Source of the DNA: an uncultured Clostridia bacterium
GTDB lineage: Bacteria > Bacillota > Clostridia > Christensenellales > DTU072
DNA: 64,000 nucleotides
Reading direction: 5' to 3'
NCBI GenBank assembly: GCA_944362765.1
Contig: CALVTP010000006.1
Coordinates: 3,508 to 67,507 of the forward strand
Part shown: positions 1 through 64,000 of the stretch, one piece after another
How the letters are laid out: each line of letters opens with the position of its first letter
How positions within the stretch are numbered: the first letter of the stretch is position 1
The notes under the pieces: model-generated
Database searches by the model: none
Told to the model about the DNA's origin: nothing
Seen by the model: the letters and a program-made list of their open reading frames with translations, nothing else
Program-made: the position numbers and the translations under genes

Positions 1-1
1 C

Positions 2-73
2 GAGGCAGACATCATCGCACCGCCAAGCAGCGCCGACGCTGTGGCATGGGTGCTCGAAAACCTGGTAGACTGA
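2..73 (+). CDS. 3' end of an unidentified CDS truncated by the window edge
   Basis: Open frame from the window edge (..EADIIAPPSSADAVAWVLENLVD) ends at TGA 71-73 and is followed by a hairpin terminator. Too short to identify. Confidence 0.3.
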   Translation, partial: EADIIAPPSSADAVAWVLENLVD

Positions 74-120
74 GGAAAACAATCTTCTTTATGCCCCTCG
101 GCAAGAATTAACAACAAATA

Positions 121-153
121 AAAAAGCGGGAACGGCGATTCGCTCCCGCTTTT
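121..153. terminator. Bidirectional intrinsic terminator between the upstream CDS and serA
   Basis: AGCGGGA(125-131)/TCCCGCT(144-150) stem with an inner GCG/CGC. A5 lies upstream and T4 downstream, between convergent genes. Confidence 0.6.
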
Positions 154-172
154 CAGGTGAACCGGATTTAAT

Positions 173-1327
173 TTAAAGAATCCTTATGGAAATGACGTTA
201 TCGAGTTCGGAAAGGGCGTCGGTAACAGAGGCGTCACCGTGACAAAGGTCGCCTTCAAAATCGATTATTGCGTATCCTACGCTACCTTTTTCGGCATATT
301 CCATCGAATACTTATATTTCGAAAGAGCCTCTTTAAGACTTTTATCAAGCGCCGCTCCGGTATTTCCGACAACTGTAATTCTCTCGTCAAATTCCCTTTC
401 CTTAATGACTTTCGGGAAGTTGACCGAATTTATGACGTTGCCGTTTTCGAGGTAGTCCTTCAATTCCTTTGCAGCCATCACCGCACAATTATCCTCCGCT
501 TCTTCGGTGCTTGCGCCGAGATGAGGTATGGCGATAATGCCTTTGGAGTTGATACAGGAGTCGTTCGGAAAGTCGACGACGTACTTTCTCAGCTTTCCGC
601 TCTCAAGAGCCGCCTTTACGTCCGGGACATTTACGAGTTCGCCCCTTGCCATATTGATGACGACGGCGCCGTCCTTCATCACACCGACGGAACGGGAGTT
701 TATCATCTCGCGGGTGGAGTCGGTAAGCGGTACATGAAGAGAGATATAATCGGCAACTTTATAGATATCTTCAGGCGATTTCTGAACTGAAATACCCTCT
801 TTTTCGAGAGAGTCTGCGGCTTCGTCGGAAAGATAGGGGTCGTAGCCTACGACATTCATAGAAAGCGCTTTCGCTGCTCCCGCCACAAGTTTTCCTATCG
901 CTCCGAGTCCGATTATTCCCAAGGTCTTCCCGGATATTTCCGAGCCCGCAAAAGCTTTTTTGCCTTTTTCGACTTGCTTTGCGACGTCTCCTTCCAGCGT
1001 GTTTGCCCATTCGACGCCGCCGACGATATCACGGGCAGCCAAGAGCATTCCGCATATCACAAGTTCTTTGACGGCGTTGGCGTTTGCGCCGGGAGTATTG
1101 AAGACGCATATTCCTTTTTCGGTCATACGGGGTATCGGGATATTGTTTACGCCGGCGCCCGCCCTTGCGACGCACAAAAGATTGTCCGAAATTTCGTAAT
1201 CATCCATTTTAAAGGAGCGAACTAATATTGCGTCGGGAGATTTGGTATCTGAAGATACCGAATAATTGTCATCCAGCACCGAGTAGATTTTATTGCTTAT
1301 AGCATTTAAGGTCAATATTTCAAACAT
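173..1327 (-). CDS. serA: D-3-phosphoglycerate dehydrogenase
   Basis: 384-aa ORF with a D-2-hydroxyacid dehydrogenase fold and NAD-binding motif GIIGLGAIG. C-terminal ACT-like region. Abuts serC. Confidence 0.88.
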   Translation of the reverse strand: MFEILTLNAISNKIYSVLDDNYSVSSDTKSPDAILVRSFKMDDYEISDNLLCVARAGAGVNNIPIPRMTEKGICVFNTPGANANAVKELVICGMLLAARDIVGGVEWANTLEGDVAKQVEKGKKAFAGSEISGKTLGIIGLGAIGKLVAGAAKALSMNVVGYDPYLSDEAADSLEKEGISVQKSPEDIYKVADYISLHVPLTDSTREMINSRSVGVMKDGAVVINMARGELVNVPDVKAALESGKLRKYVVDFPNDSCINSKGIIAIPHLGASTEEAEDNCAVMAAKELKDYLENGNVINSVNFPKVIKEREFDERITVVGNTGAALDKSLKEALSKYKYSMEYAEKGSVGYAIIDFEGDLCHGDASVTDALSELDNVISIRIL

Positions 1328-2401
1328 TTATTTATTCTCCGTCTCGAACTTTTTCATGAACTCGATAAGTTTTTTAACGCCTTCCACAGGCATGGCGTTA
1401 TAGATGCTTGCGCGCATTCCGCCGACGAGTTTATGCCCTTTTATGGAGACAAGACCGTTTTCGGCAGCTTCTTTTACGAACTTGGCGTTCAGCTCGTCGG
1501 AGGCACATACGAACGGTACGTTCATCAACGAGCGGTCGGCGGGATTGACGTAGTTATGGTAGAAGTCGGAATTGTCGATGAAATCGTAAAGGAGTCCCGC
1601 TTTGTATTCGTTGATTTTTTGGATCTCCTTCACGCCGCCGAGTTTAAGAAGGTATTTGAACACCAAGCCCGCCATATAAATCGTAAAGCAGGGGGGAGTA
1701 TTATAGAGAGAATCGGCGTCGGCTTGCGTTTTGTAAGAGAGCATGACGGGGCAGTCGGCTCTTTCGTGCCCGACGAGGTCTTTTCTGACGATGACAATCG
1801 TAAGTCCGGCGGGAGCGACGTTTTTCTGGGCACCCGCGTAAATGAGGCCGTACTTGGTGACGTCGACTTCCTCGCTTAAAATCATCGAAGACATATCCGC
1901 GACTATCGGCGCATTTGCGACGGGGTAAGTTCTCGCGGTGTAGCGGGAACCGAAAATGGTGTTGTTCTGGCAGATATGGACGTAGTCTATGTCGTCACGG
2001 AATCTGACTCCTTCGGGAATATAGGTAAAGTTTTTGTCCTTCGAGGTCGCCTGAACGACTATGTCTCCGAACTTGACCGCCTCTTTCGCTGCTTTTCCGG
2101 AGAAGTTTCCGGTGACGACGTAATCGGCTTTTCCTTTTACGAGAAGGTTCAGCGGAACGGCGGAAAATTGCTGGCTGGCGCCGCCCTGTACGAAGAGAAT
2201 ATAGTAATCTTCGGGAATATTCATCAATGTTCTGAGGTCGTTGAGCGCCGACATGTGAATTTCGTCGTACCACTTGGAGCGGTGCGACATTTCCGTCACG
2301 GACATACCGGAACCTTTATAATCTACGAAATCTTTTTGCGCTTCCAGCTTGACTTCTTCGGGGAGCATGCCGGGACCTGCGGAAAAGTTATAAACTTTCA
2401 T
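1328..2401 (-). CDS. serC: Phosphoserine aminotransferase
   Basis: 357-aa ORF. The N-terminus MKVYNFSAGPGMLPEEV is typical of SerC. Operon partner of serA. Confidence 0.92.
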   Translation of the reverse strand: MKVYNFSAGPGMLPEEVKLEAQKDFVDYKGSGMSVTEMSHRSKWYDEIHMSALNDLRTLMNIPEDYYILFVQGGASQQFSAVPLNLLVKGKADYVVTGNFSGKAAKEAVKFGDIVVQATSKDKNFTYIPEGVRFRDDIDYVHICQNNTIFGSRYTARTYPVANAPIVADMSSMILSEEVDVTKYGLIYAGAQKNVAPAGLTIVIVRKDLVGHERADCPVMLSYKTQADADSLYNTPPCFTIYMAGLVFKYLLKLGGVKEIQKINEYKAGLLYDFIDNSDFYHNYVNPADRSLMNVPFVCASDELNAKFVKEAAENGLVSIKGHKLVGGMRASIYNAMPVEGVKKLIEFMKKFETENK

Positions 2402-2672
2402 GAGTCATCCTTCCTTTTAATAATTGTTTAAAAAAATTATACTCCCCGGCAGAAAAAAAGTCCATCGTTTTATTAAAAATGCGTGCGGAACGCAAAAATT
2501 ACGGCTGCCGCGCCGGGAGCGGATATAAGCCGCCGCCAAGCGACCGTATTATTCGGCGATTGATTAGTGCAGTATGTGTAGTATAATTTCACTTGAATTT
2601 CACATTTATGTATTATATAATTAATGTCACCGCCGGTGAAAGGCGGGAAAAATCGTACGATAAGGAACCGAA

Positions 2673-4508
2673 ATGCGCACAAAAAAGCTGTTGCCGATAA
2701 TTGCTCTTTGCATCGTGGCTGCCGTCATGGCGCTGACTGCCTGCGTTCGGGACGAAGAATCCGAAACGGGGAAATTTGTCGTCGAAAAGGCAGAAGTGTC
2801 CATCCCCGCCGGGCTGAATGACGGCGCTTTGAAAATAGAGTGGCTGACCGACTTCGAAATCAATAAGCCGACGGTGGTTTATTTTCACGGCGTCGGAGAC
2901 TATAACGACATAACCGACCTCGTTTTGGACGAACACATTTACACCACCGATACGGGGAACGACGGAGTCGTCTATACCTCGGGTGAAACGGTTGACAGGA
3001 TAGAAGAGAGTCGTGAACTCAGCCATCACTGGGACGAAAACGATTTTAATCTCGGCGTATTCCATTACGAAAATTTTGCCGATGACACCGCCGATAACGT
3101 CGCTGCGAAGGTATACTCTTCGGCTCGGATGAGCTATATTCCCGCCGCGGGCGGAACGACGGTGACGGGAGGACTTTACTTCAACCTTACCGAAGCTTTT
3201 ATCGCCGAATGGCTGAAAACCGACGCCGATGCTCTGAATACGGCGGGCAGCAAGAGGATGATGGAGATAAGGTTTATAGGCGTCGGAGTGGGCGCCAATC
3301 TTGCCGTTTCCGCAGCCGATTATCTGAATGCTTTGTACGAACAGGGCACGATAGATTCGATGTATCTGCCTAACCGTATCGATATGATAAATCCGTACCT
3401 TGCGCACAACGGCTCCACCCCCGTCGTCGATTACAGGGTGACTACGAACATCCCGTCGCAATTGGAGTATTCCGCCGAGGCGATTTCAAGGCTTGCCGAT
3501 ACCGGAGTGGTGTTCGACTTTGTCGAAAGCCGCCCCGATTTTTATACTTATAACGGCGAAAACTACGACGGAGTCTTTGCCGAGTCGACAAGCGGCGAGG
3601 ACGGGGAAGAGATCAAACTGACCTTCTACGAAGAGGGCGCCTCCGCCTTTTACAGAAGCATTCTTTCAAACGTCGCTTATTTAAGTTTAAGGGAGTCGGT
3701 CACCAAAAACAACGAGACATATCTCAGCGCTTTCGGCGACTCCGAAGAGGGCAGGGCGCGTGCCCGCGACAGGTTCGCTTCCGATTGGTATATGTTCTCG
3801 ATAACCGGTTCGGACGTCACCGGCATCTCCGCCCAGACGGCCATTCCTTACGGCGATTCCGACAACAGACGCCCCGTTCTGGACGGCTACAACCGCGACG
3901 GTGTGACGGCGAGTTCGGCAGTAAAATACGGCGTTTCGGCGTGGACTCCGACGACCTACCTGAGAGCGATAAAGGGTGTGGAGTTCGTGCAAAGAAGCTA
4001 CAACACCTCCGACAAAACCGAAAAAGCGGTGACTTTGGATAAATTCAGAATCGAAAATTACCAGGTTTCGGCAAGTAACTTCCTGGGAACGGACAAATTG
4101 GCGGGCGTTCAGAAGGTGGCGGGCTATGTCTACCTCACCGAAGATTCCGGTAACTACTATGTCGAAATGAAACGCGATAAGCGCCTTCAGGGAATAGAAA
4201 TAATAGCCGAATTCACCTCCGACGACGACTCCTTCACGAGGAAAACGACGACCGATAAAACGGGCTATTACGAAATCGACATCGGAATGCAATATATCGA
4301 TTATCAGGTAAAAATCACCGTCAACTTCCCGGGAAACCGCTACAAAAAGCTGACCGCTACGGCGGGAGCGTCGGGTTCGAATTATACAAGACTGACTTTC
4401 AACGGGATAACTTCGGCAGACGGCAGCGTTACTTCGATATATCTGAACAATACCGAGGGCGCCAAATTCTTTATCGGCATCTATAACGGCGGACTGCTAC
4501 CGCTTTAA
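2673..4508 (+). CDS. Lipoprotein with a lipase-like alpha/beta-hydrolase region lacking the catalytic Ser, plus a C-terminal CarboxypepD_reg-like beta-sandwich
   Basis: Lipobox LTAC after a hydrophobic signal peptide. VVYFHGVGDYND and IRFIGVGVGANLA resemble the lipase oxyanion and nucleophile-elbow blocks, but GxSxG is GVGVG. TDKTGYYEIDIG lies near the C-terminus. Confidence 0.7.
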   Translation: MRTKKLLPIIALCIVAAVMALTACVRDEESETGKFVVEKAEVSIPAGLNDGALKIEWLTDFEINKPTVVYFHGVGDYNDITDLVLDEHIYTTDTGNDGVVYTSGETVDRIEESRELSHHWDENDFNLGVFHYENFADDTADNVAAKVYSSARMSYIPAAGGTTVTGGLYFNLTEAFIAEWLKTDADALNTAGSKRMMEIRFIGVGVGANLAVSAADYLNALYEQGTIDSMYLPNRIDMINPYLAHNGSTPVVDYRVTTNIPSQLEYSAEAISRLADTGVVFDFVESRPDFYTYNGENYDGVFAESTSGEDGEEIKLTFYEEGASAFYRSILSNVAYLSLRESVTKNNETYLSAFGDSEEGRARARDRFASDWYMFSITGSDVTGISAQTAIPYGDSDNRRPVLDGYNRDGVTASSAVKYGVSAWTPTTYLRAIKGVEFVQRSYNTSDKTEKAVTLDKFRIENYQVSASNFLGTDKLAGVQKVAGYVYLTEDSGNYYVEMKRDKRLQGIEIIAEFTSDDDSFTRKTTTDKTGYYEIDIGMQYIDYQVKITVNFPGNRYKKLTATAGASGSNYTRLTFNGITSADGSVTSIYLNNTEGAKFFIGIYNGGLLPL

Positions 4509-4589
4509 CGGAATAACCCGTTAAACAGCCCGTTTTCGAAACGGGAAACAGGGTATACTTCAATTAAATCATCTTCCGTAAATGCAACG

Positions 4590-4620
4590 GCGCGGGGAAG
4601 GAAATCTCCGCGCTTATTTT
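4590..4620 (+). terminator. Intrinsic terminator of the lipoprotein gene
   Basis: 9-bp stem GCGCGGGGA/TCTCCGCGC with a 6-nt loop, followed by TTATTTT. Confidence 0.7.
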
Positions 4621-4687
4621 AATTCCGGCATGCCCGGGGCGTTTCCGATCGGGTGTTTTACGTCCGTTCCGGTGGCGGAATCCCATA

Positions 4688-5374
4688 TCATTCGCCCAGA
4701 GCGCGGAGAGCGTTCAAAAGGCGTTCGTCCATCGATTCGGGATCCTTTATGACCACTCTTGCAGGTCTGAGACGCACCACTTCAATGACGGCGTCGGCGT
4801 CCTTATCGGAGGTGTATCTCGGTATGACCACGCGCTCCGGACGGAATGCCTCGGGACCTTTCCCGAGCTCTATGCTCCTGCCGTCCTCGGGGTTTATGAA
4901 GTAGGGGATGAGCCGGTAGACGTCCTCGGGAGAGGAGCATTGTTTCAACAATAACGCCGCCAGCGCTTTTAACTCTTCCCAGTCCTCTTTAAGCTCTTTC
5001 AATCTGAATTCAAACAGCGTGCGTGGAGCGATCTCCATCGGGTATCCCGTCAATTTTTCTATACGCTTTACCTCCTCGTCGCAGTCGACCTGCAAAAGAG
5101 CTCCGAGCAATGCGTATATTTCAAAACCTTGACTTTGGTATTCCGAAATAAGCGATTCAAGAGCCCTGAATTTATAAATGGTGACGATAAGCTCCGCGAC
5201 CGTGCCGACTACGAAGGAGGGTTCCGCCTCTTTTGAAGGGAGAAGCCGGGTGTAGTGAAGGTGTGTTTCAACGGCGCACTCCGTCCCGTGAAGGTCGAAT
5301 TTTTCCGTGAGGAAATCGAGTGCCGCCCGGTCAGAGCGCTCCGCTAAAATGACGGGATTTGGCTTTTCGGTCAT
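4688..5374 (-). CDS. Hypothetical protein (228 aa)
   Basis: Long ORF with coding-like composition. No motif I recognise. Confidence 0.55.
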   Translation of the reverse strand: MTEKPNPVILAERSDRAALDFLTEKFDLHGTECAVETHLHYTRLLPSKEAEPSFVVGTVAELIVTIYKFRALESLISEYQSQGFEIYALLGALLQVDCDEEVKRIEKLTGYPMEIAPRTLFEFRLKELKEDWEELKALAALLLKQCSSPEDVYRLIPYFINPEDGRSIELGKGPEAFRPERVVIPRYTSDKDADAVIEVVRLRPARVVIKDPESMDERLLNALRALGE

Positions 5375-5487
5375 AGCCTTATTATATGTATTCCTCCGCG
5401 ATGTAATGCGCGGGGCGGACGGGAATACCCGATATAATTGCGGGAAATATTTCCCTTTTTAAATTTTAATAATAGATATACAATATA

Positions 5488-5531
5488 TTGACTTTTATCT
5501 TATGTTTTGCTACTATATATTGTGCTATAAA
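5488..5531 (+). promoter_or_regulatory. Candidate sigma-A promoters of parE
   Basis: TTGACT(5488-5493)-17 nt-TACTAT(5511-5516), and an overlapping extended -10 TGcTATAAA (5523-5531). A 5' UTR hairpin TGCCGCC...GGCGGCA follows. Confidence 0.55.
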
Positions 5532-5591
5532 CATTTTTGCCGCCTTTTAAGTTGCCTGAAAAAGAGGGCGGCAGAATTTTCCGGAGGACTC

Positions 5592-7598
5592 ATGCCGAAG
5601 AAAAACGAAGTCAAAGCTTCGGGTTACAATGCCGACGACATCCATGTATTGGAAGGATTGGAACCCGTCAGAAAACGCCCGGGAATGTACATCGGGACGA
5701 CGGGACCGAAGGGGCTGCATCACCTGATCTGGGAAATAGTCGACAATGCCGTCGACGAAGTGATGAACGGTTTTGCCGACACCGTCGAAGTGGTTTTATA
5801 CGACGACGGCTCGGTCTCCGTCAAGGACAACGGAAGAGGTATTCCGGTGGACGTAAACAAAACGCAGAACATGACGGGAGTCGACCTTGTGTTCACAAAG
5901 CTCCACGCGGGCGGCAAGTTTGACAACGGCGGATATCAGTTCAGCGGCGGTCTTCACGGCGTCGGTGCTTCGGTGGTCAATGCCCTTTCGGAATGGCTCG
6001 AAGTGGAGGTTTACCACGATAAAAAGGTTTATTACGAGCGCTTTGAAAGGGTATTTGACGCCGACGGCACAGTGCACAGCGGGCAGACCGTAGTGCCGTT
6101 GAAGGTGAACGGAAAGACCTCGGCAAGGGGAACTTTTGTGCGTTTCAAACCCGATAAGGACGTCTTCGAGACGGTGGAGTTTGACGCGCGCACCATCCGT
6201 ACCCGCGTAAAAGAACTGGCGTTTTTGAACAAAGGAGCCGCTTTCATATTCGAAGACAGGCGCGCTCCCGATCCGGAGACGGGGGAATACAAGCGCTTCG
6301 AATACCGCTACAAAGGGGGGCTTCAGGACTTTGTCCAAAGTCTCAACGCCGACAAGGAAAAGCGCTCCGACAAGGTGATTTACATCGAAGCGGGCGCAAG
6401 TAACGGGCTTCAGATACAGATAGCCATTCAATACACGACGACTTTTGTCGAAAATATAATCTCTTACGTCAACAACATCCCGACGACGGAAGGGGGCACT
6501 CACGAGACGGGCTTCAAGCTGGCGTTCACCAAGGCGATGAACGAATACATCAAGCGCAACAAGCTGATGAAGGACAAGGACAAGGATTTGCAGCTTGTGG
6601 GCGAGGACTACCGCGAAGGCATGACCGCCGTCATCAACCTGAAATTGAAGGAAGTGCAGTTCGAGGGACAGACCAAGACCAAGCTCGGAAACCCGGAGGT
6701 GAAAGGCATAGTCGACTCCATCGTCTACGAGAAGCTGACCGCCTACTTTTCGGAGCCAAAAAATAAAGATATCGCCCTGTTAATAGCAAAACTTGCCATC
6801 AACGCGGGCAAAATCCGTCAGGAAGAAAAAAAGATAAAGGACGCCCTCAGAAGCTCCAAAAACAGCATGACGGGAAAGACGGCTATCGGAAAGCTGTCGA
6901 ACTGTTCGGGGCGCGATTATTCGAGAAACGAACTGTTCATAGTCGAAGGCGATTCCGCAGGCGGCTCGGCGAAGAAGGGACGCGACCGCACCTTCCAGGC
7001 GGTACTGGCGCTGAGAGGAAAACCGTTGAATACCGAAAAGTCGAAGAAGACGGATATGCTGCAAAACGCCGAGATAAATACGATAATTTACGCTCTCGGC
7101 ACAGACTTCGACAAGGACTTCAATATCAAAAACCTCAAATTCGATAAGATAATAATTCTGGCGGACGCCGACCACGACGGCGAGCATATCCGCTGTCTTC
7201 TGCTGACATTCTTTTATAGATATATGCGCCCGCTGGTCACCGAAGGGCATGTTTATCTCGGGATGCCGCCTCTTTACAGGGTGACGCAGAAGGGGGTGAC
7301 GCGCTACGCGTATAACGACCTCGAGCTCGACAAAATCCTTCATGAGACCAAAGGGCAATACAATCTCCAGCGTTACAAGGGGCTTGGCGAGATGAACGAC
7401 GACCAGCTTTGGGAGACGACGCTGAACCCGAAGACGAGAACGCTTACCAGAGTCACCGTCGAGGACGCCGCCGAAGCCGACGAGATGATCTCCCTTCTTA
7501 TGGGCAACAACGCCGACAGAAGGAAGGAATTCATCAACGAAAACGCCAATTTCAACAAGGTTGACGCCTTCCAATCGAAACTCGGAGGACAGAAATGA
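5592..7598 (+). CDS. parE: Type IIA topoisomerase subunit B (topoisomerase IV ParE favoured over GyrB)
   Basis: GHKL block [16 protein letters not shown] and Toprim [10 protein letters not shown]. Start moved to ATG 5592, which has a GGAGGA RBS; the ORF-track start 5502 adds a non-homologous leader. The ParE call depends on the partner subunit. Confidence 0.9.
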
Positions 7599-10096
7599 GA
7601 AAGGAAAAGATAAAGCAATTAAGTCTCGATCTGGAGAGCACCGTCACCGAAAAACCGATAGAAGCCATCATGCCGGAATCGATGATGATCTATTCCGAGC
7701 ACGTAATTCTGGATCGCGCACTGCCGAGAGTGGAGGACGGATTGAAACCCGTTCAGCGCAGGATACTTTATACGATGTATAACCTGAATATGAAGCCGAA
7801 GGGCGGCTTCAAAAAGTCGGCGCGCATCGTCGGCGACTGCATGGGTAAGTACCACCCCCACGGCGACTCCTCCATTTACGACGCCATGGTCAGGCTGACG
7901 CAGGATTTCAATATGCGGATGCCGCTGATAAAAGGGCAGGGGAACTTCGGAACTCTGACCGACCCGCCCGCCGCAATGAGGTACACCGAGGTGGAGATGG
8001 GCGCGCTCGGAATGGAGCTTCTTCGCGACATCGACAAGGACACCGTCAGGTGGAATAAAAACTTCGACGACACGTTGGACGAACCGGATCTTCTCCCGGG
8101 CAGGTTCCCGAATCTTTTGGTCAACGGCGCGCAGGGAATAGCGATAGGGCTTGCGACGAACATCCCTACGCATAACCTTACCGAAGTCATCGACGGTTGT
8201 ATCGCCACTCTTGAAAATCCGAGAATTTCGCTGGAAGAGCTGATGACCTTCATCAAAGGACCGGATTTCCCGTCCGGCGGCTTTCTGGTGGGCGGGAAGG
8301 AGCTTACGGAAGCCTACCGCACCGGGAAAGGAAGGATAGTCATCTCGGGAAGAGCCGATATCGAAGGGGACGGCGACAAGCAAAGCATAGTCATTACGGA
8401 ACTGCCGTACGGCGTCAACCCGAACAGCCTGATAGACAAAATTTACTCCCTCCGCGAAAAGAAAAAAGAGCTCTTCGGAAACATCACCGAAATTTCAGAC
8501 GAGACGACGAGGGGTATCCGTATAGTCATCAAATTGAAAAAGGGAGAGGACGCGTCAAAGCTTCTGGATGCCCTGTACAAACATACCGAACTGCAGTCGG
8601 CATTCAACTTAAACATGGTGGCGATAGCCGACGGCAAACCGCGGCTTATGGGTATCCAAAAGGTGTTGGAGTATTACCTGAACTACCAAAAACAGATAGT
8701 CCGCAACAGAAGTATCCACGAGCTCGGAGTCGCAAAAAAACGCGCCGAGGTGTTGGAAGGATATCTGACAGTCATACCCGATATCGACGAGGTGATAGCG
8801 CTTATACGCTCCTCTCAAAACCGCGGCGAAGCCAAAGTGAGGCTGCGCGAAAGGTACGCTTTAAGCGAGATTCAGGCGGAGGCGATTCTGAGTTTGCAGC
8901 TCGGAAACATCAATAAACTCGACGTAGGGAAGTACACCGAGGAATTGAAGGGGCTGAAAAAGGATATCGAGCGGCTGACGAAAATAAAGGACTCCGTCCG
9001 CGAACAGACCGCCGTCGTCAAACAGGAACTCATCGAGATCCGCGACCGTTACAAAAACGAAGCAAATTCGAGAAGGCTTACCAAAATAATCGGCGACATA
9101 AAGGACATCGAGACCAAACCTTTCGACCCCACCAAGAGGACAGCCAAGCGCATGATAGCCGCTTTGACCGCCGACGGCGGTGTCAAGTTCATGACGGGGA
9201 GAAGTTATCTCGGCGCCAACCGCGAAGCGGGCGCGGGGGACATCAACTCCGTGCATACCGTAGTCGAAGAAATCCCGGCGGGACATATGGTGCTGATATT
9301 CGGAAGCCTCGGGAATTGTTATAAATTCGACCCCTCCGCCATCCGCGACAGACAGTGGACGGAAAAGGGCGAGGCGCTTTCGGACATCGTGCCGGACGCT
9401 CCCTCAAACGAAAAGGCTGTGGCGGCGCTTCCGTTCGACCCCGAGGCGGTGCCTGCGTCGGAAGTCTACATCTATACCGCGCTCGGCATGGTAAAGCGGA
9501 GCGCATTCTCCGCCCTTGTGGTCGGTAAAATCTTCTATCAGGCGATGACGTTAAAGGAGGGGGACGAAGTCATCGGCGCCGAAGTGGTTGTACCGGGCTC
9601 GACGATATTGTTTGTCAGCTCCGACGGTCAGTGCGTCAACTCGCTTACCGACGACTATCCCGAACAGGGCAGGATCGCCGGCGGCGTCATAGGCATGAAC
9701 TTAAACCGCGACCAACGCGTCGTTTACGCGGGGCAAGCCGACGTCGAGATTGTGACGGGAGAAGAAGGAGACATTCCGATGCCGCTCGGAGAAATTCTTG
9801 TCGTCACCGAAAAGGGGACGGGGAAACGGGTCATCGCTTCCGAATTCCCGCCGATGAAGAGGAACAGAAAAGGGTTGAGAATAATAGATATCTACGGCGA
9901 AAACATCTCCGTTATTTTTGCAGGTAAGGTGCTGGAGCCGTATAAAGTCGTAATCGAGGACAAGGAAGGGGAACTTCATGTCGTCGATACCGAGGAAATC
10001 AGGATCGAAAGGAAGGACACCAAAGGAAAACCCATTGTCCGAGGCATTCGCCCGAAGCGCATCTTCAAAGCCAGGGAGGAGTACGAAAATGGCTAA
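7595..10096 (+). CDS. parC: Type IIA topoisomerase subunit A (topoisomerase IV ParC favoured over GyrA)
   Basis: KPVQRRILY (GyrA usually has KPVHRRIL), YHPHGDSS and AAMRYTE (catalytic Tyr). I could not find a GyrA-box (QRRGGKG-like) in the C-terminal domain. ATGA overlap with parE. Confidence 0.9.
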
Positions 10097-11423
10097 ACCC
10101 GTAGTCGCCGTCGTCGGACGTCCGAACGTCGGAAAATCGACATTTTTCAACAAAATGGCGGGACGGAGAGTGTCCATAGTCGACGACATGCCCGGAGTTA
10201 CCCGCGACAGACTTTATACCGACGTCGAATGGTGCGGGCACAGGTTTACCCTTGTCGACACCGGCGGGATGGAGCTGAAAAGCGACGACGAAATGTGGAA
10301 ACACATCAAGCGCCAGGCGGAACTTGCGATAGACATCGCCGACGTCATCATCTTTTTTACCGACGGGAAGGCGGGAGTTTCCCCGGGCGACCACGATATC
10401 GCCAATATGCTCCGCCGTACCAAAAAACCGGTGGTGCTCGCGGTCAACAAAATCGACGGAAGAGATTCTTCCGCCATGTACGACTTTTACGAACTGGACA
10501 TCGGCGATCCGGTGGCTGTCTCCGCCGAGCAAAGCCTGGGGCTGGGGGATCTGTTGGACGAAGTCGTCCGTCACTTTGACAAAGGCACCGCTTCCGAGGA
10601 GGAGGACGAGTGCGTCAAAATTGCCGTTGTCGGAAAACCCAATGCCGGAAAATCTTCGCTTGTCAACAGAATTCTGGGTTATGACCGCGTCATCGTCTCG
10701 GACATACCGGGGACGACGCGCGACGCGATAGACACCCCCTTTACCCGCGACGGCAAAAAGTATATGCTGATAGATACGGCGGGGATCAGAAAAAAAGCGC
10801 GGGTCGACGAGGACGTCGAATATTACTCCGTCGTGAGGAGCATATCGGCTATCCGCCGCGCCGACGTCGTATTGGTGATGATAGACGCACGCGAAGGGAT
10901 AACCGAGCAGGACGTCAAAATAGCAGGCTTAGTGCACGAATCGGGGAAACCGGGGATAATAGTCATGAACAAGTGGGACATCGTCGAAAAGGATACCTCC
11001 ACGATGAACAAGCTGACGAATATCCTTAAAGAGGAGCTGAAATTCATGGACTACTTCAAAGTGGCATACGTTTCGGCTCTGACCGGACAGCGGCTGAAAA
11101 ACATCCTTTCCTTGGTGGACGAAGTCTACGAGCACACGACGCAAAGAGTGCAAACCGGGCTCCTGAACGATGTAGTCGGGGATGCCGTAACGGTAAATCC
11201 GCCGCCGACGCACAACGGAAAGAGGTTGAAGATTTTCTATGTGACGGAGACGGGGATCAAGCCTCCCACCTTCGTCGTATTCGTCAACGACCCGAAGCTT
11301 ATGCACTTTTCCTATAAACGTTATCTTGAAAATTGTATCCGCAAAAGTTTCGACTTTTCGGGGACTCCGATAAAGATAACCGTGCGCGCAAGAAACGACG
11401 AAAGCTTCGGCGGGAAGCAGTAG
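10089..11423 (+). CDS. der: Ribosome-associated GTPase Der (EngA)
   Basis: Two tandem G domains (GRPNVGKST and GKPNAGKSS) plus a KH-like C-terminus. Start set at ATG 10089 behind AGGGAGGA; the ORF-track start 9978 lies inside parC. Confidence 0.92.
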
Positions 11424-11442
11424 CGGCATGGGGCTGCGGCAA

Positions 11443-11468
11443 CGGCGCTCCCGGGGCGTCGGCTTTTT
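11443..11468 (+). terminator. Possible intrinsic terminator after der
   Basis: GC-rich imperfect hairpin (11443-11461) followed by CTTTTT. Confidence 0.4.
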
Positions 11469-11526
11469 CCGTTTCCCGCTGCGGCGCCGTCCCGTATCAG
11501 ACGATATTTAATTGAGAGGTACATAT

Positions 11527-12780
11527 ATGAACTATCTTACACTCGATAAAAGCGAAAGACAACGCCTTCTTTCGGAAGAGAGGAGCCGCATGGAGGCATA
11601 CAAAGCCAAGGGGCTGAAGCTCGACATGAGTCGCGGAAAACCCTCGAAAGAGCAATTGGATTTAAGTAACGCTCTTTTTTCGGAACTCGACCCCGCGCGC
11701 GGATTTACGGGAAAGCAGGACTATCGTAACTACGGTATCTCCGACGGAATTCCCGAGATAAAGAAGCTCTTTTCGGAGCTTGCGGGCGTAAAAGAGAGCG
11801 AAATTATCGTAGCTTACAACGCGAGCCTCAACCTGATGTACGACAGCATCCAGCGCGCCATGCAGTTCGGTGTTTCCGGCGAAGAACCTTGGAACAAGCA
11901 AGGGAAAATCAAATGGATCTGCCCCGTCCCCGGCTACGACAGGCATTTTTCGGTGACGGAGCTTTTCGGGATAGAGATGATAAACGTTCCGATGCTCGAA
12001 GACGGTCCCGATATGGACAAAGTCGAGGAGCTCATAGCCGATCCCGCCGTCAAGGGTATGTGGAACGTACCGAAGTACTCCAACCCCACCGGCGTTATTT
12101 ACTCCGACGAAGTCGTCGAGCGTCTCGCCCGTATGAAACCTGCCGCAAAGGACTTCAGACTGATGTGGGACAACGCCTATATGGTGCACGCGCTCTACGG
12201 GCAGCAGGAGCAGGCGAACATTCTTTCGCTTGCAAAAAAATACGGTAACGAGGACATGATTTACGGCTTCGGCTCCACTTCGAAGATAACCTTCGCGGGG
12301 GCGGGAGTGTCTTTTATGTACTCTTCCGAAAAGAATATCGCCGAAATCAAAAAGTTTATGAATATCCAAAGCATCGGTCCCGATAAGCTGTCGCAGCTTG
12401 CCCATTACCGCTTTTTAAAGGACGCGGACGGCGTTCTCAGACTGATGGAAAAGCACGCGGCGCTCCTTCGTCCGAAGTTCGAAGCGGTGTTGAATATCCT
12501 TGACAGGGAGCTCGGAGATTTCCCGGCTTCCTGGACGAAACCCGAGGGCGGCTACTTTATTTCCGTCGACCTTCCCGAAGGTACCGCCAAAAGAACGGTG
12601 GAGCTTGCAAAGGAAATGGGCGTAGTCTTCACCGGCGCGGGCGCGACATATCCTTATAAGCGCGACCCGAAGGACTCCAACCTCAGGATAGCTCCTTCCC
12701 TCCCGCCGATATCGGAACTTGAGGAAGCCACCGAGATTTTCGCCGTCGCGGCAAAGATAGCCTATCTCGAAAAGGAATAA
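11527..12780 (+). CDS. PLP-dependent aminotransferase (class I/II-like)
   Basis: About 417 aa with an aminotransferase-like overall pattern. Start at ATG 11527 after GAGAGG. Specific substrate not assignable. Confidence 0.75.
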   Translation: MNYLTLDKSERQRLLSEERSRMEAYKAKGLKLDMSRGKPSKEQLDLSNALFSELDPARGFTGKQDYRNYGISDGIPEIKKLFSELAGVKESEIIVAYNASLNLMYDSIQRAMQFGVSGEEPWNKQGKIKWICPVPGYDRHFSVTELFGIEMINVPMLEDGPDMDKVEELIADPAVKGMWNVPKYSNPTGVIYSDEVVERLARMKPAAKDFRLMWDNAYMVHALYGQQEQANILSLAKKYGNEDMIYGFGSTSKITFAGAGVSFMYSSEKNIAEIKKFMNIQSIGPDKLSQLAHYRFLKDADGVLRLMEKHAALLRPKFEAVLNILDRELGDFPASWTKPEGGYFISVDLPEGTAKRTVELAKEMGVVFTGAGATYPYKRDPKDSNLRIAPSLPPISELEEATEIFAVAAKIAYLEKE

Positions 12781-12809
12781 AATACTTTTTCGGAAGTTAC
12801 GTGACCCTT

Positions 12810-12836
12810 GCCCGCTTTTCAGCGGGCTTTGTTTTT
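12810..12836 (+). terminator. Intrinsic terminator after the aminotransferase gene
   Basis: GCCCGC-TTTTCA-GCGGGC followed by TTTGTTTTT. Confidence 0.8.
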
Positions 12837-12931
12837 GTGCAGGCGTTCAGGCATTTTTACGTCTCTTCCCGCCATATGAGGCATATCCGACCCGGGAAAG
12901 TCATAAACTTAAACAAAAAAGGAGGACGAAA

Positions 12932-14401
12932 ATGTCTGAATACAATATTTACGCCGACATTGCATCGCGGACGGGCGGCGACATATATATAGGCGTTGTT
13001 GGACCCGTAAGGACGGGGAAATCGACGTTTATAAAGCGGTTCATGGAAGAAGCGGTCATACCGAATATCTCCGAAGCCGAAGAGGCGGCAAGGGCGACGG
13101 ACGAGCTGCCGCAGTCCGCAAACGGCAGGACGATAATGACGACGGAACCGAAGTTCGTACCCAATGCTGCCGTCAATATTTCGATAGGGAACGCCCGCGC
13201 GTCGGTAAGAATGATAGACTGCGTGGGGTACCTTGTCGAAGGCGCGCTGGGCGCCGAGGAAGAAGAAAAACCGCGGATGATCTCCACCCCCTGGAGCGAC
13301 GAAAAAATGCCCTTCGGAAAGGCGGCGGAGCTCGGTACGGAAAAGGTGGTAAAGGAGCATTCGACGATAGCCGTCGCGGTGACCACCGACGGAAGCTTTA
13401 CAGGAATCCCCGCTGCCCATTACGCGCCCGCCGAAGAAAGAGTGATAAAGGAATTGAAGGAGTCCGGAAAACCTTTTGCGGTAGTCGTGAATTCCGCCGC
13501 TCCCGACTCCCCCGAGGCGCAGGAAAAGAAAGCGGAACTTGAGGAAAAGTACTCCGTAAAGGTCATCGTCACCAACGTGCAGACGGCTTCGAAAGAGGAA
13601 TTCGACGGCATTCTCGAAGCGATAGTCCGCGAGTTTCCGATAAAGAAAGTGGAAGTCGAACTTCCCGACTGGCTTTATGCGCTCGGAGACCATCCCGCCA
13701 TGCTCGAAGTGGTGGAGGCACTGAAAACGGGAGAGGCGGGAAGTAAGATGGGAGACGCCGAACGCCTGACGGAAATTTTTTCGGATTCCGACTATCTTGC
13801 GGGCGAACCGGACATCTCGGCAGATGCCGGCAGTGGCGTCGTCCGACTGAAATTCTCGGCAAAAGACGGCGCTTTCTTCAAAGTCATTTCGGAACGATCC
13901 GGAGAAAATCTTAATTCCGAACGCGAGCTGCTAACCTATCTTATAGAAGCTTCCCACGGCCTGAAGCAATATAAAAAGGTGGCTTCGGCAATGGAAAAAG
14001 CCGATGAGACAGGTTACGGCGTAGTCACACCGTCGCTATCGGATATGAAGTTAGAGGCTCCCGAACTGACGCATAAAGGAACCCAATACGGCATAAAGTT
14101 AAAAGCGGTTGCTCCGAGTTATCATATGATAAAAGTCGATGTCGTCACCGAAGTCAATCCTATTATCGGTTCGGAGTCTTCCTCGGCTGAATTGGAGGAA
14201 TCTTTAAAACAAAAATTCGCTTCCGATCCGGAAGGTTTATGGCAGACGAACTTCCTGGGAAAGTCGCTTTCGGAGCTTGTTGCCGAGAACATGTCCGGGA
14301 AGACCGGCTCGGTGCCGGAAAACGTTCAGACCAAGCTCAGAAAGGCATTGAAGAGGGTGGTGAACGAACAGCGCGGATCTATACTTTGCATATTGATTTA
14401 G
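12932..14401 (+). CDS. spoIVA: Stage IV sporulation protein A (spore coat morphogenetic ATPase)
   Basis: N-terminus MSEYNIYADIASRTGGDIYIGVVGPVRTGKSTFIKRFME with Walker A. Length 489 aa. AAGGAGGA RBS. Confidence 0.92.
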   Translation: MSEYNIYADIASRTGGDIYIGVVGPVRTGKSTFIKRFMEEAVIPNISEAEEAARATDELPQSANGRTIMTTEPKFVPNAAVNISIGNARASVRMIDCVGYLVEGALGAEEEEKPRMISTPWSDEKMPFGKAAELGTEKVVKEHSTIAVAVTTDGSFTGIPAAHYAPAEERVIKELKESGKPFAVVVNSAAPDSPEAQEKKAELEEKYSVKVIVTNVQTASKEEFDGILEAIVREFPIKKVEVELPDWLYALGDHPAMLEVVEALKTGEAGSKMGDAERLTEIFSDSDYLAGEPDISADAGSGVVRLKFSAKDGAFFKVISERSGENLNSERELLTYLIEASHGLKQYKKVASAMEKADETGYGVVTPSLSDMKLEAPELTHKGTQYGIKLKAVAPSYHMIKVDVVTEVNPIIGSESSSAELEESLKQKFASDPEGLWQTNFLGKSLSELVAENMSGKTGSVPENVQTKLRKALKRVVNEQRGSILCILI

Positions 14402-14428
14402 AAGCTTATTACCTTCGTTTCGGTTTCG

Positions 14429-14458
14429 GCTCCGCGCTTCGGCGCGGGGCTTTTTTTT
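14429..14458 (+). terminator. Intrinsic terminator after spoIVA
   Basis: 9-bp GC-rich stem with a TTCG loop (14429-14450) followed by T8. Confidence 0.85.
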
Positions 14459-14579
14459 GTGAAAAACAGCTTTTGCGACTCTCCGCTTCGACCGAACAAA
14501 GACGGAATGCATACGTGCACGCGATTAAAATAAAAAATCGCTTTACTTAAAAATAATTTCGTTATATTATATTAATACT

Positions 14580-15533
14580 ATGCGCGACAGAAAAGCAAGT
14601 GCCGAAGAATTGAAAAGGGGAGTTTTCGACGTCATCGCTCACAGGCGCGCCGAGGTCAGGGAATCGGCTGCTATGGGCGGGGACGCCGCAGTCGTCGATT
14701 GCGGCGAGGTGCTCCTCCACACCGACCCCATTACCGGGCGGTGTGCGGACATCGGTTCTCTTGCGATAAAAGTGGTCTCCAACGACGTCGCAGCCGCGGG
14801 CGGGGAACCCGTTGCCGTTTTATTGACGGTGCTCCTTCCGAAGGAGTTTTCCGTCGAAGACCTGAAAAAAATAATGTCGGACGCCGAAGCGGAGTGCGGG
14901 AAGATCGGCGCGGAGATAGTCGGCGGACATTCGGAGTTCACCTCCGCCGTCACGCGCCCGGTGGTGTCGGCGATGGCTGTCGCAAAGCGGCTTCCGGGTT
15001 TTACGGCGATTGCTCCGAAGGCGGGCGATGACATCGTCATGACGAAGACGGCGGCTATGGAAGCTACCGTGCTGATGGCGGAGCGCGCTCCTTTACCGTT
15101 GGACGAAGAGGAACTTAACGAAATAGCTTTCATGAAGGAAAACCTCGGCATTATCCGGGACGCACGCGTTGCAGCGCTTTCGACGCCGGTCAGGATGCAC
15201 GACGTCACCGAGGGCGGCATTGAAAACGCCGTATACGAAGTGCTGTCGGGGGCGGGCGTCGGCGGAGTTATCGGCGCGGCGGAGGTACCGGTGGCGGATA
15301 TCACGAAAAAGCTTGCGGCGGCGTTCGGCGTAAATCCATTGAGATGTCTTTCGAGCGGCGCGCTTATCGCAATAACGCCTTTCGGTGAAAGACTCACAGA
15401 GGATCTGAAAAAGGCGGGTATACCTGCCAAAGTCATCGGAAAAGTTACCGACGGCGATATATTTATCGAAGAAAACGGCGTTTTGCGCGCGCTCAGCGGT
15501 TCTTCGGACGAATTTCTCGAAAGGGAGGTATAA
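14580..15533 (+). CDS. AIR synthase-related protein (PurM/HypE/ThiL-like fold)
   Basis: GGDAAVVD..., SNDVAAAGGEP and EIVGGHSE blocks are typical of the AIR-synthase superfamily. Confidence 0.75.
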   Translation: MRDRKASAEELKRGVFDVIAHRRAEVRESAAMGGDAAVVDCGEVLLHTDPITGRCADIGSLAIKVVSNDVAAAGGEPVAVLLTVLLPKEFSVEDLKKIMSDAEAECGKIGAEIVGGHSEFTSAVTRPVVSAMAVAKRLPGFTAIAPKAGDDIVMTKTAAMEATVLMAERAPLPLDEEELNEIAFMKENLGIIRDARVAALSTPVRMHDVTEGGIENAVYEVLSGAGVGGVIGAAEVPVADITKKLAAAFGVNPLRCLSSGALIAITPFGERLTEDLKKAGIPAKVIGKVTDGDIFIEENGVLRALSGSSDEFLEREV

Positions 15534-15535
15534 AA

Positions 15536-16411
15536 GTGGCAATGTTCAGCATGACCGGCTACGGAAAAGGCGTCGCCGAAAAAGGAGCGTTGAAAGTGAC
15601 GGTGGAGCTTAAAAGCGTCAATCACCGCTTTCTGGATGTCGCTTTGAAACTTCCGAGAAGTTTGCAATTTGCGGAAGCCGTCCTTCGCGAGGCGATTTCC
15701 GCAAGGTTTTCGAGAGGACATATCGACGTCTATCTTTCCGTCGACGACTCACGGGAGCGTTCCGGGGCGGTGCTGGACGAAAAACTTGCCGAAGACTACC
15801 TGAAAATCGCGAAAAGACTGCGCGAAATGGGATTCGCCGACGACCTCGGGGCGGCGGCATTGACCAGGGTACCCGAACTTATAAAGGCGCCGGAGCCCGA
15901 CGAAAAAGACGAAGAATTGCTTGAAGCCATCCGCGAGGCTCTGGGATACGCCGCGGACGCGCTTTCAGAAATGCGCCGCGGGGAAGGCGAACGCCTGAAA
16001 AAGGACATCGAGGAGAAGGTAGCTTCGATAGAAGAACTTGTCCTTGGCGTCCGGGCACGCGCGCCGGAGGCGTTGAAGGAGTACCGTGAAAAGCTTACCG
16101 AACGCATCCGCGAGGCGCTCGGAGAGGTCGAGCTGAACGAAAGTTTGGTATTGACTGAGGCTTGTATCTATGCCGACAAAGTCGCCGTCGACGAAGAGAT
16201 CACCAGGCTCTTCAGTCACATCGAAAACTATCGCGAGATAATCTCGGGAGCCTCTCCGATGGGGAAAAAGCTCGATTTTCTGACTCAGGAAGTCAACCGC
16301 GAAGCCAACACGATAGGCTCGAAATGTAACGATATCACAATAACGAAACTTGTTCTGGAACTCAAAAACGTCATCGAAACGGTGCGTGAACAGGTGCAGA
16401 ACATCGAATAG
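15536..16411 (+). CDS. yicC: YicC-family protein (stress-induced, endoribonuclease family)
   Basis: (MA)MFSMTGYGKG N-terminus and a C-terminal DUF1732-like ...EVNREANTIGSK block. GTG 15536 sits 7 nt after GGAGGT; ATG 15542 is an alternative start. Confidence 0.88.
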   Translation: MAMFSMTGYGKGVAEKGALKVTVELKSVNHRFLDVALKLPRSLQFAEAVLREAISARFSRGHIDVYLSVDDSRERSGAVLDEKLAEDYLKIAKRLREMGFADDLGAAALTRVPELIKAPEPDEKDEELLEAIREALGYAADALSEMRRGEGERLKKDIEEKVASIEELVLGVRARAPEALKEYREKLTERIREALGEVELNESLVLTEACIYADKVAVDEEITRLFSHIENYREIISGASPMGKKLDFLTQEVNREANTIGSKCNDITITKLVLELKNVIETVREQVQNIE

Positions 16412-16443
16412 AATTTTAACTCAAAAAAAGGAGATTACGCCAT

Positions 16444-16644
16444 ATGATGATCGATCCTCCGATTGACAAACTCATCAAGAAAGCGCCTTGCCGTTACGCC
16501 CTCGTCGTAGGTATTACCAAGCGCGCGAAAGACCTTCTCGATATGGACTCCGAGGAACTCAAAAACTCGGGGCTGAAAGCCGTCTCGTACGCAGCAAAGG
16601 AAATTTACGACGGTAAGATCAAGATTATCGTAGGAGATAAATAA
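16444..16644 (+). CDS. rpoZ: DNA-directed RNA polymerase subunit omega
   Basis: 66 aa. The ...RYALVVGITKRAKDL... core is typical of RpoZ. Position upstream of coaBC-priA fits. Confidence 0.85.
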   Translation: MMIDPPIDKLIKKAPCRYALVVGITKRAKDLLDMDSEELKNSGLKAVSYAAKEIYDGKIKIIVGDK

Positions 16645-16659
16645 ACTTCTCTTCTGGCG

Positions 16660-17829
16660 ATGAAAACGATAATTCTCGGAGTGACGGGCGGCATTGCCGC
16701 ATATAAAAGCTGCGAAATTGTTTCGCGGTTCAGGCGTCTCGGGTACGACGTCCGCGTCGTCATGACAAAAAACGCGACGGAGTTCGTCACCCCGCTGACC
16801 TTCGAAAGCCTTTCGCACAACAAAGTCGTCGTCGACACCTTCGACAAAAACCGCGAATTCGAAATCGAGCATATAAGCTATGCCGAGCTTGCCGACGCTT
16901 TCGTCATCGCTCCCGCGACGGCGAACTTTCTCGGAAAACTTGCGGGCGGCGTTTCGGACGACATGTTGACCACGACGGTGACCGCGACCCAAAAACCGGT
17001 GTTTATCTGCCCGGCGATGAACCGGAATATGTACTCCAACGCCGTGACCCAAGAAAATATTTCCAAGCTGACAAGGTTGGGATATTATTTTATCGGACCC
17101 GATTCGGGGCTGTTGGCTTGCGGAGTTACGGGCACCGGAAGAATGTCGGAACCGGAGGAAATAGTCTCCCGAATCGACGCTTTTCTGACCCCAAAAGCCG
17201 ACTTTCGCGGACGTACCGTATTGATAACGGCAGGGGGGACGAGGGAGCCTGTCGACGGAGTGAGATATATCTCCAACCGTTCTTCGGGGAAGATGGGGAA
17301 GGCGCTTGCGGACGCTGCAAAAGAGCGCGGTGCAAGGGTTATCTTTATTTACGGCTCCGTCTCGGTGCCGCTCCCTTCGGGGGTGGAAGCCGTGCATGTC
17401 GAAACGACGGCGGATATGTACCGCGAAGTGATGGCAAGAACCGCGGAAGCCGATATTTTCATTATGAGCGCAGCTCCCGGCGACTATTCCGTCGAAAACT
17501 ACACCCCGCATAAGATAAAAGCCGATTCACTCCTCCTCAGGCTGAAGAAAAACCCCGATATCGCGGCAGCGGTCGGGAAGGTGAAGGGGGACAGAAAACT
17601 TGTCGTCTTTGCGGCGGAGACCGACGACCTTATTGCTAACGCCATCGGGAAGCTTGAGGCGAAAAACGCCGATCTTATCGTCTCAAACGACGTGACGACG
17701 CCGGGCGCGGGCTTCGAGACGGACACAAACATAGTCACTTTAATAGAGCGCGGCGGCGCTATGACCGCCCTTGAAATGATGGATAAGCGCGCTCTTGCCG
17801 ACGTCATTCTGGACGCCGTTTCGTCATGA
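16660..17829 (+). CDS. coaBC: Bifunctional phosphopantothenoylcysteine decarboxylase / phosphopantothenate-cysteine ligase
   Basis: N-terminal flavoprotein motif GVTGGIAAYK and C-terminal DFP domain (ISNRSSGKMG). Confidence 0.93.
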   Translation: MKTIILGVTGGIAAYKSCEIVSRFRRLGYDVRVVMTKNATEFVTPLTFESLSHNKVVVDTFDKNREFEIEHISYAELADAFVIAPATANFLGKLAGGVSDDMLTTTVTATQKPVFICPAMNRNMYSNAVTQENISKLTRLGYYFIGPDSGLLACGVTGTGRMSEPEEIVSRIDAFLTPKADFRGRTVLITAGGTREPVDGVRYISNRSSGKMGKALADAAKERGARVIFIYGSVSVPLPSGVEAVHVETTADMYREVMARTAEADIFIMSAAPGDYSVENYTPHKIKADSLLLRLKKNPDIAAAVGKVKGDRKLVVFAAETDDLIANAIGKLEAKNADLIVSNDVTTPGAGFETDTNIVTLIERGGAMTALEMMDKRALADVILDAVSS

Positions 17830-20006
17830 TAGCCGAAGTAATAGTAGACATTTCAAGTTCCGACGTCGACAAGGTGTATGACTACATCGCGCCGGAAGGA
17901 GTGTGTCCCGGGCACAGGGTCATGGTGCCGTTCGGGCGACAACGCTTAGAAGGGATAGTCTTACGGTTAAAGGAAACCCCGGACACCCACCACGCCTTGA
18001 AGGCTATCGAGCGGATACTTGACCCGGAACCGATCATTTTGCCGGAATTTCTGGCGCTTGCCGAATTCATGCGCAAGAAAAATCTGCGGTATATCGACTG
18101 CTTTCGGCTGTTCATGCCGGCAAGGCTGCGCGGCGGAGAGATAAAGGAACTCAAAAGAAACTTTATTTACGTTACCGAAGGGCTGGATATCGAGACGGAG
18201 CTGGGCAGACTTTCCGTGCGCGCGACTGCGCAGCGGGCGCTTTTAAAAGAACTTTCGGCGGGCGCCGTGCGGGAGAGCGAGCTCATCGAGAGGTATTCTT
18301 CCCAAGCGATAAAGGCGCTTTCGGAGAAAGGATTGATTTACAAAAAAGCCGTCAGGAGCTTCAGAACGCCCGGCGGCATGAATATGGCGGCGGAAAAGCC
18401 GCAGCCCACCCCCTCCCAGCGACAGGTCATCGAGGCGGTGGAGAATGGAGAAGGCGTCTTTTTGCTGCACGGCGTCACCGGCTCCGGAAAGACCGAAGTT
18501 TATATGTCCGTTATCGAATCGGCGTTAAGAAACGGGAAGACCGCCGTCATGCTGGTTCCCGAGATTTCTTTGACCCCGCAAATGCTGGGGCTGTTCCGCG
18601 CCCGTTTCGGTGACGGAGTGGCGATACTTCACAGCGGGCTTTCCGACGGCGAACGCTCCGACGAATGGACGAGGCTCAGAAGCGGCGAAGCGCAGGTGGC
18701 GCTCGGCGCGCGTTCGGCAATTTTTGCCCCCCTTCGGAACATCGGCGTGATAATCGTCGACGAGGAGCACGACTCCAGCTATATTTCCGATTCGAACCCG
18801 AGGTACTTTACTTCGGAAGTCGCCGAATTCAGGGCAAAATTCAACGGCGCGAAGCTGATTTTAGGTTCCGCTACTCCGTCCGTCGAGAGCTATCATAAGG
18901 CGGTCAAAGGGGAATACAAGCTCCTGGAAATGCCCGAAAGAGTGGGAGTAGCGAGGCTTCCGGTACTTGAAACCGTCGACATGCGCGAGGAGATAAAAAG
19001 CGGCAATACCGGCATGTTTTCGGCGCGGCTCATCCGCGAAGTCAAGGCGGCTTTGGCGGACGGCAACCAGGCGATGCTCTTTTTGAACCGAAGGGGATAC
19101 GCCTCCTTTTTGCGGTGCAGAAAGTGCGGTTATGTGCCGAAATGCCCGGACTGCGACGTTTCGCTGACATATCACAAAGAAGACAACACCTTGCGCTGCC
19201 ACTATTGCGGCGCCAAGTTTAAAAGTATAGACGTATGTCCCCTTTGCGGTTACGACGACCTTAAAGAGGGGAAGACCGGAACCGAAAAGCTGGAAGAGGA
19301 GACCAAACGGCTCTTCCCGGAGGCAAGGGTATTGCGGATGGACAACGACACGACGAGAAGACGGGACGCTTACGTCGACATTCTGACCAAGTTCCGCCGC
19401 CGCGAAGCCGATATCCTGGTAGGTACCCAGATGATAGCCAAAGGGCACGACTTCAAAGACGTCACCTTGGTGGGGATAATCGACGCGGATATAGCGCTGT
19501 ATTATTCGGACTACCGCTCGGCGGAGAGGACGTTCCAGCTGATTACGCAGGTGGCGGGACGAGCCGGTCGCTCCGAGAAGGAAGGGAAGGTGGTAATGCA
19601 GACATACAGCCCCAATCATTACGTCTATAAGTACGCAAAGAGCTACGATTACAAGGGCTTTTTCAGAAATGAGATCCGGGCGAGGGAGCTGACGAAGTAC
19701 CCGCCTTTCACCAAAATAATACGGCTTCTGTCCCTGTCCGAAAACGAAAACGAGGCACGCCATGCGGCAAGGAGCATGGCTGAAGAGATAGTCGCCATAA
19801 AGCGCGGGGAATCCCGCGTGCTGCGCGTGCAGGTCATGCAGTCGGCTATAAAGCGCATCCGCGCCTGTTACCGCTACCAGGTGGTGGTCTGGATAGACTC
19901 CGCAGGAGAAGAGGAGATCTGTCCCGCGCTTTACGAACTCGGCAGAAAGTACTCGCGCGGCGGGGTGTCGGTTTTTGCCGAAGTCAACCCCCAACAAATG
20001 TTATAA
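17826..20006 (+). CDS. priA: Primosomal replication restart helicase PriA
   Basis: Walker A GVTGSGKTEVY, DEEH box and a Cys-rich zinc-binding insert (CRKCG...CPDC...CHYCG...CPLCG). Confidence 0.94.
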   Translation: MIAEVIVDISSSDVDKVYDYIAPEGVCPGHRVMVPFGRQRLEGIVLRLKETPDTHHALKAIERILDPEPIILPEFLALAEFMRKKNLRYIDCFRLFMPARLRGGEIKELKRNFIYVTEGLDIETELGRLSVRATAQRALLKELSAGAVRESELIERYSSQAIKALSEKGLIYKKAVRSFRTPGGMNMAAEKPQPTPSQRQVIEAVENGEGVFLLHGVTGSGKTEVYMSVIESALRNGKTAVMLVPEISLTPQMLGLFRARFGDGVAILHSGLSDGERSDEWTRLRSGEAQVALGARSAIFAPLRNIGVIIVDEEHDSSYISDSNPRYFTSEVAEFRAKFNGAKLILGSATPSVESYHKAVKGEYKLLEMPERVGVARLPVLETVDMREEIKSGNTGMFSARLIREVKAALADGNQAMLFLNRRGYASFLRCRKCGYVPKCPDCDVSLTYHKEDNTLRCHYCGAKFKSIDVCPLCGYDDLKEGKTGTEKLEEETKRLFPEARVLRMDNDTTRRRDAYVDILTKFRRREADILVGTQMIAKGHDFKDVTLVGIIDADIALYYSDYRSAERTFQLITQVAGRAGRSEKEGKVVMQTYSPNHYVYKYAKSYDYKGFFRNEIRARELTKYPPFTKIIRLLSLSENENEARHAARSMAEEIVAIKRGESRVLRVQVMQSAIKRIRACYRYQVVVWIDSAGEEEICPALYELGRKYSRGGVSVFAEVNPQQML

Positions 20007-20051
20007 ATTCAGGTTATCCGAAGAGGATAATTTGCCGAAGAGGATAAAGAT

Positions 20052-20507
20052 ATGGCACTCAGAAACATCTTTAAAGAAGGCGAACCCGTTTTGAGGCGCA
20101 AGGCGCGCCCCGTCGAAAACATCGACCAAAGACTATTGACGCTGCTTGACGATATGCGCGAGACGATGGTCCGCGCCGACGGAGTGGGACTTGCCGCTCC
20201 GCAGGTGGGCGTGTCGAAGCGCGTAGTCATAATAAAGCCCGATCCCGACTCCGACGAGATCATAGAGCTTATAAATCCCGTCGTCTCCGAAAAAACGGGA
20301 GTACAGGTGGCTGTCGAAGGCTGTCTCTCCGTCGACCCCGCGAAAAATTGCAGGATCGCCCGCCCGAACAGGCTGAAAGTCGAGTACACCGACAGATTCG
20401 GAAAATTCCACTCCGAGTATGCCGTCGGCTTCAAGGCGCGCGTCATTTGCCACGAGACCGATCATCTGGACGGCATATTGTTTATCGACAGGGAGTATAA
20501 AGGATGA
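20052..20507 (+). CDS. def: Peptide deformylase
   Basis: GVGLAAPQ, EGCLS and HETDHLDG motifs. Confidence 0.95.
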   Translation: MALRNIFKEGEPVLRRKARPVENIDQRLLTLLDDMRETMVRADGVGLAAPQVGVSKRVVIIKPDPDSDEIIELINPVVSEKTGVQVAVEGCLSVDPAKNCRIARPNRLKVEYTDRFGKFHSEYAVGFKARVICHETDHLDGILFIDREYKG

Positions 20508-21415
20508 AGCTTATTTTCCTCGGTACGGGCGACTTTTCGCAGAGGGTGTTCGAAGCGGTATTGAACTCCCGTCATACGGTGGCGGCGGTTGTCTGTCAGC
20601 CCGACAAAGTCAACGCCAGGAACAAAAAAATAGTCCCCTCACCCCTTTCGGTGCGCGCCGAAAGAGAGGGTATACCCGTATATAAGTTTCCGAAAATCGC
20701 GGATGCGACGGAGTGCCTTCAAAAGTTTTCCGCCGATATCATGCTGACGGCGTCTTACGGGCAGATGCTCACCGAAGAGGTTTTGAAACTCACACCGCAC
20801 GGCGTCATCAACACACACGCTTCACTACTTCCGAAGTACCGCGGAGCCTCGCCTATACAGTCGGCGATCGAGGCGGGAGAGAGTCGCTCCGGAGTCACCA
20901 TAATGCGCACGGTATTGAAAATGGACGCGGGTGACATCATCCTCCAAAAGGAAGCCGATATCGCGGGGCTGAACTCGGAGGAGTGCTTTTTGCTGATGGC
21001 AAAGCTTGCGGGCGCTGCCGCAGTCGAAGCGCTGGATCTCATCGAAGAGGGGAAGGCAACCTTCACTCCGCAGGACGAAAAGAAGGCAAGCTATTGCAAA
21101 AAGCTTAAAAAGTCGGACGGACTCATCGACTTCAACGAGAGCGCGGAGCGCATTTTAAATAAGGTTCGCGCCTATTACGGTTTTCCGGGCAGTTACTTTT
21201 TCTATCAGGGAAAATCGATTAAAATTTTGAAGGCGGATTACTCCGATATGTCCGGAGCTCCCGGCGAAATACTCCTTTCCGACCCCAAAAAAGGGTTGGT
21301 CATTGCGGCGGGCTCGGGCGCTGTTTCGGTAACGGAAATTCAGCCCGAAGGCGGCAAAGCAATGGATGTTTCGGCATTCCTTCGCGGTCACAGATTGATT
21401 GGTAAAACAGACTGA
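20504..21415 (+). CDS. fmt: Methionyl-tRNA formyltransferase
   Basis: HASLLPKYRGASPIQ motif. ATGA overlap with def. Confidence 0.94.
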   Translation: MKLIFLGTGDFSQRVFEAVLNSRHTVAAVVCQPDKVNARNKKIVPSPLSVRAEREGIPVYKFPKIADATECLQKFSADIMLTASYGQMLTEEVLKLTPHGVINTHASLLPKYRGASPIQSAIEAGESRSGVTIMRTVLKMDAGDIILQKEADIAGLNSEECFLLMAKLAGAAAVEALDLIEEGKATFTPQDEKKASYCKKLKKSDGLIDFNESAERILNKVRAYYGFPGSYFFYQGKSIKILKADYSDMSGAPGEILLSDPKKGLVIAAGSGAVSVTEIQPEGGKAMDVSAFLRGHRLIGKTD

Positions 21416-22617
21416 TGCAGGAAACCTTTGCCGAAATCTACGAAGCCGTCGACCAAGTGATCCGCAGGGGCGGTTACCTTAACATCGTGCTTTCCGCGGA
21501 GTTTAAGCACCGCGCCGAGGTTCATTTTGTCGTAAAAGGCACCGTCGAACATTACTTTGAATTGAAATTTTTAATCGAAGCGCTGGCTCCGAAAAAAGTA
21601 AAACCCGCGTTGGTATCTTTGCTGCTCCCGGCGCTTTTCATGTTGAAATATTCCGATATTCCGCGCTTTGCCGTCACGAGCGGCGCGGTGGAGTTTGCGG
21701 GGAAAAGGTTCGGCGCGGGAGTAAAAGGCTTTGTCAACGCCGTCCTGAAAAATGTCGATAAAATTCCGCCGCTCACCGGTAAAAAAGAGCTCGAAGCGCG
21801 CCTGAACGCCCCTTATTTTTTAGTCGAAGCATTGGAAAAGGACGGTTTCGACGCCGAAAAGATTCTTCGCCCCGAAAAGTCCCGTCTCGTACATTTCAGG
21901 CTCGGGAAAAAAGGCTCACCCAAAGATCTGGAAGGGCTCGGTGCTCTTGAAAGCTCCGAAGCGGGAGGTTGGTTTTCCGAACCCGACAAAAGGTTATCCG
22001 CATTGAACTCAGAGGGAAAGATAAGCTTCATTTCCCCCTCGTCGATGGAATGCGTCAACGCCTTCGGCAACATCGCGGGAAAGAGCTTTTTGGACGTCGC
22101 AGCCGCCCCCGGCGGGAAGTCGGTGTACGCTTCGGACAAAGGAGCGGCTGTCACCGCGGGCGACATCCATCCGCACAGAGTCGAGCTTATAAAATCTTAT
22201 GCCCGGAGGACGGGCGCAATAATAAACGCCTTAACAAACGACGCCACGATATTCAGAAGCGATTGGGAAGGCGCCTTCGATTGCGTTCTGGTGGACGCGC
22301 CGTGTATGGGGCTCGGGGTAGTCGGAGCCCGACCCGATGTCACATTAAACAGAAGTCCGTCGGATATCGAAACCATTTCAAGGCTTCAAAAAGGCATTCT
22401 TTCGGTATCTTCAAGATACGTAAAGCCGGGAGGAAAGCTCGTCTATTCGACCTGCTCCCTTTTGAAAGCCGAAAGTAGCGCCATCATTTCAGACTTTGTA
22501 CAAAATAATGACGAATTCCGTATCTTAAACTACAAAAATAATTGTGAATTCGGAAGATACATCATGCCTGACGACAGGTGGGACGGTTTTTTCGTCTCGG
22601 TAACGGAGAGGAGATGA
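21415..22617 (+). CDS. rsmB: 16S rRNA (cytosine967-C5)-methyltransferase RsmB/Sun family
   Basis: LDVAAAPGGKS SAM motif and the DAPCMGLG and YSTCSL catalytic Cys motifs. Confidence 0.88.
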   Translation: MQETFAEIYEAVDQVIRRGGYLNIVLSAEFKHRAEVHFVVKGTVEHYFELKFLIEALAPKKVKPALVSLLLPALFMLKYSDIPRFAVTSGAVEFAGKRFGAGVKGFVNAVLKNVDKIPPLTGKKELEARLNAPYFLVEALEKDGFDAEKILRPEKSRLVHFRLGKKGSPKDLEGLGALESSEAGGWFSEPDKRLSALNSEGKISFISPSSMECVNAFGNIAGKSFLDVAAAPGGKSVYASDKGAAVTAGDIHPHRVELIKSYARRTGAIINALTNDATIFRSDWEGAFDCVLVDAPCMGLGVVGARPDVTLNRSPSDIETISRLQKGILSVSSRYVKPGGKLVYSTCSLLKAESSAIISDFVQNNDEFRILNYKNNCEFGRYIMPDDRWDGFFVSVTERR

Positions 22618-23663
22618 AACTACTTCACGATCTCGATTTCAATGAATTGACAAATGCTGTTACGGAAGAGGGATTTCCACGATATCGCGCCGAACAGTTA
22701 AACGATATGCGGCTGAGGTATCGCGACTACAGTGAGACAAATAATCTTCCGAAAGCGGTAAAGGAGTATTTTTCGGAGCATTTCAGGTCAAGATCCGTCG
22801 AAATAATTGAAACGGTCAAAGGGAAGGACGCCGAAAAATATCTGTTTTTATTGGAAGACGGGAACATTGTCGAAGGGGTGTTCATGCCGCATGATTACGG
22901 CAACTCCCTTTGTATTTCGACGCAGGTCGGCTGTCGCATGGGCTGCGTCTTTTGCGCAAGCGGTTTAAACGGACTTATAAGGAATCTGACTTCCGGCGAG
23001 ATGCTCGGAGAGGTATTGGCGGTCAACGCGCTCCACGGCGGCACTCCTGCGGAAAGGGCGGTGAACAACATCGTGCTGATGGGTTCGGGTGAGCCGCTGG
23101 ACAACTACGACAACGTCGTAAAGTTTTTAAAAATGCTGATTGATCCGAGAGGGCTTAACTTCGGGGCGAGGAGTATCGCGCTGTCGACTTCGGGGCTGAC
23201 GGAGAAAATAAAGCGGCTTGCCGACGAAAAGTTGGGCGTCGTGTTATCCGTTTCACTGCATGCGGCAAGCGACGAAAAGCGTTCGGCGTTGATGCCCGTC
23301 AACCGCTCCAACCCCGTTTCGGAATTGATCTCATCCGCCGACTATTACTTTAAAAAGACGGGACGGCGGGTCATTTTCGAGTATGCGCTGACGGAATCCA
23401 ACTCCGACGACGCTTCCGTTGCCGAGCTTATAAAGCTTTTGAAGGGGCGGTGTGCGCACGTCAATCTCATCAATCTTAACTATGTAAAGGAGCGCGGGCT
23501 TAAAGGTCTCGGGCGGAGGCGAATAGAGGAAATTATCAAAAGATTGAATGAAGCGGGGGTGTCGGCAACCCTCAGAAGGAGTATGGGAAACGACATCGAA
23601 GGCGCCTGCGGACAGCTGAGAAATAAATATCTTTCGGAAAAATCGGAGGAAAACCGGCAATAA
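22614..23663 (+). CDS. rlmN: 23S rRNA/tRNA (adenine-C2)-methyltransferase, radical SAM
   Basis: GCRMGCVFCASG radical-SAM cluster and a C-terminal ...ACGQL. Start at ATG 22614 (ATGA overlap with rsmB) after GGAGAGGAG. Confidence 0.92.
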   Translation: MKLLHDLDFNELTNAVTEEGFPRYRAEQLNDMRLRYRDYSETNNLPKAVKEYFSEHFRSRSVEIIETVKGKDAEKYLFLLEDGNIVEGVFMPHDYGNSLCISTQVGCRMGCVFCASGLNGLIRNLTSGEMLGEVLAVNALHGGTPAERAVNNIVLMGSGEPLDNYDNVVKFLKMLIDPRGLNFGARSIALSTSGLTEKIKRLADEKLGVVLSVSLHAASDEKRSALMPVNRSNPVSELISSADYYFKKTGRRVIFEYALTESNSDDASVAELIKLLKGRCAHVNLINLNYVKERGLKGLGRRRIEEIIKRLNEAGVSATLRRSMGNDIEGACGQLRNKYLSEKSEENRQ

Positions 23664-23679
23664 AGTCGGCAAAAATAAG

Positions 23680-24543
23680 ATGAAAGCGGAAGGCATCGTC
23701 ACCAAGATATTATCAAACAAATACACCGTTTCGGCGGACGGCGAGTATGTCGAGGCGTCGGCGAGAGGGCGTTTAAAGCTCAATCCGCGTTCGGTGACGG
23801 TAGGCGACAGGGTGGAATTGATAAGCGAGAGCGGAGCTTTTGTCATCAACAAAGTGTTGCCAAGGAAGAACGAACTCCAACGCCCGTTTGTGGCAAACGT
23901 CGACTCGGCATTGATCGTCATTGCGAAGGAGCCGAAGCCCGACCTGGTGCTGGTCGATAAAATAATATTGAATTGTTTTAAAGAGGGCGTAAAACCGGTG
24001 CTGGTTTACAATAAGTGCGAGCTTCAGGAGAAGGGAGAGCTCGAAAACTTTAAAAGAGCCTACTCTTTTCTTCCTTTTATCGCCGTTTCCGCCAAGGAAA
24101 GGCTGGGATTAAAGGAACTGGAAGGCGAAGTCGCCGGCAAAACCGTCTGTCTTGCGGGACAGTCCGCCGTCGGGAAGACGTCGCTGCTGAACGCCGTTTT
24201 GTCTCTCGACCTTAAAACCGACGGACTTTCCAAAAAAATCAAGCGCGGCAAAAACACCACCCGCCACGTCGAAATTTATCCGGCGCTCGGCGGCAACGTA
24301 ATGGATACGTGCGGATTCAGTATGTTGACTCTTGTCAATATGCCTTCCGATGAGTTAAAATATTATTACGAGGACTTTCTGCAATTTGCCGACAATTGTA
24401 AATACACCGGTTGCAGGCATATTTCGGAACCCGGCTGCGGCGTAAAAGACGCAGTCCGAAAGGGGATTCTCGACCCGGGGCGTTACGAGCGCTATTTACA
24501 GATCTACAACGAGGTTGCCGACCTCGAAAAACACCGCTACTAG
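23680..24543 (+). CDS. rsgA: Ribosome small subunit-dependent GTPase A
   Basis: Circularly permuted GTPase (NKCEL ... GQSAVGKTSLLN) and a zinc finger CKYTGCRHISEPGC. Confidence 0.92.
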   Translation: MKAEGIVTKILSNKYTVSADGEYVEASARGRLKLNPRSVTVGDRVELISESGAFVINKVLPRKNELQRPFVANVDSALIVIAKEPKPDLVLVDKIILNCFKEGVKPVLVYNKCELQEKGELENFKRAYSFLPFIAVSAKERLGLKELEGEVAGKTVCLAGQSAVGKTSLLNAVLSLDLKTDGLSKKIKRGKNTTRHVEIYPALGGNVMDTCGFSMLTLVNMPSDELKYYYEDFLQFADNCKYTGCRHISEPGCGVKDAVRKGILDPGRYERYLQIYNEVADLEKHRY

Positions 24544-24592
24544 CTTCGCTACCCGGTAAACCGGCACGCGAAGCCGAAAAAAGGAGCCGACC

Positions 24593-25243
24593 ATGAAAAA
24601 AACTTTGGTTTCACCCTCGATACTCTCCGCCGACTTTGTCAACATGGAGCGCGACGTAAAAAAACTTGCCGAATGGGGAGCCGACTACGTCCATTGCGAC
24701 GTCATGGACGGAGTTTACGTCAAGAACATCACTTTCGGCATGCCGATGATAGCGGCGATCAAAAAAATTTCACCCCTTCCGTTGGACGTCCATCTGATGA
24801 TCACCGAGCCCGAGCGCTACGTAGAAGCCTTCGCGGACGCCGGAGCCGATATCATTACATTCCACCCCGACGCCTCCCGCGACCCGTCAAAAACCCTCGA
24901 CCTTATCAAAGGGAAGGGCGTCAAGTGCGGCATAGTCATCAATCCCGATGTTCGGCTCGACGACTATATCGGGCTGCTCCGAAAGTGCGACGTGCTGCTC
25001 GTGATGAGCGTTTATGCGGGGCTCGGCGGTCAAAAATTCATACCGGAAACTCTTGAAACCGTCAAAAAAGGCAGGGAATATATCGACGCCAACAGCCTTT
25101 CCGTGATAGTGGAAATCGATGGCGGAGTAGGCGCATCGAATGCCGCGCTTTGCAAGGAGGCAGGAGTTGATATGATAGTGGCGGGCTCCGCCGTATACAA
25201 AGCCGACGACCCCGAAGAAGTCATCCGCATTCTGAGGTCCTGA
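24593..25243 (+). CDS. rpe: Ribulose-phosphate 3-epimerase
   Basis: PSILSADF..., HCDVMDG and HLM blocks. 216 aa. Confidence 0.94.
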   Translation: MKKTLVSPSILSADFVNMERDVKKLAEWGADYVHCDVMDGVYVKNITFGMPMIAAIKKISPLPLDVHLMITEPERYVEAFADAGADIITFHPDASRDPSKTLDLIKGKGVKCGIVINPDVRLDDYIGLLRKCDVLLVMSVYAGLGGQKFIPETLETVKKGREYIDANSLSVIVEIDGGVGASNAALCKEAGVDMIVAGSAVYKADDPEEVIRILRS

Positions 25244-25271
25244 CCGTTTTCCCGTTAATTCCGACTTTCTG

Positions 25272-25350
25272 CAAATGAAGAAAAGTCCGCACGGGCAGCG
25301 AACTTTTCCATAAGGTTTTGTCTTCGCGAGCAATAAAAGTTCTCTGATTT
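25272..25350 (-). ncRNA. Diverged copy (M0) of the repeated RNA module; its hairpin probably also terminates rpe
   Basis: Aligns to the module core (..ATTGCTCGCGAAGACAAAACCTTATGGAAAAG on the minus strand). Its hairpin AAAAGTTCGC/GCGGACTTTT (25281-25307) has a different sequence from the other copies but still pairs. No clear promoter of its own. Confidence 0.3.
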
Positions 25351-25474
25351 TATTCTTAGACATACAATCAAGGGAGCCCTTGTGGGAAACTTGTTTCTTT
25401 CGCCCGAAAGCGCCGTGAAATATGCCCCTAGACGCGGATAAATAATTTTCTTCCCGCATCAATCCCTCCTTATG

Positions 25475-25578
25475 AAAAAAGCCTGTACGTGCGTACAAGC
25501 TTTTCCATAAGGTTTAATTTTCGCGAGCAATTAAAGTACTCTTACTTTATTTTTGCGGGAAGGGCTACAACCGACCAA
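25475..25578 (-). ncRNA. Candidate sRNA module M1 (about 100 nt)
   Basis: The promoter-like boxes at 25585-25613 predict a start near 25578. Contents: C-rich GCCCUUCCCGC, hairpin UUAAUU-GCUCGCGAA-AAUUAA (25514-25534), and a terminator hairpin (within 25468-25512) followed by U6 (25475-25480). Confidence 0.4.
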
Positions 25579-25584
25579 ACTCTC

Positions 25585-25613
25585 ACTGTACGATGAAGCC
25601 GTCGAGATGTAGA
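25585..25613 (-). promoter_or_regulatory. Promoter-like element of M1
   Basis: On the minus strand, TCTACA (25613-25608)-17 nt-TACAGT (25590-25585). Both hexamers and the spacing are conserved in copy 2 although the spacer sequence differs. Confidence 0.4.
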
Positions 25614-25771
25614 TTACCGTGTAAAGAACGAGATACGGAGCGGATTGAGGCGAAAAAAGAGATGTAGTTGGTTTAAATGCACATACCGGTGAAGCCTGCT
25701 TTACCGTTTATTATAGCAAATTTAATATACTCATAGTACCCGGCTATATTTCAATAATACCGCTTCGAAGA

Positions 25772-25868
25772 AATTTCTATCGCCCTAGAAATTATCTTTT
25801 GTGGCGGAGTATAGAAATATCGTTCGCGGCATACGTCGTATGCCGCTCTCTCATTTCGTCACTCCGCC
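25772..25868. other. Two strong hairpins/palindromes in the unique spacer
   Basis: AATTTCTA-TCGCCC-TAGAAATT (25772-25793). Also a nested 66-nt palindrome at 25803-25868: GGCGGAGT/ACTCCGCC outside, GAAAT/ATTTC in the middle, GCGGCATACG-T-CGTATGCCGC at the centre. Confidence 0.6.
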
Positions 25869-26033
25869 GCAAAATCTATCTTTCTAAGACGATATCTCTT
25901 CCTTCTCTTCGGTATTATAAGAGTTGGCTCCAAAACGGACAGTCGCTTCGCTCCTGTCCTGTCCGAAAGCGCCGTGAAATATGCCCCAATACGCGGATAA
26001 ATAATTTTCTTCGCGCATCAATCCCTCCTTATG

Positions 26034-26136
26034 AAAAAAGCCTGTACGTGCGTACAAGCTTTTCCATAAGGTTTAATTTTCGCGAGCAATTAAAGTTCCC
26101 TTACTTTATTTTTGCGGGAAGGGCTACAACCGATAC
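26034..26136 (-). ncRNA. Candidate sRNA module M2 (about 100 nt)
   Basis: Same architecture as M1. Terminator hairpin lies within 26027-26071 with U6 at 26034-26039. Promoter-like boxes at 26143-26171. Confidence 0.4.
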
Positions 26137-26142
26137 TCCCTT

Positions 26143-26171
26143 ACTATAAAATAACGCTGTCTAGATGTAGA
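26143..26171 (-). promoter_or_regulatory. Promoter-like element of M2
   Basis: On the minus strand, TCTACA (26171-26166)-17 nt-TATAGT (26148-26143). Confidence 0.4.
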
Positions 26172-26430
26172 CGAGCGTGTAAAGTACGGGATACGGAGCG
26201 GATTGGGGCGAAGGTGAAAATGGAAAGCTGTTTGGGCAAATAGAAGCTAGGAGCACCGGTGTCGGGGGTGATTTTTCGCGAAGCGTCGAAGGGAGTGTAC
26301 ATGGGGGTACATGACCGAAGACGCCCAAAGGGTGTAGACCTTTAAATCCTATACACTTCGCGGAAAGGCACCCCCGAGAGCGCCCCTAGACGCGGGTATA
26401 ATTTTCTTCCCGCATCAATAGCTCCTTATG

Positions 26431-26522
26431 AAAAAAGCCTGTACGTGCGTACAAGCTTTTCCATAAGGTTTAATTTTCGCGAGCAATTAAAGTATTCTTA
26501 CTTTATTCTTGCGGGAAGAAAA
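26431..26522 (-). ncRNA. rpmB 3' UTR carrying module copy M3 and the rpmB intrinsic terminator
   Basis: Directly after the rpmB stop: CUUCCCGCAAGAAUAAAGUAAG, the UUAAUU...AAUUAA hairpin, then the AAAAGCUUGUAC-GCAC-GUACAGGCUUUU hairpin plus U6 (ending at 26431). Confidence 0.6.
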
Positions 26523-26711
26523 TTATTTGGATTTTTTCATGGTGCGTAAGCATCTGGTGCATACATAGCCTTTTACGGGGTTGCCGTTGGCGTCGACGGT
26601 GTCGACCTTCTGGACGTTCGGCGTCCACGACCTTCTCGTTTTGATATGGCTATGACTTATAGTATTTCCGGACATTGTGCCTTTTCCGCATATTACACAT
26701 ACTTTAGACAT
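26523..26711 (-). CDS. rpmB: 50S ribosomal protein L28
   Basis: 62 aa: MSKVCVICGKGTMSGNTISHSHIKTRRSWTPNVQ... GGGAGG RBS. Confidence 0.95.
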   Translation of the reverse strand: MSKVCVICGKGTMSGNTISHSHIKTRRSWTPNVQKVDTVDANGNPVKGYVCTRCLRTMKKSK

Positions 26712-26745
26712 GTTGACCTCCCGATATTTTTATCCGTGCTAAGCT

Positions 26746-26774
26746 ATTATATATGATGCGGCGGAGTTTGTCAA
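26746..26774 (-). promoter_or_regulatory. Consensus sigma-A promoter of rpmB
   Basis: On the minus strand, TTGACA (26774-26769)-17 nt-TATAAT (26751-26746), about 35 nt upstream of the start codon. Confidence 0.8.
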
Positions 26775-27000
26775 AGAAAAAATCAAAACTGACGGAAAAA
26801 TTATTGTTTATTCGTTTTTTTATCGGCACTTCTTCGTTATGCACGGATCAGCCGCTTTTCTTCGGCGGTACATTGTCGTTTTCCTGATGAGAAGGTTATT
26901 TAAATTTAACGTCAGGCTTTGATTTTAGCTTAAAAAGTGTCCGAATCGGGCATTAAAATTGCGTAGGGGGTGAACGGTGTGAAAATAGGGGTAAAATTAC

Positions 27001-27029
27001 TTGCATAAATTCTGAAATTAATTTATTAT
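27001..27029 (+). promoter_or_regulatory. Candidate sigma-A promoter of the asp23-yloV-recG operon
   Basis: TTGCAT (27001-27006)-17 nt-TATTAT (27024-27029). Confidence 0.55.
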
Positions 27030-27073
27030 ATTAAATAATAATATGCGCGCGAGAATAAATTCGTGCGAAAGAC

Positions 27074-27433
27074 GTGGATAATATGGCGCTTACAACCACT
27101 AACGTATACGGAAATATAAATATAAGCGACGAAGCCGTAGCCGTCATTGTCAGCAGGGTTACGCTCGATTGCTACGGGGTTGTAGAGCTGCAAAGTCGCA
27201 GATTGAGCGACAGTATATTGACTCTTTTTAACAAAGTTCCCAAAAGTAAAGGCGTAAAAATCGTGACGATGGACAATCGTATTTTTGTGGAACTGTATGT
27301 GATATTAAAGGACGGCGTCAATCGCGACGCTGTCAAAGATTCGCTTTCCGCAAGCGTCGAATACAACGTCGAACACCTGACGGGAATGCGCGTTAAAAAA
27401 GTAGATATCCACGTCGTAGGGGTAAAATTGTAG
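27074..27433 (+). CDS. Asp23/Gls24-family envelope stress protein (YloU-like)
   Basis: The pattern ...ISDEAVAVIVSRVTLDCYGVV... is typical of Asp23/DUF322, and a DAK2 gene follows. The start is uncertain (GTG 27074 or ATG 27083). Confidence 0.85.
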   Translation: MDNMALTTTNVYGNINISDEAVAVIVSRVTLDCYGVVELQSRRLSDSILTLFNKVPKSKGVKIVTMDNRIFVELYVILKDGVNRDAVKDSLSASVEYNVEHLTGMRVKKVDIHVVGVKL

Positions 27434-27464
27434 AAACGACGAGGCGTAATGCCTAAGGATATAA

Positions 27465-29096
27465 ATGACCACTAGGATAGATACAAGTCGGGTGCGCGAA
27501 CTATTTAAGGGAGGCGCACTCAACCTGGAAAACAATATAAATCTGGTAAACAGTCTGAACGTGTTCCCCGTTCCGGACGGCGACACCGGTACGAATATGA
27601 CTATGACGATGACCAGCTCCGTAAAGGAGATGGACGCCGTCGAAGAGGATAGAATGGAACCCGTCTGCCAAGCGCTTGCCAAGGGCGCTTTAAGAGGCGC
27701 AAGGGGCAATTCGGGAGTCATTTTAAGTCAGATTTTCAAAGGAATGTGCGCTGTTTTGGGGGATGCGGAGGAAATTACCACCAAAATTTTTGCTCGCGCG
27801 TTGAAGGCGGGTTCGGACTCCGCCTACGACGCCGTAACTCACCCTAAGGAAGGTACTATCCTTACGGTGATAAGGTTGGTTGCCCAATATTCCGTCAAGA
27901 TTTCATCCAAAAAGAACGATTTCGAGGAATTTTTCAAACTTATTCTGCATAAGGGCGGCGAAGTGCTGGACGCCACGCCGGACATGCTTCCCGTGCTGAA
28001 AAAGGCGGGAGTGGTCGACGCCGGCGGAAAGGGACTTTTGCTGATCTTCGAAGGGATGTATAACGTCCTTGCGGGCGTCCCGATGGAAAAAGTCGTCACA
28101 GAGGAGGGCGTCAGCCTTCCCGAAATGCACGAAGAGGAAGAGTTTACCGACTCCCACGACCCCGACGAAATACATTTCCAATATTGCACCGAGTTTTTCA
28201 TCATCAACCTTTTCAAGAAGACGACTCTTTCCGACATCGATAAGTTGAGGGATAAATTGAATAAGATCGGCGACTGCGTCATCGTTGTCGGCGACCTTTC
28301 GCTTGTCAAAGTGCATGTCCATACCAACCACCCCGACAAAGCTTTGGGATATGCGTTGCAGATAGGGGAGCTCGACAAACCGAAGATCGAAAATATGATA
28401 GAGCAGAACAAGGCTTTGAGGAAGAAAAAGAAGAGCCCCTTAAAACCTTCCGCGCTGGTGTCTATCTGCACGGGAGAAGGGATAGCGAAAATCTTCAAAG
28501 AGCTGAGAGTCGACAAGATTTTAGAAGGCGGACAGACGATGAACCCTTCGGTTTCGAATATAGTCGACCTCGTCGATTCGGTGGGAGCAAAGACGGTATA
28601 TATTCTTCCCAATAACGGAAACATCGTATTGGCAGCAGAGCAGGCGAAGGAATTAACAAAGGCAAAATTGGTAGTTATAGCTACCAAAAATATCCCTCAG
28701 GGCATAGCCGCTGCGATGAACTTCAACCACGACGCGGGCGAGGAAGAAAATACCGAAATGATGCGAAGAGCAATTCAGAACGTGCGTTCCGGGCAGGTGA
28801 CGCACTCGGTAAGAGATACCGAGATGGACGGCTTCAAATTGCGCTCGGGAGACATCATCGGGATTTACGACAAGATAGTGGCGAAGGGCTCCGACGTCAA
28901 CGAAGTGACCAAAGTCGTCGTCGACAAGATGTTAAGCGACGAAACCGCCTCCGTTTCTCTCTACTACGGTGAAGGCGTGACGGAGGAGTCGGCGAATAAA
29001 CTTGTCGAGGAATTGACCAAGGCGTATCCCTTCCATGACGTCATGGCTTACGAGGGCGGACAGCAGCACTACTACTATTATATTTCGGTGGAGTGA
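27465..29096 (+). CDS. DAK2 domain-containing protein (YloV family)
   Basis: N-terminal Dak2 block (VFPVPDGDTGTNM ... ARGNSGVILSQ), 543 aa, in the classic asp23-yloV-recG context. Confidence 0.9.
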   Translation: MTTRIDTSRVRELFKGGALNLENNINLVNSLNVFPVPDGDTGTNMTMTMTSSVKEMDAVEEDRMEPVCQALAKGALRGARGNSGVILSQIFKGMCAVLGDAEEITTKIFARALKAGSDSAYDAVTHPKEGTILTVIRLVAQYSVKISSKKNDFEEFFKLILHKGGEVLDATPDMLPVLKKAGVVDAGGKGLLLIFEGMYNVLAGVPMEKVVTEEGVSLPEMHEEEEFTDSHDPDEIHFQYCTEFFIINLFKKTTLSDIDKLRDKLNKIGDCVIVVGDLSLVKVHVHTNHPDKALGYALQIGELDKPKIENMIEQNKALRKKKKSPLKPSALVSICTGEGIAKIFKELRVDKILEGGQTMNPSVSNIVDLVDSVGAKTVYILPNNGNIVLAAEQAKELTKAKLVVIATKNIPQGIAAAMNFNHDAGEEENTEMMRRAIQNVRSGQVTHSVRDTEMDGFKLRSGDIIGIYDKIVAKGSDVNEVTKVVVDKMLSDETASVSLYYGEGVTEESANKLVEELTKAYPFHDVMAYEGGQQHYYYYISVE

Positions 29097-31069
29097 TGGC
29101 TTCTGAGCTGTTGAAAATCAAAGGTATCGGACCGGTAACGCTTGAAAAGCTCGGAAAACTCGGAATTTTCACTCCCGAAGAGCTGATAGCCGAAACGCCG
29201 GCGGATTATATCGATTTAGACGCGGAAAGCGACCTGAAAGCAGCCGAAAACGGCGATTTCGTGGTCGCCGTTTTGTTTATAGAATACGCCGCGAAACCGT
29301 TAAGACGCGGGAAGTTACAGCTGTTCAGGGCGCGCGGGATTGCAAGGGACGGGCAAAAAGTCAAACTTACATGGTACAACGCAAATTACGTTGCAAAAAT
29401 CGTGCACGTAGGCGCCTTTGTCAGAGTATACGGAAAATTAAAAAAAGAGGGGAGTGTATCGGAGCTTATCAACCCCACCGCAGAACTTGCCGTCGAGACG
29501 AAGGGGCGCGGCATCAAGCCTGTCTACCGGCTGAAAGGGCTTATCGGTCAGAATGTTTTCCGCGAAGCGGTACGGGACGCCCTCGACAAGGGATATACCC
29601 TTAAAAGTCTGGTGCCGGAGTCCGGTGAAGAGCTTCCTCTTTCGGCGGCGGCGCGCGCCGCTCACCTTCCCCGGAGCGTGCAGGAAGGTAAAGCCGCAAG
29701 GGAGCGGGTGGAGCTTGAAAGCGTCGTCAAGGGTATCGCCGCCTATCGGCTGGTAGTCGGAAAACGGAGAAGGGTGCTCTTTTACGGCGAAAACACGGCG
29801 GTAATAGATGAGGTTATCGATTCTCTTCCGTACAAATTGACGCAGTCCCAAAAGGAAGCTCTGGGCGATATTTTGTCGGGGCTCGGCGGTGAGGCGGCGT
29901 TGAACGCGATGCTGGTCGGCGACGTCGGTTCGGGGAAGACGATAGTGGCGCTTCTGACGGCTTACTATGCCGTCAAATGCGGTTATCAGGCGGCGCTGAT
30001 GGCTCCGACGGAGATCCTCGCCGCGCAACATTTCAAGACATTTTCAAAGATTTTGTCTCCGTTCGGAGTCAGGATAAAACTTCTGACGGCGGCGCTTCCC
30101 GCAAAGGAAAAAAGAGAGATTATCGAAGCCGCCCGGACGGGGGAGGCGGATATCGTTATCGGTACCCACGCCGTCATATCGGAAAAGGTCGCTTTTAAAA
30201 AGCTGTCGCTTGCGATAATAGACGAACAACACCGTTTCGGGGTGGCGGAGCGCACCGCGCTGATAGCGAAAAGTAACTCCGAAGATACTCTCACATTGTC
30301 GGCGACGCCCATACCTCGTTCGTTGCGGCTGACCGTCTTCGGCGACGTAGAGGTGTTGAATATCGAACGGCGCTACAAAGGAAACGTCACCACTTCGGTC
30401 GTCACGAAAGCCGACAAGAAAAAGATGCTCTCCTTTATCGCCAAGGAGTGTTCCGAGGGGCGTCAGGCATATGTCGTCTGTCCCAGGATCCGCGACGTAG
30501 AGGGCATTGAAAGTTCTTCCGCAGAGAGGCTTTTTAAGGAGCTCGGAAAAATCTACGCCGGCGTTTTGCGCGTGGGACTGCTGCACGGACGCATGAAAGC
30601 GACGGAAAAGCAGGCGGTTTTAGAGGAATTCTATGCGGGAACTCTCGACGTCATCGTTTCGACAACCGTCATTGAGGTGGGAATAGACGTACCTAACGCC
30701 ACCGTCATGGCGGTATTCGACGCCGACAGGTTCGGATTGGCGGCGTTACATCAATTGCGGGGAAGGATAGGGCGGAACGGCGACAAAGGCTACTGCTTTT
30801 TATATACCGAAAAAGAGGACGAACAGCCGCGCCTGAAAGTGATGACCGAGGAAAACGACGGCTTGGAAATTTCCGAACGCGACCTTGAACTTCGCGGAGC
30901 CGGAGAGTGGCTCGGCGAAGAGCAGTCCGGGAAGGGAGGAGCCATGCTCCCGGTAAGATTGATGATAAAAGCCAAGGAACTTGCCGATAAAGTAGACCTT
31001 GCCGCCCATCGGGAGGAGCTTACGGCATACGCATTGGCAAAAGAACTTTACAAGATAAGTCTCAGCTGA
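29093..31069 (+). CDS. recG: ATP-dependent DNA helicase RecG
   Basis: GDVGSGKT Walker A, DEQHRFG, and the LHQLRGRIGR helicase C motif. Confidence 0.93.
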   Translation: MMASELLKIKGIGPVTLEKLGKLGIFTPEELIAETPADYIDLDAESDLKAAENGDFVVAVLFIEYAAKPLRRGKLQLFRARGIARDGQKVKLTWYNANYVAKIVHVGAFVRVYGKLKKEGSVSELINPTAELAVETKGRGIKPVYRLKGLIGQNVFREAVRDALDKGYTLKSLVPESGEELPLSAAARAAHLPRSVQEGKAARERVELESVVKGIAAYRLVVGKRRRVLFYGENTAVIDEVIDSLPYKLTQSQKEALGDILSGLGGEAALNAMLVGDVGSGKTIVALLTAYYAVKCGYQAALMAPTEILAAQHFKTFSKILSPFGVRIKLLTAALPAKEKREIIEAARTGEADIVIGTHAVISEKVAFKKLSLAIIDEQHRFGVAERTALIAKSNSEDTLTLSATPIPRSLRLTVFGDVEVLNIERRYKGNVTTSVVTKADKKKMLSFIAKECSEGRQAYVVCPRIRDVEGIESSSAERLFKELGKIYAGVLRVGLLHGRMKATEKQAVLEEFYAGTLDVIVSTTVIEVGIDVPNATVMAVFDADRFGLAALHQLRGRIGRNGDKGYCFLYTEKEDEQPRLKVMTEENDGLEISERDLELRGAGEWLGEEQSGKGGAMLPVRLMIKAKELADKVDLAAHREELTAYALAKELYKISLS

Positions 31070-31097
31070 TTATACGGACTCCGGACTCTTCTGAGGG

Positions 31098-31559
31098 CTA
31101 AGGGATCACCGTCAAAAAATTTATTGCGGTAAGGTAGGCGTGCCACAACGCTATCGGCAGCGTGGTGAGCCACAATACCTTTGTCTTTTCGGCGAATTTG
31201 AAGGTGATAACGAGATAGAGTACGGTAATTTCCGTCATCAACCCCAGTGAAAATATTTTCGCTCCGCCGAAGAACGCCTTGCAGGCGAGTGGCGACATCA
31301 CCCCGGCGGCAAGCCAAAACTTCAGAAGTTTTCTTAATCTTCCGTCGGCGATGGCGGCGGTGAGCGCAAGTATTTCAAGAAGGTATATCAAAGACCATAC
31401 GGGCTCGAAGGCGGCGCGCGGCGGGAGCGGCAGCGTGCCGTCAAAGAGACTTTCGAGTACCTCTCCCTCCGCCCAAAGTCCCGAGACGTAGCCCGTCAGA
31501 AATACACACATCAACGCCGCCGTCAAGGAGAGCATTCCGATAAACAATTTCACATACAA
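31098..31559 (-). CDS. TspO/MBR-like tryptophan-rich membrane protein
   Basis: 153 aa with about 5 hydrophobic segments. PPRAAFEPVWSLIYLL and LPIALWHAYLTAINF resemble TspO blocks. Assignment is tentative. Confidence 0.5.
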   Translation of the reverse strand: MYVKLFIGMLSLTAALMCVFLTGYVSGLWAEGEVLESLFDGTLPLPPRAAFEPVWSLIYLLEILALTAAIADGRLRKLLKFWLAAGVMSPLACKAFFGGAKIFSLGLMTEITVLYLVITFKFAEKTKVLWLTTLPIALWHAYLTAINFLTVIP

Positions 31560-31607
31560 TCATATTTAAACGTCTCACGTAAAATGCGTTTTTCCCGGCT
31601 TTTCGGT

Positions 31608-31630
31608 AAAAAAACCGCCTGCTGCGGTTT
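31608..31630 (-). terminator. Intrinsic terminator after tmcAL
   Basis: On the minus strand, AAACCGC-AGCAG-GCGGTTT running into a T7 tract. Confidence 0.6.
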
Positions 31631-31705
31631 AATCGGCGCGGAACAGGCGGTAAAGACGGGACGCTTCCCGGGCGCATACCGGGAAAGGCGGAAGGCTTCC
31701 GGAAG

Positions 31706-32899
31706 CTAAATGAGCAACATCTTTTTTGCGAATACGCCGGAACGGTTGATTATTTCAAGCGTGCCTTGCGTAAGGTAGTCGAGTTTGATGAAGCGGCGCA
31801 GGCTTTTGTCGACGCGCGACACGTCGGAATACCTCGTCAGAATGTTTTTGCAGCCCATCGACAGCAGACTTAAAATGTCCTTTCTCTCCTTTCTGAGAGC
31901 GAGGATATTGACGTACGGAGGGGCAGCCAGCGCGTCCTCCCAATCCTTTTTTGTGATGTCGAGAAGGGCGTAGAGCGCGATGCGTTTCAGCCGCGCCATC
32001 GTGTAGTTTCTGGTCTTTGCGTTTTCTAAAAGCGTATCGATGTCGTGGGCGTCGTTTGCCGCGATTTTCAGGCGGTTATGAATGCCTCCCGTAACGTCGT
32101 AGTAGTTTTCGAGGTCGTAGCCGGAAATGCTTTTGAGCTTAAACAGTTCCATGTCGCCCAGCGCATCGCCCTGCGGCGAGATGACGGAGAGCATGCCCAT
32201 AACCGACTTCGGCACGGCTAAGGCGATTTTGTCGAGCTCGCCCCGCTTAAAAGCCGCTCTGACGGCGCCGGCGGAGGGGTAGTCGCAGTCGATATCGGAA
32301 GAATCGTAACCTCCGCCCACACGCTTTACGGTATGGAAAGCTATGTCCAAGCCCGCCCGCCTGACCGCCATGACGTAGGCGACTCCCAGCGAATTGTTGG
32401 GGTAATCGAGGATGTCTTTGACCGATTCGTATTCGGAGTGGGTTTCGGCGTAAGCCTTCAACGCCTCGGCGCGCGCTTTGGGAAAGCTGAGTCCCTCCTT
32501 CAAGCCCGCCTTCAATACGGCGCTGAACTCCTGAGGCTCGTTTAAAAGCAAGTCTGCCAGCAGCTCTATCTTTGCAATGTCGCCGCATTCGGAGCCGAAA
32601 CTCAGGTAATGAACGTCGGAAAACGCCGAAACGGTCTTTACGGCGCCGTAGGCAAAATTGTCGGCGGGGGAGATGGCGTATATCGTCGGCAGCTCGACGA
32701 CGATGTCGGCTCCCGCATAGACGGCCTGCTCCGCGCGCATATATTTATCGGCAATTGCGGCTTCGCCGCGCTGAGTAAAGGAACCGCTCATCACAACAAG
32801 TATCGTGTCGGCGCCGGTTTCTTTGCGGGCGCGTTCCAGGTGCAGGGCGTGACCGTTTGTCAGCGGGTTGTATTCGGCTATTATTGCGGTGATTTTCAT
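31706..32899 (-). CDS. tmcAL: tRNA(Met) cytidine acetate ligase (YlbM/UPF0348 nucleotidyltransferase)
   Basis: MKITAIIAEYNPLTNGHALHLERARKETGAD...VMSGSFTQRGEAAI matches the TmcAL N-terminal HIGH-like nucleotidyltransferase block. Confidence 0.85.
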   Translation of the reverse strand: MKITAIIAEYNPLTNGHALHLERARKETGADTILVVMSGSFTQRGEAAIADKYMRAEQAVYAGADIVVELPTIYAISPADNFAYGAVKTVSAFSDVHYLSFGSECGDIAKIELLADLLLNEPQEFSAVLKAGLKEGLSFPKARAEALKAYAETHSEYESVKDILDYPNNSLGVAYVMAVRRAGLDIAFHTVKRVGGGYDSSDIDCDYPSAGAVRAAFKRGELDKIALAVPKSVMGMLSVISPQGDALGDMELFKLKSISGYDLENYYDVTGGIHNRLKIAANDAHDIDTLLENAKTRNYTMARLKRIALYALLDITKKDWEDALAAPPYVNILALRKERKDILSLLSMGCKNILTRYSDVSRVDKSLRRFIKLDYLTQGTLEIINRSGVFAKKMLLI

Positions 32900-33018
32900 A
32901 TTCGGACTCCGAGATTTCCTAAAAGACTTGCTTTTCGGCAGGTCATGGTAGTAATATACTTATGTCGTATATTATAATATACCTCACCATAAAAATCAAC
33001 TACACTTTGGAGGGTACC

Positions 33019-34011
33019 ATGTCCAAAATAATGGATGCGATAATAGCCGAAGCCAAAACGCGCGGTAAGCATATCGTGCTTGCCGAAGGCGAAGAGATGC
33101 GCATTATTCAGGCGGCGGCAATAATTACTCGCGAAAAAATAGCCAAAATAACTCTTCTCGGAGACGAAAGGGTGATTAAAGCCAAAGCCGAGGACACAGA
33201 TCTTACCGGCGTCGAAATAATCAATCCGATGTCCAGCGAAAAGGCGGAGGATTATCAAAAGCTGCTGTACGAACTCAGAAAAGAAAAGGGCATGACCGAG
33301 GAAAAAGCCGGTCTTCTTGTCAAAAATCCCCTCTATTACGGCTGTCTTATGGTCAAATCGGGCGATGCCGACGGCATGGTGGCGGGCTCTGTGAACGCCA
33401 CCGGCGACGTTTTGCGCCCCGCGCTTCAGATAATCAAGAGCCGTCCCGGTATCAAAACGGTCAGCAGCTGCTTTATTATGGGTCTTCCCGAAGGCTCACC
33501 TTACGGCGACGACGGAGCAATGGTTTACGGCGACTGCGCCGTCATCCCCGACCCCACCGCCGAGCAGCTTGTCGATATCGCAGTGGCTTCCGCCGAGTCG
33601 GCAAAGCAAATCGCCGGAATCAAAGTGCCGAAAGTGGCGATGTTAAGCTTCTCCACGAAGGGCTCGGCGTCCCACCCGAACGTTGCCAAAGTAGTGGCGG
33701 CAACGGAAGCGCTGAAGGCAAGAACCGACCTCGATTTCGACGTCGACGGCGAGTTGCAGCTCGACGCAGCCATCGTACCGAAAGTCGCCGCAATCAAAGC
33801 GCCCGGCTCGCGCGTTGCGGGAAACGCCAACGTATTGATCTTCCCCGATCTGCAATCAGGTAACATAGGCTACAAACTTGTACAAAGATTCGGCAATGTG
33901 GACGCCATCGGACCTATCTGCCAGGGATTGGCAAAACCCGTCAACGACCTGTCGCGCGGCTGCTCCGTCGCAGACGTTGTGGGCGTCGTCGCAATCACTT
34001 CTTTGCAATAA
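33019..34011 (+). CDS. pta: Phosphate acetyltransferase
   Basis: 330-aa PTA_PTB-type enzyme, followed by ackA. Start at ATG 33019 after GGAGGG; the ORF-track start 32962 adds a hydrophobic non-homologous leader. Confidence 0.92.
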   Translation: MSKIMDAIIAEAKTRGKHIVLAEGEEMRIIQAAAIITREKIAKITLLGDERVIKAKAEDTDLTGVEIINPMSSEKAEDYQKLLYELRKEKGMTEEKAGLLVKNPLYYGCLMVKSGDADGMVAGSVNATGDVLRPALQIIKSRPGIKTVSSCFIMGLPEGSPYGDDGAMVYGDCAVIPDPTAEQLVDIAVASAESAKQIAGIKVPKVAMLSFSTKGSASHPNVAKVVAATEALKARTDLDFDVDGELQLDAAIVPKVAAIKAPGSRVAGNANVLIFPDLQSGNIGYKLVQRFGNVDAIGPICQGLAKPVNDLSRGCSVADVVGVVAITSLQ

Positions 34012-34060
34012 TCGGTAGCTAAGGAAACAAAATTCTAATCTAAGCATAAAAGGAACAAAC

Positions 34061-35269
34061 ATGAAAGTATTGGTATTGAACGCGGGCAGTTCGTCTCTTA
34101 AATATCAGGTCATCGATATGACTAACGAAGAGACTTTGGGAAAAGGCATCGTCGAAAAAATAGGGACGGGGCTTCCCGGGAAGTTAAAGCAGCAAATTCC
34201 CGGCGCTCCCGAAAAGACTATAACCATAGAGCAATTGATCCCCGACCACACCGAGGCGTTCACCTTGGTCATGAACGCATTGACGGACTCCGAAAAGGGC
34301 GTGATAGCCTCGATGGACGAAATCGGCGCAATCGGGCACAGGGTGCTTCACGGCGGCGAAGATTTTACTTCTTCGGTCATCGTGGACGACGAAGTTTTGA
34401 AAATCTGCGACCGCAACACTGTTTTGGGACCTCTCCACATGCCTGCAAACATCGGCTGCATCCGTTCCTGCATGAAACTGATGCCCGACAAGAAAAACGT
34501 GGCGGTATTCGATACGGTGTTCCATTCCACGATGCCGCCGTATGCGTTTATGTACGCGATAAAATACGACGATTATAAAAAGTACCGCGTCAGAAAGTAC
34601 GGTTTTCACGGTACCTCCCACAAGTATGTCTCCGGCGAAGCTGTAAAATATCTCGGATTCCCGGGTTCCAAGGTAATTACGTGTCACCTCGGGAACGGTT
34701 CTTCGCTTGCGGCTGTCGTCGACGGAAAGTGCATAGACACAAGTATGGGACTTACACCTCTTGAAGGCATGGTAATGGGCACCCGTTCCGGCGACATCGA
34801 CGCCGCCGCCGTAGGTTTCCTTGCCGAGCAGAAGGGTCAGACCGCCTCCGAGGTTGTCACCTATCTCAATAAAGAGTGCGGTTTCCAGGGGATTGCGGGC
34901 TTTTCCGATTGCAGGGATCTGACGGAGCTTGCCAAACAAGGTAACGATCGGGCGAAGCTTGCCTTTGAAATGTTCGGCTACCGCGTAAGGAAATACATCG
35001 GTTCTTACGTTGCGGCGATGGGCGGACTGGACGCAATCGTTTTAACGGGCGGCATAGGGGAAAACTCCGCCTACGCAAGAAGTTCTATCATGAAGGGTCT
35101 GGAGGTTTTCGGCGTCAAATTCGACTTCGACAAAAACGAAAGCCTCGGTTCCCCGAAGGGTTTAACGGAGATGCATCTTCCCGATTCCCGCGTCAAAGTC
35201 GTCATTATTCCGACGAATGAGGAATTGGTGATTGCCCGCGATGCAAAAGAGCTCGCGGAAAAGGCATAA
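34061..35269 (+). CDS. ackA: Acetate kinase
   Basis: MKVLVLNAGSSSLKYQV N-terminus, GFHGTSH, 402 aa. Confidence 0.95.
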   Translation: MKVLVLNAGSSSLKYQVIDMTNEETLGKGIVEKIGTGLPGKLKQQIPGAPEKTITIEQLIPDHTEAFTLVMNALTDSEKGVIASMDEIGAIGHRVLHGGEDFTSSVIVDDEVLKICDRNTVLGPLHMPANIGCIRSCMKLMPDKKNVAVFDTVFHSTMPPYAFMYAIKYDDYKKYRVRKYGFHGTSHKYVSGEAVKYLGFPGSKVITCHLGNGSSLAAVVDGKCIDTSMGLTPLEGMVMGTRSGDIDAAAVGFLAEQKGQTASEVVTYLNKECGFQGIAGFSDCRDLTELAKQGNDRAKLAFEMFGYRVRKYIGSYVAAMGGLDAIVLTGGIGENSAYARSSIMKGLEVFGVKFDFDKNESLGSPKGLTEMHLPDSRVKVVIIPTNEELVIARDAKELAEKA

Positions 35270-35284
35270 ATTTTCTCAATTCGT

Positions 35285-35313
35285 TTGACAAGCGGGAACA
35301 TATCATATATAAT
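35285..35313 (+). promoter_or_regulatory. Consensus sigma-A promoter of rpmF
   Basis: TTGACA (35285-35290)-17 nt-TATAAT (35308-35313). Confidence 0.75.
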
Positions 35314-35350
35314 TATCAAGCATTTGTAGAAACAGAACAGGAGGTGCACC

Positions 35351-35545
35351 ATGGCAGTACCTAAAAGTAAAGTATCCAAGCAAAGAGGAAATACGCGTTT
35401 TGCGCAGTGGAAGCTTTCGGCTCCCGGCTTGACGGAGTGCCCGCAATGCAAGACTATGATACTCCCCCACAGGGTTTGCCCGAATTGCGGCTACTACAAC
35501 GGAAGACAGGTTGTGGTTCCGAAGGAAGACAAAAAGGAAAACTAA
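35351..35545 (+). CDS. rpmF: 50S ribosomal protein L32
   Basis: MAVPKSKVSKQRGNTR... with a CPQC...CPNCG zinc ribbon. 64 aa. Confidence 0.94.
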   Translation: MAVPKSKVSKQRGNTRFAQWKLSAPGLTECPQCKTMILPHRVCPNCGYYNGRQVVVPKEDKKEN

Positions 35546-35585
35546 TCTTATAGGAAAGTTCAGTTACTTAACCTCACACCGCTCA

Positions 35586-35628
35586 AACGCCGCCCGAGTG
35601 CATAAAATCGCTCCGAGCCGGCGTTTTT
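35586..35628 (+). terminator. Possible terminator after rpmF
   Basis: AACGCCG (35586-35592) pairs with CGGCGTT (35619-35625) and is followed by TTTTT. The loop is large, so confidence is moderate. Confidence 0.4.
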
Positions 35629-35653
35629 GATATATTTACGGAGAGACAAGCAT

Positions 35654-36625
35654 ATGAAAATTGTTCTGGACGCGTTCGGCGGCGACAACGCCCCGAAAGA
35701 AATCATTATCGGAGCTTTGAAGGCGCTCTCCGAAAGGAAAGGCTTTTCGATAACGCTGACGGGCGACAAGGCAAAGCTTACCGAACTTATTGACGAGATC
35801 TCCGACGTCGTGCCGGAAGAGAGGCTCGAAATCGTCGATGCTCCCGAGATAATCACCTGCGACATGCCGCCCGTCGAGGCGGTGAGGAAGATGAAAAATT
35901 CCTCTTTGGTGAAGGGGCTTAACCTTCTGACGAGCGATCCTGAAGCCAAGGCGTTCGTTTCGGCGGGAAGCACCGGGGCGGTTTTGACTGCGGCGACCCT
36001 TTTGGTAAAAAGGAAGCCCGGGATCCTGCGTGCGGCGCTTGCGCCGGTATTGCCGACAGTGAAGGGCGGCAGAGTTATTTTAATTGACTGCGGTGCCAAT
36101 TCCGAGTGTAAGCCGGAGATGCTTTTAAATTTCGCCGAACTCGGAGCCGACATGGCAAGAAAGTATTTGGGTATCCGAAATCCGAGAATCGGGCTCCTTT
36201 CCAACGGAACCGAGGACGCCAAGGGTACGGAAATCACCCGCGGCGCTCTCGAACTCATCAAAGGCACGGAGCTGAATTTTTCCGGTAACATCGAGGCGCG
36301 GGAGATACTTTCCGGCGATATCGACGTCGTAGTGGCGGACGGCTTTTCGGGAAACATCGCGCTGAAAGCCTGCGAAGGCACGGCGCTCGCGTTCATGAGT
36401 TTATTAAAAGAGGGCATCATGGCGGGCGGACTCAGATCAAAACTCGGATATCTTCTTTTGAAACCCGTCCTTAAAAACATCAAAAAGACGATGGACTACA
36501 ACGCCTACGGCGGCGCGGTTTTCGCGGGGCTCGAGAAAGTCGTGATAAAGGCGCACGGCTCCTCGAAAGCCAAATCGATTGCGGCGGCCGTGTTGCAGGC
36601 GGTGGAGCTTAGTTCAGAGGCTTAA
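35654..36625 (+). CDS. plsX: Phosphate acyltransferase PlsX
   Basis: MKIVLDAFGGDNAP N-terminus. Start at ATG 35654. Confidence 0.93.
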   Translation: MKIVLDAFGGDNAPKEIIIGALKALSERKGFSITLTGDKAKLTELIDEISDVVPEERLEIVDAPEIITCDMPPVEAVRKMKNSSLVKGLNLLTSDPEAKAFVSAGSTGAVLTAATLLVKRKPGILRAALAPVLPTVKGGRVILIDCGANSECKPEMLLNFAELGADMARKYLGIRNPRIGLLSNGTEDAKGTEITRGALELIKGTELNFSGNIEAREILSGDIDVVVADGFSGNIALKACEGTALAFMSLLKEGIMAGGLRSKLGYLLLKPVLKNIKKTMDYNAYGGAVFAGLEKVVIKAHGSSKAKSIAAAVLQAVELSSEA

Positions 36626-37315
36626 ATGACGACGGCGCGGCTAAAAGAGTTGAAGGAAGCCGAACGGCTCATCGGGTATTCTTTCAGGGATCCGAAAAAT
36701 CTGGACGAGGCATTGACGCACGCCTCTTACGCCAACGAGCGCGGCGTTTCTTCATATGAGCGGTTGGAGTTTTTGGGTGATTCGGTGCTCGGCATGACCG
36801 TATCGGTGGAGCTTATGGAGCGCTACCCCGACAAGGACGAAGGTTTTTTGACGAAGGTCAAGGCGGAAATCGTGTCCGGACCGACGCTTGCCGCCCACAT
36901 CGAGGCGCTGGGCATTATCGGTTTTGTGCTGCACGGCGCAGGGAAGGCGTCCGCCGAAGTTGCGGGCTCAGCCAAGGTCAAGGAAGACATCTTCGAAGCC
37001 GTTACCGGCGCAATTATGCTCGACGGCGGCTTAGCGGAGGCGGAAAAGTTTGTAAAAAGAGTACTAAACGACGTATTGACTAAGGATTACTCCCCAAAAA
37101 CTTACACCGATTACAAGTCGAAGCTCATCGAGATCGCCGTCAAACGCGGCTTGGAACACCGCTTTGAAAACCACCCGACGGACGACAAAAATCCGCCGGA
37201 AGGCTATTTTTCCACCGTTTATATCGGCGGCGCTCCCATGGGACGCGGGAAAGGGAGATCGAAAAAGAAGGCGGAGCAGGCGGCGAGCGCCGAAGCTTTG
37301 AAAAAGCTGAAATGA
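36626..37315 (+). CDS. rnc: Ribonuclease III
   Basis: ERLEFLGDSVL signature and a C-terminal dsRBD (GRGKGRSKKKAEQAASAEAL). Confidence 0.94.
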   Translation: MTTARLKELKEAERLIGYSFRDPKNLDEALTHASYANERGVSSYERLEFLGDSVLGMTVSVELMERYPDKDEGFLTKVKAEIVSGPTLAAHIEALGIIGFVLHGAGKASAEVAGSAKVKEDIFEAVTGAIMLDGGLAEAEKFVKRVLNDVLTKDYSPKTYTDYKSKLIEIAVKRGLEHRFENHPTDDKNPPEGYFSTVYIGGAPMGRGKGRSKKKAEQAASAEALKKLK

Positions 37316-37408
37316 CTCCCTGTACAAGTGTTCGGATACGGGTAAAGAGTTGATTTAACGGGTTCAGCTCCAAGCTCAACAAAAATAAGTAAGAATTGAA
37401 TTTTTTTA

Positions 37409-37431
37409 CGGGCGGGGAACCGCCTTTTTTT
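37409..37431 (+). terminator. Intrinsic terminator after rnc
   Basis: GGCGG-GGAA-CCGCC followed by T7. Confidence 0.75.
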
Positions 37432-37587
37432 GACGAAAAAGTTACATTTTGTGCTTTCGTATAGCCATATGCAGCGTATTTTAGGAAGCCGAGCGTGGAA
37501 AATGAGTTAATTTCGCCGGTTTTGTCCGAGTGCCTCCGGGAGGAGCTTTTGGCGGTATAATTCAAAAAAAGCAAGTAAGGAGCGACT

Positions 37588-38889
37588 ATGGCGAAAAACA
37601 CCCCGAAGACCTTGACGGTAATATTGCTTTTGGCGTTGGCTGCGCTCTCCGTCGCCGCCGTTCTCATTCCCGAGGCGGAATACTCCGCAACGGGGGGAGA
37701 GCCCGGCGCGGAAACTCCTCCAGCCGAAGAAGTGCCGCCCGATACGGAAACTCCTCTTCCCGACGACGCCGGGGATGCCGGGGACGCCGCGCCGCCCGTT
37801 GAACCTTTCAGCCCCATTCCCCCCGAACCGAGCGCCGTTTACGCTTATACCCAGACCCTCTGGGCGGAAGGCGGGGTGGAATTGAACGCCGTGCACAATT
37901 CTTCCTCGGGATGCTACATGGTGGTGACGCACGCGGGAAAGGAGGGCGCCTTAAATACCGGCGGAGTGAGGACGGTAACGGTGCTTAAACTACTTCCGGA
38001 CGGTACGATTTCGGCACTTAAACACCTTGCCGGAGGTGAAAACTATTTCGATTCGTCGGTCACTTCGGAAGGGCTTGCGGTAGTTACCGGAGGAAGCGAC
38101 AAATGTTATATCGGCGTCCTCTCCGAAGAGCTGACGGACGAATTCGTCACCGAGATGCCTGTTGCGACCGGCGGGAAGTTGTTCTCGTTAAGCGAAGGCT
38201 TCCTGCTCTTTCTTACGGCGGGAGAGGGGACAAATGCATATAAATTGAGGGACGGAGTCATCGTCTCCTCCGCAAGCATAATGGGCGGTTCGGTAGCGGC
38301 AGTCTACGACTTTTACTCCTACTACCTTCTCACGGTCAAAGGTATTCAGGGTTACTCCGTCGTCAAATTGAGCCCCGAACTTTCCCCGGTCACCACCGTT
38401 ACCGTTCCCGAAAAGGAGCTGTTGAGTATCACCCCGCTCCCGAGTGAAGAAAAGCAGCTTTATCTCATCGTCGAGCGGGGCGCGCAGGGGGTGGAGATCT
38501 TAAAGACCGACCTCAAAGAGGAAATCGAGCGCGTCGGAGTGGGACTTGCGGAGAGGGCGGAAGCTTACATGAACGGCGAAAACATCATGCTTTTGTTGCA
38601 TTCCGAGAGCACCAGGCTTTATATGGTCGATTACCGGTTGAATTTCACTTCGTCTACGGCGCTGAAGGGGAAAGTGGAACGGATCTATGACTGCATAAGT
38701 TATGACGGGGGCTACAAGCTGCTGTATTCCGACGGCGAAGCGCTGACGCTTTTAAGGATAGACCGCGACGGGAAAACGGTTTCGGGAAACTTCGGCTCCT
38801 TCCCGGGGAATGCCGCGCTTATCGACTCTGACGGCAGCGAGACGGTGTTCTACACCGACGGAGAAAGTCTGAAAATCATCGGCGTTTAG
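37588..38889 (+). CDS. Membrane-anchored hypothetical protein with an acidic Pro-rich linker
   Basis: N-terminal TM/signal anchor (LTVILLLALAALSVAAVLI), then a P/E/D/A-rich stretch, then about 330 aa of beta-rich sequence I do not recognise. AAGGAG RBS. Confidence 0.65.
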   Translation: MAKNTPKTLTVILLLALAALSVAAVLIPEAEYSATGGEPGAETPPAEEVPPDTETPLPDDAGDAGDAAPPVEPFSPIPPEPSAVYAYTQTLWAEGGVELNAVHNSSSGCYMVVTHAGKEGALNTGGVRTVTVLKLLPDGTISALKHLAGGENYFDSSVTSEGLAVVTGGSDKCYIGVLSEELTDEFVTEMPVATGGKLFSLSEGFLLFLTAGEGTNAYKLRDGVIVSSASIMGGSVAAVYDFYSYYLLTVKGIQGYSVVKLSPELSPVTTVTVPEKELLSITPLPSEEKQLYLIVERGAQGVEILKTDLKEEIERVGVGLAERAEAYMNGENIMLLLHSESTRLYMVDYRLNFTSSTALKGKVERIYDCISYDGGYKLLYSDGEALTLLRIDRDGKTVSGNFGSFPGNAALIDSDGSETVFYTDGESLKIIGV

Positions 38890-38970
38890 CGCCTTCGGAA
38901 AGAGGGATTTGAAAGAGCCGTCGGCGGAAAAGATATATTTATATAAACCGAATCCGGAATCATAAGAAGG

Positions 38971-38996
38971 AAAGCGCCTCCCGACGGGGCGCTTTT
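38971..38996. terminator. Bidirectional terminator between the 433-aa gene and murG
   Basis: AAAGCGCC...GGCGCTTT hairpin flanked by A- and T-tracts, between convergent genes. Confidence 0.6.
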
Positions 38997-39024
38997 CGGT
39001 GCCGTCCGGGAAGGGACGTCGGAA

Positions 39025-40050
39025 TCAGTAATCGGAGTTCTGACGGATGACTTCCGCGATGACGCGGGCAACTTTTTCGGCGGCATGCTCGTTTGTCGGT
39101 TTCAGACAGGGGAGCGCCGCTTCCCGATCGACTTCCCTCAGAAGTTCGTTTATGCCGAGCCGTTCCTCCGGAATGACGCGGCAAAGTCCCTTTTTTTTGT
39201 AGTATTCGGCGTTTTCAACCTGGTCGCCTCGCGAAAATCTGCTTTTCGGGAGCGGTATGACGATCATGCGCTTGCCGAGCGAAGAAATTTCCGAGAGCGC
39301 CCCCGCTCCGCCCCTGGTGACAACGGTATGCGCCGCGGCATACAGGTCGGCGATATCGCTTGCGTACTCAATAGGTATATATCCCTTTGTCTGAGGCGCT
39401 TTGTCGCATTTACCGGTGATATGGACGACGGTTTGACGAACGGAGAGCGCCTTCACCGCAGAAAACACGCAGGAATTGATGGCTGCGGAGCCTTGAGAAC
39501 CTCCGAGGATCAACAAAATTTCGCCTTCGAAGCCGTATTTTTTACGGGCGCGCTCGGCAGAACCCGAAAAAATTTCTCTTCTTACCGGGTTTCCGACAAA
39601 AATACCGCCTTTGGTTTCGGGAAAGGAGGTCAGCGTCTTTTCGGCAAAGGAAGAAACCAGCCTGTTTCCGAGACCCATGCTTAAATCCGACTCGTGGCAG
39701 ACGACGGGGATTTTCAGCTTTCTTGCCGCAAGCGCCCACGGTACCGAGGCATAGCCACCTTTACAAAACAGAGCCGCCGTTCTATACTCTTTCAGCAGTT
39801 TCCCGGCTTCCTTTGCGCCTTGGCTTAGCAAGAACGGAATCTTCACGTTGGAAAACGGATTTCGGCGACTGAACTTCGCGTTTCGGACACCGAAAAACTG
39901 AATTTTGTAACTTTCGACGATACCTTTTTCCATACCCGAACCGCCGCCGAAGATGACGTTGAAGCCCATTTTTCTGAGCTCTTCGGCGACTGCTATCGCG
40001 GGCATAACGTGTCCCGCGGTGCCTCCTCCCGACAGTAAAACCGTGCGCAT
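39025..40050 (-). CDS. murG: UDP-GlcNAc:lipid I N-acetylglucosaminyltransferase MurG
   Basis: MRTVLLSGGGTAGHVMPAIAV N-terminus, 341 aa. Start at ATG 40050; the upstream 101 codons of the ORF-track frame are not MurG-like. Confidence 0.9.
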   Translation of the reverse strand: MRTVLLSGGGTAGHVMPAIAVAEELRKMGFNVIFGGGSGMEKGIVESYKIQFFGVRNAKFSRRNPFSNVKIPFLLSQGAKEAGKLLKEYRTAALFCKGGYASVPWALAARKLKIPVVCHESDLSMGLGNRLVSSFAEKTLTSFPETKGGIFVGNPVRREIFSGSAERARKKYGFEGEILLILGGSQGSAAINSCVFSAVKALSVRQTVVHITGKCDKAPQTKGYIPIEYASDIADLYAAAHTVVTRGGAGALSEISSLGKRMIVIPLPKSRFSRGDQVENAEYYKKKGLCRVIPEERLGINELLREVDREAALPCLKPTNEHAAEKVARVIAEVIRQNSDY

Positions 40051-40161
40051 AATAATCTCCCGCCAAAAATAATTTCTTTTCAATGGTTGAATTATATTCA
40101 AAATAGTGCTAATATATACTAACAAAGTCTTTGGCGCACACGCGCGAATACGGGAGGACAT

Positions 40162-41067
40162 ATGCAACACATTCAGTTGAAGACCTTTGACGACAAGTAC
40201 AACACCGTATCCGTATGGGACGAAGTCGAAAACGTTGTCGGAGCGGTGGTCATCGCCCACGGCATGGCGGAGCACGCAGACCGCTACGACGATTTTGCAA
40301 AGTGCCTGAACAAGGCGGGCTACGTGGTCTTGGCGGATAACCACAGGGGGCATAAATTCAACCCCGACGGCGAGCTCGGCAAAGTGGCTCCCGACTCTTT
40401 CGAAAATTCGGTAAAGGATATAAAGACGGTTGTCGACTACGCCAAGGAAAAATACGGCGTCGAAGTGCTGCTTTTAGGGCACTCCTACGGTTCCTTCCTT
40501 TCCCAGCGCTATCTTGAAGAATATGCCGGCACATTGAAGGGCTGCGTTCTTTCCGGCACGGCGTATATGCGCGGCGCGCTGGTAGGAATGGGCAAGGCGG
40601 TGGCAGCTTTGCAGCGCGCGTTGGTAGGCGGTGACAAGACGGGAAAACTCATTGACAAGCTGAGTTTCGGCGCCTACAACAAACCTTTCGAAGCGCAGGG
40701 ACAGCGCTTTGCGTGGCTTTCCCGCGATCGCGAAAAGGTGGCGGAGTACGAAGCCGACGAATATTGCGGCTATCCGTTAAGCATCGACTATTACTACTAC
40801 TTTTTCAGGAGCGTCCAGAAGATGTACGGCGACAGGGCTTCGGCAATTCCGAAGGAGCTGCCGATCCTGATAGCGGTGGGTTCAGACGACCCCGTTTCGA
40901 ACAAGGCGGTGCTTGCCGAAAAATTGTATAAATATTATCTCCAATACGGACTGAACGCCGAGTACAAGTGCTACCCCGGTGCCCGTCACGAGATTTTAAA
41001 CGAAACCAACAGGCATGAAGTTTACGCCGACATCCTGGCGTTTATCGACAAGGCGTTCAATCGCTGA
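40162..41067 (+). CDS. Alpha/beta hydrolase (lysophospholipase / monoacylglycerol lipase-like)
   Basis: HGMAEH oxyanion region, GHSYGS nucleophile elbow, C-terminal ARHE His. Confidence 0.8.
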   Translation: MQHIQLKTFDDKYNTVSVWDEVENVVGAVVIAHGMAEHADRYDDFAKCLNKAGYVVLADNHRGHKFNPDGELGKVAPDSFENSVKDIKTVVDYAKEKYGVEVLLLGHSYGSFLSQRYLEEYAGTLKGCVLSGTAYMRGALVGMGKAVAALQRALVGGDKTGKLIDKLSFGAYNKPFEAQGQRFAWLSRDREKVAEYEADEYCGYPLSIDYYYYFFRSVQKMYGDRASAIPKELPILIAVGSDDPVSNKAVLAEKLYKYYLQYGLNAEYKCYPGARHEILNETNRHEVYADILAFIDKAFNR

Positions 41068-41073
41068 AATCCG

Positions 41074-42861
41074 TTGAAAATGAGTAAATCCAAAAAAATT
41101 CTGCTGATTTTAATGACGTTGACGATTGCCGTTTCGCTGACGGCAGTGCTTCAGGCGTGCGACCCGGAGGAGCCGCCTCCTCAGCCTTATTCCGTCACGA
41201 TCAACAACGCCGAGGAGTTTAAGTCGATTGCCGATAAGCTCGGCGCAAACTCCGCCTACTGCACTTTCACCTTGAATAGCGATATCAACCTCGGAAGCGA
41301 CTTCACCACGCTTGGCGGAAGTGTCGATTCTTCGTTCAGGGGCGTTCTGGACGGCGGCGGTCACACTGTGACGTACACCTTAAAACCCGAGCCGGCGCCG
41401 TCCCGGCTCTCTGCCGACGGCGAAGAGGAGGAATATCTCCCAGCCGAAACGCGCTATTGGGGGCTGTTCGGCTACCTTTATAACGCCACCGTCAAAAACC
41501 TCGAGATCAAAATCGAAATAGAGGCGACGACGGACTCGGAAGTCACATATACCGGCGGACTTGCGGCGTTTGCGTACGGCTCCGTCAAGCTTGAAAATAT
41601 TTCCGTGAGCGGGGATATTACATTGTACGGCGGCAACCTCGCGCCGTATAACGCTGCGGGTGAAACCGTATCCGGCTATAAACTGACTTCATATGTCGGC
41701 GGCATGCTGGGATATGCCGAAGGCGATCTCCTTATGCAAGGCGTTTCCACCGACGTCGGAATAACTCTCCCGAGTCCGAATATTGCTTTTGTAGGCGAAA
41801 GGAACTGGTCGGATGACGTTTATGCGGGCGGAGTAGCGGGACTCATCCGCACCGAAAACAACACTTCCGAAGGGAAGAGCTTCGTCGCCGTTTCGGGCGT
41901 CACCTCGGAGGGCGATTTAGAAGTTTACGGGTCATCCGTCAAGGCGGGCGGCATTTTCGGCTTGGCGCAGCGCACGAATATCACCTCCTCCTCGTTTAGC
42001 GGTTCGGTAGACGCTCACGCAAACACCAAACTTTATGCGGGCGGAGTTGCGGGCGCTCTCGATATCGGAAAAATTTCGGAGTCAAAGGTCGGTACCAAGG
42101 ACCTGGCTGAAGATGTTGAAAAGGAACTTTCCTCAGAAGAAGGGGAGCATGCTCCGTCGACATCCATTGCGGCAAATATAGCATTGTCCGATTATGCAAA
42201 GTACTTCCTCGGTTCCGTCGGCGGAATAGTCGGCTTACTTTCCAATGCCTCTGTTGAAGGTTCCTCGGCATACGTCGCCCTGGAAATCGGCAGCGGACTG
42301 AACAATTACTCCGGCGGGATAGCGGGACAGGTATATTTTTCGGATGTAACGAACTGCGCCGCGGGCGGAAGCCATAAAAATTCAAAATATACAAACTTTA
42401 CCCGACCGGTCGGGAACACCGAAACCAACGAGGATTTCAACGCCCACCTCGAATACGCCGCTTCAGGCGGAATAGCGGGGAGAATTTACGGGCGTTCGAA
42501 GTTTGATAAAGTCGTTTCGGCGATGAAAGGCGTCTATCAGGGTATCGCCGGGGAAATCGTCGACGGCGTCGAAACCGTCATTTTGGAGAACGGTGAGTCG
42601 ATGGCAGATCGTTTCCCGGGGTATACCGAGGGGGATGACTATACGAAAATCGAGGACACGGAGGACGGTATAAAGTACTCCGTCACCCATAAACCCACCG
42701 AGGGCGAGGCGTACTACTCCTATTCGGTAGTCGAATCGGAAGACTTCCGCGAAGACAATTACTACGATTATTATGCCGTTTCCGGGAGCGAACACCCCGG
42801 CACGAAAGCGGAAGACATCCTTAATAAAATTAAAGCATTATTTAACCAAACAATTGAATAA
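41074..42861 (+). CDS. GLUG-motif repeat lipoprotein
   Basis: Signal peptide plus lipobox LQAC. At least 8 spaced repeats of the GLUG type (YTGGLAAFAYG, YVGGMLGYAEG, YAGGVAGLI, KAGGIFGLA, YAGGVAGAL, SVGGIVGLL, YSGGIAGQV, ASGGIAGRI). Confidence 0.75.
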   Translation: MKMSKSKKILLILMTLTIAVSLTAVLQACDPEEPPPQPYSVTINNAEEFKSIADKLGANSAYCTFTLNSDINLGSDFTTLGGSVDSSFRGVLDGGGHTVTYTLKPEPAPSRLSADGEEEEYLPAETRYWGLFGYLYNATVKNLEIKIEIEATTDSEVTYTGGLAAFAYGSVKLENISVSGDITLYGGNLAPYNAAGETVSGYKLTSYVGGMLGYAEGDLLMQGVSTDVGITLPSPNIAFVGERNWSDDVYAGGVAGLIRTENNTSEGKSFVAVSGVTSEGDLEVYGSSVKAGGIFGLAQRTNITSSSFSGSVDAHANTKLYAGGVAGALDIGKISESKVGTKDLAEDVEKELSSEEGEHAPSTSIAANIALSDYAKYFLGSVGGIVGLLSNASVEGSSAYVALEIGSGLNNYSGGIAGQVYFSDVTNCAAGGSHKNSKYTNFTRPVGNTETNEDFNAHLEYAASGGIAGRIYGRSKFDKVVSAMKGVYQGIAGEIVDGVETVILENGESMADRFPGYTEGDDYTKIEDTEDGIKYSVTHKPTEGEAYYSYSVVESEDFREDNYYDYYAVSGSEHPGTKAEDILNKIKALFNQTIE

Positions 42862-42878
42862 ACAGAGGTACTTAAATC

Positions 42879-44810
42879 ATGATAATCACTTTAAGAGGCG
42901 ACAAAAAAGAGTTTCCCGACGGTATCACTCCCGCCGAGATCGCGCGTTCTATATCGGACTCGCTGTTTCGTGCTGCTTTGGTAGCCAAAGTTAACGGTAA
43001 GGTTACCGAAACTTCGACTCCGATACATGAAGACGCCGAAGTGGAGCTCCTCGGATTCGATACCGAGGAGGGGCGGCGCGCATACCGTCACAGCACGGCG
43101 CACGTCCTTGCCCAGGCGGTAAAACGCATCTATCCGACGGCGAGAGTGGCGATAGGACCTGCCATCGAAAACGGCTTTTATTATGACTTCGATTTTGTAA
43201 CTCCTATCAATATGGACTCCCTTCCCGCAATAGAAGCGGAGATGAAAAAGATAATAAAGGAAAACATCCCGATCGTGCGCGAAGAAGTCAGCCGTAAGGA
43301 GGCGCTTTCGTTTTTCGGCGAGCAGGACGAAAGTTACAAAGTCGAGCTGATAAACGACCTTCCCGACGACGCAGTCATCAGCATGTACCGGCAGGGCGAT
43401 TTCGTCGACCTTTGCGCGGGACCGCACATTCCGTCGACGGGCTATATAAAAGCCTTCAAACTTACCTCGATAGCGGGCGCATATTGGCGCGGAGACGAGC
43501 ACAACAAGGTTCTGACGAGAATCTACGGCACTTCCTTCAACAAAAAAGCCGATCTGGAAGAGCACCTGAAAGCTTTGGAGGAAGCAAAACTCCGCGACCA
43601 CAACAAGCTGGGACGCGAGATGGGCATATTCATGACCGACGAAAACATCGGGCAGGGCTTGCCGCTGCTGATGCCGAAGGGCGCCAAGCTTTTCAGAATC
43701 CTGACGCGCTTTGTGGAGGACGAGGAGGAGCGCCGCGGTTATGTGTGCACCAAGACGCCGTACATGGCAAAATCGGCTTTGTATAAGATATCCGGGCATT
43801 GGGATCATTATCGCGACGGCATGTTCGTAATCGAAAACGAGAACGAAAACGAAGTTATGGCGCTGCGTCCGATGACCTGCCCCTTCCAATATACCATTTA
43901 CAACAACGGAATGAAGTCGTACAGGGATCTTCCCATCCGTTACGGCGAGACCTCGACTCTGTTCAGAAACGAGGCGTCCGGCGAGATGCACGGACTCATC
44001 AGGGTGAGGCAGTTCACCATTTCCGAAGGGCATATCATCTGTATGCCGTCTCAGTTGGAGCAGGAGTTCAAAGGGGCGCTGGAGCTGGCAAGGTATATGT
44101 TAAGAGCCGTCGGCATCGAAGGCGACGTCACTTACCGCTTCTCCAAATGGGATCCGAAGGACACCGATAAGTACATAAATGATCCCGAAAAGTGGTCGAA
44201 AGCCGAAGCCGAAATGGAAAAGATACTGAACCACCTCGGTGTCAAATACAGCGTGGGGATAGGCGAAGCGGCGTTCTACGGACCCAAACTCGACATTCAG
44301 ATAAAAAACGTCTACGGAAAGGAAGATACGCTTATCACCCTCCAGGTTGACATGTTCCTTGCCGAAAACTTCGACATGACCTATGTCGACGAAAACGGCA
44401 TCAAGCAGCGTCCGTACATCATTCACCGCACTTCGATAGGCTGCTATGAAAGGACGATAGCGCTGATTATCGAAAAGTTCAAAGGCGCTTTCCCCGTGTG
44501 GATGGCTCCCGAACAGGTGAGAGTGATGTCGCTGACCGAGCGCACCGCCGATTACGTAAACGAGCTCGTTCAACGGCTCAGAAAGAAAGGTATCCGCGCC
44601 GAAGCCGACGTCAGAAACGAAAAAATCGGATATAAAATACGTCTGGGGCAGCTCGACAAGATCCCGTACATGCTGATAATCGGCGACAAGGAGGCGGAGT
44701 CGGGAATGCTTTCGGTGCGCGGAAGAAAGGCGGGCGACCTGGGTCAGATGAGCGAAGAGGATTTCGTCGGAAAGGTGCGGGAGGAAGTCGAAAATCTCGT
44801 GCTCGACTAG
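42879..44810 (+). CDS. thrS: Threonine-tRNA ligase
   Basis: 643 aa with an N-terminal TGS domain, editing-domain HxxxH (HSTAHVL) and class II core motifs. Confidence 0.95.
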   Translation: MIITLRGDKKEFPDGITPAEIARSISDSLFRAALVAKVNGKVTETSTPIHEDAEVELLGFDTEEGRRAYRHSTAHVLAQAVKRIYPTARVAIGPAIENGFYYDFDFVTPINMDSLPAIEAEMKKIIKENIPIVREEVSRKEALSFFGEQDESYKVELINDLPDDAVISMYRQGDFVDLCAGPHIPSTGYIKAFKLTSIAGAYWRGDEHNKVLTRIYGTSFNKKADLEEHLKALEEAKLRDHNKLGREMGIFMTDENIGQGLPLLMPKGAKLFRILTRFVEDEEERRGYVCTKTPYMAKSALYKISGHWDHYRDGMFVIENENENEVMALRPMTCPFQYTIYNNGMKSYRDLPIRYGETSTLFRNEASGEMHGLIRVRQFTISEGHIICMPSQLEQEFKGALELARYMLRAVGIEGDVTYRFSKWDPKDTDKYINDPEKWSKAEAEMEKILNHLGVKYSVGIGEAAFYGPKLDIQIKNVYGKEDTLITLQVDMFLAENFDMTYVDENGIKQRPYIIHRTSIGCYERTIALIIEKFKGAFPVWMAPEQVRVMSLTERTADYVNELVQRLRKKGIRAEADVRNEKIGYKIRLGQLDKIPYMLIIGDKEAESGMLSVRGRKAGDLGQMSEEDFVGKVREEVENLVLD

Positions 44811-44833
44811 CGGATAAAAGCAGTAAGACACCG

Positions 44834-44866
44834 AAAAAAAGTATGCTTTCGCGGCATACTTTTTTT
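44834..44866 (+). terminator. Intrinsic terminator after thrS
   Basis: A7-GTATGC-TTTCGCG-GCATAC-T7. Confidence 0.85.
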
Positions 44867-44914
44867 AATTTTACAAGCAGAAATTTCCGACCGCGGCACC
44901 CCGGGCAGGAACGG

Positions 44915-44944
44915 TTGACTTTATGCGCGCGCGTGTGTTAAAAT
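44915..44944 (+). promoter_or_regulatory. Promoter of dgt-pcrA-ligA, positioned for a leaderless transcript
   Basis: TTGACT (44915-44920)-18 nt-extended -10 TGtTAAAAT (44936-44944). Only 7 nt separate the -10 from ATG 44952, and there is no SD. Confidence 0.5.
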
Positions 44945-44951
44945 TTTACCG

Positions 44952-45944
44952 ATGAAAGAAGAATATTTACGCTTCGAAGCCGAATATTTGTCCGAATTTG
45001 CCGTAAAGTCGGGGGACACCAAGGGGCGCATGAAGGAAGAGACTCCTTGTCCGATGCGCACCGAGTTCCGCCGCGACCGCGACAGAATAATCCACTCCAA
45101 GGCGTTCAGGCGCTTAAAGCATAAAACGCAGGTCTTCATTGCGCCGCAGGGCGACCATTACAGGACGCGGATGACGCATACGATAGAGGTCATGCAGATC
45201 GCCGGAACGATAGCGAGGTGCCTGAAACTCAACGAAGACCTGACAGAGGCGATAGCCTGGGGGCACGACCTCGGGCATACTCCGTTCGGGCACATAGGCG
45301 AAAGAGTGCTGTCCTCTCTTTCGGGAGGCTTCGAACACAACGAACAGAGCGTAAGGGTGGTGAACGTTCTGGAAAACGACGGAGCGGGGCTCAACCTTAC
45401 CTATGAAGTCATCGACGGCATAAAAGAGCATCGCGGCTCCGGAAAACCGGCCACTTTGGAAGGGAAAGTCATTCAATTTGCCGACAGAATAGCCTACCTC
45501 AACCACGATATCGACGACGCCGTGCGCGCAGGTATCCTCGGCGAGGAGGCGCTCCCCGACGCCGCAGTAGCGGTGCTGGGCTCCGGGAAAAGGGCGCGCA
45601 TAAACAATATGGTATGGGATATAGTGCAGCTTTCCTATGGCAAAAACTTTGTGGGGCAGTCTGCGCGTTTCGAGGAGGCGACGGCGATTTTAAGAAAGTT
45701 CATGTTCGAAAACGTCTACCTTGCCGAGCACGCCATCCGCGAAGAGGCGCGCGCCAAAGAATGGCTGACGGCACTTTACGACTATTATAAAACTCATCCC
45801 GAAACCATACCCGAACTCTATTTAAGGTTGTCCGATTCGTCGGAGCAGGCAATAACCGACTACATGGCTTCGATGACCGACACTTACGCAATAGATGAAA
45901 TGAAAAAACGCCTCGGATACGATTGGTATAGTGAAGTAAAATGA
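44952..45944 (+). CDS. dGTP triphosphohydrolase-like HD-domain protein
   Basis: RTEFRRDRDRIIHSKAFRRL, RMTHTIEV and HDLGHTPFGH blocks of the Dgt family. Confidence 0.88.
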   Translation: MKEEYLRFEAEYLSEFAVKSGDTKGRMKEETPCPMRTEFRRDRDRIIHSKAFRRLKHKTQVFIAPQGDHYRTRMTHTIEVMQIAGTIARCLKLNEDLTEAIAWGHDLGHTPFGHIGERVLSSLSGGFEHNEQSVRVVNVLENDGAGLNLTYEVIDGIKEHRGSGKPATLEGKVIQFADRIAYLNHDIDDAVRAGILGEEALPDAAVAVLGSGKRARINNMVWDIVQLSYGKNFVGQSARFEEATAILRKFMFENVYLAEHAIREEARAKEWLTALYDYYKTHPETIPELYLRLSDSSEQAITDYMASMTDTYAIDEMKKRLGYDWYSEVK

Positions 45945-48145
45945 CTGATATTCTGGAAAACCTTAGCGAAATTCAAAAGAAAATTGTCACCGATACAGAA
46001 GGCGCCGTTTTGGTGCTTGCGGGAGCGGGCAGCGGCAAAACCCGCGTGCTTACTCACAGGGTCGCTTACATAGTAAGTAAGCTTGGCGTCCCCGGTTGGA
46101 ATATCCTTGCGATAACTTTCACCAACAAAGCCACCGCCGAAATGCGCGAAAGGCTGGAAGTACTCTTAGGAGCCGACAACGGCGTGTGGGTGTCGACATT
46201 CCACTCCTTTTCCGCCTCGATTTTAAGAAAATTTTCGGAGCACATCGGGTTTAAACAAAATTTTTCCATTTACGACGAGACCGACTCCAAACGCGTCATC
46301 GCAAAGGCGATGAGGGAGCTCAGAATCGAAAGCGCGCAATTGAAGGAGACGATGAAAGAGCACATCTCCCGCGCAAAAAACGCCGGACTTTCGCCGGAGG
46401 AGTACTTTAAAGACATCAACGGTCTGGTCGACTCCGCATATGACATAATGCGCGTGTACGAAAGGTACAACGAACTTCTCATTAACTCCAACGCCATGGA
46501 TTTCGACGACCTTCTGCACAAGATGAAGGAGTTGCTGCTCACTTCGGAAGAGGCGCTCGGGTATCTCAGGAGAAGATTCAGATATATCCACGTCGACGAA
46601 TTCCAGGACACCAACAAGGTACAGTACGAGATAGTCAGGCTGATAGCGGGCGACAACGGCAATATCTTCGTAGTGGGTGACGACGACCAGTCTATTTACG
46701 GCTGGCGGGGCGCCGAGATAAAAAATATTTTAAACTTCGATAAGGAATTCCCCGGTACCAAAATCTACAAGCTTGTAGAAAACTACCGCTCCACCCCGGA
46801 GATACTCGAAACGGCGAACAGACTCATATCCTTCAATACCGAGCGCCACGAGAAAAAGCTGGTGCCGATTTTAAACAGCGGCGTCGACGTCACGTACTAT
46901 TCCGCCTACAACGATATGCAGGAGGCGGATTGGGTAATCGATAAAATAAGATTCCTTATTGCGCGTTACGGATACCGAAAGTCCGATTTTGCGATATTGG
47001 TGCGGGCGACTTCGCTGACGAGGCTTTTCGAAGCGGCACTCGCCAAAACCGGTGTGAAGTACCGCGTGCTGGGCGGCATAAAGTTTTATGACAGAAAGGA
47101 GATCCAGGACGTTTTGGCATACATGCGCCTTGTGTCCAACAATGCCGACAACGAAGCGCTGGAGAGGATAATAAACATGCCGCAGCGCGGGATAGGCGAC
47201 GCCACCGTGCAACGGTTGAGAGAGTTTGCGCGCAGTCAATCGCTGTCGATGCTGGACGCGTGTTATTCCACGTTGCTTCCCGCCCAGATAAAAAAGAAAG
47301 TGGAGCCCTTCGCCGCGCTTATCGGCGAGCTGATGAACCGGTCGCATATAAAGCTGTTGGATTTTGTCGGGTTCCTTGTCGAAAAAGTCGGTTTTGAAAG
47401 ATACTATACCGCGGCGGGTTCCGAAGAAGAGGCGGCAAGATGGGAAAACATCAAAGAGTTCATGGCGGAAGTGGGACAGTTCGAGGAGAAGAACCCCGAA
47501 GCCGATCTCAATGACTTTTTGCAGACCGTATCGCTTGTCCGTGACGACTCCGAGGACGAATCCGACCGCGACAAGGTAACCGTCGCCACCATGCACGCCG
47601 TAAAGGGCTTGGAATTCAAGGTGGTGTTTGCGGTAGGGCTGGAAGAAGGCACTTTCCCGTCCGCACAGGCGTTGAAAGCCGACGCGGGCGCCATGGAAGA
47701 GGAAAGAAGGGTAATGTATGTCGCCATTACACGGGCGAAAGAGAGGCTGTTCATTACCAACGCTTCGAGAAGGTTTAAATTCAACCATGTCGAACCCTGC
47801 CTGCAATCGCGTTTCGTCGAAGAGAGCAAAGGAGGCGACGTCGGCGCATATACGTTGATGAAACAACGTTCCGACTACGTGTCGGGGCTGAAACCGAAGC
47901 CGGCGTTTTTGTCGGAAAGGCGATACCCGAAACAGGTACTTCCCGCTAAGCCGGCAAAGCCCGCCGTTATGAAGGACTTGTCGGGGTTCGTCAAGGGCGC
48001 CGCAGTGAGACACCCGAGATACGGCGAAGGCGTTATAATGTCGGTTTCCGGTACCGGGAAGGATCAGACCGCCACCGTCTCTTTCAAGGAACTCGGAGTA
48101 AAAAAGTTTGTTTTGCAGCTTGCACCGCTGACGCTGAAAGAATGA
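45941..48145 (+). CDS. pcrA: ATP-dependent DNA helicase PcrA (UvrD family)
   Basis: AGAGSGKT, VDEFQDTN and the VATMHAVKGLEF motifs. Followed by ligA as in many Firmicutes. Confidence 0.93.
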   Translation: MTDILENLSEIQKKIVTDTEGAVLVLAGAGSGKTRVLTHRVAYIVSKLGVPGWNILAITFTNKATAEMRERLEVLLGADNGVWVSTFHSFSASILRKFSEHIGFKQNFSIYDETDSKRVIAKAMRELRIESAQLKETMKEHISRAKNAGLSPEEYFKDINGLVDSAYDIMRVYERYNELLINSNAMDFDDLLHKMKELLLTSEEALGYLRRRFRYIHVDEFQDTNKVQYEIVRLIAGDNGNIFVVGDDDQSIYGWRGAEIKNILNFDKEFPGTKIYKLVENYRSTPEILETANRLISFNTERHEKKLVPILNSGVDVTYYSAYNDMQEADWVIDKIRFLIARYGYRKSDFAILVRATSLTRLFEAALAKTGVKYRVLGGIKFYDRKEIQDVLAYMRLVSNNADNEALERIINMPQRGIGDATVQRLREFARSQSLSMLDACYSTLLPAQIKKKVEPFAALIGELMNRSHIKLLDFVGFLVEKVGFERYYTAAGSEEEAARWENIKEFMAEVGQFEEKNPEADLNDFLQTVSLVRDDSEDESDRDKVTVATMHAVKGLEFKVVFAVGLEEGTFPSAQALKADAGAMEEERRVMYVAITRAKERLFITNASRRFKFNHVEPCLQSRFVEESKGGDVGAYTLMKQRSDYVSGLKPKPAFLSERRYPKQVLPAKPAKPAVMKDLSGFVKGAAVRHPRYGEGVIMSVSGTGKDQTATVSFKELGVKKFVLQLAPLTLKE

Positions 48146-48150
48146 GGTAA

Positions 48151-50100
<1,950 letters not shown>

Positions 50101-50226
50101 CGGGAGGAGTTTATTGTGCGTCGGATCGGGCGCCGGGCACCTATAAATTGATTTTTTTATAGTGCAATCTTCATATCAAGCGGGTTTTCGGGCATTTATA
50201 AGCTTCTTATATATGTCGTTTAAAGT

Positions 50227-50255
50227 TTGCATTCCGCTATTTATTATGATATAAT
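50227..50255 (+). promoter_or_regulatory. Candidate sigma-A promoter of pgsA
   Basis: TTGCAT (50227-50232)-17 nt-TATAAT (50250-50255). Confidence 0.65.
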
Positions 50256-50324
50256 CATAATACGCGCCTTTGAGCTGTATCGCACATTGAGCCCGGGTAT
50301 AAAACTTTTCCGGAGGGAATTAAA

Positions 50325-51104
50325 GTGAAACAACTTCTGAAACAACTTTGGACGATACCAAACATCATGACGCTGTTTCGGATCCTTTGCGTTCCGTTCA
50401 TCATGTGGTGCACCATCGATCCGGACACCTATATCGACGTCGGACAATACGAGTTCCCCATCATAGGGCTTATCATTCTGGTCGTCGCGGCGGCGAGCGA
50501 TTTGGTGGACGGCTATATAGCAAGGCATTTCAATCAGGGCTCACAGCTCGGGGAAATGATAGACCCCTTGGCGGACAAGATAATGCATTGCGCAACAATT
50601 CTCTCGCTGGTCATCATCGGCTATGTGCACTGGGCGTTCATCGTAATATTGTTATTGAAAGAAGCTACGATGGTGGTCGGCGGCGTCTTCATGGCAGGCG
50701 ACAGCAAAAACATCAAAGCCAACTATTGGGGTAAGGTGGCGTCGGCGACTATATCCGGAGCCATCATAATGAGTTTCTTCCACGCCTTCTGGGCGGAGAA
50801 GGTCTTCTACCTCGACTGGATAGTGATGGGGATAGGTCTGGTGCTGACGTATGTCGCCTTCTTCAACTACTTAAAGCAGGCGATAGTCATCATCAAAGGC
50901 ATTCTCGCGAGGAAGAAAGCCGCAAAAGAAGGCGCAGCTTCAAGTGAAAACGAAGATGGCGTCGTAAACGCCGATGCCCCGGAAAGTGCCGATAACGCCA
51001 TAAGCGCCGATAACGCGGCGGAAGCCGGGAGCGAGGCGGGCAACGCGAGCAGCCCTGACCCCGCGCCCGGCTCGGGCGACGCTTCCGAAGAGGAAGTAAA
51101 GTAA
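50325..51104 (+). CDS. pgsA: CDP-diacylglycerol-glycerol-3-phosphate 3-phosphatidyltransferase with an acidic low-complexity C-terminal tail
   Basis: CDP-alcohol phosphatidyltransferase motif DLVDGYIARHFNQGSQLGEMIDPLADK. GTG start after GGAGGGA. The last ~70 aa are A/S/D/E/N-rich. Confidence 0.88.
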   Translation: MKQLLKQLWTIPNIMTLFRILCVPFIMWCTIDPDTYIDVGQYEFPIIGLIILVVAAASDLVDGYIARHFNQGSQLGEMIDPLADKIMHCATILSLVIIGYVHWAFIVILLLKEATMVVGGVFMAGDSKNIKANYWGKVASATISGAIIMSFFHAFWAEKVFYLDWIVMGIGLVLTYVAFFNYLKQAIVIIKGILARKKAAKEGAASSENEDGVVNADAPESADNAISADNAAEAGSEAGNASSPDPAPGSGDASEEEVK

Positions 51105-51191
51105 TCAAATAAAGCTTAAAAACGGCTCCCGAAACTTCGGTTTTGGGAGCACAAATTTGTAAAAAAATATTTCTTTAAGAGGAACTACGTA

Positions 51192-53813
51192 ATGAACATG
51201 GAGAAAAATTTCGAGCCGCAAAGTTTCGAAACCTCTATCTATGCAGAGTGGGAGAAGAACGGTTATTTCACTCCCGAAGTCGACTATTCGAAACCTCCGT
51301 TTTCGATAGTCATTCCGCCGCCGAACATCACGGGGCAGCTCCACATGGGACATGCGCTGAACAACACCATTCAGGACATCATCGTCAGGCACAAGCGTAT
51401 GCAGGGCTATTCGACGCTGTGGCTTCCCGGTACCGATCACGCGAGCATAGCGACGGAAGTAAAGATCGTCGACAAACTCCGTGAAGAGGGGCTTGAAAAG
51501 GAAGATATCGGAAGAGAGGAGTTTTTAAAGCGCGCTTACGAGTGGAAAGCCGCTTACGGCGGCAGGATAGTTCAGCAGCTTCGCCGCCTCGGTTGTTCCC
51601 TCGATTGGTCCAGAGAGGCGTTTACGATGGACGAGCGCTGCTCGAAAGCCGTAAGGGAAGTCTTCGTCAACCTTTACAGAAAGGGACTCATCTACCGCGG
51701 GAGCCGCATAATTAACTGGTGCCCGCATTGCCGGACGGCGCTTTCCGACGCCGAGGTGGAATATGAGCCGCAAAAGTCCAATCTTTGGCATATCCGTTAC
51801 CCGTACGCGGACGGTTCGGGTTACATGGTCATTGCGACGACGAGACCGGAAACCCTTCTCGGCGACACCGCAGTCGCCGTCAACCCGAAGGACTCCCGCT
51901 ACGCCGACAAGATAGGCAAGATGCTGAAACTGCCTTTGACCGACAGGGAAATTCCCGTCATTGCGGACGACTATGTCGAACTCGACTTCGGAACGGGCTG
52001 CGTAAAAATAACTCCCGCGCACGACCCAAACGACTTCGAAGTCGGTTTAAGACACAACCTTCCCGTCATCAGGATAATGGACGACTCCGGCGTCATCAAC
52101 GAAAACGGTTACGCTTATAAGGGGCTCGACCGCGACGAGGCGAGGAAGAGAATAGTTTCGGACCTCGGTGAGCAGGGGTTGATGGAAAAGATAGAACCTT
52201 ACGAGCACAATGTCGGAGTCTGCTATCGCTGCCACAGCACCGTAGAACCCATCGTTTCCAAACAGTGGTTCGTCAGGATGGAGCCGCTTGCCAAACCTGC
52301 CATCAAAGTGGTCAGGAACAAAAAGATCAGCTTCATTCCCGAACGCTTCGAAAAGATCTACTTCAATTGGATGGAGAATATCCGCGATTGGTGCGTCTCC
52401 CGCCAGCTTTGGTGGGGACATCAGATTCCTGCATGGTATTGCGAGGAATGCGGAGAGGTTATAGTCGAAAAACACGACCCCGAAAAGTGCCCGAAGTGCG
52501 GTTCCGTCAGACTGAAAAGAGATGAAGACGTGCTGGACACCTGGTTTTCCTCGGCGCTATGGCCCTTCTCGACGCTTGGCTACCCCGACGAAACGGAAGA
52601 TCTCAAATATTTCTACCCCACAAATCTTTTGGTCACCGCCTACGACATCATTTTCTTCTGGGTGGCGAGAATGATTTTCTCGGGACTCGAGCACATGGGA
52701 GAAATCCCTTTCCCGGAGGTGCTGATCCACGGCATAGTCCGCGACGCCGAAGGTCGCAAAATGTCTAAGTCCTTAGGAAACGGCATAGATCCCATTATGC
52801 TTATCGACAAATACGGCGCCGACGCATTGAGGTTCAGTCTGACAACGGGCGTCGCTCCCGGTTCCGACATCCGTTTCAGCGAAGATAAGATGGAACCCAG
52901 CAGGAACTTCTTAAATAAACTCTGGAATGCTTCCCGCTATGTGTTGATGAACGCCGATGGCATAAATTTACCCGAATTCGGTAGCTTTAATTACAGTTCT
53001 GCCGATAAATGGATACTCTATAAATTGAACCGCACGGTAAAAGAAGTTAACGCTTATCTTAAAAAATACGAACTCGGAATGGCTAACGCAAAGCTTTACG
53101 ATTTTATTTGGAGCGACTTTTGCGATTGGTATATAGAGCTGACCAAGCCCGCGCTTTACGGCGAATCGGTAAACGAGAAGGCAAGGACGCTGTCGGTACT
53201 TATGTATGTGCTGAAACAGATCCTGAAACTCATACATCCCTTTACTCCGTTCATCACCGAAAGGATATGGAAGGAGTGCGGCGACGTCGGCGCGATAATG
53301 CTCGAAACCTATCCTTCTTACAGCAAAAAGTTCCTCTTCACGGCGGAATTCAGACGCTTCGAAAAGGTCAAGGACGTCATTCGTTCCCTTAGAAACGTGC
53401 GTGCCGAGATGGGCGTTCAACCCTCCAAAAAGATAGGCGTTTCGGTGTGCGGCGAAGCCGAAAGTTATATAAGAAGGAACGAAGTCTATCTTAAAAAGCT
53501 CGCCGGCGTCGAGACGATTTCCTATGTGAAGTCGAAAGCCGACGTGAGCGGGAAAATCGTTTCCATAGCCATGGCGGACGGCGAAATTTTCATACCGCTC
53601 GGAGACCTTGTGGATTTCAAAAAGGAGTCCGAAAGGCTGGAAAAGGAATTGAGGTCTGTCGAAAACGAAATCCGCCGCGGCGAGGGTATGCTGTCGAACG
53701 CGGGATTTGTCGCGAAAGCGCCCGAAGCTTTGGTGGAGCAGGAACGCAGAAAGCTCGAAGAAAACAAGCTGAAACGCGAAAAACTTGTCAAACGCATTGA
53801 GGACTTGAAGTAG
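51192..53813 (+). CDS. valS: Valine-tRNA ligase
   Basis: [13 protein letters not shown] (HIGH), KMSKS, C-terminal coiled coil. 873 aa. Confidence 0.95.
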
Positions 53814-53935
53814 ACTGCATCCGGCTATATTTATATCGGCTGAAACGGAATAATCTCTTCAACCTTATAAATTTCGACGAAATTTCCTTTAATCGCCTCT
53901 TCCGAATGGTATATCCTCGGTAGAGGTGATTTTTT

Positions 53936-54694
53936 ATGTCAAGGATAATAGTCGTTGTCTCCGGAAAGGGAGGCGTGGGAAAGACTACCGTCACCGCCAA
54001 CCTCGGGGTCATTTTAGGGGGTATGGGTTACAAGGTGACGCTGATAGACGCCGACGTCGGGCTGAACAACCTTGATCTCGCGCTGGGGCTCGAGGACAGG
54101 GTGGTGTATGACGTTTTCGACGTCATCGAAGGGAGAGCCGCTCCCGAGGAAGCGCTTGTCGGAAGCCAAAATTTTCCCGGCGTTCGGCTGCTTCCTTCGG
54201 TGAAAGGGAGTGACGGCATACGTCAGACGGCGTTTCAAGCCGTCGCCGACTCCTACGCACTCATTTCCGACTTCGTCATAATCGACGCGCCCGCAGGTGT
54301 GGAGAGCGGTTTTCACCGCGCGGCAGCGGCGGCGAAAGAGGCGATAATAGTGACGACTCCTCAATTAAGCGCCGTCAAGGACGCCGACAGGACGCGCTCG
54401 GCGCTCGGGGTCTACGACATCGACATAAAAGGACTAGTCGTCAACCGCGTACGTCAAAGCGCGCTTGAAAGAGGGGAGGAGATCAGGGGAGAGCTGATTG
54501 CCGAATTTATGCGGGTAAAGCTGTTGGGGGAACTTCCGGAAAGCGACTACATCCTTCGGAATGCGCTTTCGCCGCCGAGGAGCCAAGCGAGGGAGGCGTA
54601 TATCCGTCTTGCCGAAACGCTTCTGAACGGGGGAGAAGGGTACAGAGTAAAAACAAAACGCAAATTATTTGCATTCAAAAGGAGGGATAAATGA
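53936..54694 (+). CDS. minD: Septum site-determining ATPase MinD
   Basis: Deviant Walker A SGKGGVGKTT. MinD-like throughout, with a C-terminal amphipathic basic tail (KRKLFAFKRR). Confidence 0.88.
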   Translation: MSRIIVVVSGKGGVGKTTVTANLGVILGGMGYKVTLIDADVGLNNLDLALGLEDRVVYDVFDVIEGRAAPEEALVGSQNFPGVRLLPSVKGSDGIRQTAFQAVADSYALISDFVIIDAPAGVESGFHRAAAAAKEAIIVTTPQLSAVKDADRTRSALGVYDIDIKGLVVNRVRQSALERGEEIRGELIAEFMRVKLLGELPESDYILRNALSPPRSQAREAYIRLAETLLNGGEGYRVKTKRKLFAFKRRDK

Positions 54695-54933
54695 AGCCCG
54701 AATCTCGTGAACTGAGTGAAGCCGAGCGCCGGATGGCGGAGGTGTTAAGTCATTCGGAGCGTCTCCCGGAAGGTTTCGGTCGCGCTCTTTTAAACGACCT
54801 GGACAGGGTGCTGGGAGGGTGGTTCGAATACAAGAAAGGGTGCCTCGAGCTCCGCCTCTACCGCGCGGCGGGCGGGATAGGCGTCGAAATTTCGCTTAAA
54901 GACTGCAAACTTAAAACCCTAAAGATTCTTTGA
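54691..54933 (+). CDS. MinE-like topological specificity factor (tentative)
   Basis: 80 aa, ATGA-coupled to minD. The pattern AERRMAEVLSHSE...L.DLDRVLGGWF...LELRL resembles MinE only loosely. Confidence 0.5.
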   Translation: MKPESRELSEAERRMAEVLSHSERLPEGFGRALLNDLDRVLGGWFEYKKGCLELRLYRAAGGIGVEISLKDCKLKTLKIL

Positions 54934-55738
54934 CGGTAGCGGACAGGGGCTTTACGGTAAGAAGTTTTAAAAACTCGTTTTCCGTCAGCCTTGTCACCTC
55001 TTCGAGTCCGTCGTTCAACACGATAAAATTTGTAAGCGATTTTTTCTCGATACGCCTTAAAAGCGTCTTTAATCTGAGTCCCCAATGCACCGTTACGGTT
55101 TTGACTTCCAGCGGAGATTTTTTAAGTTTGGACTCCGAGATACACTCATACAGATACCTGTACCGCTCTTTTTCGGTTCCGCCTACGGCGCCGAGGTACA
55201 ACGGAACCGCCATGACGGCGGGCGTCGGATTGACGGTGAAAAAAGCCGAAACGACGAACCAGACAATCATCAGAAAAGAGCCGATGACGCCTGCCGCTTT
55301 CAGTCCCTTCAACGCTCGAAGCTTATTTTTCGATATTCCTAAAATTATTCTGCCGCCGTCCAGAGGATAGAACGGAAGGAGGTTGAATGCGCCTATCGCA
55401 AAACTTACGTCGAATATCGTTTTCGTGTAAGGATATGCTGCCGGGAAGCGCCACCACAGCGCATACAGGACCAGACAAATGACGGCGTTTGAAAGTGGTC
55501 CCGCCGCCGCAATGGCGACTGCGTCGCGCTCCGAAAAGATCTCTTCGCCGGAGATTACGGCTCCGTAAGGGGTCAGTGAAATTTTTTTCAGCGCGTAGCC
55601 GCGTTCATAGGCTTGGCGGGCGTGAAAAAGTTCGTGGACGAGGACGACGGCAAGCGCCGCCGGCAGAGCGGCGGCGTTCCCCGTAAGAAGGAGCACCGCT
55701 GCCGCCGCAAAAAAAGAAGGGTGAACGGCAATCGACAT
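54911..55738 (-). CDS. Site-2 protease (peptidase M50), SpoIVFB-like
   Basis: HELFH zinc motif in a TM segment, NLLPFYPLDGG motif, C-terminal CBS-like region. Confidence 0.82.
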   Translation of the reverse strand: MSIAVHPSFFAAAAVLLLTGNAAALPAALAVVLVHELFHARQAYERGYALKKISLTPYGAVISGEEIFSERDAVAIAAAGPLSNAVICLVLYALWWRFPAAYPYTKTIFDVSFAIGAFNLLPFYPLDGGRIILGISKNKLRALKGLKAAGVIGSFLMIVWFVVSAFFTVNPTPAVMAVPLYLGAVGGTEKERYRYLYECISESKLKKSPLEVKTVTVHWGLRLKTLLRRIEKKSLTNFIVLNDGLEEVTRLTENEFLKLLTVKPLSATVKESLGF

Positions 55739-55966
55739 AACTATCCTTAATTTATTATGGCTTCGGACGGATAGAACCGATAACTCCCACGTTCCGAAAA
55801 ATCCGTGGGACTGCGTGCTTAAAAAGGGTCTGGAAGGCGTCGGAAATCGGAAAACAGCCCGAAAACCGTCATGCGTTAAAAAATTTATTGAATTTTGCTG
55901 AAAGATATATTATAATTTAATTTAATGACAGGAAATATAGCCCCGAAGGGCTTTTCGGAGGAAACC

Positions 55967-57604
55967 ATGAAAGAAAAAAGAATGCGCATAAAGTACCGTT
56001 TGGGCGGCAGGGTCTATGAAGACGACCTATACCAGAACGAACATTATGTCATAGACGAGCAGGCGGGCGACGACGGCATAAAGACGGTTATCACGCCGAA
56101 AGAAAAGCTGGAACTTATTTCGTTTTCGTTAAGCTACAACAGAAAGTGCGTCAACGAGGAGCGCTTTTACGCAAACGGTTATCAATCGTGGACGACTTCT
56201 GCGGAGTACACCGCCGACGACAAGCAAAAGGGTCTGCCCGGATTTATAAAGGCGCTGCCGTTTGCGAGGAAGCTGGCTGCACCGTCGGGGGATTATCTGT
56301 TTACGGAATACTCCAAAAAGCGCGGTAACTTCCACGCTTTCACATATTGTTATTTCAGACTCGACGAAGAAGTAGAACTGTACGGTTCGCTGAACGAGTC
56401 GTCGGGCTTCACCGTGTTCTATGTGGGTATGGATGAAGGCTCCTTCGTCATAACCAAAGACGTTGAGGGCGCCGAATTGAAGGCGGGAGAGAGCTTCGAA
56501 CTGATGAATGTCACCAAAATAAAGGGAAGATACGAAGAAGTCTTCGACGAATATTTCCAGAGAATGGGCGTGCCGAAGCCGAGAATCGACCACATGGCGG
56601 GTTATACCAGCTGGTACAACTACTTTCAGAAGATAGACGAAAAGATAATCCTCAGAGATCTGGAAGGCATTTCCCGCGTTTCCGACTCGGTCAACATCTT
56701 CCAGGTGGACGACGGATTCGAAACTTTTGTCGGCGACTGGCTCGACCCATGCGAAAAATTCCCGCGCGGCATGAAGTTCATAGCCGATTCCATTCATGAA
56801 AAGGGCTTCCTGGCGGGGATATGGCTGGCTCCATTCAACGTCCAGCGCGTCTCCCGCACCGCAAAAGAGCACCCCGACTGGCTGATAAAGGACGCCGCCG
56901 GAAAACCCATACTCGGCTGCCCGGGCTGGGGAGGCGCCTACACCCTCGACATCTACAACGAAGAAGTCAGGGAGCACATCCGCCATTTCTTCGACGTCAT
57001 TCTGAACGAATGGGGATACGACATGGTAAAACTCGATTTCCTCTATTCCGAATGCATGGTGCCGAGAAACGGTCTGACTCGCGGCAGGATCATGGCAGAC
57101 GCCATGGAATTTTTGCGCGAGTGCGTAGGGGATAAGCTGATTTTAGGCTGCGGAGTGCCGCTCGGTTCGGCTTTCGGAATAGTCGACGCCTGCCGCATAA
57201 GCTGCGACGTGTCGCTGAGGTTCAGGGACAGGTTCTACCACCGCATCAATATCAACAACGAGATACCTTCCGCGAAAAACGCCATCACCTCGACCGTCTT
57301 CCGCCGTCACCTGGACGGAAGAGCGTTCTGCAACGATCCGGACGTCTTCTTCCTGAGAGACTACAACCTTAGCTACAACACGGAACAGAAAAAGCTGCTT
57401 GCCAAGGTAAACCACCTCTTCGGGAATGTGCTTTTCGTCTCGGACGACGTCAACACTTTCGGCGCCGAACAGCTGGAACTGCTGGTAAAGACCTTTGAAA
57501 AGTCGAACGCAATGATAATTTCTGCGGAGCGTTCGGACAAGAACTACTTCACGATAAAGTACCTTGAAGACGGCGAAAAGAAGACGCTGAACTTCTCATT
57601 GTAA
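55967..57604 (+). CDS. Alpha-galactosidase-like glycoside hydrolase (GH36-type)
   Basis: FQVDDGF...GDW, GIWLAPF and MVKLDF blocks. Start at ATG 55967 after GGAGG. Confidence 0.8.
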   Translation: MKEKRMRIKYRLGGRVYEDDLYQNEHYVIDEQAGDDGIKTVITPKEKLELISFSLSYNRKCVNEERFYANGYQSWTTSAEYTADDKQKGLPGFIKALPFARKLAAPSGDYLFTEYSKKRGNFHAFTYCYFRLDEEVELYGSLNESSGFTVFYVGMDEGSFVITKDVEGAELKAGESFELMNVTKIKGRYEEVFDEYFQRMGVPKPRIDHMAGYTSWYNYFQKIDEKIILRDLEGISRVSDSVNIFQVDDGFETFVGDWLDPCEKFPRGMKFIADSIHEKGFLAGIWLAPFNVQRVSRTAKEHPDWLIKDAAGKPILGCPGWGGAYTLDIYNEEVREHIRHFFDVILNEWGYDMVKLDFLYSECMVPRNGLTRGRIMADAMEFLRECVGDKLILGCGVPLGSAFGIVDACRISCDVSLRFRDRFYHRININNEIPSAKNAITSTVFRRHLDGRAFCNDPDVFFLRDYNLSYNTEQKKLLAKVNHLFGNVLFVSDDVNTFGAEQLELLVKTFEKSNAMIISAERSDKNYFTIKYLEDGEKKTLNFSL

Positions 57605-57633
57605 TTCGTTTTAGTCAAAATTAATCAAAAAAA

Positions 57634-57664
57634 CCGCAAAATCAAAAAATTTGCGGCTTTTTTT
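57634..57664 (+). terminator. Intrinsic terminator after the alpha-galactosidase gene
   Basis: CCGCAAA-9 nt-TTTGCGG followed by CTTTTTTT. Confidence 0.8.
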
Positions 57665-57682
57665 GATGATAAAATTTAGGTA

Positions 57683-57711
57683 TTTACATTTTAAAACTAT
57701 TGTGCTATAAT
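57683..57711 (+). promoter_or_regulatory. Near-consensus sigma-A promoter of the orphan RNA
   Basis: TTTACA (57683-57688)-17 nt-TATAAT (57706-57711), with TGTG just upstream of the -10. Confidence 0.7.
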
Positions 57712-57717
57712 ATTTTT

Positions 57718-57913
57718 GCCGAGATGTGGGGCTAAGCGTGTGGAACCCTAACAATCAAAAGGGCTTACGCGTTCAGCTCATAATGTCAAGCCCCCCGGAC
57801 GATGTCCGACGCCAGGGGAAGACAAAAGGGAGCGATAGTTCGCCCACCTGCACATATGCGGGTTTGTTAATCCTTAGTCCCACGGATCGGCCGCCGAAGG
57901 GCGTCTTTTTTTT
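57718..57913 (+). ncRNA. Orphan structured RNA (~195 nt), candidate 6S RNA
   Basis: No credible ORF. The 5' end GCCGAGAUGUGGGGCUAAG pairs with the 3' end CUUAGUCCCACGGAUCGGC, giving about 17 bp with one internal loop. The interior can be drawn as a rod with an apical CGGAC-GAU-GUCCG hairpin and two opposed unpaired stretches of about 23 nt each. A weak hairpin plus U8 lies at the 3' end. Family not verified. Confidence 0.5.
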
Positions 57914-57949
57914 GTCTTATTTCATCGCTTCACCGTCAGCGCGCCTTTT

Positions 57950-58357
57950 CTATCGACCGCGGTAAATCCCGCGCAGCATTTTAAGTAATTCTTCCGGAAA
58001 CATTGCATTCAGATTGTCCCGGGAGCGGTTTTTATCGTACGAGCCTTTTCCCTCGCGGGAAGAGTTATCCGAAGTATACCCGCCGCCGGAAGAATACCGA
58101 CCGCCGGAAGAATGATTTCTGTCCGGGCGCGTCGAAGCCTTCCCGAAAAAGTTTCCGAAAGCGTTTCCGAAAGCGTCGGAGCCGTTCCGGGAACCGTTTT
58201 GTGCTCCGAAGAGGTCGGATCCCTTTCCGTTCAACGCAGAAAAAAGCTTCAGAAGGCTCATGAAATCTACGCCTCCCGGATTGCCGCCGGCGCCGGAAGC
58301 GCCGTTGCCGCCGAAACCGTTCATCAGAAGAAAGGGGAGAAGGGCGGAGATATCCAT
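57950..58357 (-). CDS. Gly/Asn/Ser/Phe-rich low-complexity protein (135 aa)
   Basis: Short hydrophobic N-terminus, then GNGASGAGGNPGG, FGNAFGNFFGK and SSGGRYSSGGGY-type tracts. Start is 1 nt after the upstream stop codon (translational coupling). Confidence 0.5.
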   Translation of the reverse strand: MDISALLPFLLMNGFGGNGASGAGGNPGGVDFMSLLKLFSALNGKGSDLFGAQNGSRNGSDAFGNAFGNFFGKASTRPDRNHSSGGRYSSGGGYTSDNSSREGKGSYDKNRSRDNLNAMFPEELLKMLRGIYRGR

Positions 58358-58358
58358 A

Positions 58359-58601
58359 TTACTTTTTAAGCTCCAGAATGAGTTCGCGCATTCTTTCCGA
58401 CTGCTCCGGGGAGAGCATCGGGGCGACGGTAGAGTAGAAATTATCGATGACTTCGTCGGTCAGCTCACCGGAAGCGCGCCCTTCGGCTGCCGTTCTGAAC
58501 AGTTCCGCCATAAGGCTTTCCTCGTCCATCGCAGCATACTTTTTTATTGCCTCTTCGGGAGAGAGGTTGCTTTTTTTGCGGATAAAATCGTTGATATTCA
58601 T
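58359..58601 (-). CDS. Small helical hypothetical protein (80 aa)
   Basis: ORF with a GAGGCGGGGG RBS. First gene of a two-gene minus-strand operon divergent from the 930-aa regulator. Confidence 0.55.
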   Translation of the reverse strand: MNINDFIRKKSNLSPEEAIKKYAAMDEESLMAELFRTAAEGRASGELTDEVIDNFYSTVAPMLSPEQSERMRELILELKK

Positions 58602-58763
58602 ATAACCCCCGCCTCAATATATGCTTTCGGCGGGCGGTTGGTGCTTTCGGCAGAGGAAAAAAGTTTTACCGCAGAAAAAACCGTAAAACATTTGAAAATT
58701 TTAAAACCGCTGCGTACGTATTCCGAAAAACGACATATTCAAGAACATTCACCGAGAATTCAC

Positions 58764-58792
58764 TTGACTTTAATTTACTATTAATTTACAAT
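58764..58792 (+). promoter_or_regulatory. Sigma-A promoter of the 930-aa regulator gene
   Basis: TTGACT (58764-58769)-17 nt-TACAAT (58787-58792). AGGAGA RBS precedes ATG 58841. Confidence 0.65.
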
Positions 58793-58800
58793 ATATTTAC
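58771..58800 (+). promoter_or_regulatory. Three direct repeats phased at 11 bp (candidate operator)
   Basis: TAATTTAC (58771-58778), TAATTTAC (58782-58789), ATATTTAC (58793-58800). They overlap the spacer, the -10 and the predicted start site. Confidence 0.45.
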
Positions 58801-58840
58801 CAAACAACGATTGTGAAAAGGGATTCGAGCAGGAGAACAA

Positions 58841-61633
58841 ATGAAACTTGAAACCGGCATGAGCGCATTGATAAACGATATAGTGTCTTCCGACCAGACG
58901 GCGACATTTTTGTTTGCTCCTTCCGAGTATGACAAAGAGGGCTTTTTACAGGAACTTTCGGAAAAGTTCGAATTTTGTTACCGTTTCAACGCCGCCGTCG
59001 ACGACCTCAGTCAATTCTGCATAACTCTTGCCGAAAAGGTGTTGTCGAATCAGCCCGCAAAACTTCTCAGAATCAAGCAGATAATGTTTTGCGACTCGAA
59101 GTACAACTCCTCCGACGTCGGGATACGCGTCGTACTCGATTACATCAGAAGTCTCGAAAAGAAGGTTTTATTGATATTCGAAAGATTGGAGCTGCTGCCG
59201 AAGGGTTCCGTCTTCGAAAAATATGTCTATCTCATTTCAAAAGCGCCCTCAAATGTAAGGGTAATACTTTCCTCGGACAAATATCTGAATATCCCCGTCG
59301 TAAAACTCGAGCCGAAGTGCCCGGGCTTTATCGATAAGGAACTGCTCCCGCCCGCTTCGGAGTTCTGCACCCCGGAGATGTATCTGAGCGCCGTTTCCTT
59401 CGACGACGTTGCGGTATTGAAGTACGCCGGGAAATACGGCTTTGTACCGGAAGGTATAATTGCCGAAATCGCTCCCGGAGCGCTCCCGGGATTCCATCAG
59501 CTGACCAAGGCGCACGGAAGTTACATCACCGTAGCAAAACACACCGTCGGCGAAAGCTTTTTCGTCTTTAAAAAGGAGCTTGTCGACTACCTTTCGGCGC
59601 GCAGCACGCAATTGGATCAACATATGGGAGAGTATGCTTCCACTCCGATTGAGGAACGCATATTCGGATATCTTTTCGGCAAAGTATCCAGATACGACGC
59701 GTTGACTTTTGCGTATAATATTCTGAACTACGACATGATGAACAAGGCGCTCGAAAGCATTGTCAATTCGGACGAAGAGATCATCAACTCGATGAATTAC
59801 ATCGCCGCGCACATCGATATGCGCGTAGCGGTGAGTCCCGAAAAATATCCATTCGTTGCGCTCCTCGGCGCCTGCCTTGCCGCCAAGCACGAAAAAAATT
59901 ACGACGCCGTCTTAGAAGCTACCGACAAGATAATAGAGGTGTTAAAGCGAGGCGACAAGATGCGTTCGGTCGCCTGCGCGGAATACTTGAAAATTTATTG
60001 CATTTCCAAAAAAGGCGACAATGTAGTCCTGAAAATGCTGTTTAAGGAACTCAAAGAGCAGTTTTCGGGAGAATATGAATTCTACTTTAAGGTGCTCCAA
60101 TATATCACGACGGATTCGTTAAGACACGGCGGGATCACCGTTTCGGAAGCGGAGGCTGCGTTGAACGCGCCGGGCGGAGACAGGCACTTCTGGTCGCTTA
60201 AATTGATGGAGAACATCGAAACCTACTACTTCGGCATCGGCAATTACAGGAAGTCGATGGAGACGGCGGAGCGCATAAAACGGCTTTTCCCGTCATATGT
60301 GGTGCCGCTGAGGATAATAGCGATGAACTATTTCGACGGCGACCTTAAGCGCACCAAAAGCCTTGTGGACGAGGCGCTGAGTTACGCCATCAACAACTCT
60401 CTTTTCAACGACATTCATATGCTTTACTCCGTGAAAGCTTTGATGGAGAGTTTTTACGGCAACGAGGAGTCGGCGCTTAAATACTCCGACCTGGCTTATG
60501 GCAGCATGACGGGGGATTACGGCTTTGAAAGGTATTTTACCGTCTATGTGAGGTGCTACCTGAACTGCCTTTTCAACAGAGTGGCTTATGCCGAAAACCT
60601 TGCGAATCTCTATCTGCACGAGTCGGAGGCTATGGCGCCGGGCTACCGCTCGATGATGTATCAGATATACTCCTATGCGGCGCTGAAAGAGGGGAACCGC
60701 TCGAAAAGCTATAAAGCGGCGACGCTTGCCATTGACGCCGCCGAGAACCGCTCGTTCGTATGGCTTTACAGTATGGGGCTGGCGGCGAATTGCCTGCTTG
60801 CAAAGGGCGGTATCCGCGACGTAGAGTCGATAGTTTCCAACATACTCCGTTGCAGCGAAAATTACGGCATGCGGATGGTGCTGACCGATACCGCCGTTTT
60901 CGGACCCATTCTGCAGGAAGCCGAAGCTCACAATATAGAACCGGAGATCGTTTCGAAAATCAAGGCGCTCATCGACTCCAAGAGCGGCTCGGGTTCCGAC
61001 ATGGGAGTATTGAACGTGACGATGCTGGGTTCGGGAGTGACGTCGATAACCTCGCACGGCAAGGAGATCCAATGGAAGACGAGAAAGTCGAAGGAGCTCT
61101 TCCTGCACTACATTTTAGCGGGCGAAAACGGGATGGACAGAAACGTCATCATAGACTATATGTGGAAAGATTATGTCTATGATTCTGCGATAAACAACTT
61201 AAAAACCACCAATAATATAATAAGGAAAACGCTCTCGCAATACGGCATAAAATTCAAACTCGAATACATCAATTCGACTTACGTATTGCATCTTGAGGAC
61301 TTAAATTGCGACTATCACCGCTTTTTAAAACTCAGCCGCGATTTTTCGGAGACCGAGTCGCTCGTCGAAAAAGTGAGGATAATGAGGAATATTCTCCGTC
61401 TGTATAAGGGCGATCTTTGTTATGAGCTCGACTATGCCGACTTCAAAAACGCCAGGAACGCCTGTCGGCACGAGCTGATATTCGGGCTCATCAACATCAT
61501 AAGGCTTCTGGCAAGGGAAAATCACAGGACGGATGCCAAGGAGTTCTGGTCGGCGCTTAAAAACATCGACAACACCTCGGCTTACGAGTCGCTGGCAACC
61601 GAAATTCTGCAAAACGAAGAGAGCGACCAATGA
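58841..61633 (+). CDS. Large transcriptional regulator: degenerate STAND/MalT-like N-terminus, helical-repeat middle, C-terminal OmpR-type winged helix plus BTAD
   Basis: C-terminus: LGSGV..SHGKEIQWKTRKSKELFLHYIL...RNVIIDYMW...NNLKTTNNIIRKTL (wHTH), then DYHRF...LYKGDL...ELIFGLINII (BTAD-like). N-terminus: FLFAPSEYDKEGFL sits where MalT/LAL proteins have the P-loop, and LLIFERLE where they have Walker B. Confidence 0.7.
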   Translation: MKLETGMSALINDIVSSDQTATFLFAPSEYDKEGFLQELSEKFEFCYRFNAAVDDLSQFCITLAEKVLSNQPAKLLRIKQIMFCDSKYNSSDVGIRVVLDYIRSLEKKVLLIFERLELLPKGSVFEKYVYLISKAPSNVRVILSSDKYLNIPVVKLEPKCPGFIDKELLPPASEFCTPEMYLSAVSFDDVAVLKYAGKYGFVPEGIIAEIAPGALPGFHQLTKAHGSYITVAKHTVGESFFVFKKELVDYLSARSTQLDQHMGEYASTPIEERIFGYLFGKVSRYDALTFAYNILNYDMMNKALESIVNSDEEIINSMNYIAAHIDMRVAVSPEKYPFVALLGACLAAKHEKNYDAVLEATDKIIEVLKRGDKMRSVACAEYLKIYCISKKGDNVVLKMLFKELKEQFSGEYEFYFKVLQYITTDSLRHGGITVSEAEAALNAPGGDRHFWSLKLMENIETYYFGIGNYRKSMETAERIKRLFPSYVVPLRIIAMNYFDGDLKRTKSLVDEALSYAINNSLFNDIHMLYSVKALMESFYGNEESALKYSDLAYGSMTGDYGFERYFTVYVRCYLNCLFNRVAYAENLANLYLHESEAMAPGYRSMMYQIYSYAALKEGNRSKSYKAATLAIDAAENRSFVWLYSMGLAANCLLAKGGIRDVESIVSNILRCSENYGMRMVLTDTAVFGPILQEAEAHNIEPEIVSKIKALIDSKSGSGSDMGVLNVTMLGSGVTSITSHGKEIQWKTRKSKELFLHYILAGENGMDRNVIIDYMWKDYVYDSAINNLKTTNNIIRKTLSQYGIKFKLEYINSTYVLHLEDLNCDYHRFLKLSRDFSETESLVEKVRIMRNILRLYKGDLCYELDYADFKNARNACRHELIFGLINIIRLLARENHRTDAKEFWSALKNIDNTSAYESLATEILQNEESDQ

Positions 61634-62490
61634 TCGGAACAGCCTCGGATTGGATTGATTACGAAGTCATCGAAACGGGCGGCGGCATGAAGCTGGAGCG
61701 CTTCGGTTCGGTGACTTTGCTGCGTCCCGACCCGCAAATCATCTGGGAGGCGTCTTTCGAAATGGAAAAGTACCCGGGACTCGACGCCGTTTACAGGCGT
61801 TCGAAGTCGGGCGGCGGGTTCTGGGAGTATTTCAACAAAGTTCCCGAAGAGTTCGTCATCGGCTGGCGCGACCTTAAATTCAGCCTGAAATTGATGGGCT
61901 TCAAGCACACCGGGATCTTTCCGGAGCAGGCTTACAACTGGGCAAAGATGCGGGAACTTATCGCTTCTTCGCACCGAAAAATCAAGGTTTTGAATCTTTT
62001 CGCATACACAGGCGGAGCTTCCGTGGCTTGCGCCAAGGAAGGCGCCTCGGTCACCCACGTCGACGCCGCAAAGGCAATGTGCGAGCGCGCAGGAAAGAAT
62101 GCCGTGCTTTCCGGGCTCGGCGACAGGGCGATGAGATATATTGTCGATGACTGTCTGAAGTTTGTCGAGCGCGAGATCCGCCGCGGCAACCGCTACGACG
62201 CCGTCATCATGGATCCCCCGAGCTACGGCAGGGGTCCGAAAGGGGAGATATGGAAGATTGAAGACACCGTCTTCGATTTTGTCAGAAAGGCGGTCTGTCT
62301 TCTGACGGATGAGCCCCTCTTTTTTCTCATCAACTCCTATACGACGGGGTTGCAACCCACCGTCATGAAAAACATTTCGGATATTGCATTGAACGGAAGG
62401 GGAAATACGTTGTCGTACGAGCTTACCCTTCCGACGAGGCGGAAAGAGGTGCTGCTGCCGTCGGGCGCCAGCGCTTTTACAACATTTTAA
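61630..62490 (+). CDS. Class I SAM-dependent methyltransferase (RlmI/YwbD-like rRNA methyltransferase family)
   Basis: VLNLFAYTGGASV (motif I) and AVIMDPPSYG (motif IV). ATGA overlap with the regulator gene. Confidence 0.8.
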   Translation: MIGTASDWIDYEVIETGGGMKLERFGSVTLLRPDPQIIWEASFEMEKYPGLDAVYRRSKSGGGFWEYFNKVPEEFVIGWRDLKFSLKLMGFKHTGIFPEQAYNWAKMRELIASSHRKIKVLNLFAYTGGASVACAKEGASVTHVDAAKAMCERAGKNAVLSGLGDRAMRYIVDDCLKFVEREIRRGNRYDAVIMDPPSYGRGPKGEIWKIEDTVFDFVRKAVCLLTDEPLFFLINSYTTGLQPTVMKNISDIALNGRGNTLSYELTLPTRRKEVLLPSGASAFTTF

Positions 62491-62525
62491 GAGTAGGGAT
62501 TTATGCCGCAAAAGGTAGTTTATAT

Positions 62526-63248
62526 ATGGAAAACACTATAGATTATAACGACATCAACATTGTTTACGAGGACAACCATATTCTGGTGGTGGTCAAACCG
62601 CAAAACATCCCCGTTGCGCTCGATTCGAGCGGCGACGACGACCTGTTGTCGGCGCTGAAACGCTACCTGAAGGAGAAATACGCAAAACCGGGGGAGGCGT
62701 ATCTCGGTCTCGTGCACAGGCTCGACAGACCCACGGGCGGAGTTATGGTGTTTGCAAAGACTTCGAAGGCGGCGGCGAGACTTCAGGAGAGCATAAAATC
62801 GGGCGACTTCGAAAAGCGCTACCTTGCGGTGACGGCGGGTCTTCCGAAGGAGAAGAAAGCCTTTCTTAAAAACGCTCTCTACAAGGACGAGTCAAAAAAC
62901 ACCGTCTATGCGGTCCCGATAGCAACCGAGGGCGCAAAGCTTGCACTTTTAGAGTACGACACGATGGAGACGAAGGAAAATCTTGCGCTCCTCGACATAC
63001 ATATTTATACCGGAAGGAGCCACCAGATAAGAGTGCAGCTGAAGACAATCGGCTGCCCGATCTTCGGCGACATGAAGTACGGAGCGGGGAAGAGCCCCGA
63101 AGGTTACAACCTGGCGCTTTGGGCTACCGAAATACGCTTTTCGCACCCCACAACCAGGGAAAAGATGGTTTTCAGAGTCTATCCGCCGAAGGAGGAAACG
63201 CCCTGGAAATTTTTCGATATAGCGACAAAGCTTTCGATAAAAATGTAA
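62526..63248 (+). CDS. RluA-family pseudouridine synthase
   Basis: HRLDRPTGGVMVFAKT catalytic Asp motif and HQIRVQL. Confidence 0.88.
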   Translation: MENTIDYNDINIVYEDNHILVVVKPQNIPVALDSSGDDDLLSALKRYLKEKYAKPGEAYLGLVHRLDRPTGGVMVFAKTSKAAARLQESIKSGDFEKRYLAVTAGLPKEKKAFLKNALYKDESKNTVYAVPIATEGAKLALLEYDTMETKENLALLDIHIYTGRSHQIRVQLKTIGCPIFGDMKYGAGKSPEGYNLALWATEIRFSHPTTREKMVFRVYPPKEETPWKFFDIATKLSIKM

Positions 63249-63311
63249 GCCGTCTCGGATTCGAAAGCCTATTATAAAAAAATCAATTTATCCGTTCAGG
63301 GAGGACACAGG

Positions 63312-63743
63312 ATGCTGAAAGACGAAATAAAATCGGCGCGGATAGCGGCAATGAAAAATCACGACAAGAACGCGTCGGGTGTGTTGAGCGTAGTATTGAA
63401 CAAGATAATGCTTGCGGAGATAGAGCTTCGCGCGAAGGGGGAGGAACTTAAAGATTCCGACGTGGTAGCCGTCCTTCAAAAGAGCGAAAAAGAGCTTTTG
63501 GACGAGCGCGGCGGCTTTGAAAAGGCGGGAAGAGCCGAAAAGGTCGACGATCTCGACAAACAGATAGCCGCAGTAAGAGCCTTTATGCCGAAAATGATGT
63601 CGGCGGAGGAGATATCGGCGGTCATAGCGTCCCTTCCCGACAAGTCCGTGCCCGCCGTCATGCGTCATTTCAAGGCGGAGTACGCCGGAAAGTGCGATAT
63701 GCGTTTGGTAAGCGAGGTATTGAAGAAGAGCAATGGTCAATAA
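63312..63743 (+). CDS. GatB/YqeY domain-containing protein
   Basis: 143 aa. MLKDEIKSARIAAMKNHDK...LSVVLNKI is typical of the YqeY family. Confidence 0.8.
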   Translation: MLKDEIKSARIAAMKNHDKNASGVLSVVLNKIMLAEIELRAKGEELKDSDVVAVLQKSEKELLDERGGFEKAGRAEKVDDLDKQIAAVRAFMPKMMSAEEISAVIASLPDKSVPAVMRHFKAEYAGKCDMRLVSEVLKKSNGQ

Positions 63744-64000
63744 ACCCGCCGACGACAATAATAAACCCGATCCGACGGATATCCCGGAGCCGACGACGCC
63801 CGCGAAGGCTGTCGACGAAAAGCTTTCGGGAACGGCGCCTGAACGGGCGGAGGATATTTCCCCCGATCTCATCGTTCCCGAAAACGAGACTCCGAAGGAG
63901 CGCATTCGCCGCAGGCTGAAACTTATATTGAAACTCTTTTTGTGCTATATCAAGATAGGGCTTTTCACATTCGGCGGCGGCTATGCGATGATAGCGCTTA
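63733..64000 (+). CDS. Chromate transporter (ChrA) family protein, 5' part, truncated by the window
   Basis: Frame open to the window end. After an acidic/Pro-rich N-terminal extension comes ...IKIGLFTFGGGYAMIAL, the ChrA signature. Not listed in the ORF track because no stop codon is reached. Confidence 0.6.
   Translation, partial: MVNKPADDNNKPDPTDIPEPTTPAKAVDEKLSGTAPERAEDISPDLIVPENETPKERIRRRLKLILKLFLCYIKIGLFTFGGGYAMIAL

Follow-up and report, generated by a model that had tools for sequence, protein, structure and literature searches.

What occupies a long gap between two core genes when no gene can be found in it? In the window, by which we mean the whole 64-kb stretch of DNA analysed here from an uncultured Clostridia bacterium, the convergent genes rpe (plus strand) and rpmB (minus strand) lie 1,279 bp apart. 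A first-pass annotation, made from the letters alone, saw in this gap four terminator-capped modules and read them as a multicopy small RNA (sRNA) family. Here we compare the gap with other strains, other loci and other genomes. On the strength of these sequence comparisons we favour, with a probability of about 0.6, a different reading, in which the gap is one hypervariable array of species-restricted, interspersed, mosaic palindromic intergenic repeats built around a bidirectional terminator. The modules would then probably represent a commonplace type of bacterial repeat, not an sRNA family of recent origin.

Contents of the rpe-rpmB gap

The left edge of the gap is set by rpe (24593-25243), a 216-aa ORF for ribulose-phosphate 3-epimerase (PF00834 on the identical protein in contig L083), and the right edge by rpmB (26523-26711), a 62-aa ORF for ribosomal protein L28 (PF00830 on an identical protein). 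As the first-pass annotation held, there is no credible gene between them: only short ORFs are present, and the six longest gave no Pfam match. A repeat search and a covariance model both recovered the four modules that it had aligned by hand, each of about 150 nt, all on the rpmB strand and all ending in a terminator-like hairpin. The repeat search places a 171-nt repeat at 25404-25574, 25963-26133 (97% identity, 5 differences) and 26360-26530 (77% ungapped), and a fourth copy of 55 nt at 25303-25357 (85%). Copies 1 and 2 also share a 73-nt extension (25582-25654 and 26140-26212, 81%). A 32-mer taken from the core is present three times in the window, for an expectation of 0. The covariance model matches the four gap copies and nothing else on that strand across the 64 kb. 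With no further copy detected in the remaining 62.7 kb, the family is much less dense than REP or Correia elements of the classical kind.

Read from rpe towards rpmB, with every feature on the minus strand, the array begins with copy 4 (25226-25372; covariance model score 75.4 bits), which contains the 55-nt repeat. This copy is diverged and 5′-truncated, and in the window its C-rich arm is an alignment gap, so the proposal that every copy has the same order of parts fails here. Its hairpin (25281-25307) abuts the rpe stop, where a fourth copy had been described, and in the predicted fold can serve both strands. In strains L088 and L090, copy 4 retains the C-rich arm and a promoter-like segment. 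Between copies 4 and 1 lies 'spacer C' (25373-25425), with the hairpin CAAGGGCTCCCTTG; the same segment is found 3′ of a module at the locus of a 453-aa gene (L189; 95.6% over 45 nt).

Copy 1 (25426-25575; 166.9 bits; repeat D1, inverted repeat I8) is of the promoter-segment type. Its predicted fold has inverted-repeat arms at 25450-25458 and 25554-25562, a hairpin P2 at 25532-25549 and the terminator hairpin P3 at 25468-25512, followed by a block that we call 'down'. The adjoining 'prom' segment (25576-25660; repeat D3, also seen in a 16-copy alignment) has a -10-like TACAGT at 25585-25590 and a -35-like TCTACA at 25608-25613. 'Spacer A' (25661-25962) is non-coding, with 38-nt inverted arms (25754-25791 and 25881-25918; I1) around a GC hairpin, and is repeated in L180, L181, L186 and L190 at 91-96%. 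Copy 2 and its 'down' block (25963-26134; 157.5 bits at 25985-26134) differ from copy 1 at the 5 positions within D1, one of which (G to C) disrupts the inverted repeat. Its 'prom' segment (26135-26212) carries TCTACA-17-TATAGT, found by a promoter scan at 26171-26143 (9/12).

The segment comprising 'spacer B' and the 'down' block of copy 3 (26213-26383) makes up an extended, imperfect hairpin whose arms are 30 nt each (26257-26286 and 26353-26382; I2). The predicted fold of this segment has an energy of -58.9 kcal/mol (z = -5.0); further copies are present in L186 and L190, and strain L191 shows two compensated pairs. Lastly, copy 3 (26384-26531; 177.6 bits) is of the inverted-repeat type and abuts rpmB, as had been described. 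Its 23-nt arms (26398-26420 and 26504-26526; I5, 91%) bring the rpmB stop codon (26523-26525) within the outer arm, and its 136-nt fold has a predicted energy of -53.5 kcal/mol (z = -9.4). Copy 3 is the presumed rpmB terminator and 3′ UTR.

Anatomy of the module

The basic module is small and non-coding, about 125-150 bp in length, with short ORFs whose frame is not conserved and which have no Pfam match. Its outer boundary is an inverted repeat, 9-33 bp long (...AATTTTCTTCCCGCA / TGCGGGAAGAAAATT...), and within it lie a small hairpin of A/U pairs, a box, UUGCUCGC, that hardly varies, and a hairpin of about 20 bp between an A-tract and a U6 tract. The last of these is, as modelled from its fold, a bidirectional intrinsic terminator. 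Modules are accompanied by other repeated non-coding segments, namely 'down', 'prom' and the hairpin-rich spacers A, B and C. Conservation extends at least 45 nt beyond the terminator, and complementary blocks alternate along the array: 'prom' has CCCCAATCCGC, and 'down' has GCGnnTTGGGG. Since 'down' and the spacers, which lie outside the inverted repeat, are repeated along with the module, what moves or duplicates cannot simply be the repeat-bounded module.

The C-rich stretch CUUCCCGC had been interpreted as an exposed sequence suited to pairing with Shine-Dalgarno (SD) regions. It is instead the inner portion of the 9-33-bp inverted repeat, and co-varies with its partner GCGGGAAG directly past the terminator. 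Arm length varies by copy: 23 nt at rpmB, 19-24 nt at L186a, L189 and L190, only 9 bp in prom-type copies, and at most 33 nt with one mismatch (L186 1840-1993). Contig L089 has CUUUGCCCA/UGGGCAAAG where others have CUUCCCGCA/UGCGGGAAG, that is, three compensated pairs. Across 34 distinct copies, 88% of cells are paired. Among these copies 17 pairs have changed on both sides, compared with 7.9 +/- 1.8 in shuffles (0/500 reach 17) and 6-10 in slid controls, a count to which partly paralogous copies contribute and in which selection on RNA pairing is not separated from DNA-level homogenisation of the arms (template switching, gene conversion). The UUAAUU/GCUCGCGAA/AAUUAA hairpin proposed earlier does not appear when the ~105-nt unit is folded, either as MFE or as centroid, and diverged copies, for example L089 and those of the L181/L186 types, have lost it. 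A hairpin just upstream of that site, UAAAG..CUUUA, co-varies instead. Degenerate forms also occur: an arms-only mini-module (L089 3830-3880), half-modules (L186 401-460), and modules b and d of L186, which have no U-tract.

For all four copies the predicted fold includes a long hairpin that leads straight into U6. In copies 1-3 an 8-bp stem with four G-C pairs is lengthened by A/U pairs before U6, while the stem of copy 4 has a different sequence and still pairs, bearing out the suggestion that structure is kept and not sequence. Read in the rpmB sense, the upper stem has 70 G-U against 11 A-C, an excess that would favour the rpmB strand as the transcribed terminator strand. Directly 3′ of the stop codons of rpmB and of the 453-aa gene stands a module oriented so that U6 comes 3′ of the hairpin, and a rimI-like ORF reads into a module of that same orientation. 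A simple terminator scan did not flag the module hairpins, presumably because pairing of the A-tract with the U-tract lengthens the stem and consumes the T run.

Promoter-like boxes had also been proposed for copies 1 and 2. They are present, as TCTACA-17-TATAGT in copy 2 and a weaker TCTACA-17-TACAGT in copy 1, but their conservation is only moderate: only 11 'prom' copies out of 16 retain the final T of the -10, and the best-conserved block of the segment, CCTCAATCCGCTCCGTATC, lies upstream of the -35. About half of the modules have no 'prom' segment (the rpmB-proximal, 453-aa-gene and rimI-proximal modules and L186 a, c and d). Strand asymmetry together with promoter-like boxes would be equally expected of an sRNA gene.

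Strain variation and other loci

Contigs were assigned to the same species by an identical Rpe or L28 protein and flanks of 96-99% identity. In these, the gap measures 315 nt (L084/L085, 2 modules), 487 nt (L090), 1,058 nt (L088) or, in the window, 1,279 nt, with 2-4 modules overall. Two contigs from one sample (L083 and L093) together tile the window version exactly. Many same-species contigs break off inside the repeat, and chimerism is possible at repeats in metagenome contigs such as these.

The module is present at four or more loci: between rpe and rpmB, upstream of the str operon, and at the 3′ ends of the 453-aa gene and the rimI-like gene, the last two being placed in the window species by shared samples and repeat identity, not by physical linkage. 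The L7Ae-rpsL-rpsG-fusA-tuf operon is preceded in L186 by four modules, which lie on the opposite strand, and in L180 by two, which lie on the operon strand. There, the end of the 33-nt arm contains TTGAC of the putative str-operon -35. Six contigs with the 453-aa gene, drawn from different samples, have the module starting at its stop codon, and in L190 the rimI-like ORF extends 14 codons into the module. What follows this ORF repeats the window's order, namely module, down, spacer B, prom, module, down, spacer A. The gene-module junctions at these other loci are unique and recur in several samples. An origin of the family in the rpmB 3′ UTR, as first suggested, is not borne out, given that the same module and flanking segments stand at several other loci. 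The copies are scattered in both orientations much as MITE or REP elements are, differing from simple scatter in that compensatory changes exist.

Outside the species we found one unit only. It lies on a 406-kb contig of another MAG (L001), is 88% identical over 257 nt and stands beside an IS200-type tnpA. Neither a ValS-like nor an Rpe query returned this MAG, and in the sample that holds it the window species is covered 2.2x and the L001 contig 13x; the two are probably different organisms. Scans of GTDB representatives with an exact 30-mer and a degenerate 26-mer gave only L001 and a chance match in Thiogranum (L082). JGI metagenomes and IMG/VR each gave 0 matches, and a second JGI scan with the arm pattern returned only an unrelated GC-rich fold-back (L200). 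Among 80 rpe loci of other species, neither nhmmer nor the covariance model detected a module (best E-value 0.86). Related species have ordinary terminators at two of the module sites: in L002 (Rpe 88% identical) the gap is 150 nt long and contains a plain terminator, and L197 (63% identical) has ATGTAA and then a plain terminator, these empty sites being from other species and too diverged to fix the module boundaries. No modules were seen in L003. Moreover, the modules match no named RNA family, as the first-pass annotation supposed: the best local Rfam scores were 22.5 bits for MicC (gathering threshold 90) and 20.8 for AsxR (63), both with E > 4, and the whole 64-kb window gave no gathering-level match.

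We looked for traces of mobility. No target-site duplication was found. Since the TA that flanks both arms is itself part of the palindrome, transposition is not demonstrated. No within-species empty site was found either; at the 453-aa gene, 4/4 further contigs carry the module and end in it. The arms end in GTCAAGC...GCTTGAC or TAATTTT...AAAATTA, and we know of no transposase with ends matching (G)TCAAGCAAAAATAAATAATTTTCTTCCCG. The Y1 transposase of L001, the sole such neighbour, we take to be an ordinary IS200 TnpA. That the module is part of this IS200 was considered and rejected: it lies downstream of the tnpA 3′ end, modules are not found on both sides, the element uses hairpin ends and not module arms, and the window has no homologue of this tnpA (best tblastn E = 0.24). 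The mosaic homology ends about 85 nt from tnpA, and the IS looks like a neighbour of the mosaic or an insertion into it. An integron attC array (CALIN) was likewise discarded by inspection, the R″ RYYYAAC and R′ GTTRRRY cores being absent and the polarity opposite to that of attC.

Weighing the explanations

If the modules were trans-acting sRNA genes, transcription from TC(T/A)ACA-17-TAnnnT to U6 would yield RNAs of ~105 nt with a free 5′ C-rich stretch, its partner lying beyond the terminator, that pairs with SD regions. LhrC of Listeria is built in this way, from tandem sRNA units of about 100 nt with promoter boxes, a terminator and a C-rich motif complementary to the Shine-Dalgarno sequence, and the modules share each of these features of layout. 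Such genes would account for the constant spacing of the promoter-like hexamers in 16 copies, with a conserved -35, and for a hairpin, U6 and G-U excess on one strand. In L001, moreover, one unit with promoter, core and terminator stands by itself in unrelated surroundings, and the anatomy suggests that the C-rich arm is unpaired in terminated transcripts. We nevertheless consider this reading unlikely. Unlike LhrC, half of the copies have no promoter segment, and truncated, inverted and ORF-fused copies exist. Where the segment is present, the critical last T of the -10 has been lost in 5/16 copies, and what is best conserved sits outside the promoter boxes. Conservation does not stop at the terminator, and covariation of the C-rich motif with its partner in cis argues that pairing within the element is what is kept. 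The family is missing from the nearest species, being confined to one species and one other MAG, and there is no conservation of a seed across species.

Copies 1-3 have AAGGAG(G)-N5/6-AUG after the terminator, with the AUG inside the 3′ arm of the inverted repeat. They could be taken for cis-regulatory leaders or attenuators, each with a promoter, a structured leader with a conditional terminator, and the SD (AAGGAGG) and AUG of a short ORF (MREEN...), whose translation would be controlled by pairing of the C-rich arm with the start region. We regard this as very improbable, and the mini-ORF was rejected as a gene: it has 8, 9, 44 or more codons in a frame that differs between copies, the AUG or SD is lost in many of them (TTAATTGCGGG, GATAGATACGGG, GGGATTGGGCGGG, GGTAAG), and the arm change in L089 turns the peptide MREEN into MGKEK. 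In the window, moreover, the units lead into rpe antisense and have no gene downstream of them. It is just as improbable that no wider family exists and that the array arose by purely local tandem duplication around the rpmB terminator, or is an artefact of assembly. All copies in the window do lie in one gap, with none elsewhere in 64 kb, and repeats are prone to collapse or expansion in assembly. However, independent assemblies from several projects reproduce the array at different sizes, and the two contigs from one sample tile the window version; the unique junctions between gene and module at other loci recur between samples; and the L001 unit lies inside a 406-kb contig. A further reading, which we hold to be rather doubtful, treats the modules as portable 3′-end cassettes that home to stop codons, giving the upstream gene a bidirectional terminator and the DNA downstream an outward promoter element, supplied by the outer arm or by 'prom' (for example, the str-operon -35); promoter-bearing units would also release C-rich RNAs of ~105 nt. 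If true, a repeat family of this uncultured Clostridia lineage from the gut actively rewires transcription-unit boundaries and has given birth to a family of sRNAs.

Under the interspersed-repeat reading that we prefer, a copy next to the stop codon of a gene, here rpmB, would terminate and stabilise the transcript of that gene, and copy 4 might do the same service for rpe from the opposite side. Extra copies would be redundant, passengers that homologous recombination, inside an array or from one array to another, adds and removes. New sites may be reached via some transposition or recombination step, as in MITE-like elements. Any small RNAs from promoter-bearing units would be by-products and not the reason for the family.

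Comparison with known repeat elements

The REP and BIME elements of enterobacteria consist of palindromic units and linkers in extragenic 3′ regions, vary between strains and have roles in termination and in stabilising mRNA 3′ ends. REP units are 20-40 nt long, occur in hundreds of copies and are associated with RAYT transposases. The modules resemble them in their mosaic, strain-variable, 3′-extragenic arrangement, and the alternating complementary blocks recall alternating REP orientations. They differ in a unit of ~150 nt, in occupying a single locus in the 64 kb and in that no RAYT was seen.

In layout the modules also resemble SPRITE, a terminator-like interspersed repeat enriched between convergent genes and near 3′ ends, and the modular BOX elements (PMC3049150). 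SPRITE and the modules are both interspersed, non-coding and species-restricted, with a core formed by a long hairpin and then a U-rich tract; both lie near gene 3′ ends and between convergent genes, as clustered or nested repeats; and for both, no target-site duplication is established and co-option as terminators is proposed (PMC3049150). With BOX (A-Bn-C) the modules share a mosaic structure, here of module, 'down' and spacers, and a variable copy number (PMC3049150). In contrast, the terminal repeats of SPRITE are only AAAA/TTTT, whereas the modules have 9-33-bp arms enclosing a second hairpin and an invariant box, and SPRITE has ~30 copies per genome compared with 4-5 known module loci, the latter from contigs and not a complete genome (PMC3049150). 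A relationship in sequence between SPRITE and the modules is not expected.

MITEs that carry promoters or act as terminators have been reviewed (PMC10969869). On metagenome contigs, the modules show the terminal inverted repeats, the small non-coding body and the several dispersed loci of such elements. Like the Correia repeat-enclosed elements of Neisseria and other bacterial MITEs, they are 100-200 bp in length, have long terminal inverted repeats, are intergenic and vary between strains (PMC10969869). Correia and MITE ends can contribute promoter elements, as does the TTGAC of the module arm at the putative str-operon -35, and in both the long arm duplex in a co-transcribed RNA is a potential RNase III substrate (PMC10969869). 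Correia elements, however, duplicate TA, number more than 100 and have been shown to move and to invert (PMC10969869), none of which we saw for the modules. The modules also differ from Correia in that sequence outside the arms is co-repeated and in forming same-strand tandem arrays.

Implications

For annotation, the lesson is that tandem units of promoter, structured core and terminator in an ORF-free gap mimic an sRNA cluster and may be interspersed repeats. The question between repeat and sRNA cluster was settled by comparing strains and looking at other loci; folding did not settle it. In this lineage, which is Christensenellales-like, from the gut and known from MAGs only, the family breaks assemblies beside rpmB, the str operon and rimI-tsaB-tsaE, and this may explain the frequent absence of those core-gene regions from bins. 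The same array is a hypervariable marker for strain typing. Moreover, the modules add a Clostridia example, with unusually long co-varying arms, to the small set of terminator-bearing, SPRITE-like repeats. In three cases the element has inserted right where a coding sequence ends or just inside that end, and in one case its end lies within what is putatively the promoter of a ribosomal-protein operon.

Modules in the rpe–rpmB gap

The convergent genes rpe (24593–25243, plus strand) and rpmB (26523–26711, minus strand) border a gap of 1,279 bp in which all ORFs are short, and a Pfam search with six of the longest gave no match. In B. subtilis this slot is, we presume, occupied by thiN. The direct-repeat search recovered 171-nt copies at 25404–25574, 25963–26133 (97%) and 26360–26530 (77% ungapped), as well as a fourth copy of 55 nt at 25303–25357 (85%), and the repeat search gave the first two of these a 73-nt extension in common. 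A core 32-mer occurs 3 times in the window against 0 expected. Repeat search, nhmmer and a covariance model of the module (R1) found no further copy in the 64 kb, module density being low (0 in the other 62.7 kb). Since the repeat, k-mer and window-wide searches agree, the copy coordinates and identities of the first-pass annotation are right. The comparison with Rfam that it had proposed gave no meaningful match: the best hit in the gap, searched locally, was MicC at 22.5 bits (gathering score 90; E > 4), and no family reached its gathering score in the whole 64 kb. That result extends to the DNA preceding the probable valyl-tRNA synthetase gene (51192–53813), a position where a T-box leader is common in Firmicutes. 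Upstream of rpmB, a perfect sigma-70 consensus, TTGACA-17-TATAAT (12/12), lies on the minus strand at 26746–26774, in the divergent region common to rpmB and an Asp23-like gene.

Module structure and pairing

Read on the rpmB strand, a full module starts with a 5′ arm (..AAUUUUCUUCCCGCA). Next come a small stem-loop of the form UAAAG(UA)-loop-(UA)CUUUA, a AUUGCUCGC box that hardly varies and a long hairpin, CCUUAUGG-AAAAGC-UUGUAC-GCAC-GUACAG-GCUUUU-UUCAUAAGG, A-tract and U6 tract included. It ends in a 3′ arm (UGCGGGAAGAAAAUU) that the first-pass annotation had overlooked. In copy 3 (26384–26531) the inverted-repeat search paired arms at 26398–26420 and 26504–26526 (23 nt, 91% complementary), and therefore the C-rich stretch, previously described as exposed, is one arm of an inverted repeat enclosing the terminator hairpin. 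Folded arm to arm, this 136-nt unit reaches -53.5 kcal/mol (z = -9.4) on the rpmB strand and -47.6 kcal/mol (z = -7.5) on the other. The hairpin of copy 4 (25226–25372), read from the rpe strand, contains a single C-A mismatch, and its U4 tract is weaker. A UUAAUU/AAUUAA hairpin had also been proposed; it is absent from the MFE and centroid structures of the ~105-nt unit and is lost in diverged copies. Nor is the order of elements the same in every copy, as had been claimed, copy 4 in the window being without any C-rich arm.

Of the 35 same-strand copies that R1 retrieved, 34 are distinct. Pairing was counted in the resulting alignment, which is model-fitted and whose rows represent paralogues and alleles rather than independent lineages. 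Standard pairs make up 88% of its cells. Two-sided changes occur in 17/43 pairs, compared with 7.9 ± 1.8 in shuffles (reached in 0/500), and fall to 6–10 with the partners slid. The outer arms vary in length and sequence between loci with complementarity kept, as in TATAATTTTCTTCCCGCAA (19 bp), ATTGGTATTATTTTCTTCCCGCAA (24 bp) and GTCAAGCAAAAATAAATAATTTnCTTCCCGTA (33 bp), and in the rpmB-linked contig L089, where CUUUGCCCA/UGGGCAAAG replaces CUUCCCGCA/UGCGGGAAG. Within the long hairpin, the upper stem shows 70 G-U against 11 A-C cells on the rpmB-sense strand, which we read as an RNA-level (terminator) constraint. The arms have no G-U excess (G-U 15 vs A-C 32 cells); the constraint on them is strand-neutral and may thus be exerted on DNA or on RNA.

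Upstream of some modules lies a promoter-like segment, 'prom', of which 16 copies align well. The -35-like TC(T/A)ACA is kept; the -10-like hexamer appears as TATAGT, TACAGT, TACAAT, TATTGT, TATGGT, TATAGC, TACAGC or TACAGA, with the final T retained in 11/16 copies. The best-conserved block is upstream of the -35 (CCCCAATCCGCTCCGTATC, also given as GCCCCAATCCGC), and in units compared by hand 9–11 of 12 positions, G-U included, are complementary to a block (GCGnnTTGGGGC) of the co-repeated 'down' segment; pairing is poor in one unit (L091_mid). In the window these blocks lie at 25640–25654 and 25418–25432, with equivalents in other units. Single-unit significance is marginal (rough estimate, p about 0.1), yet the pairing is repeated across copies, and the two blocks alternate along arrays like opposite-orientation REPs in BIMEs. 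About half of all modules are without 'prom', which possibly holds a promoter and is not what defines the family.

Strains and related species

Among 80 rpe loci from GTDB representative genomes, nhmmer and R1 found no module (best E = 0.86). The gap of the nearest of these loci (L002; Rpe 88% identical, DNA 74–81% identical) is 150 nt with a single plain terminator, and that of L003 is about 300 nt and module-free. Same-species contigs were recognised by the exact window Rpe or L28 protein and have flanks 96–99% identical to the window. Their gaps measure 315 nt in L084/L085 (copy 4 plus one copy-1/copy-3 hybrid module), 487 nt in L090 and 1,058 nt in L088 (three modules), besides the 1,279 nt and four modules of the window. 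The window version is tiled exactly by two contigs of one sample (L083 and L093), and most other same-species contigs break off within the repeat.

Modules at other loci

The same modules stand at several other loci and in both orientations, essentially the MITE/REP-like scattering that the first-pass annotation had named as speaking against its own reading, except that compensatory changes do occur here; the proposed origin from the rpmB 3′ UTR as a private tandem family does not hold. L089 connects rpmB via a module array to an L7Ae-like gene, then rpsL, rpsG and fusA. In L089/L178 rpmB lies at 3001–3189 and L7Ae at 3963, and the array leads to L7Ae-rpsL-rpsG-fusA-tuf (the str operon), not rpe; this junction is either genuine, arising in one strain when arrays at separate loci recombined and produced an inversion, or chimeric, created when the repeat was assembled. 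Contigs found with the L089 L7Ae-like protein (P0001) as query trace back to the five samples that also yielded the rpmB contigs, from which we infer the same species. Nearly all contigs with the str operon end 0.2–2 kb upstream of it, in the same repeats. L186 carries four modules between L7Ae and the preceding gene, on the strand opposite to both genes, and L180 two on the strand of the operon. Directly upstream of the operon, the L186 module at 1840–2020 has a 33-nt terminal inverted repeat, the right arm terminating in TTGAC, the -35 of a TTGACG-17-TATAAT promoter before L7Ae-rpsL. The allele of L089, L183 and L184 at this site consists of the two arms alone with a 13-nt loop.

A spurious ORF running through the module, used as query, led to two more loci, placed in the window species solely by shared samples and repeat identity. 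At one, seen in six contigs from different samples, the TAA stop of a 453-aa gene abuts the 5′ arm (TAATTTTCTTCCCGC); an orthologue in another species (63% identical) ends ATGTAA, then a plain terminator. At the other (L190, 694–735), a rimI-like acetyltransferase ORF meets no stop until it has run 14 codons into the module arm (…PARIYWYYFLPARLK, then stop), so that the repeat replaced the native C-terminus and stop codon. Behind it follow module, down, spacer B, prom, module, down and spacer A, the order found behind rpmB in the window, at about 87–95% identity.

The spacers are themselves structured. Spacer B holds a long hairpin (26257–26382) whose arms measure 30 nt; folded from either strand it reaches about -59 kcal/mol with z about -5. 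In L191 (~230–360), GTTGCGGGTG/CACCCGCAAG stands against GTCGGGGGTG/CACCCCCGAG in the window, two compensated pairs between strains 97% identical; such rapid paired change suggests arm-to-arm correction or replacement of the whole unit by a paralogue, not slow compensatory evolution. Spacer A is a repeat in its own right, since the str-operon and rimI loci carry further copies of its entire 300 nt (91–96%). Within it, the arms of a long, imperfect inverted repeat (25754–25918; 38 nt each, 71%) surround GTGGCGGAGT...ACTCCGCCGC and, at 25826–25846, a GC hairpin that ends, on the plus strand, in a T-rich tail. In some strains spacer B contains a hairpin-rich insert of ~280 nt (GGCGGAGCG...CGCTCCGCC; CGAACAAAAACAAAAC...GTTTTGTTTTTGTTCG; L089 3410–3690, L094 3398–3538), which is inverted at the str locus (L186 ~760–960) and probably represents a separate repeat family lying within the mosaic.

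In GTDB representatives, JGI metagenomes and IMG/VR the only module match was one unit, 88% identical over 257 nt, on a 406-kb contig of another MAG (L001). It adjoins an apparently ordinary IS200-type tnpA, and no link between this gene and module mobility was found. The tnpA (7088–7612, minus strand) sits between GC hairpins (6980–7690), about 85 nt from where homology to the mosaic stops; the IS200 may have inserted into or beside it. When the arm pattern was used in a further JGI scan, only L200 matched, which is an unrelated GC-rich fold-back and not a module: its big palindrome (3100–3650, GC about 54%) matched because it includes TTTTCTTCCCGCAATGG and its complement by chance, and may be an assembly fold-back artefact.

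Interpretation

We put at roughly 60% the probability that the array belongs to a family of interspersed palindromic repeats with a mosaic make-up, of the MITE, SPRITE, BOX or BIME kind, around a bidirectional intrinsic terminator. This reading accounts most simply for modules that sit at several loci and in both orientations, exist also in truncated, arms-only and terminator-less forms, are fused to an ORF end, abut stop codons, come and go between strains, break contigs, and are confined to one species and one other MAG. No target-site duplication, within-species empty site or partner transposase was found for the modules; sequence beyond the arms is repeated together with them, so that the mobile or duplicating unit is not simply the arm-bounded module. 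The closest published match in behaviour is SPRITE, a long hairpin with a U-rich tract found within 200 bp of 3′ ends and most strongly enriched between convergent genes, for which no target-site duplication was established and co-option as terminators was proposed (PMC3049150). BOX elements form similar modular arrays (PMC3049150), and MITEs can donate promoters or form terminators (PMC10969869).

A primary function as sRNA, in which promoter-bearing units would yield ~105-nt C-rich RNAs like LhrC, would leave the C-rich arm free in terminated transcripts. It draws no specific support from the observations, several features argue against it as the family's reason for being, and we consider it unlikely. 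Of the first-pass proposal the modules, terminators and strand stand, and the rpmB 3′ UTR origin, exposed seed and private tandem family fall. A leader or mini-ORF is improbable. The AAGGAGG-N5-AUG after the hairpin is no conserved start: the ORF has 8, 9, 44 or more codons depending on the copy, the SD or AUG is missing in many copies, and the arm change alters the peptide. Chimeras are possible at repeats in metagenome contigs; an artefact is likewise improbable as the explanation of the array.

Under the repeat-family reading, copy 3 would end the rpmB transcript and probably stabilise rpmB mRNA, copy 4 would serve rpe from the other strand, and copies 1 and 2 with spacers A and B would be redundant passengers, gained and lost by recombination. 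The modules would then represent an already known type of bacterial repeat, of which this lineage had no described case.
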